DNA of 63,083 nt, counting the filler, from Bipalium vagum (Eukaryota), in the NCBI GenBank assembly GCA_037834085.1. It is 3 parts of 3 records of this genome, joined end to end, with 100 filler letters (N's around TTAATTAATTAA, not from the genome) between each part and the next. Parts side by side here need not be neighbours in the genome. Positions count along the whole stretch, not along the records: positions 47,129 to 63,083 come from JBBMKC010136098.1; 2 more parts are not named here. One strand, given 5' to 3'. The first letter of the stretch is position 1. Every line of letters begins with the position of its first letter. The translations under genes were made by a program, and so were the position numbers. Under the pieces are notes generated by a model. It was given only the letters and a program-made list of their open reading frames with translations, had not been told where the DNA came from and searched no databases. Below are positions 1-63,083 of the stretch, in pieces.

Positions 1-342
1 TATTATTATTATTATTATTATTCTTTTTGTTTTATTTTTGTTTTGTTTTTATTTTTTTTGTAATATTATTTTTTTTATATTTATTTATTTTCTCATTATT
101 AATATTTTTTTTATTCTAAACTATTAATTTTTTTATTATTTTATTTTTTTCAGTATTATGATTATTTAGTATTACAGTATTATTTAGTATTATTATTTTA
201 GTATTAGTATTATTATTTATTTTATGATTTATTATTTTTAATTATTGTTATTGATATTGTTATTTTTATTATAATTATTATATTATATATTAATTATTAT
301 AATATAAATATTATTTTTTTAGAATACGGAAAATTAATCAAC

Positions 343-2969
343 CTGAAGGTTTTGTTATTAAGGATATTCTTGCAGTACTTTGCTCTATATAGAACTCATG
401 TGTTACATATTTGCTGACTTCATTTCTTGTCGAGACTTCGAAATCGTATTCGCGACTTGGGATAATTCCCAAAAGAGTTACTCTGAATTGGAACCATACC
501 ATCAATAAGATTTATCAATTATAATAAGGTACATATAAAGATACTTCAATTTAAAAGTACAGAAAAATAATAATTTAATTATCAAAATAAATGGATCATT
601 TTCAAATTTTAATGGTAAAAAATGAAGATTTTTACTAAATTGAATTGGATCAAATGAACTAAATTGAAATGAAAACAGTCTTTTCATTATTTAATTAAAT
701 ATCACAATATTTTGACATTTTAAAATAGATTCTTTAATGTAATTATTAAAATTAATTACTTATTCAAACAAAATTTTTATATAAGATAAAAGTACACAAT
801 ATGAACTATTAAAAAATTATTCACTCCAATAAAATGATCAGTAAAAAAATAAAAGATAAAAATATTTAAAATTTTTTTACTAAAAGTATTAAATCGAATC
901 TGTTTAAATATTTCTTTTGAGAAATGATTTGCTGTTCGATCCCCGAACATCTCCAAGCAAATGGTTGCCTGTTTCGTATTCAAATATATATATACCCCAA
1001 TTAGCTTGCCAGGCGTCCTTAAAGAATGGAGAAAATACAAATCGAAACGCTCCATTAAGATTCATCTTGGCCATAAAACAATTGATTTTTGAGGAATCAA
1101 AATGTTAAATTATAAAGCCAGCCATATCATGATTCTGATTTGGCAAAAAAATGATTTCTTCATATTTGGTTCCATCAAAAAAATTTTGTGGGCAGCGGTT
1201 TTCATGTCCCAAACAGGCTGTAGAAGTATTCAAATCACATGTTATATGTTACATGTTAAATGTTTCAATGACTTATTTGACAGAATGCCATACTGTATAG
1301 ATTGTGGCGGTGAATATTTCGACAAACAATGATGTTAATTATTATAATAAATATTTGCTTTTAATGTGTAATTATCAAAGCTTTTCCACTGACATGAAAA
1401 TTCATTAATTAATAATAATAGTAACTAAAACGAAAGCTCAATAGTACTTAACAATGACCGTATAACATTTCATCGTCGTCGATCAAATCAAGCAAATTTA
1501 TCTGAACGTGTAAGCCAAAGAGTTAAGCATCCGATCCAAGTAATGATATGGTCTATTATATCTGCGAAAGATGTTGGAAAACCTAATTTTGTGGATGGCA
1601 ACATGAATTCGCAACAGTCCCTGTAAGTGCTCCAGAATGAATTAAGGCCTTAATTACGAATTTGGTTTCATAGTCGTGAACGATTTCAGTTCATGCATGA
1701 TGGAGCAGCTTGTCAGAGAGTTAAGGTAATTCAAAAATATCTCAATGCAAATAAAATACCACTTTTGGACTGACCCGGTAATTCTCCTGACATGAATCCG
1801 ATAGAGAATGTTTGGAAGGCTTTGAAAAATCAGCTCGCTCTAGAAAAAATGACTACGAAATGTGAAATGATCGAGAAAATAAAGTATTTGTGGAATAACA
1901 ACACAAATGTTCAGCAGACACCCATAAATGCTGTCAAAAACATACAATGAAGAGTGCAGCTACTTCTTAAAAATAAGGGAATGTGGACCAAATATTAATT
2001 TCTTTTATGAAATAGATATGTAAAACATTTTTAGTGCTTTAAGTTTAATAAATCATTTAATAATGAATTACGTAAGGAAAATTATTTTAAATTGAATTTA
2101 CGATTAAAAAGCGATTTTTTTTGTTTGAGTCTATTTCAAATACCAGGTACTGTAATATAAGTAAAATTATGTATCGAAATTTTCTCATTCTTAAGATAAT
2201 AATGATAATATTATTATTATTTTGAAGATTAATTGCTGATTTTATTTTTTTTTATTATTATAAATATTATTATTATCACATCATTATTATTTATTTCTAT
2301 TAATACCACATCAAACGTATCATAGAGAGAGATCCAGAGATCATGTAAATGAACCTGGTATTATATATTGGCATTTACAGAATTTTATAATTATATCACA
2401 CTCGAAAACTGCATCGGTTCTTGGAGTAAGGTCTAATTAGTTAATTTGGACGAAAAATTAAACCATGAACCTTAATTATCTGGTTACTGGTACAGATAAT
2501 TAAAATGAAGGATGATCAACGAATATTTAATCAGATTTCATTTACATAATTTCATTTTATATTCAAAAGACAAAAATTACAGAATAAAATAATTATAATT
2601 TTATCATTAATCCTTGAATAAAATTCCGTTTTTAAACCAATGGAACTCTCATGTGATGGAGTATTGTTTAATTTTTTGTTGAGATAAATTGTTTAACTAA
2701 AACAAAAAAATGAAAATTGTAATTACAATTATTATTAAAATGATGATATGTTTATCAAGAGCACTAATAATAATATCTTTTTTCAATATTTATCAATTAA
2801 TTAATAAATAATGTGAATTTAATTATAATTATGATTATTTGAAAAATATAAATCCTTATTTTTTATTTTTCAGAGTTTTCAATTTAAATATAAAATTATA
2901 ATAATGTAAATAAATAATATAATTTTTATGTTATTATTATTATTATTAGTATTTTTATTATTATTATTA

Positions 2970-3020
<51 letters not shown>

Positions 3021-4397
3021 GAAAATTAGGTTACTTGAGTTAATTAATAAAGTTTTTCAATATTTTCCTTCAATTATATCGAACTAATATGATTTTCAAC
3101 AATTTAGATATAAAAAATTAATTAACATTTTATTATAATAATTTAATTTTAAATATATTATTATAATTTTTTTATTCAAATCATTGATTTAAAAATCAAT
3201 AGAAATTTAATAAAAATTTATTTTTATTATTAAAAAATATTTATTTTCTCGTTAGTAAAATAATAACAGTTTTTTATTAATTTATTATTATATTTCTAAA
3301 TTAAATTTGTGAAGTAAATTCCTTTTTTACCGATTTCCGGAAAGATTTTTCGATGGAATATAAACAAGGTTTTTTGGACACTTTTTGCATACAACAGAAT
3401 AAAATGTGCTGTTATCATTTTGATCTTCCGGGAACTCGGAATAAGTCGGAGCATCCCAAGAGAGAATAATTCGGGCTTGGTCAGATGCTTCCAATTGTAT
3501 ATTTCGCGGTTTATCAGGAGGTCCTTCAAAATAAAATCAGTGATAGATAATTTTTGATGATTTTATTTTATTTTTTTTATAGCCACCATTATAATATATC
3601 AATTTATGATTTCTGGAAAAGCCATAGAAATTAATGCCATGGTAACATTTTAATTATTTTCCAAAATTTATTCAATAATTAATTTAAATTTTTGTTTTAG
3701 TGAATAATATTATAATTCATAATTATTCATGTTGTATCTTGCTGTGATAAATATCGACGAAACCTTTTTTCTCTTTACATCAAAAAAGTCTGCTTTAATC
3801 ATACTAATCTCGTAATTCTCTCACCATCTTTTGTTTCATGGAAATCTGTGAAATCTCAGATGGTATTACTTTACACTGTAATTTTAAAGACTTGATTTCT
3901 ACCGGCTTTGGAATCTTTTATCCAAGTTCTTCTTTGAAGTGAGATTTTCAGAGAAACAAAATTATTATCTTCGACATTCCCCACAAATCTTTTTGATCGG
4001 TTTTTTCCTTGATCTGCTGAACAATTACGAATTTGATTTTGACTGTTCACGGATGAATAGTTTTGTTGGAAAAAAATGATGTAGATGAAGATTAATTTCA
4101 TTATGTATCAGTATAGAATATGTGTAAACATATTCATAAATAAATATATGTATATACAAACATTCATAAAATATTGAATTGGAATAACTTAAATTTCCTT
4201 AGTAATATTACTGATCTCTTTCTTATTTGATTCAATAAAAAATAATATAATCAACATTTATCTCATTATTAAAAAGAAAATTTCACAGTTGAATAAGTAC
4301 ATTAAATTAATAAAATAAAATAAATTTATAATAAAATAAATAAATAATAATAATATTAAAAATAATATTATTAATAACAATTAATATAATATAACTA

Positions 4398-4435
<38 letters not shown>

Positions 4436-7400
4436 TTAATAATAATAATAAAAATTTTAAAAATTAATCTTGATTATTTTAAATTATCCTAATTCTTGTA
4501 ATATTTTCGTTTCTAATTTTATTCCACCTGAATATTTTTATATTTATTGATTTAATTAAGATCAAAACGGTCGTAATTCATTTCATATATTTTTGTGTAT
4601 GAATAAATATTACCTTATTATTTATTCTTTAATTGATTAAACCATCTCAACATAAATTATGAGGCCTGTTTTAAACCCACCGGTATGAATATATATGATC
4701 ATTATTATTTTATGATCCGTTAGAAATGATCGATCAAATCAGAGTATATATTAAATATTACACTTATCCATATAGAATATCCTTAATGTGATTAGTCCTG
4801 ACCGTTACGGTTGATATTTTGATGATTCTTTAACATCTGTTATTGGTAATGCTTAGCCTCCTCGGCGACATTTTCATTGTATGGAAAATATGTTTTTTAA
4901 TCAAATGAACAGAAATAGAATGAAAATAATTCATTTTCGCTTATTCCAGTCGGTTGATATCAAGTCTTGTGATATTTATTTTTGAAAAGAAACCTTTTAA
5001 CATTTTTGGTCGTTTAAGGTATTTCGCTTACCTTCTTGTGGTATATGTCAATGGTGACCTTTATTTAGCCTTACCCATTATGGAACTAATAAATATCAAA
5101 TAAATGGATTATTTTCATTGTTGATTTTATTTACTTGCTAACACTAGTTTTAATAATATTACAATAGAAGAAAAAAATAAAAAAGAAGAATTCCTTCTTA
5201 CTTAAAGAATTTTTTAAAAAAAAATATGAAAAGTAGGAGAAAACAATTTATTATTTTGGAAATTTAACACAATTTTAAAATACAATAATATAAAATGGTT
5301 TTTATTATTATTGTTTAAAAATTTATTAAAAATTGAAAAAAGTTACAAAAAAATATAATTATTATTTTTATTGAGAATGTTATAAAAGTAATTCTCGCAA
5401 ATATTATTTTATCTGTTTTTATAATTTTCAAAATAATGGTAAATTTCAAACAAACAAAGTAAAACTACATACATTTATTTATTATTATTGCAAAATTTTG
5501 TGTTCAAAAAATCTTATAAAGAAATTTTAAATTCTAAATAAGATTTTAGCATTATTTTCAAAAATTAATGGGTACATTTTATGTTTAAAATGTATAATTA
5601 TGTTTAAGTACCAATTTATCATTTGTTTAAATATTCAAATGTTAACTGTAACTTTTTGAATTTCAATAAATATTTTTTGCCAATATTGTGATTAAGATGA
5701 CTTTTTCAAAATTTGAGATAAGTGTTGTGTCACTTTTGGAAAAGAAGCTTGAGCACGAGGGTTGCTTACAAGGATATATGCGAGTTTGAAGATTAAGGAG
5801 TTGTTGCTCAGATGACTGCTGCTAAGTGGTTTAAGCGCTTCAATAATGAAGATTTGAACCTTAAAGAAAAGCCACGTTTAAGTCGATCTTCACTGCTAGG
5901 GGATGATGATTTGATTACAGCCTACAAGACAATCATTCTTCGTGTTCAGGCAAAATAGCTCTAAATATTGGTGTACATCAGACTATATAAACAAATGTGT
6001 AATATTGAGCACGAAATTTTGCATAGTATAATTATCAGACAAGTTTATCTCCTTGGTCTTGATATAATCATTATATATATTAAAAGTTGAATATATTTCT
6101 GATAAATAAATAAAAAATAAATAGAAAAATGTGTTCTTATACCAATCTTTATTTTTTACAATTATTTTATTAATCATAATTTTTGATTATGATTATTTTC
6201 ATTTTGATTATTTTGATTAATTTATTTTGATTATTTTCATAAAAAGGCATTAATTAAGGAAAATCTGAAAATATTAAAACAAAAATTGTAAATTATTTTA
6301 AAAATGACTTATTAAATGCAAATTAAATTAATTTAAATGTCCATCTTAGGAAGAGTAGATAATTTTTGCATTTATTTCGATATATTTTCTTTGAAAATTT
6401 GCTTCTTACTTAGAGAGATGGACTTAAAAATGTTGACTTTAAAATTTCATCCCATACATCCTCTTCAGCAGAATGTCTCAACTAATTAGATTATTTTCCA
6501 GAGGAAAAGACAATAAAATGATTGTTGTTTTAATGAATTTTGTAAGATTTAGGCTCAATTGATAATTTCAATGTTAATAAAACTCTAATTTTTCACATAA
6601 ATTATGGAGAAAATATAAATTATATTATTAATATTATATTATAAATATATTAACGATATTATCAAAATTGGAAGTTAAAGATGGTGTCAAATAAATTTGG
6701 GTACAAAATAATTATTTTATCTGTGAATTTTCAGTCATTAAAATTTATCAAATAATGAAAATGTAATGGAAAAAATATTTTTCATTGTATTTTTATTTGG
6801 AAATCAAAATCCTACACTGAGTTCCTTTTCGTAGTTTAACAATTTTTGTAAGTTTCTAAGGGCATATCGGAACTTGAGGTAAAACATACAATCAGAGAAT
6901 ACATTATTGCAATTTTATTGAAAGGTCTTCAAGACAATTAAATAAAATACAACATCCCATAAAGTATACATTGCCTAGCCATCAACGGGCGTCAAATTAT
7001 ATAATTACATATTGTATTTCTTTTTAGAATTCAAATAAAAAAGTATTACCTACTTTATATCTTTATTTATTATTTGTTAAAATATTTAAAATGAAAGTAT
7101 GTTAACATATATAATAAACAGCCTGTATAATTGCCAGGATTCATGAAGGTAGTTCTTATTCAACTTCATGTAAAAAAATTATTTATAGTATTTATTAATT
7201 AAGAAAACCAATTCAGTACAACGTATCAAAAAAATTAAAACGTAAAGCAGTGTATATGAGCAAAGTACTGATGTACCGGCTGTATTAAAACCAAAGAGTT
7301 ATCTCTTTTTTATTTAATCTACATATTTTAAATGTATGTATGCCTCTAGATTTGAAAATTGATTTAATTCGATGTTATCATGGCAATGAAAATCCCGCTA

Positions 7401-9964
7401 AATTAGAAAAATTGAACGCCAAAGACATTTAATATTGGATGCTCCTCGGGTAACGGTTGTCCAAGACCAGTAACATGAAAATTTACTTGATATGGAAAGA
7501 TAAATAAACGAAGAATATTCCGTAATAATACCGAACTGTAATATTATCCTTCTCTCGAAGAATTTAGTTAATGTTATTTGTTGAGAAAATTATTTCGATA
7601 GCATAATTTAGGTAAAACAAGTGTATTCCGCGTACTGCATATCTCATTTGTCATTAATAATATAAATTTTGTCTATATATAAATTTTTTTTTATTCCTAA
7701 TTTATTTTTTTGTGTTTTGATACAATCGTTATAATAAAAGATTGGCAGTGATTTCTACCATATCTTTGAATGTGAAGAAATTGATTTTCTAATTGTGTAT
7801 TTTAAAAGTAATTATTTTTAAAACTAATTTATATTTTCTTTTTAATATGAAATTTTTTATCATTTATTTTAACGAAAATAATTTAATATTTAAGTACATT
7901 TTTCTGTTAATACATCGCGGTTTCCCTTTGATCTATACAATGCAATTTCTGTACATAATTTAGATAATAAAAATTTGCTATTATGGAGTATATCTCAAAT
8001 TTTATGATACCCCATTATCTGTATCATCTATCATCAAATTGGCACAAATAAAGTTTCACAAATCCTATGATTTATCCCAGTTGTTCTTGTCCAACAAGTC
8101 ATATCCATTAAATTTCCAGTCTCTCTATCAATCTCAATAGAATTCTTCTAATACCATTCATCATTTTCATCATTAATCTTAATTAGTTTGACGTGTTTTG
8201 CTTCCGATAGCCAATGTTGAAAAAAGAAAAATAATAATAGTTATATGATTTATTATGCAAAAAGAAAAAAATTTTGAAAAATATGAAGATTGTACGATTT
8301 TTTATTTTTTTATTTCTTCATATTTTTAATTTTTTTTCTTTTTATAAAAAGATTTTTCAAAAATATTATTTTTCTTAAATAGATAGACATTTTAATAATT
8401 TTACTAATTAAATAAATCATGAACAAACAAATATTGCTAGAAAGCTGAAAATTAATTACTCATTTAAACAAATAAAAGCAATTTTTCTGTAAAATCTACG
8501 TTACATTTTACCACAATATTATCGAAATATTTCTGAGACAAATTGTTGGAAAACTATTTTGAAAATTGTCCTAATATCTCCAGCCTATGTGAAACATGAC
8601 TTTCCATAAATATTTGGTAAGAAAAAATAATGTTCATTTTATTACTGTCGAACAATTTATTATTTCTATATTTTATATTTTATAGATTTAACAAAGTATT
8701 TATGGAAAAACTGTAATTCAAATTAACCATAAAATAATCACAACTTTTGCAAGTATAAAAATAAAGATGAAAAATTTATTAAAAAAATATTGCTTAAAAA
8801 GTTGTTAAAAAAAATAATAGTAATAATAATGATTATAATTATTATTATTAATATTAATATTACTTATTAACTAATACAAAATAAAAACTGGAACAATTAT
8901 TATTAATACTGTTAGATAATAATTTAAAGTATTTGTTTAAATAATTGAGTTGTGATAAATATACAGATTCAAAAAAGTACTTTGGTAATATTTATTTAAT
9001 GATTAATTTAGGGGAAGAGTCAATCCAATCTATCAAATATCATTATTAGTAATATTGTTAAAATTATTATATTGTATCGGTTATTTAATAAATGATAAAA
9101 ACAATAATAATAATATTTATCAATAAGTACTTTATATTTTACTATAACTTAATCTTTGCCTGTCTTAACAGATATATATATATATATATATATCTTATTT
9201 GGTTAAATTCTGTAATAATTGTATCGACAAAACCAAATAATACATAACAATAAAATAAATAATATAAATAAATAAATAATGCTGATGCATTTTATTAAAA
9301 AAAAACTAACTTCTGCAGACCAGCTGATTATTGTCATTAGGAATCTGATAATAGCCAGTGTTACAATAGCACTTTGAAGAGCCAGGAGAACTGTGTGAAT
9401 TCTTCGGACACGGAGCACAGGGTTGAGAACCAGAGAGGGGTTTGAAAAAATTTCGAATACATTCTTTAGTCAAAATAAATGATGAGATTAAATTCAATAT
9501 TTCAAAATAATTCCCATTAAATAACCAAAGGATAATCAATGATCTTACTTAGACATAATGTTTTGTTTCGATTGCCTTCCTTTCCAGGCTCACATTCACA
9601 AAAGTGTTGGAAATTGTTCAGTGTCCATTCTCCATTAGGTTGACAATAATTCCAAATAGGTTTATGGTAATTGGAAATTCGTGTACCTCCGGATACGCAC
9701 TGACCCTCAATTCTTGTCGATTTATTTTCTAAGCCCACCGCTGTTCGATTAAAATGGACAAAGTTGATTACTCTGTCATAACATCGGAGAAAGAAAACAG
9801 TGACCTCTTTTATCATCACACAGGACCCTGTATTTTGGAAGGCAATAATAATGCCTTTTCGATTTACTGATATATTTGAATGGTGAATGTTTAGAATGTT
9901 TTCCGTTCTGTCTTTATTGTCCCACTTTCGATTTGGAGAAATCGTTGCAACGGGAAGGAAATGC
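343..9964 (-). CDS. Eph: Eph receptor tyrosine kinase, partial ectodomain; exons 9549-9964, 9311-9463, 3331-3523, 343-482
   Basis: Manual splicing with GT-AG sites and compatible phases gives: end of ligand-binding domain (KGIIIAFQNTGSCVMIKEVTVFFLRC), Cys-rich region (GQCV...CQPNGEW...CECEPG; CAPCPKNSHS..CYCNTGYY), then FN3 (RPPDKPRNIQL...LSWDAP...YSVVCKKC...VTLLGIIPSREYDFEVSTRNEVS). This is the Eph domain order. The gene continues past the window start; 5' exons were not found. Confidence 0.9.
900..1335 (+). mobile_element. decayed mariner transposase, 3' part, in an Eph intron
   Basis: Degenerate SPDLAPxDF-like segment and C-terminal CIDCGGEYFDKQ; frameshifted. Confidence 0.7.
1440..2153 (+). 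mobile_element. Tc1-family transposase remnant
   Basis: VKHPIQVMIWS...FMHDGAAC...PGNSPDMNPIENVW with internal stops; ends ...actgTA. Confidence 0.88.
2925..3016. repeat. (TAT)n microsatellite
   Basis: Direct trinucleotide repeat. Confidence 0.9.
3730..4060 (-). mobile_element. highly decayed mariner N-terminal fragment
   Basis: WIKDSKAGR resembles the WFKRFKSG helix-turn-helix motif; no intact ORF. Confidence 0.4.
5700..5990 (+). mobile_element. mariner N-terminal HTH fragment
   Basis: VVAQMTAAKWFKRFNNEDLNLKEKPRLSRS. Confidence 0.75.
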
Positions 9965-10851
9965 CTTAATTAATAATAANNNNNNNNNNNNNNNNNNNNN
10001 NNNNNNNNNNNNNNNNNNNNNNNNNNNNNNNNNNNNNNNNNNNNNNNNNNNNNNNNNNNNNNNNNNNNNNNNNNNNNNNNNNNNNNNNNNNNNNNNNNNN
10101 NNNNNNNNAATTAAAGAATATATTTTGTATTTATAATATTTATTTGAGTTTGGAAAGTTATGTTAAATACTTACCTTATTTCACATTCTTTTTTATTTAT
10201 TTTAAATTATTTTATTTTGTTTTTTGGTTAAATAAAAATGGTTATATATTAATCATTAACAAATATACAATTAATGACCGGCCACAGTAATAATAGATAA
10301 CTTCACATTTCAAATTGAGGTTTCCTTACCGAAAATAAATCAAAATTTCAAGTGAATAAAAAACGGGTTTTATATGAAAATATGTACGAGAAAACATTAT
10401 AAAACCCATAATCAAATAATTAGGAAATCCCAGAATAGGGAAAATATTCTTTAAAAAAATCTCTGACGTCCTCTATCACCTTCGGACAGATTTCCTTTTA
10501 TCCAACGCTTTGGTTTTGGATTCTGATGTTGATGGACTGTTGAAAGATTTCTGGAGAGGTCTTTTTTTATTGAACTGAAAATGCCAAAAGTGATAAAACA
10601 AAAAATTTCACTGAGATTTCGATAGAAATATTTTCTTTCTTCAGACATTTTTCATATTTAGATTAGTATTTTTTCACAATTTTTTCAGGAAAGAAATCAT
10701 GCAAAAATTTTTATTTTTCAACAAAAACTGACTGATTTTTCATTTTTATTGTATATTTTTCTTAATTAGGGCGTGAAAAATACTAATAATGATAAGCGTT
10801 TTGTTAAATATTTATTAAAATATATTTTTACCTTATAAAATAAGATCAAAT

Positions 10852-12070
10852 TACAGCTTTTTCATTCTTATTGAACATTTTTTTGCATTTTTATTGAATA
10901 CATATTTCAAATTTATTGATCACATTTCATTTTTAAAATACGTTTATAATTAGTATAAATGATAACGAATAATTATCAACATCGGAAAGCACGGAATTAG
11001 TTAGCAGAGAAATGTTAACCGTATTTAAATTTTTATAGGAAACCGAAAATAAGATAAGTGAATGCAACTACTATGTATCTCCAAAAGCACTTATCAACGT
11101 CTTCGTATCAAATATGAAAATGAAATGTAAATGACTTATCCTCGCTTAAAGATTTTGCAGATAAAAAAGGAACAAAGAAGGACAATAATTTACTTAAAGG
11201 AAGAATTTCTCTCATTATTGATTCTTGACCAAGACGATATTACCAGACATATCCAAGAACGTCCACACATTAATGCCAATAATTTTAAAACTATAGAGAA
11301 GATGGGATTTTCGAAGAAAGTTATAACGAAATTTTCTGTAGAGAGGAACTCAAATCAAAAAAAGAAGGTAATGGTCGTGTACTGTAATCCAATCTGCAAT
11401 ATCAGGAATTCTAATCTAATCTTTATTGATGAAACTATGTTCAACTTACATATAACACCTGGATGGGGATATTTACCGATAAAAAATTTTCTAATTCAAA
11501 AAGTAGAATTGTTTCACTTTTATGTGCTATTTCATGCAATAATATAATAGTCTGTTTTAAAAATAGTAGATTACAATTCAAGCTGTCACAGAGTTTATTT
11601 TGGAAAAATTGCCAATTGTTCAACGAGGACAAAAGAAAGTAATTATGATGGAAAATGCGTCCGTCCACTAGAACAATGTAGTTAAAAGATCTTGCCTTAA
11701 CAAAGGGTTTATTTTAAAATTTTTGCCTCCATACTCACCTCAATTGAATCCAATTGAATTGTTTTTTTCAAGCCCTAAATCTAAATATGCAGCAAAACAC
11801 GGCCGAATAATGCACTGGAAATTGTTAGCGGATTCGAAGATAGTTTATCTACCTACACTTCTCCTATGACAGACTTTTATAATCGCATGAGAGAATTTGT
11901 AACAAAGGGAAGATTTTATTTAACATTTTTTATATAAATGCACTTAAATGCAATAAATGTTTTATTATGCATTTTTTCTTTTATATTTTAATACTTGTTT
12001 AATGGAAATGTAATTGGGAAAAGTGTTCAATTAAAATGCAAAATTGGTTCAATAAAAATGAAAAGTACTA
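10852..12070 (+). mobile_element. IS630/Tc1-like DDE transposon, decayed, with imperfect terminal inverted repeats
   Basis: NLIFIDETMFNLH ... IMMENASVH ... KFLPPYSPQLNPIELFF; ends ttttcattcttattgaac..ttttgcatttt and aaaatgcaaaa..gttcaataaaaatgaaaa are inverted copies. Confidence 0.85.
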
Positions 12071-14299
12071 TAATCAATTCATATTTAATTGTTTAAAAAT
12101 AAAATTTCAATAAATCATTATATTTAAATTTAATTCAAAGCCAACTTAATATTTTATCGGTAATCCTTCATTTTACATTATAGCTTGGCGTGCGTTTTGC
12201 GTGGTTCAGTCCTCGGTTATCAAAATGATTGCTGTGGGATTTTCTCTCAATTTCGTAATAAATAAAAATAATTCATCTTCATTTAGGAAACTTCCTTTAC
12301 TGAGAATTAGCTTAGGAAAAAATAGTAAATTTTATAATCCTTAAATTGGGACATTTAAATGTCCACAGTAAAAATGCAATATTTTTCACGTAAATATTTT
12401 GTAAAATGTTCGTGTTTTTTTCATGTTCTACTGCTTATATAATCCTTGGCCAACTCAATTCGTTTCTCTCGTTCTGTAACCAATATTGTTCATCTGTTAT
12501 GTGAAACACAATATACACCTTTGCAACAGTTGTGAGTATTTTGTTGTGAAAATATTATATCTTTTTATTTATTTAATTTTTTAAAATTGTTTAAAATAAT
12601 TTCAAGATAATAATATCTATTATTAGATGAATAAAATAAAACCAGAAATATTTTAAGGTCTCATTTACTTTATATATTTATTGTTAAATTAATTAATCTT
12701 AAGTTAATAAATTATTATTATTTATTATGCAGCACTGATTCAATTTTCATTATATTTTTTAATTTTATATAATTATGTATTTATAAAAATTTAATTAAAA
12801 ATATTTTTTTAATATTATAATGTAATAAAAGAAATTAATTATATTATAATATACAAAAATTATTGCAAAAGATATTATTAATACAATCTACGGAAACACA
12901 TTTGTCTACATCCATAAAATATTGAAACAAAAATATTCAATGTATCATTTTAATTCTTTAAATTAATTATTAAAAAAATAATATGGATTAATATAAAATA
13001 ATTTTTTAAAAAAACAGAGTTAAAAATCCCTGAACAAATTAACTGCCTGTCCGAAAGCTCTCAAAAATTTGGAACAAATTTTAATAATATTCTCATTAAT
13101 TTGACCTGATCATTTATCCCACTTTTTCGTTGTGGTTTTGTTTTAATAAGCGCTGAAATATAATTTTTTTAAGAAAAAAAATCTTTCCATTTCTTAGAAA
13201 AACGGTGAGAGAAAATTAACGAAAAATGTAAAAACTCAAAATTTAAATTCCCAGCCGTTTAATTTGATTCATTAAAAGGAAAATTGATTCAGCCTAATTT
13301 AATTGCAAAATTGCCTTTCTATAATTGCGTAAATAATCTCTCAGATGAGTTTTATGCCCCTCCATATATTGGGTAAGGAGAATTTTACGTTGTTTTCCGC
13401 CCCAAATGTGGTAAATGTTAAAAATTTTGCCATTATTTCACAATGAAAGTTTATCTCTCGTCAGATTTTCCCCTTCGAACGCTCGGACAGCATTTTCGGC
13501 TTTTGTATAGGGGCATTCTTAACGAAAGAAAATCCATAACCCATTGCACTATAAAAGATGAAAAATTTCTTTAAGTAATCATGTAACTATTACAAAGATA
13601 AGGATTTTCAATTAATTAAAAATGAACCAACTAGACATGGAAAACAGCAAATAATTACTATGTCGGACAAAGTCTTCTCAAGAAATAATACGATTTTCCA
13701 TTAACAATTTCAGCAGGAATGAAATAGATTTTATAAAGTAATATACATTATAAATTTAAATATTGATATATTTTACTTACTGTATTTCAGAAAATATAAA
13801 ATAAATAAAATTAGCCTCATAATATAATAATAATAATAATAAAAATAATAATATACAGACATCATTAGAAAAGTAATCATGACACTTAATTTTTAAAGCA
13901 AACTCGTGGCGGTGTCTTTAAAATATTTTTCCTGGGCGTGTCGAATAACAAAATTGAGATCATTGATTTTTTATTTAGATTTTCTTTTACTTAGTTTTAA
14001 TGGATAATCAATATTGGTTTTATATGGGCGTTTAGCTATTGAATATTATGGCAACCTGCGAAATGACCAGAATATTCTTTTTCTTATTCTTTTTCTCAGA
14101 TTATTTCAGAGCGGAAACTTTGTTGCTTTCAGAATATTTTACCGGGTACGAAAATATTTATTATTTCTCCGGTAGAGCAACTAAAATCCAAAACCACAGA
14201 TCTGAGATGATGGAGGTAAAAAACACGAAATCCCACTAACACTTTTAATCTTCAAAATTCTTTTTTGGATGTGAAAAAATTATTTGATAAACTAAAAGG

Positions 14300-15300
14300 G
14301 AAAAGTCCATAAAATGGACTTGCAGGTATTAAATATTAGTGATACCGTTTTGGCTTAACTCGGGTGAATTTTATCAACAGGTATGCGATCTATATAAAAT
14401 GGATAGTTGATGTCAACAGTGTTAGCAGATGGATTCCAATATTTTAGACAAGCCCACAAGAGAACGAGTGGGCTTGTCTAAATCAATATGAGTGATTGAA
14501 ATTCTGAACTTGTTATTAATTTAATCCCTGAAAACCGATGTACCAAGATGATCTAAATGTCTGAAGTGGTTGGAAGTATTCATTCAATAATTGATGAATT
14601 GGGCTTCAAAAATGTATATCTTGCTGAGTTTCAAAATTTTTCAGATATGAAATGAAAGAACAAAGAATAGAGATCTTTGCTGATCTCCTCAATGAATAGA
14701 GATTACGAGAAGATTTCTTTAGAGGTGTCATTATTGGTGGTGAAACATGGCAAAATCAAGAAAGCAATGAATTGTATCACTCTAATTCAAAAATAAAGAA
14801 TAAACTAAAGATTTTAACAGCACGGGAAAATATTATGACGACGTATTTCTGGAACCAAGAAAGCATAAGCTTAATTGATTTTCTGTTAAAGAATGAAACA
14901 ATTAACAAAGAAAAATATTGTCAGACTTTGACAAATCCTTTAAAAGCGATAAAAGACAAAAATCACATTGAAACTGCCATTCAATTACCACACATCATGA
15001 TAATTCACGACCTCGTTCTGCTCAAATGACATCATAAAAAATTGAATGGAATTTACTGCCAGAGCCAGGTTATAATTCGGAGACATTTGTATGAACAGAC
15101 ATTTGATTCAGATGAAACTCTTAAAAATGCTGTAAAACTGTGGTACAAAAGTCAAGATAGACAGCTTAACGAAAACTGTAACGACTTTTACAACACTGAA
15201 GGAAAGGTGGCAGAGATGTGTTGATAAGGAAGGATATATTGTACATGGTAAATATGTAGCTTAAATTTGTACCTTCATTGTAAAATAAAAAAAAATATTT
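14300..15300 (+). mobile_element. decayed mariner
   Basis: FFRGVIIGGETW, IMTTYFWNQESISLIDFLLKNETINKEKYCQTL, TFDSDETLKNAVKLW. Confidence 0.8.
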
Positions 15301-15689
15301 TCCCTTGATTTTTCTGTTTATTTTTTAACAAGCAAAACTGTTTGAACAGAGTGTTAAAGTCCTTAAATATAAAATTAAAATCTTTCCATATCATTCAAAC
15401 AAAAAACATTATGTTGCAAATGTTGATATAAACAAAGCAATTGACATTTTATAATTATCTGTCAGTGATTGATAGAAAAGGAAAATGTAATATTTTTTGT
15501 ATATTTCAACTGTTATATTATATTTAAAACTCTTTACTAGTATTAATGCTACTACTATTTTGTTACTAATACTACAAGGACATAATAATAAAAATATTAT
15601 TATTATTAAATATTATTGTTTAATATTATCATGTAAGGTTATTGTGACATGTTATTATGCACTGTTATTATCTAATATTACTATTTAAT

Positions 15690-15900
15690 ATTGTCATATG
15701 TTATTATTATTTAATATTATTATTCAATGTTATTATTTAATATTATTATTTAATATTATTAATCAATATTATTATTTAATATTACTACTCAATATTATTA
15801 TTTAATATTATTATTCAGTGTTATTATTTGATATTATTATTTAATATTATTACTCAATATTATTATTATTAATCATTATTGTTGTTATTATTATTATAAT
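15690..15900. repeat. AT-rich degenerate minisatellite (aatattattatt-like units)
   Basis: Repeated ttaatattattatt / tcaatattattatt units. Confidence 0.65.
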
Positions 15901-16514
15901 TATTAGCAATTAATGTCTAATATCAAATTGAAAATTAAGTGAAAATCAAATTTTGAAAATTAATCTCGATAGTTGTATATAAATTGGATTAGGGTAGACT
16001 GGGTAAATAATATAATTGCATTTTAACTTAATCTGCTGAACGAGGACTATCTATTTCCTGATTTGGGAATTGAACAAATATAAAATAATAAAAAAAGATT
16101 TTTGTCTGCTAATAATAAAAAATCATCACGAAATTATTATTTTTGTTTACAAGGACACTTATTGATAATATTTTTAGATCTGACCATTGAATAATCGAAA
16201 TAAAAATAATAATAAAGCTTTAAAAATATAATTATTTTGTGTTTCAATGTTGGTATAATAGGGATCCTATACTTAATTATTCTACCGAAAATATAAAAAT
16301 CAAACTTTGATTTTAAAATGAAAGTTTTAGTTAATCAACCACTGAGTACATTATATTAACATTTCGGTTTCATCTTGTGATGAAACTCATCAAGTTGAAG
16401 AGCAGTATCCTTTTTTTCATGGCCAGGCGTGAGTTTACACTTTGGTCATCGAGTAGAATTTCAAAGAACCATACTGCAGCCATTGCCAAATTTAATGAAA
16501 CTTTTTTCAGAAAT

Positions 16515-17660
16515 ATTAGGAGTACCCACAAGTAATCAATTATTTAAGTGGCAAAACAAAAAAAATGAATTTAAATACATTTATTTCTATTTATAATCAT
16601 TTATATAATTTCCATCGTTGTCTAGGAGCTTTTGCCTAGTTGTTGGTAGAGTTTCAATTCCCCGGCCATAAAGTTCTCTATCCTTTGAAGAGATATTTGG
16701 TGCTAGGTGAGTTCGAACATCATCGTTTTGAAATTTTAATTCTTCAGGGAATGTTCCATGGACCGGAATAAATGAAAAATCCGATTGCGATATACCTGAA
16801 GAATAAGGGGATGTCGTAAAATTTTCCAATCTAGCTGCCTATTTTTTTCTTGGGTTAATTTTGCTGCATGAGGTCTTGCGTTATAATGTTGCAATATTAC
16901 TCCTTTTCTGTAAAAACCAAACTTGGTCGTTTTACGAACAATTGATTTCGTAATCTATCCAATTGTTGGCAATACAATTCAGCGGTAACTGTTTCCCCTG
17001 ATTTCAATGGCTCAAAATGAATTATGCCACCACAGTCCCACCAAACGCACAATAATAACTTCTTTAGAGTGAGGGATGGTTACTGAATGAGTACGGCTAG
17101 TTGATTTGGAGAAAGCCATTGCTTCGTGCGCGTGTTATTGTTGTACAAGATCCATTTCTTGTCACCAGTAACAATTCTTCTTAAAAACGTATCATTTCTT
17201 TGTCTGCACAAAAAATATGTGCAAATTGTACGCCGTTGATCTTTATTCATCTCCGACAATAGATGTGGGACCCATATACCCTGCCTGTATACCTTCCCGA
17301 TTTCTTTAACATGTCTTTGAACTGGTGACCAAGTAGCTTGAAGAGTTTTTGCTATTTCCTGGATACCCATTTTTGGATTCTTTTAATTTAGTACCACAAA
17401 AAATATACACCCAACAATCACTTATACACCATTCACATTTAAACGCTAACTGCTGAGCCAGGATAATCAGATCTAAAAGTAAAAAAATAAAGATCATAAA
17501 TTAAAGTGTTTTTGGGTGAGAAAAATGAATTTACACTGTCTTATACAGTAATTTTTAATATGAATTAACGTCTATGATTGAACAGTTAAGCTGTCAATCA
17601 TGATATACTTTCTTCAAATACATATCAATTCCAGAATTTTCTTAAATATTGTGATTAAAT
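16515..17660 (-). mobile_element. decayed mariner (D,D34D-type)
   Basis: GIWVPHLLSE, FLRRIVTGDKKWILYNN, PYSSGISQSDF, KLLDNDGNYI; boundaries approximate. Confidence 0.9.
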
Positions 17661-18289
17661 AAATTCACTGTAGTTTAAGGTAATATGTTACTGATTAAAA
17701 AGCAGTAGTTGTTCTTAAACTAATATTTTTAAACTTTATTGATAAAATTTAATTAATTAATTTGAATTACTCTTTATTAATTAAGATAAATAATATTAAA
17801 ATAGCCAGCTCATTATTTCTTTAAAATTTAAAATAAAAATGAAGATATGAAATGAAAAGAAACTTAATATTCATGAAGTAATCAAGGAGCACGGAGATTA
17901 TAATTAATATCTTGCGTTTGTATAAATATATACATTTATTGTTGTGTTGGATATTTTCATTATCTACAATTTTTAAAAAAAATACTGGTTTTTTAAACAT
18001 CCTAAAAATAATATATTTCTGGTAATAAATGTTGTTTAAAAATTTTTTCATGATGGTACATATAAATAATTGATCTATAATTACATTATTTTTAAATGGT
18101 TTTTTAGGTACAAATTATTTTTCCGGTTACCTATTCAATATTTCCATCTCACTTTTTAGATCAATATGGTACTGGACTATGAAAATTAATGAATTATTAT
18201 TAACGCTTTCTTTTATTTTTGAAATTCATCCAAAAAAATCCGATCCAATGTTTATAATACTAATAATTATTATGAAATATGAACATTGG

Positions 18290-19551
18290 TCAGATTCCAA
18301 AAGTTTCTAAAAATATTCGATTCTTTTATAATCTCTAATGTATACAAAAAGTTTCCGAAATTTATTCAAAATATTCACCGTTACTGTTTATCACCTTACG
18401 CCATTTTTCAGACTAGGAAAGAATTCCGATTTGAAAACGTTTTCATTCTTTGAGCTGATGAAACCCATTTTCAGATTTCCTCTAGCGTTAGGAAGTGTAC
18501 TTAAGTCAAGGAATTTTCGATAGAGCGAAACAAATGACAGTCTGTTGAAGCGATATCGGAACCATATGCCGGATGTTGCAAAACTTTCCAAGAAAACGTT
18601 AGTAAACTATCCTTGACTGATCTTCCAAGATGTATTTTTCGTATTAGTGTTATCATAAAGTAAATTTACTAAACACCACCTTTTGCTTGTGAATGGATAT
18701 CTTAAATAGATTTGTTCATTCGATCGTTGCAATTGATCTTTACAGAGATCACAATTAATGGTCTCACATTGTTGGAAAAGTCAATGATACATTACGTCCT
18801 TGATAATCCACCAGACACACAACATAAGCTTTTTGCAATGAGCTGAGAGTCTTGATATAAATCCTGATAATTGACCTGGATCAATCCAATGTTTTAATCT
18901 TTTAGAATTTTCTTAACAGATCAGTTTCTCATCACAAGTGATAATATTCTATAAGAAAGATTTCCTATGCTGCTTAGTAGATCGGAGTACATGATGATAC
19001 AGTTGACTTTATTTTTCTGATTCAATGTAGATGGTATTCAGTTTCCATTCATTTGAATTTTTTCCTTGGTACTCAATTGCTTGGAAGTTGTTTGTTGAGG
19101 TACTCCAAAGTCTTCAGCAAGTTCATCATGTGTTTGTGATGGATCTTTACCTACCAGAGCTTAAATATCGGCAGATTTGACCTTAATAGGAGCCCCGATA
19201 CGCCAAAATGACCTGCCATAAATCTGCGAATGCAAAATTCATAATGAATTTTGGAAACAATACCATCTTTAAGTACGGAACATATCCATGCACATAGGGC
19301 AGTAGTGGATTTTCCATGATGAGATTTATACCAAATGCACTGCCGAATAAAGACTTTGTCATTCATAGTTTCTATATCTAAAATATTACGTTTAAATATC
19401 AATTAATTTAAATGCAGATTATTAATAGATTAATAAAACAATCAGATAAAATGCTTCAATAAAAGTAGTTACTAAATATAATTAGTATTCAAGATTATAT
19501 TGAAGAAATACGTATAATAAACACGCTTTAAAACGTATTTGAATACCTAAT
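18290..19551 (-). mobile_element. decayed mariner
   Basis: KVFIRQCIWY..., KLMLCVWWII, KVLQHPAYGSDIASTDCHLFRS, KWRKVINSNGEYFE*; boundaries approximate. Confidence 0.88.
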
Positions 19552-20062
19552 AATTTTTATCTTGGATTTGTAAAATCATTATTTTAACATTTTAAAAATC
19601 GTCCACGTTACCATGAATACCACGTAAATTATCCATTTAAAACTACAATACAAGAAAAAATATAAATAAAATAAAAATCTAATAGAATTAATTCCTTTTC
19701 ATTAACTGTTTAATCTATCTTTGAAGAAAAATCTTTTTTATTAGCTTGGAAATTATTCACTATGGCAATTATCTGATCTTTGGAAAAATAGTTTTACATT
19801 GATAATGGGGAAATCATTTATCGGAAAGGATAAATATCGAATATTTGCCATTATCATGACCAACAATCAGCATCAATTCATGTCAGATTTGTTGACATGG
19901 ATAAATAAATTTAATAAAAATTTATGCTCAGTTTTCAAATGGAATTCAAAGTGCTTAATGTGAAACGGGAGATGAAATAAAATTATTTTTATTTAATTAA
20001 TTCAATAAAACATTCGTCAGGGAAATTTTCTTTAAAAAGCTCATTTAAAAATCCCATCTCAC

Positions 20063-20337
20063 CATTGTAGTTGTATATTCAATAATCTTTTCTTCTGATA
20101 TCTGGTCTTCCGGTTTGGCTTCTTTTAATAGCTCACTTACAAAATTCTGATTTTATAATAATAATAATAATTATTATTATTCTTAATCATTTTAATAATA
20201 CTTTTAACTCGTCAGCCTCGATATATCCACTTTGATCTTTATCAAACTGCTTCCAAATCTAAATAAAAAATGATTAATGTTATTTAAGAAAAATAAATAA
20301 AGTTAAAACTTAATTATAAAATAAAAAAAGGAATACA

Positions 20338-20368
<31 letters not shown>

Positions 20369-23300
20369 AAATGTCATAAATATAATATTACGTAACTACA
20401 TTGAATGTTTGTGGAATCAAGTACTTGAAAAATACCAAACCAATCAAAACATTACTGATTTATTTCTAAATAATCTCCTTTAAAAGCAATACAGTAAGAA
20501 ACCAATTATTAGAAACATGAGAGATATTTCATCTTCATTTTTATAATTAAAATGAAACATGTATAAATAAAGTTTTTCACGCTGTCTTTCATTTGCTCAA
20601 TGTGTCTCTGTTTGGTAATATTTTTTAATCCAGGGAGATATTTGGTAATTGAGTCTCTCTTCTTATAAAGCCTTTTGCCAGTTTGTTGTGCTTTTTGTCT
20701 TAAAATGATATTTTAAAATGTAGATGAACCACATATCCTAACCTTAAATGTATTATCTTCAATATAAACTAGATTCTCGTGACAAGGGATCCTTCCTTAG
20801 ATTAAACAAGTTTTGAAATCTTCGCAAATTTACATCTATGAAAACTCAAATTATGAGTTGACGCCGCTTGTACTTCAAAACTATCCTCACTCAAATTTTG
20901 TTTCTTTAAATTCCTTATATTTTTCTTTGTATTATATCAACCTCCTTAGCCGCAAAGAAGGTGATTAGTTCAAAGTTGATTATACTATCAATTAGAACAA
21001 GAAATACGATTTGATGCTTATAAATCTATAAATCAAATCTTTTCATGAGAGAGAAGCAGTGTGTCATTTAGAATAATGAAAAATGATATATCTTTATTCG
21101 TATAAATCTCATTGAATATGAGATTTAGGAAGTTTAGAACTTCTTTTCTATCACCTTTTCGTTTCTATCACCATAATACCACTGCCCCTTCAACCTTTTA
21201 TTTAAATTAATATATATATTCTTAAAGATGTAATAGGGATTATGTAAATAATTTCTGAATTTATTCTTTGTTTAAATAAATATATTTATTAAAACATAGA
21301 TTTACTTTCATGAACTCAACACTTGATTCCAGAGGGGCACTTCTTCGAAAAAGAAGCAGAAACACTTCATCCGTTGGGAGAACCTGTGCCAACTGAAATA
21401 AAAAGATATGATCTAAGTATAATGAATAAATCTGATCATAAGCAGTACAGTGTCAAATTACTGTAAGGTTGGGATGATGTTAAGTAAGGTATCCTTATAA
21501 CGATAAGTAGTAGTGTTATTAAATGAAACTCGAAACAACAAGAATATCTTCACAAATAGAGAAAAAAGTGGTTTGAATAAAAATCTAAATATGAATTTAA
21601 AGTTATGATAATAGTGTATTTTGAAGAACGTTACTTGAATATTTTATTTTCCCTAATCTACTGACTCTTGAACGTTAGAGTCGGTTATATTATTGAGTTG
21701 TCATTTTTAATAAGAATAATAATAATAAGATAAGACCAAAAAAAATAATACATTTCAGTAAATCTGATTACCTAAGCAAACTTTCAAACATGGACGTCAC
21801 CTAATTTTTTTATGAAATCATTTACTTTAAAAACGAGTTTTTCAACATTTATTGTGCAATTTTTTTGACAATTTTCACATTAAAATTTTAACCAATAAAA
21901 ACTAAGCTATAAAATTTCTTAATGAATTTTTAAACCTTAAATTATCAATATTTAATAATCGTTAATTTTGGTGTGAAATCCTTATTTTAAAAAATTCATC
22001 TAGAATCATTATTCGAACCACTCCCTATAGAGTCCAAGCCCTTCGTCGCTCAATAATATAGATAATTAAGTTCATCATCACTATTCTATTCATGATAATA
22101 TCTCTTTAAACCCCATTAATACTAGGATGATTCATAAGTTTCCATCGCGTAGCACATGATATGATCTCTGTTGAATAAAGATTAATTAATTATTATTATT
22201 TTTTTATATTCTATGTGTAGATTTCTAGTTCATTTATCTGTGGTTAATTAATTTGTTACGAATTTTAGAAAGACAGAAGAAATAATTATAAAACGGGGCA
22301 TTTTGATCCATTATTGGAAGGAAGGCTTGAGAACAAAAGTGGCAACAAAAGAAAGAAATACTCTGGTAGGCCAAAGAAACAACAGAGAATGAATTGTTCT
22401 GTCGCTTCATAGATGGTGACTCCAGCCTCAATGACTGAGCCCACCAATTTTATAATTCCAATTGCTTGTGTGATAGAAATTAACCCTGTCGAAATTTACT
22501 TTGATGAAAATTATTGTAAAAAAAATTATTTTACATCATTTTTGGTATACCTAGATAAAACAAATCAATAAATTTATGATAAAAACATTTTCAATTTCGA
22601 CATTCTTTTGAGAGGGATGACATACAGAAATGTTACGAAATCCTCGATAATATTTCGCTGATTAATTTTTTCATCAATCTTTATAAATTATTTTATATTT
22701 TTTAATAAAAAGAAATATTTCACTTTAATGAAAGTCCGGATGTCTCGGTTGAAAATGGGTCATGATGAATTAACGTTTTCAGTATTTACTAACTGAAATA
22801 AAGCCTCTCTAATGATTATTTCTTTCGCTTTATAAAAAATAAAATATTTTTTTCATAAGTTTTCTTATTTTCTTTCAATATTACTTTAATAAAGGTTTCT
22901 CAATAATTTAACAATAGAAACCCGTTTTATATTTTCCATAATTGATTATTTTGTAATCATTTTTAAAATATAATATATATTTCTATATTTCCTAAGCACT
23001 TTTATCAAAAAAATGTTAGAGGTGGGTATCAAATATGTCTCCAATTATTCCTGCATTCTCTGTCAGAAAAGTCGTTTTAATCTATAATGTATAGATTGAT
23101 TGCGTTAGATAAGGATTATTTTTTCCGGATCGCTTTTACATTAAATAAAATTGATAATAAATTAAAAATTTTTTCCTTTACAAATCAATTTGCAATGCAA
23201 AATGAAATAATTAATTACTCAAACTAAAAAAATTAACATTTAAAAATAGACCAATAAATATTAAATTAAGAAATACGTAAGATTAAAAAAAAATAGAAAT

Positions 23301-25967
23301 GGCAGAAAAAAGTATTATATTTATTTTATTAGATTATTAAATAATATTAATAAAAATGACCCAAAAGTAATTTTTTAAAATATTATTTCAAAATTTAGAT
23401 CTTTTGATATTCTCTCAGTTTGTTTTAACTAAGTATTTTAAGCATTAGTATAAAAAAATTATAAGACAAATATATATAGCCAATTTATAAATAATGAAAA
23501 ATTGATGAATAAAAATCAATTAAAGTTTATTATAATAAGTAGCTTCAACAAATTACTCAATCTGAGAGATTGTTCGGTGTTTTGATTTCTGAAAATGTAT
23601 TTATGTAAACCTTTTTCTAAATTAGTTGAGTATTTAAATGTAGATATCTAAATAATAATCTAAAGAAATTACAATTTAGACTTGGAAACATTTTGAAAAA
23701 CAAACCGGAAGAATACCAAAATTCAGCCCTGAATATCAATCAATTTTACACATGCTGTATAATATATAATAATGATAAAAATATATAATAAAATATATAA
23801 TGAAAATATATAAGGAGAAAAATATATTTAACTACAAAACAGAAAACATTTTTGAGTTGACTTTTTATAAGATGAATGTGATAAAAATTATCACATTGTT
23901 TTGTTGCTGATACCATTGTTTGAGGCATAATCATTATTTTTATAAAACATTGATTAATGGGAAATGTATTAATGATATTTTCAATAGCCATTTTGTGTTA
24001 TTGTCTATCCATTGTAATTGGCCTTTTCAATGTTATTGATAGTGTCAATTTTAAAAAAGTATTAACTGAAGTTACAAGAGATACATAATTAAGGGGTAAT
24101 ATACTTTTTATGATGGATATTATAAAATCAACATTAACATTTTTATGTTGCTCCATAAAAATGTCGGGGTTTGTTATTAAGACTTAAATGAAACATATCT
24201 TTTGGTATGATGAGATATAAAATAATTTTTATACAGTTGGAAAAATATACTTTAAACAAATTTTTTCAAAAAGTTTTTGTGTTTTGGGTAACTAAAACGA
24301 TAAAAGAAGACAAAGATTCTTCGCTGTGCCATTTTTTAATAATGCTATCGGTACTTACTGTATTTATTTGATTGGAGAAAAATCCAATGCATATTCGTTG
24401 TTCAATTTTCCCATATATTGTACAAATAGACGATCATTAAAATATTGCATTTAAACAAACGTCATAACTCATTAAGTATTTATTAATTTATGTTAAAATT
24501 TTAAATGCATATGACGAAAGCAGTACCAATATAAAAATGGTGAAAACTGATAAATATTATGTTTGAACTTCTTTCAAATAACATATTCCGGAAAGTTTTT
24601 GTTCGTTGCCCTTTGATTAAAATTATCATAATTTTGTCCTTATTGGAGTAAAATTGCAAAATGAATGCACATTCCTAAGAATTTTTTTTTATCTGAAAAA
24701 AGCTTATAGGGTGGGATAAAATAGCAAAATGTCTCCATATAATGTTAGTTGTTGGAATATTGTTTGTGACCGTAATTGGTTTCACAGTTTAACTTTGAAA
24801 AGTTGATATCTCTTCGTAACTTAATTATAAACATCAATTTCAGTAGCACATGGTAGTAGTAAGAAATTTTCAATTTACTGAATAAGAACAATTACTTGCA
24901 ATATATGAATGACTTTTGGGGAAATGTTTATGACTTTAATCAGAAGTAACAAATATTTCTTTGCAACCGTTACACCAATGTCTGGGCCATTGTTTGCCTC
25001 TTGGAAATAAATAACATTATTTACATTGGATGAGATCCTTGCAAGGATGGTTAATAATTTAATTAATCGGCGATAGAGGCATAAAGGATTAGATACATCA
25101 CTGTAGCTAAAAATGATTACAGTTATAATTTACATTTTTAATGAGTCTTTTATTTTCTTCGTGTCGGGCCGGAAGAAAACGCTCACCAGAAATAATAGTT
25201 TTGCATTTAATAAATAAAAATATAATAAAACTAAAATATAAATAATCGCATTTTGATAATGTTTCGTCATTGTGAAATATGTTCCTTTTCTATTACGCAT
25301 ATTTGGAAACTGGGAATAACTTAATATTTTTATTGTGAATTTTATCATTGACTGTTCAGGAATGACTGCCATTTTTAAGTTCTAACAATTTATTGATAAT
25401 AAAAAAGGAAATAAAACTTCATTAAAAAAGTAAAATAAAATACAAAATTTTAACTATAAAACCATTTTTAGCAAGATCTTGATGTGCACTGAAACCACTT
25501 TCCTTCCAATTGAACCTAAAAGGTAAAGATTTCCACAAATGGTCTTTTTCGGTACAAATTTCTTTAAACAAAATTTTTAATTCTGCATATAACTTTTCAA
25601 AATTTAACGTAAATAGATAACGTTATAAACGGTACTTCAGATAAACAACAAGACAAATTTCAAGTAATTCTTTAATTTAAAATTAAACAATTAAGAAACG
25701 GAGTTTATTATTATTATTATTGTTATTATTGTTATTGATTTTAGCTTACCTCGGAAATTTCAATTTTGTTATCCAGGTTTTCGTCGAAAGCATCAAGAAA
25801 GTCTTTTTTAAGCTCATTAAGAGTATCTGCATTTAATTCCTTCATTAAAATTATTAAAATCATTCAAAAAAAAATTATTACATTGGGATTGATATCGTCT
25901 CCCAAAATGCTGACAATAAATTCACGCAAGAAATTGTCGAGTTCAGATCCTTCAATGAAGCCATTGC
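20063..25967 (-). CDS. calbindin/calretinin/secretagogin-family EF-hand protein (calbindin-32-like), partial; exons 25882-25967, 25750-25839, 21306-21392, 20202-20258, 20063-20146
   Basis: Spliced translation GNGFIEGSELDNFLREFIVSILGDDINPN|ELNADTLNELKKDFLDAFDENLDNKIEISE|LAQVLPTDEVFLLLFRRSAPLESSVEFMK|IWKQFDKDQSGYIEADELK|NFVSELLKEAKPEDQISEEKIIEYTTTM. All introns are GT-AG and phases are consistent. First and last exons not found. Confidence 0.93.
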
Positions 25968-26999
25968 CTTGAAGAAATAAACACAAATGATGAATTGTTG
26001 TGAATATTTTTTTGATGAAAGTAACAATGAACACTGAAAATATTTCCCACTCCTTTGGGATAGTTTTAGTTAAGAACTTCAGATATTCTATTTAAACTAA
26101 AATATTTTTCTGAATTAATAATTTTGCCTCATTTAAAAATAATAATAATAATAATAATAATAATATAATTATATTTATAATTAATTAATATTAAATAAAA
26201 GGCTAAATTTGTTTTAAAGAATCTTTCATGTAATAAAAAATAATTTATGGAGAATATTGAAATCAAAAGAGAAAATAAATATTTGGGAAAGACTTTTACA
26301 CGAATATTTCTACCTTAAGTGACTCAAAAGATATTTATTATTATTACTGTAATTTTATTTAATTGGACCAATTGGGGGGAATAAACAAATATTCACACTA
26401 TACTTATAATATTATTATTAATTATTAATTGAAGCCATTAAAGAGAAAGTCACTTCACAGACACCTTAGAAAGTGATCAGAAAAAACAAACGATCAAATT
26501 AATTAAAACAAATATATGCACTGCCTATATATTTGGATAAACGATAAATAGTGCGCTTCCACTTATTTTTGTTTGAATGTATTCGCGCCATCGATTTTCA
26601 AAATATCGGAGCATGTTATTGTCATAAGTACTGTTACTCTTAACAATATTGAAATTATTTCCGAAAAGACCAATTAGACACGTTTCACATTGCTCTCCTT
26701 TTTGGAGAATAAACTCGTCAATGGAAACAGTAAAATGGCTTGACAAAGATTATCCCGCTAAAGTTCGGTCTTGTCCAAACTTAATTGGGCGACTTTCAAT
26801 TCTCAGGCAGATATGCAAAACTGAATATCCAAATGGGTTGATTCCAAAGAAAATTTATCAAAGGGCTGTCGAATTTCTTTGGAGAAATGATACTTAACGA
26901 CGGAAAACATGTTGATTGATTTCAATGTATCTAATCGTGCTAGAAAAATTAATTAATGAATTAATTAGAAAAATTCATTAAAAGTTTAAAATAAACGAA

Positions 27000-27320
27000 A
27001 CTCCGGAATATATTATTCTTCTAAAATCATGTGAAACCATTCATTCGGACCATGGGGGTCAGGCATTAGAGTATTTCATGTCAACAAAATGCTTCATGAC
27101 ATAGTTGGAAACAGATTAAAGATAAACAACAAGATCATACCAAGATAACAATATATCGATCCATTGTATCCACAAAGCATTCCTCTTTCAGATATTGATT
27201 TGTTCAAATCGAGGCACGGATTTTCTGAGAAGCCCTTCAAAACCATAAAGTAAGGGGAAAAAAGGTCTGTACGTCATTGAACTCATCATAAAAAGTAATG
27301 TTCCACTGCTCAGTTATGAG
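27000..27320 (+). mobile_element. decayed mariner catalytic fragment
   Basis: Degenerate VFHVNKMLH and DPLYPQSIPLSDIDLFKS resemble the HDNA..H and YSPDLAPSD motifs. Confidence 0.45.
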
Positions 27321-29334
27321 AAATATGAAAGAGATGCGCAATTAATAAGGGATATTTCCTCGAATAAAGTATCCTGGATTTTACGGTAACCGGAAAAGTC
27401 CAAAAATTAAAACCAAGTGTTTATGGTTATGTCAGCAGCGAGAGGATAATCAATAAAGTGTATAAAACACAATAAAAAACATGTACAAAGAATTTTCTTT
27501 GTTATTGTATGTTATTCCATGGCTTTCCACTCAACCAGAAAGACTCTTGACGACAGCGAGAGATGCCTACCACAACATGCATCACATAAAAGACCGAAAA
27601 AGATGCGACTTTTTCATGTTCCATTGAAACAAATGTGTACCTTTTACATTTTTCAATAATACTGCGAGAATATGGTATGGGTTTCGATTGTTATTATGTT
27701 GTTTTTTATTTCATTTCAGGCCACAGAGAAACAACAATAAAAACAACATTGGCTGAATGGAAACAATAATGATTGATAGCTTCATAGTTGGAAAGGAAAT
27801 TAAACCATGCTTTCAGCGTAATTAAGCAATGTCTGAATGCGATACTCAGATTTATAACGATTATTATTATTTGGGCAGATGTGTTTATCAGTCCTATTAT
27901 TATTAATAATATTCGTCCCCTGGGAACATTACTATTACTGTACAATGTTTATTATCATTGTTAACAAAGTTCACGTTTCGTGGTAAAACTGTTTTTTTCC
28001 AATAGAATAAGCATAAAATATCAACATTATTTACTTTCATGTAAAATTGAGGACCATAATTTTTAATTGACCCAGAAAATTATGCAATCAAAATAAGGGC
28101 ATCAATTACCAATCTTCGTAAATGTCTTGTTAAAGAGAAAAACTAAAATCGATCTGCCACAAGTATGAGTTTGTGGATTTTGATGAAAAATCATTCTCAA
28201 AACGGGAAAGTTACAACAACAAAGTTAAGGACCGCCTAAAAAAATACATGGCTGCAAGGATAAAGTTCGTGACTATGCTAGAATTTATGTGGATCGACAG
28301 CCAGCGCGAAAATTGTTTGGAAAAGGATAGATTTACTAAAACTCAAATAAATTTTTTGTATTATCGATATTATTTGTTATTTTTTAATGTGAAGATTAAT
28401 TAATTTTTTGATACATTAAAACTAATAACTAAAATATGGATCAATAAAAACAGATTATGTCATAAAAGATCAATAAAAAAAATGATGGTCCGAAATCATA
28501 CAGCTTTTCTTGTCATTGAGCCCTTACTGAGACCAGTTAGGTCTTTAAAATAATAATAATATTTTCTACCATCAAATCAGTAATCTTTTTATGAATTATA
28601 TTATTGGATAGTGTAAAAAATAATTTGAAATAAAAATAATATAGGATGTCCATGGACCTTGAAACTTTTGATGGATAAAACTTGTTTAAAATACAGTTTT
28701 GAATTAAAACTGGAAAATGTGAACTTAAATAAAATCAAAATAAAATGTAGAATAATAATAATAATATTATTATTATTATATAATATTAATATTAATAATA
28801 AATTATAGTTTTATTAACCATCGTATTATTTCTTACGTAAATTAATAACAGTGATATTTATAATTAATAATAATATTATTATTACTATTAATAATAATAA
28901 TTATTATTAATTTTTAATTTTAAAATCACATCCCTAATATATGACATTTAATAATATTATAATTTTTAAAATTATTAAATTTTATAATACACTATTATTA
29001 TTATTTTAATATCTTACTACTTACTATTATCACTTCAAGTAACAGCAACCCATTGAATTATAAGTATCGTGATTATTTAATTAAAAAATTTAACAATTTA
29101 TCATAGTTTCTTTAACTGAAAATAAATGTTTACAATGCTAAGCTACCACTGCTTTCATGGAAATATTATTGAATTATTATATACGCAGTAAGAACAAGAA
29201 ATTCGTAATGCAAATATCGTTTCAAATGTAGGGTAGCAACGGTTTCATAGAAAAATCTCAGTGGATATTAATACTTTTCCCTTGCAGCTCCAGTCACTAA
29301 ATGAATTCTTTTAGTTTCATGTTTCCCTTTCATG

Positions 29335-29434
29335 NNNNNNNNNNNNNNNNNNNNNNNNNNNNNNNNNNNNNNNNNNNNTTAATTAATTAANNNNNNNNNN
29401 NNNNNNNNNNNNNNNNNNNNNNNNNNNNNNNNNN
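29335..29434. other. artificial scaffold spacer N-TTAATTAATTAA-N
   Basis: 100-nt block with a palindromic six-frame-stop core at 29379-29390; an identical block lies at 47029-47128. Confidence 0.92.
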
Positions 29435-29737
29435 AAGAATAATAATAATTAACATTTAGTAATACTTGAGAAACAATTAAAAATTCCAAGATATTTTTTT
29501 TTAAATACTTAGGAAATAAAAAAACCCTCCAAAAGTAATTTTTATTTTTAAAGAAGTCTAAAAGAGGGATTTTATAAATATTAATGTTCATCATAAAATA
29601 ATTTTTACGGAATTTTAAGTATGATTTTGAGAATACTTCAAGAATAATTCCCAGATGAAGATCAGTTCTTAAAAGTATATAAGCAGAGGGATCCTAGCAT
29701 ATTTTCACCCCTCAGAAAACGCACAAACTAATTTGAA

Positions 29738-29882
29738 GTTATTATTGAATCAAAGAAGCTGCTATTATTGAGTTAAAGAAGCTGTTATTATTGAGTCAAA
29801 GAAGTTGTTATTATTGAATCAAAGAAGTTGTTATTATTGAATCAAAGAAGCTGTTATTATTGAATCAAAGAAGCTGTTAGTA
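29738..29882. repeat. minisatellite, about 6 x 23 bp (gttattattgaatcaaagaagct)
   Basis: Head-to-tail direct repeats without spacers. Confidence 0.9.
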
Positions 29883-44895: not shown

Positions 44896-45779
44896 TGTTT
44901 GACAGGAAACTCAAATGGTGACTTTTTACGTCCCTCAACAGATCTGTCTAATCAATTAAGCGATTTATCCAGCAAATCCTCACAATGAAGTCAGGTCCAA
45001 TTTTCCTTCACTAAACAAGGTAGGGATCAGCGAGATTATAACTGTGGAAAACAGATTGTTTATTATACTCACACATGACCATATGTTTTAAGGGCTCAGA
45101 AATAACAAACCCATTGTGATTATTGATTTTTGTCTAAACCTACACAACCCACCACACTGGCTTCCTGACACAACCAAAGATTAGCACAAATCTTGTTTCA
45201 GCACTATTTCTGTCCCAAAACCATTCCCGATAATTAATAAATATTAATTATTATTATACAAATAGTATTAGCACATATTTAATATATTATGTAAAATTTA
45301 TATTAAATTATGTATTATTAAAATCGTTTTTAAAAATATTATTTTTATATATTAATTTATTTTATTATTTTTTACATTAATAATATAAATAGTGGTGCCT
45401 TGAATATTCTCGCTGTTTTTAACGACTTCAAAACCGTGCCGAACAAAAGGGATTCGATAATTTCTGCACATAAGCAAGACAGGCAACATGTTTTATGTGT
45501 GCAGCCATCTATGATACACCCCTTTACATTGATGATAATCACAATTCGAGATCACATCACCAATAACCAACCATATTACACGTTCATATTACCAAATATT
45601 AACAACAGAGAAGGAGTCGGTTGATTTTGTTTCATAGGGGATCCATTTTCTAAGGCAATTTAGGACGTTACGAATAGTCTTCAGAGAACATTCAGACTTT
45701 TAGTCAAGTTCATGCGTAGATTCCTTTAACAAATCACAAGTTAAAGTCAAAGGTCAATGATCGCGTTCTAAATATTTAT

Positions 45780-46710
45780 GACATCGCCACCAAAACCATG
45801 CTATATGCATAATTAAAACAAAATGCAATCACTTTTGCGCACGATCTTGTTGAAACACCCATGGTCTTCCTGTGGCCACAGTCTCCATCCAAGGTTTTAC
45901 TGTAGTGATCAAAATATTCAAAAAAACCTCCTTGGTTATTGTTTGAACCTTCTGGAAACAGAATGGTGGCATAGTATAGGCTTCACTCGAAATCACATTA
46001 AGGATATGGATACTAGCTGAACATTTGGTCTTTTCTACTACAGGCACATCCTTGGGGCTTTGAACAAGTCACCGGTTATTCTGTTCACTTTTTCATTCAT
46101 AGTGAAAATCTTTTCATCTGAGAAAAAACGGATGCCGCTAAAAGCTTCGTCTTTCAGAGATTGAATAAGTAATTTGCACAGAAAAACTCTTTTTAGCTTT
46201 GTGGTCCCCGAGGACATCTGATGGACTTTCCAAGTGTAAGAGTTATGCCTTAGATCCTCCTCAGCCAAATGATGCATTATACTTTCACTCATTTCCAGGA
46301 TCGATGCCATTTTCCGCATTGATGTTCCTGGGTCCTCTCTTATCATATCGTTAGCTCTTGCAATAACTTGTACAGTCTTTTTTGTTTTCTGTCTGATTTG
46401 AGTCTTCCTTCATGGAGTGGCAGTGGGCTCCTCAGATTTTCTTGAGATCGTGAATCTCTGCCACAGCGTACATTGTTGATTTCGCGTATCCAAAAGATTT
46501 TAATATTTCAGCGGGGGTTCTTCCAGCATGAAGGCTGTTGTTGATGGCAGCTCTTTTATCATACTCATTCAGATTTGCCATTTTAAGCTAACTTCGATAT
46601 AATACATTAAAATTATCGATTTAAGCAAAAAATATGTAAACAATCCATGGCTTGTAATATAAGAGAAATCTCAATTTCAATTTTGTCCGTTTCTATCGCC
46701 ACACCCTGTA
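45780..46710 (-). mobile_element. Tc1/mariner-superfamily element, maT-like, 3'-truncated
   Basis: TAcagggtgtggc end; IREDPGTSMRKMA, FFSDEKIFT, VKPWMETVATGRPWVFQQD. Confidence 0.85.
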
Positions 46711-46984
46711 CAATTTTTAATCAATAAATATTTTTTAACATTAATAATTCAAATATTTTCTTTAAAAAGTTACCAGAAATGTCTTTTTATTCGTCCTTTA
46801 TGCATATAACACTGTAAATATATCAATAAACGGTGGTAGTCACTGGCAGTTACGTAAGGTAAAATATAGTCATTTTTCAGACAACGTGTTAATACAAATG
46901 TTTTTATAACATTTTGCGCTGTATTCATTAGAAATATTAAATTAATAATTATATTATTATTATTATTATTATTTATTATTATTA

Positions 46985-47028
<44 letters not shown>

Positions 47029-47128
47029 NNNNNNNNNNNNNNNNNNNNNNNNNNNNNNNNNNNNNNNNNNNNTTAATTAATTAANNNNNNNNNNNNNNNN
47101 NNNNNNNNNNNNNNNNNNNNNNNNNNNN
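47029..47128. other. artificial scaffold spacer N-TTAATTAATTAA-N
   Basis: Same structure as 29335-29434; flanked by (TAT)n. Confidence 0.92.
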
Positions 47129-47173
<45 letters not shown>

Positions 47174-47186
47174 AATTATTATTACA

Positions 47187-47277
47187 ATGCCATCGACATT
47201 ATATTATGCAATGTTTTCAACCTGGGTCCAAATCTGGATCTGGTTTTGCGTGTTTATTATGTTTAAAATGTCCGAGG
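47187..47277 (+). CDS. signal-peptide exon of the FN3-array gene
   Basis: MPSTLYYAMFSTWVQIWIWFCVFIMFKMSE, then a 23-nt GT-AG intron (47278-47300) in phase 1, matching FN3 unit 1. Confidence 0.7.
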
Positions 47278-50200
47278 GTTGATCTCTGTTCCGATTTCAG
47301 AGAGCGGGCCTGTATCATCAATGACATTTTCCAGTCTTTTTCCCACAACACCTTTATTAATTATATGGCAACCCCCCTTGGAACCGAACGGCGAAGTTGT
47401 TCGGTACTCAATCTCTGTCCACAATGTCTCCGACCACTGGTGCTTATTTAAACTGTTCGTGGACTGCGTCGATTGCTCAAACAACGTGAGACCCTTCCAA
47501 CTATGCTTGGTATTGTCTATACTTAACATACCCCTTCAGATATTGTCTTTGATCCTTCCAAATAATATCACTGCCTCCTGTCGAGAGATATTGAAGAACT
47601 CAAATGTATTCACCAAGACAAACTCGTCGTTTTCCATCGTCATTGATGATCCTTTGATTCGACCCTATGTGGAGTACGAGATCGTGGTTGTACCTCTGAA
47701 TGGGTTTGGATGGGGTAATGAGACCAAATTGATGAACAGGACCTCTCAATATGGTTAGTGCTGTCATTCTCTCATTTCGATTATAGATAAAAATAAATTA
47801 ATCTTTTCTTCTTACTTTTATGATGTCCTTCTTGTTTAAGTAAGTGGACCAGTATCATTTTTANNNNNNNNNNNNNNNNNNNNNNNNNNNNNNNNNNNNN
47901 NNNNNNNNNNNNNNNNNNNNNNNNNNNNNNNNNNNNNNNNNNNNNNNNNNNNNNNNNNNNNNNACTCTGTCCAGCTTTTTTCCGTCAAAGCCTCTTTCAG
48001 TTGAGTGGAAACCCCCTTTGGAACCGAATGGGGAAGTGGTTCGGTACTCGATTTCTGTCCACAATGTCTCCGATCACTCGTGCTTATTGAAAATGTTCGT
48101 AGACTGCACCGATTGCTCAAACAACGTGAGACCCTTCCAGCTATGCTTGGTATTGCCTTTACTTACCATATCTCTTCAGATATCGTCTTTGGTCTTTCCA
48201 AATAATATCAATGCTTCCTGTAGAGAGATGTTAAAGAACTCAAACGTGTTCTCCAAGACGAATTCATCATTTTCCATCGTCATTATTGATACTTTGATTC
48301 GACCCTATGTGGAGTACGAAATCGTGGTTGTACCTATGAACGGGTTTGGGTGGGGTAAGGAGACCGAAGTGACGAAGAGGACCTCTCAATATGGTTAGTG
48401 CTGTCATTCTTTCATTTCGTTTAAAGACAAAACAAATAAATCTTTTTTCTGTTTCATTTTGCTTTTCTTCTTTAATTTCAAAAATGGCAGACCGTTTTGT
48501 TCTGTCAAAGTCTCAATTTTTAATCTGAAATAATTTTATTTATTTATTTATTCCTTTTTATTATTGGACTGACATTAAGGGTAAATGAAAATTGTGTTTC
48601 GAAATAGGTCTGTTCGTTGTGGAGAATGAAATGAATTCGTTGCTGGCTTAAATGGACAATTTATTTTTGTGTCTCGCGGGAAATAGTTTTGATTAAATAA
48701 TCAATTTTTCATTGAATATGCATAAATAAATCAATATCGAAGATATTTATGTTCATTTCCAACAGGTTTGTTTTTTGTACTACTGTAAGAGAGGTGGAAG
48801 CGAGCTGGTGGTGCGGAGAAAACACTTGGTCATGTGTGTGTGTGTGTGTGTGTATTTGTCGGGGAAGGAAGTGGCGCGCTTTCAGATCGTTTGTGCTAGA
48901 ATTGTTGTTCAAAATTCCGCACTGGATATTTTAATGTAAACCTATCGCACTTCTCCCTTCATCATGGCGGTCAAGATTCAAAGTCGGTTAATCATCTGAA
49001 AGCATCGTTGATCAGATCTTCGAGATGAACTCGACTTTGGTAGATCATCAAGATCGAAATTGTTTCCTCTAAAGAGAACGAACCATTCGTGAACTGATCT
49101 TTCTGATACATTATTTTTCAATAGTGCACCGATATTTTGGGCGGTCTCCCAGCATTTGGTCCGTAACGAAATTCATAGAACATCACATTTCTGATGTTGG
49201 TGGAGGAATCACGTGAAGAAAGGGTCTTAAAATCCATCTGTTAGTTGAAATAATATTTCTTAAGATTCTAAAACAAAAACCATGGCAGGATTTATTGATT
49301 AATTTATCAAATTATCAAAAGATTTGTACAGATGGTACAATAATCAAATTGATTTAATATTGAAATAAACCAATGGAGACATTTCCACCAATGCAATGAA
49401 TCGCGGTCCCGGTCTTCGTGAGTCTAAAATAAGGGAACACCCAATGCAATCTGCGATTCACTTCAGAAACATGGAAAACCAGTCTATTTTTGATATAATT
49501 TGCGTTTGATAACAGGATAATACTCAACACATGATGGGGAGCATGGCCACGATCCATGGCAAACAACGTCAAAGCCAGGATTGTTCCAATGAAATTATTG
49601 CTTTCAAATTAGTGGGATTTTAAAGGTGTCCTCTTCTATGATGAGGTGCTTCTAGCATCTGGTACAAGAATTGTTTCTGATCTGTAATGGTTGCCATTAA
49701 CAAAATGGACCTTAGTAATCCAAGATAAACGCCAGAAAATGCAAAATTGCCAACTGGTATATTTTCAGTTCGACAGGGCTAGACTCCATAGCCCTTGTTC
49801 ATCCGGAACGAACTATGGAATCTGTCTGGCATTTATTGCTTCATATCCCTTGATCATCGGACTTGGGTCTTATCGACGCTGCGACAACCTTTCAACGGGA
49901 AATCTTTCAGGGACGGTGAGTCACTGTAAAGTCTCCTCAACTCATTTTTATAAAAGAAACCCTAAGAGTTCTACGAACCATTCTATGATAGTTAGAAGGA
50001 CAAAATGCACAATTAATTCTTGAATTATTAATCTGAATGGACATTCCATAATTCATTAAATTTTTTTGTCAAAAAATGTTTTCCCAGTTTTATCTTTTTA
50101 TTCAAAACCGAACTCACCAACCAAATTTTTAAAATAATTCTGAGTTTATTTTGAAGCTAGTGGACCCGTGTCGACCATAACAGCTTCCAGCTCCTTTCCA

Positions 50201-53200
50201 ACAAAACCTCTTTCACTAGAATGGGCACCGCCCTTGGAACCAAACGGCGAAGTTGTTCGGTACTCAATCTCTGTCCACAATGTCTCCGACCACTCATGCT
50301 TATTGAAACTGTTTGTGGACTGCACCGATTGCTCAAACAACGTGAGACCCTTCAAACAATGCTTGGTATTGCTTTCTTACCATACCACTTCAGATATCAT
50401 CCTTGATCCCTCCACATAATATCACTGCCTCGTGTAAAGAGATATTTAAGAACTCGAACGTATTTTTCAAGACAAACTCGTCGTTTTCAATCGTCATTAA
50501 TGATCCTGTGATCAGAGCCTACATGGAGTACGAAATCGTGGTTGTACCTCTGAACGGTTTTGGATGGGGTACCGAGACCAAACTGACGAAGGGGACTTCT
50601 CAATATAGTTAGTGCTATTATTCTCTCATTCTGATTAAAGATAAAATAAATAAATCTTTTCTCTTTTTCATTTTACTTTTCCTCTCTCAATTTTCTCCAT
50701 CGATTTCTGAATCTTTTTATTCAAAATAAATAAATAAAATTATTTCAGAGTAAAAACAAATAAATTAAAAATTTTCCAATTTCTGTCGACTTCTTCTGTG
50801 ATGTTTTGTTATTTCAAGTTAGTGGACCCGTGTCGTCCTTAACCACATCCAGCTCTTTTCCGTCAAAGCCTCTCTCAGTTGAGTGGACACCACCTTTAAA
50901 ACCAAACGGAGAAGTGGTTCGGTACTCAATCTCTGTCCACAATGTCTCAGACCATACATGCTTATTAAAAATGCTCGTGGACTGTGTGGATTGCTCAAAC
51001 AATGTGAGATACTTTAAACAGTGGTTGGTATTTCTTATACTTACCATAACCCTTCAGATATCGTCATTGGTCCTGCCAGGTAATAACACTGCCTCGTGTC
51101 CAGAAATGTACAAGAACTCCAATGTATTCTCCAAGACGAATTCGTCATTCTCCGTCATTATTAAAGATCCTTCGATTAGACCCTACCTTGAATATGAAAT
51201 TGTGGTTGTACCTCTGAACGGATTTGGATGGGGTAATGATACCACAGTTGTCAGGAGGACGGCTCAGTACAGTGAGTCTTATGATGTTTAAATCGAAAAG
51301 AAGGGATCTCCTGAATAAAATTCATTTCTTTTTAAATATCGTTTATTTATTTTTTGTTAAGTTGGAGATAAAAATATTATTTTAATTTTTCTTAAAATAT
51401 TTTTAAAATTGATTTATTAAAACAAAAAAAAATTGGAAAACATTCAATAACTTTTAAAGCAGCGATCCAAAGGGTTGATGATGAATATTATTAAGTCTGA
51501 AAAGACTTGTCAGCTTCGACAGAGCTCAATTCTACGGGAAAGATTTACTCTTCATAAATCGTTATTTGAAAATTGCCAATCATCTCAAAGTAATAATTAA
51601 GACAAGTGCAAAGGAGATAATTAAATGTCAACCAATATCTGTCAATTGTTAAAGAATCTCACAAGACTGATCTCCCACTCGAAAGGTCGAACTGTGATTG
51701 GATAGAGATCAAAATCGATATATGGGAAACAATTTCCACGCCCACGCAGTCTATTTTTGAGTCTGAAAGTGCTACGACGGAAGAACGAACAATTTTGACA
51801 CAGGCTGAACTTTATGCGTTATTTTGAATTCGACAGTTCTTTTAATCACCATCACAAGTACATGAAAATGTCAACAAGGGTCTCACTGACCGTATGTAAT
51901 CAAAACCAATAAGGTTTCATCATCACCTCGTGGTCTGTGGTGTTTGACTTTGCTCTGTAAATATTTTTCCGGCATCGGCACTGAAGACCTTTGATCCTAT
52001 TGCAAAACTTTTAATGAGCAACAGATTTTGATGATCAAGATTGTCAGTGAAGGGTTTCCTTTTGAATATTATAGCGTCAACAGCGGTTGAACTATACCAA
52101 GTTCTGTCTTGAGATTTTCAAATCGAAAAATCTTCTTCTGACGCTTGTCAACGACATCCGTGCCACCATTGGACGTTGAGAGATTGGTAGACATTTTATG
52201 TGAACAAACATAGCTTAGGCTTTTGGTTAAGGAGTTAGTGTCAGTATAAGGATGGTATGTTGAAGATAAGCAAATCTTTAAAGGTTTGTTAAAGAAAGAA
52301 GACGTTATCAAAGTTCTGAAGTTCAGATAGTAAATTTTCTGTAGAGAAAATGGTTAATTAATTCATTGGTACGCTTTGGTTGAATGCCGAAGACTCGTGG
52401 GATCTTAATTAGTTTGTGTATTGGACGACAAATCTGAGAATAAAAGGATAAAAGGAGGAAGATAAGAAGGGCTGAAAAATCATGAAAAAATACATAGGCT
52501 GTCCATTTGGACGGATCTTACTTAGGGCAATAGAAAGTAAGACTGGAATACCAGAACGACTAGAAGAACAGCAAGCTTTAAGAAATAGTAAGGAAAACCA
52601 ACCATAAAAAATTACCTAAAAATCAGAGGACCATCTAAAAGAAAGAGATATCTTTATCGTTTAAAAGAGAAAGGTTCAGCATGGTGTACACGAAATAAGT
52701 TTAGCAAAGCAAGATTTATATTGAAATATACAAACACCCCAGGATAAGGTCGCCGAGTATGATTTTGACAAAATGATGGAATTCACCTGACCACATGAAA
52801 AGGGAGGAAAGGATTTTCTTTTATTAAAAAAAATTTCTTTGTCATCTTTCTTTTCTTTTAGTAAGTGGACCCGTGTCCTCTTTGACTTCTTCCAGCACAT
52901 TTCCAGCAAAGCCTCTTTCAGTTGTCTGGACACCACCTTTGGAACCAAATGGCGAAGTATTTCAGTATTCAATTTCTGTCCACAATGTCTCCGATCACTC
53001 TTGCTTATTGAAACTGTTCGTGGAATGTACCGATTGTTCAAACAACGTGAGACCCTTCCAAATATCTTTCGTAATACTTATACCGATCATACTCCTTCAG
53101 ATATCGTCTTTGGTCTTTCCAAATTATATCAATGCTTCATGTCGAGAGATATTTAAGAACTCGAAAGTATTCTCCAAGGCCAATTCATCGTTTTCCATCG

Positions 53201-56200
53201 TCATTAATGATCCTTTGATCCGACCCTATGTAGAGTACGAAATCGTGGTTGTACCTCTGAACGGGTTTGGATGGGGCAACGAGACCAAAGTGACAAAGAG
53301 GACCTCTCAATATGGTTAGTGCTGTCGTTGTCTCATTCCGATTAAAGAAAATACAAATCTTTTCTTACTTCTTTTGTGATGTTTTTGTTATTTCAAGTAA
53401 GTGGACCCGTGTCACCCTTAACACTGACCAGCTCTTTTCCGTCAAAGCCTCTCTCAGTCGTATGGACACCGCCTTATGAACCGAACGGGGAAGTGGTCCG
53501 ATACTCTATTTCTGTCCACAATGTATCCGACCACTCGTGCTTATTGAAACTGTTCGTGGATTGCGCTGATTGTGCAAACAACGTGAGACTAATGGTGCTA
53601 TCTGTAACATGCTTTTATCTTGAACATCCTCTCTCAGATATCGTCTTTGGTCTCACCACATAATGAAACTGCCACATGTCTGGAAATAAAAACGAGTTCC
53701 AACTGGTTTTCAAAGACGAACTCGTCTTTCTCGGTTGTCATTAAAGATGCTCCCATCAGACCCTACACTAGCTACACAATCGCTCTCATTCCTTTGAACG
53801 GGTTTGGATGGGGTAACGAAAGCCGTGCAGATCTCAGGACTGACCAATATTGTGAGTTTTATCATTTGTTGCGACCTCACCATTTTCCCCTCCCCGAGGA
53901 CAGCGTGATATCGCTTGGCAATATTTTGTTTTTACCTTTTTATTTTTGCTCAAGGTCAAATGGGAACGAATTCTTCCAAGATTAAGAAAATTGGCAAGAG
54001 GGATTCGCGGTACCCTTTTAATTCTTCATTATCTTTCTTTTCTCTTCCAACAGAATATTCAGGCCAGAATCGTCGATATTGTCACTCGCAATGTTTATAT
54101 GGTGGGAAACCATAGCAACGCCTCTATCAGAAATTTATTATTGTTTTTTCTTCCTTCTTCATAAAAATTCCGTTCACACTGAATACGCCCTTTGCCTTTT
54201 GTCCTTTTTTAACCTCTTTCCTCGCATTGTTTCGATAATTATTTTGGAGAAAAGATATTATTATCATTATTTTATTTATTTATTATATAACGTAATATAA
54301 TCTTTTAAATTTGAAGATTTGTTTAAATTAATTAATTTAATCATTAAAAATATCGATCGAGTCGTTATTCTCAAAAAGTGATTTGACCTTGATGGTGTGG
54401 TGGAATGTATTTTGTGGTCATCCGGAAAATCCTGTCGATTTTGACCGAGAACATCAAAGAAAACGTTCATCAGTCTCTAACGCTTTTATATAACAAAATA
54501 TTCACCATTCTAGTCATTTATCCTTCGTCATGGGATTGGTAGTTGAGAAATCCCTCTCTGTATGAAATCTGAAGGCTTATTGGAGATGACGTCATCAAAG
54601 CTCTTCTTAGTGGGTTCCAATAAATCAAACCTCTATTCTTAATGAATTTTTGAGAAATAAGAAGAAATTGTAATCCGCGTTGCCAAAGTCATTGTAACCT
54701 ACAGTTTCGTATTACTATTATTATTATTATTAATTTGTAAGACAACAATCTTCCGTGTACTCAATTCTGGTCGTTTGTTTCCATATTTACCGTATGGTCT
54801 CCTCGTTGAGAACAATATGTTTCGGAATTGGTTTTCATTTTTGGACATCAACTTATAAACCCACCATACCTAGATCAATGCTTCTCGTCGACAAAGTCCA
54901 GTCTTTGGCATATATAAAGAGGTTTCACCTGCTTTACTCCAAAACATCGTCAAATTGGATCCATTTCTCAACTAACATTATAATCTGGTTTTAATAAGAA
55001 GAAACTTATTTCTTTTCAGTAAAAAAGAACTCGAAAAATTCGTTTCTTTCTGGAAAGTTTTTGTTAGTCTAAATATCGTATTGGCTGACGAATCCTAATT
55101 TCTGTTTATGATCGCGAATGGTGCTCTGGGGCAATTGGTTCTGCAATTCTGAAACATTCAGGATTCTGGTCTAGAATATTTTGGAAGATATCATTACGAT
55201 CATATGAGTGTCAAGGATTAGCAGTACCATCCCGATTGAAATTCTGCCGTTTGGGAAACAAGTAATGACACTTTCTTTATCCATTGGCCAAGGCATCATA
55301 GGTTTTGGTAATTACAGTTTTCTTCCTCAGACTAGGGAGAAAAACAAATTAAGGGTGCTTTAGTCAGATTTTGATGAAGTGGCCTACCAACCTATCCATC
55401 CTACCATCACTCCACCTGACAATCCAATCACCTCAAAGTGGAAAGGAAAGGGAAAGGCTATAGAATTTAAATTGACCGACCACTCCGCGCGTATGACATA
55501 AACTAGAAAACCAATCACAAAATCATGTTCGGTTCTTCTGACCCCACAAAACGTCGTTTTTCACAATATTAAAACAGATTGAAAAATTATTTGGAACTTT
55601 ATCTACATCTTGTTTTGTGAACTCTTACCTTCTTTCAGTTAGTGGACCCGTGTCGTCCTTTACCGCATCCAGTTCTTTTCCGTCAAAGCCTCTCTCAGTT
55701 CAGTGGACACCACCTTTCGAACCAAACGGGGAAGTGGTTCGGTATTCGATTTCTGTCCACAATGTCTCCGACCACTCGTGCTTATTGAAAATGTTCGTGG
55801 ACTGCGTCGATTGCTCAAACAATGTGAGACTCTTTAAACAGTGATTGATATTGCTTATACTTACTATAACCCTTCAGATATCGTCTTTGGTCCGGCAAGG
55901 TAATAGCACTGCCTCATGTCCTGAAATTTACAAGAACTCCAATGGATTCTCCAAGACGAACTCATCATTTTCCATTGTCATTAATGATCCTTTGGTTCGA
56001 CCCTATGAGGAGTACGAAATCGTGGTTGTACCTCTAAACGGATTTGGATGGGGTAATGAGACCAAAGTGACGAAGAGGACCTCTCAATATCGTTAGTGCT
56101 GTCATTTTCTCATTCTCATTAAAGACAAAACAAACAAATATTTTCTTCTTACTTCTTTTATGATGTTCATGTTTTTTAAGAAAGTGGACCAGTATCATCT

Positions 56201-59200
56201 TTAACTCTGTCCAGCTTTTTTCCGTCAAAGCCTCTTTCAGTTGAGTGGACACCCCCTCTGCAACCAAACGGGGAAGTGGTTCGGTACTCGATTTCGGTCC
56301 ACAATGTTTCCGACCATTCGTGCTTATTGAAAATGTTTGTAGACTGCACCGATTGCTCAAACAACGTGAGACCCTTCAACCAATGCTTGATATTGCTTTC
56401 TTACCATACCCTTTCAGATATCGTTTTTGGTCTTTCCAAATAATATCAATGCTTCCTGTCAAGAGATATTTCAGAATTCCACGGCATTCTCCAAGACGAA
56501 CTTATTTTTTTCTATCGTTATTAACGATCCTTTGGTTCGACCCTATGTGGAGTACGAAATCGTGGTTGTACCTCTGAATGGGTTTGGGTGGGGTAACGAG
56601 ACCAAAGTGACAAAGAGGACCTCTCAATATGGTTAGTGCTGTCATTCTCTTATTCCGATTAAAGATAAAACAAATCTCTTCTCTTTTTCCTCTTACTCTT
56701 CTTCTCTTAATCTTCTTCATCGTTTTCAGAGTGTTTTTACTCTGAAATAATTTTATTTATTTTTTTATTTCGAATTAATTTTGGGTCTTTTTTATGAATA
56801 AAAATAAATTAAAATTTTTCTCATTTCTGTCGACTTTTTCATGATGTTTTGTTTTTTTAAGTAAGTGGACCCGTGTCGTCCTTAACCCTTTCCAGCTCTT
56901 TTCCGTCAAAACCTCTCTCAGTTGGATGGACACCCCCCTTGGAACCGAACGGAGAAGTGGTTCGGTACTCAATTTCCGTCTACAATGCCTCCGACCACTC
57001 GTGTTTATTGAAAATTTTCGTGGACTGCACTGATTGTTCAAACAACGTAAGAATCTTCAAACTATGCTTAGTGTAGTTAACACTGACCATACCTCTTTAG
57101 ATATCTTCATTGGCCTCTTCTAATTATAACTCCTCAACATGCCATTCAATAAATAATAGCTCGAACGTATTTTCCAAGAGAAACTCATCGTTTTCCATCG
57201 TCATTAATGATCCTTTGATCCGACCATATGTGGAGTACGAGATCGTGGTTGTACCTCTGAACGGGTTTGGATGGGGTAATGAAACAAAAGTGACGAAGAT
57301 TACCTCTCAATATGGTTAGTGCTGTCATTCTCTCATTTCGATTATAGATAAAAATAAATGAATCTTTTCTTCTTACTTTTATGATGTCCTTCTTGTTTAA
57401 GTAAGTGGACCAGTATCATCTTTAACTCTGTCCAGCTTTTTTCCGTCAAAGCCTCTTTCAGTTGAGTGGAAACCCCCTTTGGAACCGAATGGGGAAGTGG
57501 TACGGTACTCGATTTCTGTCCACAATGTCATCAACCATTCATGCTTATTGAAAATGTTCGTAGACTGCACCGATTGCTCAAACAACGTGAGACCCTTCCA
57601 GTTATGCTTGGTATTGCCTTTACTTATCATACCCCTTCAGATATCGTCTTTGGTCTTTCCAAATAATATCAATGCTTCCTGTCGAGAGATGTTAAAGAAC
57701 TCCAACATGTTCTCCAAGACGAACGCATCGTTTTCCATCGTCATTAATGATCCTGTGATCAGAGCCTACATGGAGTACGAAATCGTGGTTGTACCTCTGA
57801 ACGGATTTGGATGGGGTAATGAGACCAAAGTGACGAAGATTACCTCTCAATATGGTTAGTGGTTTCATTCTCATCAAAATTAAAAATAAATATATCTTTT
57901 CTTCTTACTTTTGTGATTTTTTTATTGTTTAAAGTAAGTGGACCTGTGTCGTACATAACCGCTTCCAGCTCTTTTCCATCAAAGCCTCTGTCAGTTTTAT
58001 GGACACCCACCTTGGAACCAAACGGGGAAGTGGTTCGGTACTCAATTTCTGTCCACAATGTCTCCGATCACTCGTGCTTATTGAACCTGATCGTGGATTG
58101 CTCTGATTGTTCAAACAACGTAAGACTTTTCAAACTATTCTTAGTGTATTTAACACTGACCATACCCCTTTAGATATCCTCATTTGCTCCTAATTATAAT
58201 TCCTCAACATGTCATTCAATGTATAATAGCTCCACCATATTCTCCAAGTCGAATTCATCCTTTTCCATTGTCATTAATGATGCTGCAATCAGACCTTATG
58301 TAAACTACGAAGTCGTTGTTGTACCTTTGAACGGGTTTGGGTGGGGTAATGGAAGCCAGATTGTCTTCAGAACGAATCAGTACAGTAAGTTATCTAATTT
58401 GAACTAAATATAACCTTACTAATATAATGATAATGATAATAATATTTTTCAATTTTATTGTTCTTTATTTCTAAAGGATTGTCATCAGAAAATTACGTCA
58501 TTTCCTTACCGGAATTTAACAAGTGAACAATTTCGATCTGACCTTTGTTTTGTTTAACTGAGAAAATAATAAATCGACGAATACTTGTCTGACGAGATGA
58601 CCTTGTAAAAACTGGATATAAATATTCGATCGATTTAAACAAAAATGGTTATGTAAGAAGTAAAACAAGAATTTGACATGTCAAAGGATTGTTTGACTTT
58701 CAATTTTTCCCATACATTCGAACGAAAATCGAAAATTACTTTACATCGGTCCATTTACCTACTTATACATATATGATATTTAATGACCTTCAAAATGACC
58801 AATAACCCATTTAGTTCAAATGTTTTACCACATAATAAATTACTTTGGAATAGTTAAACAAAAGACCGAATGGCATATGACTCACCCTGATATTACTAAT
58901 TTTCTCTTTTTTAACCTATCCTAATTCTGTCAAAATCGACTTTCAGATGTCTAAGGACTTTCACCTTTCCCTTTTCAAACCCGTCTCCTTGTTTAAAAGC
59001 TTTAAAATATTTCCGACTTTCACTTTGGTCCTAGGGACGTTTAAAAGCAGTCATAAGAATAGGAAGGACTACTTACCCTTTAAGTCTACCAGAAAAATTC
59101 TGATATCTAATTGAAGATTTCTACTTGAACCAACGTAAACAATATGAATACCTAAGAATGGGTTTCTTGAGATAAGACTGAATTTCGTTGAAGTAGGGGG

Positions 59201-60751
59201 CGTCAAGGTTTTCTTGGACAGGTTTATCTGGACGACTTTCGCATATATTAATAGTAAAAAGAAACTATCAATTTTAAAATATCCCGACGTCAGGCTGTCG
59301 TCGGTTGAGTGTATTTTTTCCTAAATGAAGATCCCGGTCGGAAAGGATTACGCTCGTTATTTCTGAAATACTTTTACTACTCACAATTTCTATTAATTCT
59401 GTAATACACCTTTCCTGGCCTCTTCCAACAGAATTCAGATCACACGAGCATCTCACCCTTCACCTGTTCATGTCATCTTTAAAAACGTCATCTCTTTTTA
59501 TCACTCGACTGCAATCTTTCCTTTTTATCTGGAAAGATGGATCTTCAGATTCATAATTATAAGTGATCGTTGTCATTTTAAATCGGTCTTTAGAATTGTT
59601 CTTTACCCTTTCTTTTTATCACAGAATATCTGGATGAATGAGAAAAACCTTTTTAAAGTGGATTTACAATGGTTTGATGTAATTTGTCCATCCTTATAGA
59701 TATTTCTTTCAGTTAGTGGACCCGTGTCGTCCTTAACACTGTCCAGCGCTTTTCCGTCAAAGTCTCTCTCAGTCGTATGGACACCCCCTTTGGAACCGAA
59801 CGGGGAAGTGGTCCGTTACTCAATCTCTGTCCACAATGTCTCCGATCACTCGTGCTTATTGAAACTGTTGGTGGACTGTGTCGATTGCTCAAACAATGTA
59901 GGACTTTTCAATTTGTCTTTCAAATAGCTTATAATGATTAAACCCCTTCAGATATCGTCCTTGATCCTTCCAAATAATGTCAATGCTTCCTGTCAAAAGA
60001 TATTTAAGAATTCCACTGCATTCTCCAAGACGAACTCATCGTTTTCCATCGTCATTAATGATCCTTTGGTTCGACCCTATGTGGAGTACGAAATCGTGGT
60101 TGTACCTCTGAATGGGTTTGGATGGGGTAATGAGACCAAAGTGACGAAGATGACCTCTCAATATGGTTAGTGCTGTCATCCTCTCATTTCGATTAAAGAT
60201 AAAACAAATCTATTCTTCTTACTTCTTTTGTGATGTTTTTTATTTCAAGTAAGTGGGCCCGTGTCGTCCTTAACACTGACCAGCTCATTTCCATCAAAGC
60301 CTCTCTCCGTTGAATGGACACCACCTTTCGAACCAAACGGGGAAGTGGTCCGGTACTCAATCTCTGTCCACAATGTTTCCGATCACTCGTGCTTATCGAA
60401 AATGTTCGTGGACTGCGCCGATTGCTCAAACAATGTAAGAATGCCCAGACTATCCTTAGTGTAGTTAACATTCATCATACCCCTTTAGATATCCTCATTG
60501 GCATCTTCTAATTTTAACTTCTCAACATGTCATTCAATTTATAATACTTCGAACGTATTCTCGAAGTCGAATTCCTCGTTCTCCATCGTCATTAATGATC
60601 CTGCAATCAAACCTTATGGATATTACGAGGTCTTTGTCGTGCCTTTGAATGAGTTTGGGTGGGGTAATGGTAGCCAGGTTGTCTTCAGAACGAATCAGTA
60701 CAGTAAGTTATCTAATTTGTCCAGACACTTGTCTTAATAATATAATGATAA

Positions 60752-60802
<51 letters not shown>

Positions 60803-62888
60803 TAGTTGTAATATTTGTACTTGAATAAAGTTTATCTTTGAAATCTTAAGATATAAATGAGGGTATATTTGTTAAAGATCACCAGGGGAGGACAGTTGAA
60901 GGGGCAACAATGAGCTCTATTGAGACAGTGATCGTCCTGAGTCCTAAGAACCGAGCATCATTCACTCTTAAGTTGATGAAATGACGTCAGGCCCCATTTT
61001 AATTGAGAACGTGCAATGGATATCTCCTTTGATGGTCTTCCTATTTGGGACTTCCTTCTTCGCCACCCTTAAGAAATTCCGAGCCATCAAAAGCAGAATT
61101 GTCATGACATATTAAGACTACCATCATGCTTAGTTTACTCCTTTTCTCCACTAATGGTTGTTGTGGAAGTCACATTTATCTCTTGGATGGTTACTTGACA
61201 AAAACCTCTGCTTTCAAACCAGCTGTCTTGTTATTGAACTGGTCAACCCCTTGCCTGTTTGATCTTCTCCAACGGCTTTTTGACCTTCGAGTAGTAAGTA
61301 TGCTTCTCCTGGACTTCTGCAAACGAGATTTATATAGATTCACCATTATCCCTTGCGATTGAAGCACATCTGGATCCCTCGAAAACGAATATAGATGTTT
61401 CGAACATAGTCTTGCGTATTCAATTACATTTTGGTGGTGCTACCACAATATCATTGACCAAGGATGGAAATAGCTCGTTCTGTCTGTCCTTGGTATCGCT
61501 TTAGACTGATTTCTTTCCTGTTCACTTTTTCGTCCTATCACCATGTCACGTAAGATGCCATGGAGAGGAAGTCACGTTGACCTAACTTCTCCATCACTAT
61601 CAACCACTCTCCGGAACTTGAACACATCCTCGATGAAAGGGGTACTTTTCCTTTCATGTCAAAGACAGATTATTTACATTGGTCACACTTCCGCTGAAAA
61701 TTTAGTGACATATTAAAACAAATTCCTTTTCGAAACCCAATTTTGTACGCCGACCTTTCACTGAGAGTATCCCTCATCAAGTGTGTGATCTTCTCAGAAT
61801 AAAAGTTAAACATTTTTCAAGGCAGAATTTCAACTGAACGGTTTTATCAGGGAATAAGGTTTTCTGTTTTCTCTTTGTCAAATGTTTTTTCTTGCAGTCA
61901 GTGGACCAGTGTCGTTCTCAACTGCATTCAGCTCATTTCCATCAAAACCTCTGTCAGTTGAATGGAAACCGCCTATGGATCCAAACGGGGAAGTGGTTCG
62001 GTACTCGATTTCTGTCCACAATGTCTCCGACCATTCATGCTTATTGAAACTGTTCGTGGACTGCACCGATTGCTCAAACAACGTGAGACCCTTACAGCAA
62101 TGCTTGGTATTGCCTTGACTTACCATATCTCTTCAGATATCGTCTTTGGTCTTTCCAAATAATATCAATGCTTCCTGTCGACAGATGTTAAAGAACTCCA
62201 ACGTGTTTTCCAAGCACAATTCATCGTTTTCCATTGTCATTAATGATCCTTTGGTTCGACCCTATGTGGAGTACGAAATCTTATTTGTACCTCTGAACGG
62301 GTTTGGATGGGGCAATGAGATTAAAGTCACGAAGATGACCTCTCAATATGGTTAGTGCTGTCATCCTCTTATTTCGATTAAAGATAAAACAAATATGTTC
62401 TTCTTACTTCTTTTGTGATGTTTTTTTATTTCAAGTAAGTGGGCCCGTGTCGTCCTTAACACTGACCAGCTCATTTCCATCAAACCCTCTCTCAGTCGTA
62501 TGGACACCCCCTTTCGAACCGAACGGAGAGGTGGTTCGATACTCAATCTCTGTCCACAATGTCTCCGACCACTCGTGCTTATTGAAACTGTTCGTGGACT
62601 GCACTGATTGTGCAAATAACGTGAGAACTTTCATCTTTTCCTTGACATTTAGTACCTTCAACATTCTTTTAAAGATATCTTCACTGGTCGTGCCAAATAA
62701 TAACAACGTTTTCTGTCGGGAGATATATAATAACTCAAACGTATTCTCCAGAGCGAACTTGTCATTTTATATTGTCCTTAGTGATTCATTAATCAAACCG
62801 TTTTCCAATTATGAAGTCATTGTTTTTCCTATCAACGGTTTTGGATGGGGTAATGAAACCAAGAACACCTCGAAGACCGCTCAATATG
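47187..62888 (+). CDS. giant secreted or cell-surface protein: signal peptide plus at least 15 tandem Cys-insert FN3 domains (3' incomplete; possibly a receptor-PTP-like ectodomain)
   Basis: 31 exons with GT-AG boundaries and consistent phases, about 2025 aa if all are joined. Each unit: SGPV..LSVEWTPPLEPNGEVVRYSISV..CLLKLFVDCxDCSNN|ISSL..C..IRPYVEYEIVVVPLNGFGWGNE..RTSQY, carrying the FN3 W, Y, LxPxxxY and NxxGxG signatures. Confidence 0.85.
47301..47753 (+). CDS. FN3 unit 1 (exons 47301-47485, 47540-47753)
   Basis: 185-nt and 214-nt exons, 54-nt intron. Confidence 0.9.
47841..48393 (+). CDS. FN3 unit 2 (exons 47841-48125 interrupted by an N gap, 48180-48393)
   Basis: Same unit; 100-N gap inside the first exon. 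Confidence 0.85.
48833..48853. repeat. (TG)n microsatellite
   Basis: Direct repeat. Confidence 0.85.
48980..49245 (-). mobile_element. mariner N-terminal fragment in an FN3 intron
   Basis: IRNVMFYEFRYG...VSERSVHEWFVLFRGNNFDLDDLPKS. Confidence 0.8.
49480..50030 (+). mobile_element. mariner catalytic-domain fragment in an FN3 intron
   Basis: KLLLSN*WDFKGVLFY; VYFQFDRARLH; YP*SSDL. Confidence 0.75.
50157..50607 (+). CDS. FN3 unit 3 (exons 50157-50341, 50394-50607)
   Basis: 52-nt internal intron. Confidence 0.9.
50819..51271 (+). CDS. FN3 unit 4 (exons 50819-51003, 51058-51271)
   Basis: 54-nt internal intron. Confidence 0.9.
52862..53314 (+). CDS. FN3 unit 5 (exons 52862-53046, 53101-53314)
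   Basis: 54-nt internal intron. Confidence 0.9.
53398..53851 (+). CDS. FN3 unit 6 (exons 53398-53582, 53638-53851)
   Basis: 55-nt internal intron; divergent second exon. Confidence 0.9.
53940..54960. mobile_element. decayed mariner-like fragments in an FN3 intron
   Basis: KLARGIRGTL, IVDIVTRN and MVWWN resemble KLDKWVPHEL, LDRIVTCD and VWW motifs. Confidence 0.45.
55639..56091 (+). CDS. FN3 unit 7 (exons 55639-55823, 55878-56091)
   Basis: 54-nt intron containing an in-frame TGA. Confidence 0.9.
56181..56631 (+). CDS. FN3 unit 8 (exons 56181-56365, 56418-56631)
   Basis: 52-nt internal intron. Confidence 0.9.
56862..57314 (+). CDS. FN3 unit 9 (exons 56862-57046, 57101-57314)
   Basis: 54-nt intron with an in-frame TAG; chimeric second exon. 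Confidence 0.9.
57402..57854 (+). CDS. FN3 unit 10 (exons 57402-57586, 57641-57854)
   Basis: 54-nt internal intron. Confidence 0.9.
57935..58384 (+). CDS. FN3 unit 11 (exons 57935-58119, 58174-58384)
   Basis: Second exon is 211 nt (one-codon in-frame deletion). Confidence 0.9.
59713..60165 (+). CDS. FN3 unit 12 (exons 59713-59897, 59952-60165)
   Basis: 54-nt intron with a stop codon. Confidence 0.9.
60250..60702 (+). CDS. FN3 unit 13 (exons 60250-60434, 60489-60702)
   Basis: 54-nt intron with a stop codon. Confidence 0.9.
60860..61700 (-). mobile_element. possible decayed non-LTR reverse-transcriptase fragment in an FN3 intron
   Basis: Higher GC; weak matches to D..SAFD and VL.P..F motifs. 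Confidence 0.35.
61898..62350 (+). CDS. FN3 unit 14 (exons 61898-62082, 62137-62350)
   Basis: 54-nt intron with TGA. Confidence 0.9.
62436..62888 (+). CDS. FN3 unit 15 (exons 62436-62620, 62675-62888)
   Basis: 54-nt intron; divergent second exon; ends at a GTTAGT donor. Confidence 0.9.
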
Positions 62889-63011
62889 GTTAGTCTTTTA
62901 AAATGTTATTAAATGGCGACATTGGACCACTTTTTTATAAATAATTAAACAAAAACAAGTTTCTAATTTGTTTTTTTCAATAATATTTGATAATTAATAA
63001 TAATGATGCAA

Positions 63012-63083
<72 letters not shown>
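63012..63083. repeat. (TAT)n microsatellite
   Basis: Direct repeat to the window end. Confidence 0.9.

Follow-up and report, generated by a model that had tools for sequence, protein, structure and literature searches.

W7G4Y loops and FN3 domains split over two exons with a 1:0:1 phase pattern have been described for the PTPRQ group of the R3 receptor tyrosine phosphatases (PMC5336234). Vertebrate PTPRQ, PTPRB, PTPRJ/DEP-1, PTPRO and PTPRH have a heavily N-glycosylated ectodomain made up of FN3 domains only, and the W7G4Y loop and the 1:0:1 pattern are found in some of these domains (Chicote et al. 2017, PMC5336234). Neither FN3 arrays nor phase-1 cassettes nor 1:0:1 FN3 exons are new.

The array described here was found in Bipalium vagum (assembly GCA_037834085.1). 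The window that was analysed is a stretch of 63,083 nucleotides, made of three joined parts of this genome, and the region with the array, positions 47187-62888, is in the part from JBBMKC010136098.1. Fifteen cassettes consisting of an exon a and an exon b were located on this piece (Table 1); the gene contains at least 15. Exon a was 185 nt long with phase 1 to 0 in all 15 units, and exon b was 214 nt long (211 nt in unit 11) with phase 0 to 1; one cassette encodes 133 residues. All exon borders were preceded by AG and followed by GT. Two-exon cassettes of these sizes and phases had been proposed from the sequence-only reading, and all 15 were recovered in place. Introns between a and b were 52-55 nt long. 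Introns between b and the next a were 80-230 nt long, except for those after units 2, 4, 6, 11 and 13 (1.2-1.8 kb, Table 1). The long introns were mutually unrelated, apart from the opening ~60 nt of those after units 11 and 13, and contained no decayed cassettes (tblastn/blastn), no Pfam domain and no Rfam family. The short b-a introns had unusual GTTAGT donors and AAG acceptors, and their first 48 nt were better conserved than third codon positions (0.79 vs 0.73). A conserved intron element of the array is GTTAGTGCTGTCATTC.

Table 1. Features of the FN3 exon array, in positions of the window.
Feature	Position	Strand	Remarks
Putative signal-peptide exon (doubtful)	47187-47277	+	30-codon hydrophobic ORF ending G/GT
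Cassette 1	a 47301-47485, b 47540-47753	+	exon borders; upstream sequence unlike a standard short b-a intron
Cassette 2	a 47841-47863, gap, 47964-48125; b 48180-48393	+	register 1-23 / 24-185; 1b-2a intron 87 nt
Assembly gap (100 N) within exon 2a	47864-47963	.	in 93-100% identical conversion tract common to units 9-10
Cassette 3	a 50157-50341, b 50394-50607	+	a-b intron 52 nt; preceded by 1763-nt intron
Cassette 4	a 50819-51003, b 51058-51271	+	54-nt in-frame, stop-free intron; GTGAGT donor, then 1590-nt intron
Cassette 5	a 52862-53046, b 53101-53314	+	exon borders
Cassette 6	a 53398-53582, b 53638-53851	+	divergent unit, ending in T; a-b intron 55 nt; followed by 1787-nt intron
Cassette 7	a 55639-55823, b 55878-56091	+	opens run of five units lying close together
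Cassette 8	a 56181-56365, b 56418-56631	+	exon a starts AA, hence TAA on skipping of unit 7
Cassette 9	a 56862-57046, b 57101-57314	+	b exon similar to 11b and 13b
Cassette 10	a 57402-57586, b 57641-57854	+	93% identical to unit 2
Cassette 11	a 57935-58119, b 58174-58384 (211 nt)	+	one-codon deletion in insert; followed by 1328-nt intron
Cassette 12	a 59713-59897, b 59952-60165	+	exon borders
Cassette 13	a 60250-60434, b 60489-60702	+	85% identical to unit 11; followed by 1195-nt intron
Cassette 14	a 61898-62082, b 62137-62350	+	exon borders
Cassette 15	a 62436-62620, b 62675-62888	+	followed by GT donor

A signal-peptide exon had also been claimed upstream of unit 1. The candidate is doubtful and was not accepted: it needs an intron to 1a of only 23 nt (47278-47300), too short compared to the minimum of 52 nt elsewhere on the piece. 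It also lies over the place where the 1a acceptor should have its branch point and pyrimidine tract, and a Pfam search with the ORF gave no match. Without this exon, neither end of the gene is on the contig. Judging from the sequence upstream of 1a, the preceding exon is probably located off the contig, as is probably the true 5' exon. At the other end, the contig stops 195 nt past exon 15b in an (ATT)n microsatellite.

No stop codon and no frameshift was found in the coding frame of the 30 exons (~1,980 codons), where about 110 stops would be expected by chance. Read in their other two frames, these exons had 77 and 102 stops; the long introns had 0.057 stops per codon. The a-b introns contained stops in units 7, 9, 11, 12, 13 and 14 and shifted the frame in units 3, 6 and 8, which bears out the earlier statement that the exons are free of stops and frameshifts while stops and indels occur in the introns. 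In units 1, 4, 5, 10 and 15 the a-b intron was 54 nt long, in frame and free of stops. Substitution patterns were determined for the two exons separately. The dN/dS ratio was 0.15 for exon a and 0.23 for exon b, at dS values of 0.64-0.86; within exon b, omega was 0.20 in the core and 0.29 in the insert part, and the highest pairwise value was 0.61. Divergence by codon position was 0.11/0.07/0.32 in exon a and 0.19/0.17/0.36 in exon b. The protein identity of exon a between units was 83% on average (range 74-93%), and units differed by 7-31% at the DNA level. Each cassette is kept intact by purifying selection, and no diversifying selection between units, as high dN/dS, was found.

The array is partly homogenised by gene conversion, with a tract of 93-100% identity shared by the region of unit 2 around the gap and units 9-10. 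The two flanks of the gap match exon a at nt 1-23 and from nt 24 onward, respectively (blastn against unit 10, the reference unit of the repeat alignments). As these register positions are consecutive, the flanks are compatible with in-frame continuity, and the gap may contain nothing or whole cassettes. The position of the gap in a near-identical tract and the microsatellites in which the contig ends are points in favour of an assembly artefact inflating the copy number, a satellite-like repeat or a decaying pseudogene. This explanation is very improbable and close to refuted, given the lack of stops and frameshifts in the exons, the strong excess of third-position changes and the DNA differences, which identify the units as distinct copies. 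Furthermore, independent short contigs of one DNA run cover units 7-13 (55600-61500) without rearrangement and at an even unique depth of ~22-27, and confirm the assembly locally.

The cassette encodes one FN3 domain of the PTPRQ type with a disulfide-type insert. Single exons or read-through units (1, 4, 5, 10 and 15) were used as queries and for modelling, the read-through units carrying 18 intron-coded residues. Read-through units 1 and 15 scored 25.4 and 27.7 bits towards Pfam fn3 (PF00041), at a cut-off of 25, with E 3e-6 and profile positions 2-79 of 84 for unit 15. The AlphaFold model of a unit was a beta sandwich made of strands only (pLDDT 63, pTM 0.62), the low-confidence part being the stretch coded by the intron plus the insert. 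The best structural matches were FN3 domains of fibronectin and integrin beta4 (Z 8.5, rmsd 2.9, 93 residues), at Foldseek E-values of only ~0.01. A sequence search of the PDB gave only generic B-C-loop matches to FN3 domains of the insulin receptor, ROS1 and the LAR type. In all 15 units a W-x7-G-x4-Y B-C loop was present, and strand C was followed by an insert of ~40 residues that contains four conserved cysteines (C-x9-C-x2-C...C). Conserved N-glycosylation sequons likewise occurred in every unit, 3-6 in each. The four cysteines probably form two disulfides. No domain type other than FN3 was detected on the piece by Pfam.

A search of 1.84 billion representative proteins yielded as true relatives only a UniParc fragment of 513 aa and three short ORFs. 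The fragment, UPI0005FF8A4E (P0001), was the only strong database relative, with E 5e-96 and 42% identity. It belongs to another species, is truncated at both ends and consists of four a+b units in series that share the Cys pattern and the a/b junction of the array, the units being arranged in a two-unit super-repeat (94-96% vs 85-87%). Two irregular junctions suggest a computed gene model, and it is therefore not transcript evidence. In the relative L002, exon a was again 185 nt long. A protein homologue search with P0001 returned only P0001 itself, and metagenome scans gave no related locus. The locus is regarded as a giant FN3-array gene that is specific to its lineage. The earlier claim of an architecture without a described counterpart is right only in part. 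For the array, no one-to-one orthologue was found. As to the building block, 1:0:1 FN3 domains have been described (PMC5336234), and an FN3 domain with the same Cys insert and the same split occurs singly in PTPRQ-like genes of molluscs.

Mollusc R3 phosphatases annotated as 'PTPRQ-like' or 'eta-like' (Saccostrea cucullata XP_062589564-6; Haliotis XP_048240492/4 and XP_071114657) have the same W-x7-G-x4-Y loop and a C-x8/9-C-x2-C...C insert. Their Cys-insert FN3 is encoded by two exons of phase 1 to 0 and 0 to 1, and in genomic DNA of Saccostrea and Haliotis the phase-0 intron was found between Cys3 and Cys4, as in the array. The Saccostrea PTPRQ-like protein aligned across the whole unit, including the Cys insert. 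Exactly one such domain was present in each of the named mollusc R3-type phosphatases that have it, several of which contain an HCxAGxGR motif. FN3-only repeats with W7G4Y loops, as in the R3 group, were found on the piece, together with the shared derived four-Cys FN3 subtype and the intron position of the mollusc proteins. The domain and its intron position are homologous to those of the mollusc R3 phosphatase FN3. The evidence for a link to R3 phosphatases is a single domain type, ~24% identical, together with the intron position, and B-C loops of the PNG type occur also in FN3 domains of usherin, the insulin receptor and ROS1. In language-model features, PTPRJ fragments formed the nearest cluster.

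On balance, the locus probably represents an inner part of a single large animal gene, in which the cassettes are joined in series into a long extracellular FN3 rod. The array would have arisen by repeated tandem duplication, partly in two-unit blocks, of the module present in a single copy in mollusc R3 receptor tyrosine phosphatases, with units still exchanging sequence by gene conversion and each being kept by purifying selection. The predicted product is a heavily glycosylated, extracellular rod of at least 15 domains and more than 2,000 residues, tens of nanometres long. A signal peptide, a membrane anchor and possibly a cytoplasmic phosphatase domain, none of which was found on the contig, would be encoded outside it. 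That the cassettes are included serially, that the product is at the surface and glycosylated, and that it has disulfides and a phosphatase tail are predictions. Alternatively, the same serial array could belong to a secreted matrix or coat glycoprotein, as in cuticle, shell matrix or mucus layer, with neither membrane anchor nor phosphatase domain. This is a possible but less probable reading. It is consistent with the absence of anchor and catalytic domain from the contig, with P0001, the only related gene model, being likewise pure repeats, and with the high rank of very long FN3-only proteins, annotated as usherin-like or tenascin-like, in the profile search. However, each named carrier of the Cys-insert FN3 is an R3-type receptor phosphatase, with the split at the insert in common.

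The sequence-only reading had left the choice between a long surface protein and a combinatorially spliced cassette library. In the latter case, regulated skipping or selection, possibly with non-adjacent a-b joins, would give many ectodomain isoforms that serve recognition, like those of Dscam or clustered protocadherins; a milder form would be variable inclusion as in tenascin-C. The cassettes are phase-symmetric (1 to 1), and any subset is therefore in frame, except for the 6b-8a join, where the TAA predicted earlier was verified at the junction bases (T from 6b, AA from 8a). In favour of a library are this symmetry, the maintenance of each cassette at dS 0.6-0.9, the weak donors and acceptors of the b-a introns with their conserved 5' element, and Haliotis PTPRQ-like length isoforms listed by NCBI that differ by ~260 residues. 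The GTTAGT/AAG sites and the conserved first 48 nt of the b-a introns could reflect regulated splicing. However, FN3 exons are generally 1:1 symmetric, and such symmetry does not single out a library (PMC5336234). Nothing enforces exclusivity, since the cassettes are 1:1 symmetric and b-a introns of at least 80 nt are long enough to splice. Inverted-repeat and minus-strand searches revealed no docking/selector complementarity to any site on the piece beyond chance matches of at most 14 nt and microsatellite arms; a docking site may lie off the contig. The strong, conserved signals of the tight 52-55-nt a-b intron should couple every exon a to the exon b of its own unit, which speaks against a/b mixing. 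With omega of 0.15-0.29, no pair above 0.61 and exon a sequences 74-93% identical, there is also little diversity to display, and gene conversion homogenises the array. A library is for these reasons unlikely, and serial reading fits better with the low omega, the 83% identity of exon a, the a-b intron signals and the lack of docking/selector pairing. Variable cassette use, by which cells would include different subsets and so tune the length or composition of a receptor-phosphatase ectodomain, is likewise unlikely; its basis would be the weak GTTAGT/AAG sites and conserved intron element flanking each a+b pair.

If the serial reading is true, the locus would be a clear case of one specialised FN3 module amplified into a long array, the module being single in mollusc R3 phosphatases and many-fold in the present lineage and a small number of relatives that are poorly sampled, with the copies under selection. 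It would inform the evolution of ectodomain length in receptor phosphatases and similar glycocalyx proteins, and it flags a gene family almost missing from protein databases. By itself it opens no new principle, and only transcripts with a regulated choice of cassettes would make it important. Variable use, if true, would amount to a recognition or spacing code of FN3 rather than Ig domains.

Variants of Dscam are single exons, one of which is chosen at a time by docking/selector RNA pairing, and clustered protocadherins use alternative promoters. Like the array, Dscam1 clusters and clustered protocadherins consist of paralogous exons that follow each other in tandem and agree in length and phase. 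The B. vagum array differs from both in that many units stay in frame, no pairing elements were found and the diversity between units is low. In tenascin-C and fibronectin an FN3 domain is usually one exon, and variable inclusion has been documented by cDNA; phase-1 introns on either side of these FN3 units make in-frame skipping possible, as in the array. The FN3 domains of vertebrate PTPRQ have no four-Cys insert, and its repeats are old and mutually divergent in contrast to the young, homogenised array found here. R3 phosphatases have one transmembrane segment, followed by a single cytoplasmic PTP domain (HCxAGxGR); no transmembrane or PTP exon is visible on the contig, which ends 195 nt beyond exon 15b. 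Mollusc R3 phosphatases carry the module once among ordinary FN3 domains, whereas B. vagum carries at least 15 tandem copies.

The analysis was confined to positions 47129-63083 of the window, a piece of 35-42% G+C. Cassettes were located by anchoring on two conserved peptide motifs, and their borders were read afterwards. Fifteen units were found, each consisting of an exon a of 185 nt (phase 1 in, phase 0 out) and an exon b of 214 nt, or 211 nt in unit 11 (phase 0 in, phase 1 out), and all 30 exons had AG upstream and GT downstream. The intron within a unit (a-b intron) measured 52-55 nt, with 54 nt in 12 units, and the intron between units (b-a intron) measured 80-230 nt, or 1.2-1.8 kb after units 2, 4, 6, 11 and 13. 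The coding frame was free of stops over about 1,980 codons, as against 77 and 102 stops when these exons were read in the two alternative frames; for the long introns the rate was 0.057 stops per codon. The a-b introns are genuine, since those of nine units bear a stop or shift the frame. With 15 units, their borders and zero coding stops, the cassette anatomy described in the sequence-only reading was borne out far above chance. Its single forbidden join, 6b to 8a, was also correct, 6b ending in T and 8a starting with AA. The coordinates of individual features are collected in the table.

Features of the studied piece, in positions of the window
Feature	Positions	Remark
AT-rich trinucleotide microsatellites, (TAT)n, (TAA)n, (ATT)n	47129-47184, 60735-60789, 63012-63083	both contig ends and the intron after unit 13
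Rejected signal-peptide ORF	47187 to G/GT at 47277/47278	30 mostly hydrophobic residues
Conversion-like tract, two copies	47661-48263, 57222-57724	about 600 nt, 93-100% identical
Conserved starts of short b-a introns	47754-47800, 56632-56680, 60166-60212, 62351-62398	examples; first ~48 nt
Sequence ahead of the N run	47841-47863	23 nt
N run	47864-47963	100 N, the only one in the piece
Sequence behind the N run	from 47964	
Stop-free a-b intron	57587-57640	example
Antisense ORFs	52676-53041, 56034-56360, 60193-60471	examples; minus strand

In units 1, 2, 4, 5, 10 and 15 the 54-nt a-b intron was in frame and stop-free, and its retention would insert 18 mostly hydrophobic residues into the insert of the domain. 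The equivalent of this intron was read through in P0022, which comes from a relative and was called by prokaryote-style gene prediction. Long stop-free ORFs opposite the exons recur with the cassette; they were without family match and are most likely a by-product of conserved coding sequence.

Searches were run on single exons or on units read through the a-b intron. Whole units scored just over the gathering cut-off of Pfam fn3. An AlphaFold model of unit 10, the reference cassette, was made as read-through and thus with the 18 intron-coded residues. The model was an all-strand sandwich (pLDDT 63), in which the low-confidence stretch coincided exactly with the intron-coded part and the insert, and in structure it came closest to the fibronectin and integrin beta4 FN3 domains (Z 8.5, rmsd 2.9, about 93 residues). 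By score, fold and structural matches the unit is thus an FN3 domain, grown to 133 residues through an insert after strand C with the pattern C-x9-C-x2-C...C. The B-C loop W7G4Y was present in 15/15 units.

Divergence between units at codon positions 1/2/3 was 0.11/0.07/0.32 for exon a and 0.19/0.17/0.36 for exon b, and mean protein identity was 83% and 68%, respectively. By the Nei-Gojobori method, dN/dS was 0.15 for exon a (dS 0.64) and 0.23 for exon b (dS 0.86), reaching 0.29 in the insert part of b. No pairwise value exceeded 0.61, and no sign of diversifying selection was seen among the units. Four cysteines, three in a and one in b, were kept in 15/15 units, and every unit carried 3-6 N-x-S/T sequons at recurring sites. 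From these comparisons the copies are old and distinct, each kept by purifying selection. The divergent units were those ahead of long introns (4, 6, 11, 13 and perhaps 15), which suggests that the array grew partly in two-unit blocks. Neither decayed cassettes, shared repeats, Pfam domains nor Rfam families were found in the long introns.

The sequence ahead of the N run matches exon 10a over nt 1-23, has a TAAG-type acceptor before it and lies 87 nt past exon 1b; the sequence behind it matches the same exon from nt 24 on. In cassette register the flanks thus follow directly on one another, as expected if the gap is empty or contains a whole number of cassettes, which would be compatible with in-frame continuity but does not prove it. 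The run falls inside a tract made up of 2a/10a with the short intron ahead of it, flanked by the 3' half of 1b/9b and the 5' half of 2b/10b; the remainder of these units is 75-85% alike. The tract looks like a recent gene conversion and is a likely cause of the assembly break. One DNA run confirmed the local order and had even depth. The piece starts in a (TAT)n and finishes in an (ATT)n run, and its sole long inverted repeats come from such microsatellites.

A signal-peptide exon had been proposed at 47187, but was rejected. Joining this ORF to exon 1a requires a 23-nt intron, where all other introns of the piece are at least 52 nt, and the ORF overlies the stretch in which the strong 1a acceptor would be expected to have its branch point and pyrimidine tract. 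Furthermore, the coding strand is T-rich and short hydrophobic ORFs are cheap, and the sequence 5' of 1a differs from a standard short b-a intron and resembles that of units after long introns. The exon preceding 1a therefore most likely lies off the contig, and the gene was concluded to be open at both contig ends.

Indirect points argue against a Dscam-like library, in which splicing would select among the cassettes. Nothing enforces exclusivity, complementary docking and selector elements are absent from the studied piece, unit diversity is low under purifying selection, and gene conversion homogenises the array. The short a-b intron with its strong signals should also couple each a to its own b. 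Variable inclusion of cassettes is kept alive by their phase symmetry, by the GTTAGT donors and AAG acceptors (the latter in 10/15 a exons) flanking the short b-a introns, by a conserved element at the 5' end of these introns, and by isoforms of differing length annotated for the Haliotis relative. The intron starts, with their unusual donor, were 79% identical among units versus 73% at third codon positions; they may serve to control splicing or reflect no more than gene conversion. The product is most likely a long glycosylated extracellular rod; a phosphatase tail may follow the array, and cassettes may be used variably.

When a profile built on five units was compared with 1.84 billion representative proteins, the outcome was a single strong match, the unnamed 513-aa entry UPI0005FF8A4E (E 5e-96, 42% identity, four a+b units in series), and three short ORFs from one ENA and one Logan assembly. 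The Logan contig cassette has an exon a of 185 nt, an intron of 60 nt and an exon b of 208 nt. Units 1 and 3 of the UniParc entry are 94% and units 2 and 4 96% identical, with 85-87% for cross pairs, a two-unit super-repeat that echoes the short/long intron alternation of the array. Two of its a/b junctions are irregular, with six residues too many and 14 too few, which suggests that the entry is a computed gene model. A language-model look-up placed it nearest to PTPRJ fragments, which is a lead only. The remaining matches are confined to the generic B-C-loop region in long FN3 proteins (PTPRQ, usherin-like, sidekick-like, and sponge and amphioxus giants), apart from some second-tier matches that reach across the Cys motif: Saccostrea "PTPRQ-like", and Haliotis "PTPRQ-like" and "phosphatase eta-like".

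These mollusc proteins each have exactly one FN3 domain with the cysteine pattern of the array, and several carry an HCxAGxGR phosphatase motif close to the C-terminus. The Saccostrea Cys-insert domain aligns to a whole array unit at 24% identity. In genomic DNA of both molluscs this domain is encoded in two exons, phases 1 to 0 and 0 to 1, with the intron between Cys3 and Cys4; in Saccostrea it lies 13 residues ahead of Cys4, the same distance as in the array. In Saccostrea cucullata (JAVVLV010020888.1, about 9950-9970; P0111 and P0112), isoform X3 lacks the five residues VTSLK exactly at this phase-0 intron, suggesting that an alternative donor is used at this counterpart of the a-b intron. 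A 1:0:1 class has been described among FN3 domains of R3 phosphatases, and the W7G4Y B-C loop has been described as the signature of the PTPRQ group (Chicote et al., PMC5336234). Vertebrate PTPRQ is without the Cys insert. FN3 domains of the Saccostrea gene are mostly single exons, whereas in the R3-type gene of Haliotis cracherodii (JAJLRC010000003.1, residues 900-1400) most FN3 domains of the sampled stretch have two exons, the Cys-insert one not alone. The PTPRQ-type FN3 cassettes of Bipalium, with their Cys insert, form a tandem array that is real, intact and under selection. It represents a lineage-specific amplification of a module that mollusc R3 receptor phosphatases are known to carry singly.

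Follow-up and report, generated by a model that had tools for sequence, protein, structure and literature searches.

Do the repeated domains of a long tandem array descend along a single duplication tree, or have they exchanged segments with one another since they arose? The question is raised by a piece of about 16 kb from the genome of Bipalium vagum (JBBMKC010136098.1), which closes the window, that is, the whole 63,083-nt stretch of DNA to which it belongs. The piece carries an array of 15 tandem units on the + strand at 47301-62888. A first-pass annotation had read these units as patchworks of shared blocks; all 15 were found where it had placed them, and their exact exon and intron limits were obtained. 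In each unit a 185-nt exon A is separated by a 52-55-nt intron from exon B, which has 214 nt in all units but unit 11, where it has 211. Apart from that exon, the exon sizes, the phases (1-0-1) and the GT-AG splice sites are identical in 15/15 units. The frames are open in 15/15 units and all 60 splice sites are intact, while the internal intron contains in-frame stops in 6 units and has a frame-breaking length in 3. Every unit encodes one FN3-like domain, with roughly 133 aa, four cysteines and 3-6 N-glycosylation sequons. Intact frames and symmetric phases throughout would permit the splicing of any subset of units. The gene extends beyond both ends of the piece, inside which only FN3 units, and no transmembrane or phosphatase part, were found. 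Microsatellites lie at the ends of the piece.

The array has a two-unit periodicity, in which pairs linked by introns of 80-90 nt are set apart by introns of 1.2-1.8 kb. Two types of 3' end follow the same rhythm, the first preceding short introns and the second preceding long ones. All units lie on the + strand. Unit 1 (47301..47753; exon A 47301-47485, intron 54 nt, exon B 47540-47753) is divergent in its 5' third, and in unit 2 (47841..48393) exon A is divided around a gap (47841-47863 and 47964-48125) and is followed by a 54-nt intron and exon B at 48180-48393. Unit 3 (50157..50607; exon A 50157-50341, exon B 50394-50607) has an intron of 52 nt. Unit 4 (50819..51271; exon A 50819-51003, intron 54 nt, exon B 51058-51271) ends in the second type with a GTGAGT donor, and a 1590-nt intron then leads to unit 5 (52862..53314; exon A 52862-53046, intron 54 nt, exon B 53101-53314). 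Unit 6 (53398..53851; exon A 53398-53582, intron 55 nt, exon B 53638-53851) likewise has a second-type end, followed by an intron of 1787 nt. Unit 7 (55639..56091; exon A 55639-55823, intron 54 nt, exon B 55878-56091) resembles unit 4 in columns 1-300, yet has the first-type 3' end. Next come unit 8 (56181..56631; exon A 56181-56365, intron 52 nt, exon B 56418-56631) and unit 9 (56862..57314; exon A 56862-57046, a GTAAGA intron of 54 nt, exon B 57101-57314), the latter with a first-type end, and then unit 10 (57402..57854; exon A 57402-57586, intron 54 nt, exon B 57641-57854). Unit 11 (57935..58384; exon A 57935-58119, GTAAGA intron 54 nt, exon B 58174-58384, one codon shorter) ends in the second type before a 1328-nt intron. 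Unit 12 (59713..60165; exon A 59713-59897, exon B 59952-60165) has a 54-nt GTAGGA intron, and unit 13 (60250..60702; exon A 60250-60434, GTAAGA intron 54 nt, exon B 60489-60702) has a second-type end before an intron of 1195 nt. The array closes with unit 14 (61898..62350; exon A 61898-62082, intron 54 nt, exon B 62137-62350) and unit 15 (62436..62888; exon A 62436-62620, intron 54 nt, exon B 62675-62888), whose exon B is the most divergent of the array.

The FN3 assignment was examined by profile search and through a homologous protein. With Pfam fn3 (PF00041), unspliced read-through gave 25.4 bits for unit 1 and 23.5 bits for unit 5 against a curated cutoff of 25, both scores being depressed by an 18-residue insert encoded by the intron. 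Read-through was used for units with a stop-free 54-nt intron; exons were otherwise searched separately and unspliced, and exon A alone scored 16.2 bits (E 0.012). The only close homologue, P0001, reached 124.9 bits in 4 stretches and contains four units in series, joined exactly at the predicted exon junctions, with the proviso that P0001 may be a gene model. The FN3 fold is a seven-stranded beta-sandwich. An AlphaFold prediction for P0001, made from the single sequence without an alignment, is all-beta with about 7 strands per unit, at a mean pLDDT of only 43.9. The position of the internal intron is the same in two unrelated contigs, L001 and L002.

Known relatives of a unit that combines FN3 with a four-cysteine insert amount to a single unnamed protein in the databases plus a few fragments from metagenomes. 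A word search with P0001 returned only the protein itself, a PDB sequence search gave only weak matches to generic FN3 domains, an exact look-up of one window ORF in public assemblies found no match, and neither did a search of Rfam. Purifying selection acts on the gene, with pN/pS of 0.13-0.41 at pS of 0.42-0.53. The exon pairs are almost certainly spliced in series, judging from the sequences of the array and of P0001, and the protein is probably secreted or membrane-bound, with an extracellular location. Taken jointly with the whole explanation set out below, it is very likely that the piece comes from the interior of a single large animal gene for a multi-FN3 protein.

The block sharing that suggested a mosaic was borne out in each instance. 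Units 9, 11 and 13 have in common the GTAAGA intron and the block N(Y/F)N.STCHS, so that the middle of unit 9 resembles units 11 and 13, but their 3' ends differ: unit 9 ends in NETKVTKITSQY, and units 11 and 13 in NGSQ.VFRTNQY. Units 4 and 7 have the same intron and the block GN.TASCPE.YKNSN, and again their 3' ends are unlike. Unit 10 follows unit 2 through REMLKNSN, to about column 330, then carries DPVIRAYMEY as in unit 3, and thereafter resembles units 7 and 9. The unit-3-like segment spans 68 nt (57737-57804; columns 337-404) without a difference from 50490-50557 in unit 3, and the sequence to either side of it does not resemble that unit. Unit 8 is a patchwork that combines a 5' end resembling units 2 and 10, a 52-nt intron resembling that of unit 3, with a 2-nt deletion common to the two, and an exon B resembling unit 12, with which it has NASCQ.IF.NSTAFSK in common. 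The closest relative thus changes along the units, at 96-100% identity in 50-nt windows, on a background of 77.5% mean unit identity and silent divergence of about 0.3-0.5. The most variable block is the stretch directly after the cysteine-rich insert.

Such a pattern might be expected without any exchange, if parallel substitutions under similar selection, together with saturation, made unrelated units look alike in places. Silent divergence is indeed high (the pS given above), and 56% of informative site pairs are incompatible. The Hudson-Kaplan minimum count was 37, compared with 33 +/- 5 in simulations without recombination; it is uninformative, because saturation alone gives equally many four-gamete conflicts, and it was dropped. 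The arrangement of compatible sites along the units tells a different story. The PHI test, run beside the NSS test, gave z = -5.9 with 14 units and -7.3 to -7.6 with 15, and 0/5000 permutations were as low. In 100 single-tree simulations without recombination and with the same site rates, z was -0.45 +/- 0.9, with a range of -2.4 to +1.5, so that the observed clustering lies far outside both permutations and simulations. The signal persists when PHI is restricted to third codon positions (z -3.2, p 0.001), and intron bases, as well as the 2-nt deletion of units 3 and 8, fall within shared blocks. Given the third-position signal and the introns in shared tracts, selection-driven convergence is no explanation. 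A history without exchange is therefore strongly disfavoured, and its probability is close to negligible.

Conflict among trees leads to the same answer. Three segments of the unit were compared, namely exon A, the intron joined to the 5' portion of exon B, and the 3' portion of that exon. The exon A tree places units 2, 10 and 8 together with 96% support, the middle-segment tree groups units 2, 14 and 10 at 97% and units 9, 11 and 13 at 100%, and the 3'-segment tree joins unit 3 with unit 10 (81%) and unit 6 with units 11 and 13 (94%). The segment trees reject one another in the AU test, with p from below 0.001 down to about 1e-98, and cross-segment lnL differences are 59-142, compared with a simulated maximum of 17-45 in 25 simulations. 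Well-supported clades conflict among segments, and no single duplication tree fits the array, as the first-pass annotation had claimed. A longest-identical-run test, a simple GENECONV analogue, ranked pairs 3/10 and 12/14 best at p 0.0005, which is the permutation floor; after Bonferroni correction p is about 0.05, and this result is offered as description, not proof.

The shared sequence is not confined to patches within units. Tracts were mapped by in-register mismatch maps; a blastn self-comparison at identities of at least 90% missed most of them. One tract (47627..48285, + strand) starts midway along exon B of unit 1, spans the intron between the two units and reaches into exon B of unit 2; it is about 95% identical to the stretch from unit 9 to unit 10 (about 57188-57746), and its inner part, 47741-48040 with the gap omitted, has 2 differences in 200 nt. 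A second (60036..60298, + strand) begins in 3' exon B of unit 12, crosses the following intron and takes in the first 50 nt of unit 13. It is about 95% identical to the corresponding sequence in units 14 and 15, beyond which differences are dense on either side, and includes an exact 63-nt match at 60236 and 62422. Shared tracts are 1-6% diverged, compared with about 30% at silent sites overall.

The following history would account for these features. The array would have grown by tandem duplication, and ectopic homologous recombination between misaligned units would later have exchanged sequence repeatedly. Short non-reciprocal patches of about 50-150 nt would resemble gene conversion, and tracts of 250-660 nt through short inter-unit introns would resemble unequal crossing-over or long conversion. 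The outcome would be mosaic units with segments that have different closest relatives. Flanked short patches are present in units 10 and 8; in a single genome, direction and reciprocity are unreadable from them, and we infer the division between conversion and crossing-over. Duplication followed by ectopic recombination, by conversion plus unequal crossing-over, in a large multi-FN3 gene is very probably the correct reading.

Staggered tandem duplication by unequal crossing-over alone could have produced one chimeric unit per growth step while copying blocks of one or two units. It would explain why long tracts span unit boundaries and short introns, and would fit the two-unit periodicity of short and long introns and of 3'-end types. 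Domain repeats, moreover, are reported to expand usually by several domains per event and in mid-array (PMC1553488); in that study, Björklund, Ekman and Elofsson (2006) inferred duplication patterns from protein similarity, without a test for recombination. A single crossover, however, does not yield flanked internal patches such as the 68 nt of unit 10 or the four-part unit 8. The partners are often far apart (2/10, 3/10, 8/12), with units between them that show no co-duplication, and the long introns have no similarity in common save the first 60-100 nt after units 11 and 13. Crossing-over as the sole process is therefore unlikely, although part of the mosaic is a by-product of unequal crossing-over during array growth. 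Since tracts cross unit boundaries and array growth itself gives mosaics, the apparent shuffling of cassettes is ordinary ectopic recombination, for which no dedicated mechanism is needed.

The preferred reading, duplication with ectopic recombination, assumes that the units are assembled correctly. The mosaic might instead be an artefact in which the assembler switched between paralogues in identical stretches of short reads, or collapsed copies. The piece is bounded by microsatellites, and a 100-N gap falls exactly in its most repeat-like stretch. These N, at 47864-47963 inside exon A of unit 2, are an estimated length that is no multiple of 3, and they sit within the longest exact repeat common to units 2, 8 and 10. 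The left flank (47841-47863) is the opening 23 nt of exon A, and the right flank, from 47964, continues from unit column 24 onward, so that the flanks are in register and 23 + 162 = 185 nt make exactly one exon A. The frame is preserved if the true gap is zero or equals whole units; whole units could lie within it, and the uncertain copy number at this point calls for caution in annotation. Throughout the tests, the first 23 columns of unit 2 counted as missing data, and no letters were supplied in their place.

In addition, a look for sequencing runs that contain the stretch gave no RNA run and a single run overall, which keeps it as short contigs that break within units. Nevertheless, exact matches between units reach 77 nt at most (median 31 nt), so that ordinary reads of 100-150 nt bridge each shared stretch, which makes a chimera of assembly unlikely. 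Shared blocks also differ from one another at 1-8% of positions, so that no unit is pieced together from others in the assembly. Unit-specific Logan contigs have a depth of 17-27, compared with 26 on a unique intron contig, which is single-copy depth, and random mis-joins would ensure neither 15 intact frames nor 60 intact splice sites. Logan contigs covering 58056-58390 (unit 11) and 60332-60700 (unit 13) have no differences from the assembly; they come from one run, probably the assembly's own source, and being short they are silent on the long-range order of units and on what the gap contains. Other letters in Logan contigs were considered as alleles and rejected, as they are cross-mapping paralogues (unit 2 on 10, unit 14 on 12). 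An origin of the mosaic in the assembly is highly improbable.

A different role for the array was also considered, in which it would be a germline diversity generator for a recognition receptor, with units that are included alternatively, or that vary in number and sequence between individuals. Such diversity generation has been proposed for other invertebrate immune or self-recognition gene families, and if it took place here, conversion between units would furnish new combinations of binding surface. The position of the most variable block, and the freedom of splicing that frames and phases would give, are in keeping with such a role. Over roughly their first 35 nt the inter-unit introns show somewhat stronger conservation (p-distance 0.15-0.18) than third positions do (0.24-0.32). 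No complementary partner for these intron starts was found within the piece; a docking site might lie beyond it. Folding of the short introns did not surpass that of shuffled versions, and no selector-like pairing was seen. Past exchanges stand from the earlier claim of repeated recombination, but nothing in the sequence analysis points to ongoing generation of new combinations or to programmed diversification. As far as the sequence speaks to function, a diversity-generating role would be very unlikely.

Arthropod Dscam offers a comparison. Both have tandem, duplicated and phase-compatible exons for Ig-superfamily-type domains, or parts of them, of a cell-surface protein (PMC3364881, PMC3236188), but Dscam hypervariable exons are mutually exclusive and without gene conversion (PMC3236188), whereas the present array has strong conversion-like exchange, four serial units in its homologue P0001 and no selector-like pairing. 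The predicted serial units of P0001 argue against a Dscam-like reading with one unit per mRNA. Gene conversion in tandem families has been detected by GENECONV-type tests (Sawyer 1989, as cited in PMC3236188). As in concerted evolution, there are high-identity patches on a diverged background, conflicting phylogenies, and an effect at silent and intron sites; in contrast, homogenisation is weak here, and what has resulted is a patchwork of old segments, not a set of nearly identical copies. The repeats of multi-FN3 and multi-Ig extracellular proteins offer a further parallel, with a one-family tandem array, phase-symmetric exons, multi-unit duplication blocks and change in mid-array, whereas here a conserved short phase-0 intron interrupts each domain, and sequence exchange is statistically shown within one gene.

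R3-type receptor tyrosine phosphatases have an ectodomain built of FN3 domains only, then a transmembrane helix and a single phosphatase domain. The array resembles PTPRJ/DEP-1, PTPRB, PTPRQ and FNDC7-like proteins in its long FN3 runs, the motif PP.(E/D)PNG..(V/I).Y and heavy N-glycosylation. The nearest named sequence match is a cluster that includes a Ciona savignyi protein-tyrosine-phosphatase, and the nearest Atlas clusters by features are PTPRJ-like fragments, which serve as a lead only. The match to R3-type phosphatases is, however, confined to the generic N-terminal half of the unit, and no named relative was found for the four-cysteine insert and the 3' half.

The mechanism is textbook and well known for repeated-domain genes, and the protein family is worth a note, given that a unit of FN3, four-cysteine insert and conserved internal intron has almost no described relatives. 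The array is a clean and statistically solid case of exchange among the domain-coding exon pairs of one gene, in which short patches and boundary-crossing tracts are both visible in a single array. For the phylogeny of the family it carries a warning, in that only trees made segment by segment have any meaning for these domains.

The piece at 47129-63083, which is AT-rich (GC 0.30-0.43), holds 15 tandem units on the + strand, delimited by conserved anchors. Each unit comprises two exons, A and B, around an internal intron. Exon A has 185 nt throughout; the intron has 54 nt, except in units 3 and 8 (52 nt) and in unit 6 (55 nt); exon B has 214 nt in all but unit 11 (211 nt). The frame is open in 15 of 15. 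The phases run 1-0-1 (start of exon A, internal intron, end of exon B), with GT at each internal donor and AG at each acceptor. The stretch between the exons is a true intron, because it contains in-frame stops in six units and has a frame-breaking length in three, it diverges similarly to third codon positions (p-distance 0.30-0.39 versus 0.24-0.37), and the predicted junction of exons A and B is the exact join of both halves in P0001, a close homologous protein.

The four specific statements of block sharing in the first-pass annotation (a common intron and block in units 9, 11 and 13; differing 3' ends in units 4 and 7; a unit 10 that follows unit 2 and then unit 3; and sharing of unit 8 with units 12, 3, 2 and 10) are all correct at the protein and the DNA level. 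In a 50-nt sliding comparison, each unit has different closest relatives in different places, often at 96-100% identity. Unit 10 is unit-2-like, then identical to unit 3 for 68 nt, then like units 7 and 9, and unit 8 is a four-part patchwork. Beside such short internal patches there are long tracts that cross unit limits: one extends from midway in exon B of unit 1 across the intron into exon B of unit 2 and is ~95% identical to its equivalent in units 9-10; another, from the 3' part of unit 12 across the intron that follows it to nucleotide 50 of unit 13, has its match in the equivalent stretch of units 14-15. The pattern is consistent with homology-dependent exchange that does not reach beyond the units and their short flanks, and conversion-like patches occur in it alongside crossover-like tracts.

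The PHI test was used on the 14 full units (z -5.9) and on all 15 from alignment column 24 on (z -7.3), and all 5000 permutations gave higher values; the neighbour-similarity score concurs. Columns 1-23 of unit 2, which has an assembly gap, were set as missing in all tests, and the gap was not filled. Because silent sites are strongly diverged (pS 0.42-0.53) and conflicts affect 56% of site pairs, the tests were calibrated by simulation. In 100 alignments simulated on the single best tree, with site rates from the real alignment, PHI z averaged -0.45 +/- 0.91 and never fell below -2.4, versus an observed -7.6. In the real alignment, third positions alone still carry the signal (z -3.2, p 0.001). 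Maximum-likelihood trees of exon A, of the intron with the 5' part of exon B, and of the 3' part of exon B hold well-supported conflicting clades, and every segment rejects the trees of the others in the AU test. The lnL penalties of these cross-segment trees are 59-142, versus at most 17-45 in 25 no-recombination simulations. PHI, AU and the simulations support the earlier proposal that no single duplication tree explains the units and that they have recombined with one another. A four-gamete minimum recombination count was dropped as uninformative here.

Chimeric assembly could in principle produce a mosaic of this kind, and the stretch is present in a single public run, which is probably the one behind this assembly and is available as short contigs. 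However, the longest identity between any two units is 77 bases (median 31), the shared blocks are diverged rather than identical, unit-specific contigs show zero differences at a depth equal to that of a unique intron contig, and every frame and splice site is intact. The block mosaic is real, and a chimeric origin is unlikely.

An N gap at 47864-47963 interrupts exon A of unit 2. Its left flank of 23 nt corresponds to unit columns 1-23 and its right flank begins at column 24, such that the flanks sum (23 + 162 = 185 nt) to exactly one exon A, in register; therefore, a true gap of zero or of whole units would preserve the frame. The written 100 N, no multiple of three, is a length estimate only. 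The gap lies within the array's longest exact repeat, common to units 2, 8 and 10 (77 nt between units 2 and 10, 68 nt between units 8 and 10), which is the likely reason that the assembler stopped there, and next to it is the tract that was shared most recently, which differs from the junction of units 9 and 10 at 2 of 200 nt. Therefore, the unit count at this place is uncertain, and whole units may be hidden in the gap.

The inter-unit introns fall into short (80-230 nt) and long (1.2-1.8 kb) classes, and the long ones divide the units into (1,2), (3,4), (5,6), (7-11), (12,13) and (14,15). Two old types of unit 3' end exist. The first, ..NETKVTK.TSQYG with donor GTTAGTGCTG, stands before short introns whose start is conserved; the second, ..RT.QY(S/C) with donor GTGAGT or GTAAGT, is found in units 4, 6, 11, 13 and loosely 15, and precedes the 1.2-1.8 kb introns. 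The two classes hint at an ancestral two-unit higher-order repeat, and the 5' and middle parts of the units disregard this division. The long introns have no mutual similarity, except that those after units 11 and 13 resemble each other over their first 60-100 nt; nothing coding was found in the long introns, and an Rfam search gave no match. After units 1, 2, 3, 5, 7, 8, 9, 10, 12 and 14, the first ~35 nt of the inter-unit intron are conserved (for example, 53315-53349 and 60166-60200), with p-distances of 0.15-0.18 versus 0.24-0.32 at third codon positions of those units and 0.30 in the remainder of the intron. This may reflect a splicing signal or simply a position inside conversion tracts; no RNA structure was found.

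An AT-rich element of 33-35 nt recurs in three longer inter-unit introns, after unit 2 (48517-48549, +), unit 8 (56732-56766, +) and unit 3 (50724-50758, inverted). The inverted copy, with 97% complementarity, suggests a small inversion within an otherwise homologous intron. The intron after unit 2 also has a (TG)n run at 48826-48853, and (TAT)n, (TAA)n and (ATT)n microsatellites occupy 47129-47184, 60735-60789 and 63012-63083, that is, both piece ends and the intron after unit 13.

For domain searches, exons were used singly and unjoined, and unspliced read-throughs were taken from units without a stop in the intron. Pfam fn3 matched exon A alone at E 0.012, exon B alone gave no Pfam match, and the read-throughs scored 25.4 and 23.5 bits, where the cutoff is 25. 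A PDB sequence search gave weak matches of the PP.(E/D)PNG..(V/I).Y strand to FN3 domains of insulin receptors and receptor phosphatases. A profile built from five read-through units and run against 1.84 billion proteins retrieved one close relative, P0001 (UniParc UPI0005FF8A4E; 513 aa, E 5e-96), which is made up of four such units, one after the other, with an fn3 score of 124.9 bits over four stretches, together with a few metagenomic fragments; the remaining matches are long multi-FN3 proteins, aligned only over the unit's N-terminal half. Two fragment contigs, from an unrelated Logan run (L001:343-792) and an ENA metagenome (L002:136-572), carry the two-exon unit at 40-50% protein identity with a short intron at the identical place, so the unit type is conserved in some other animals.

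The P0001 units alternate A-B-A-B in nearly identical copies, one with a hybrid N-terminus; therefore, a recent two-unit duplication or homogenisation occurred in its species too. At the internal exon junction, one P0001 unit has 7 additional residues and another is without about 14, a pattern that suggests a splice or gene-model variant. Each of the 15 units here has four cysteines, of which exon A encodes three and exon B one, as well as 3-6 N-glycosylation sequons; because of these features and the FN3 matches, the array may be read as encoding an extracellular chain of glycosylated FN3 domains. Among named proteins, the FN3 arrays of PTPRJ/DEP-1-like phosphatases are its nearest relatives, a lead rather than an assignment of membership.

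The array is under purifying selection: pN/pS is 0.13-0.41 across four sub-regions, peaking in the 5' part of exon B, directly after the cysteine-rich insert. Diversifying selection has left no sign in any of the four. Nothing indicates that the exchange is ongoing or programmed.

It is well documented that domain repeats grow by tandem duplication of several domains at once (PMC1553488). Conversion is the rule among tandem paralogues of multi-copy families, and Dscam exon arrays are notable for its absence (PMC3236188). Dscam exon arrays, which are the obvious analogue of a cassette system, undergo mutually exclusive splicing, whereas the close homologue of the present units, P0001, has its units in series; no selector-like RNA pairing was found within the piece. 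A diversity-generating cassette system, the only exciting reading of the array, is improbable, and nothing was found in its favour. The process seen in the array is a known one, of which the array adds a new case, from a family of FN3 variants that has been little described.
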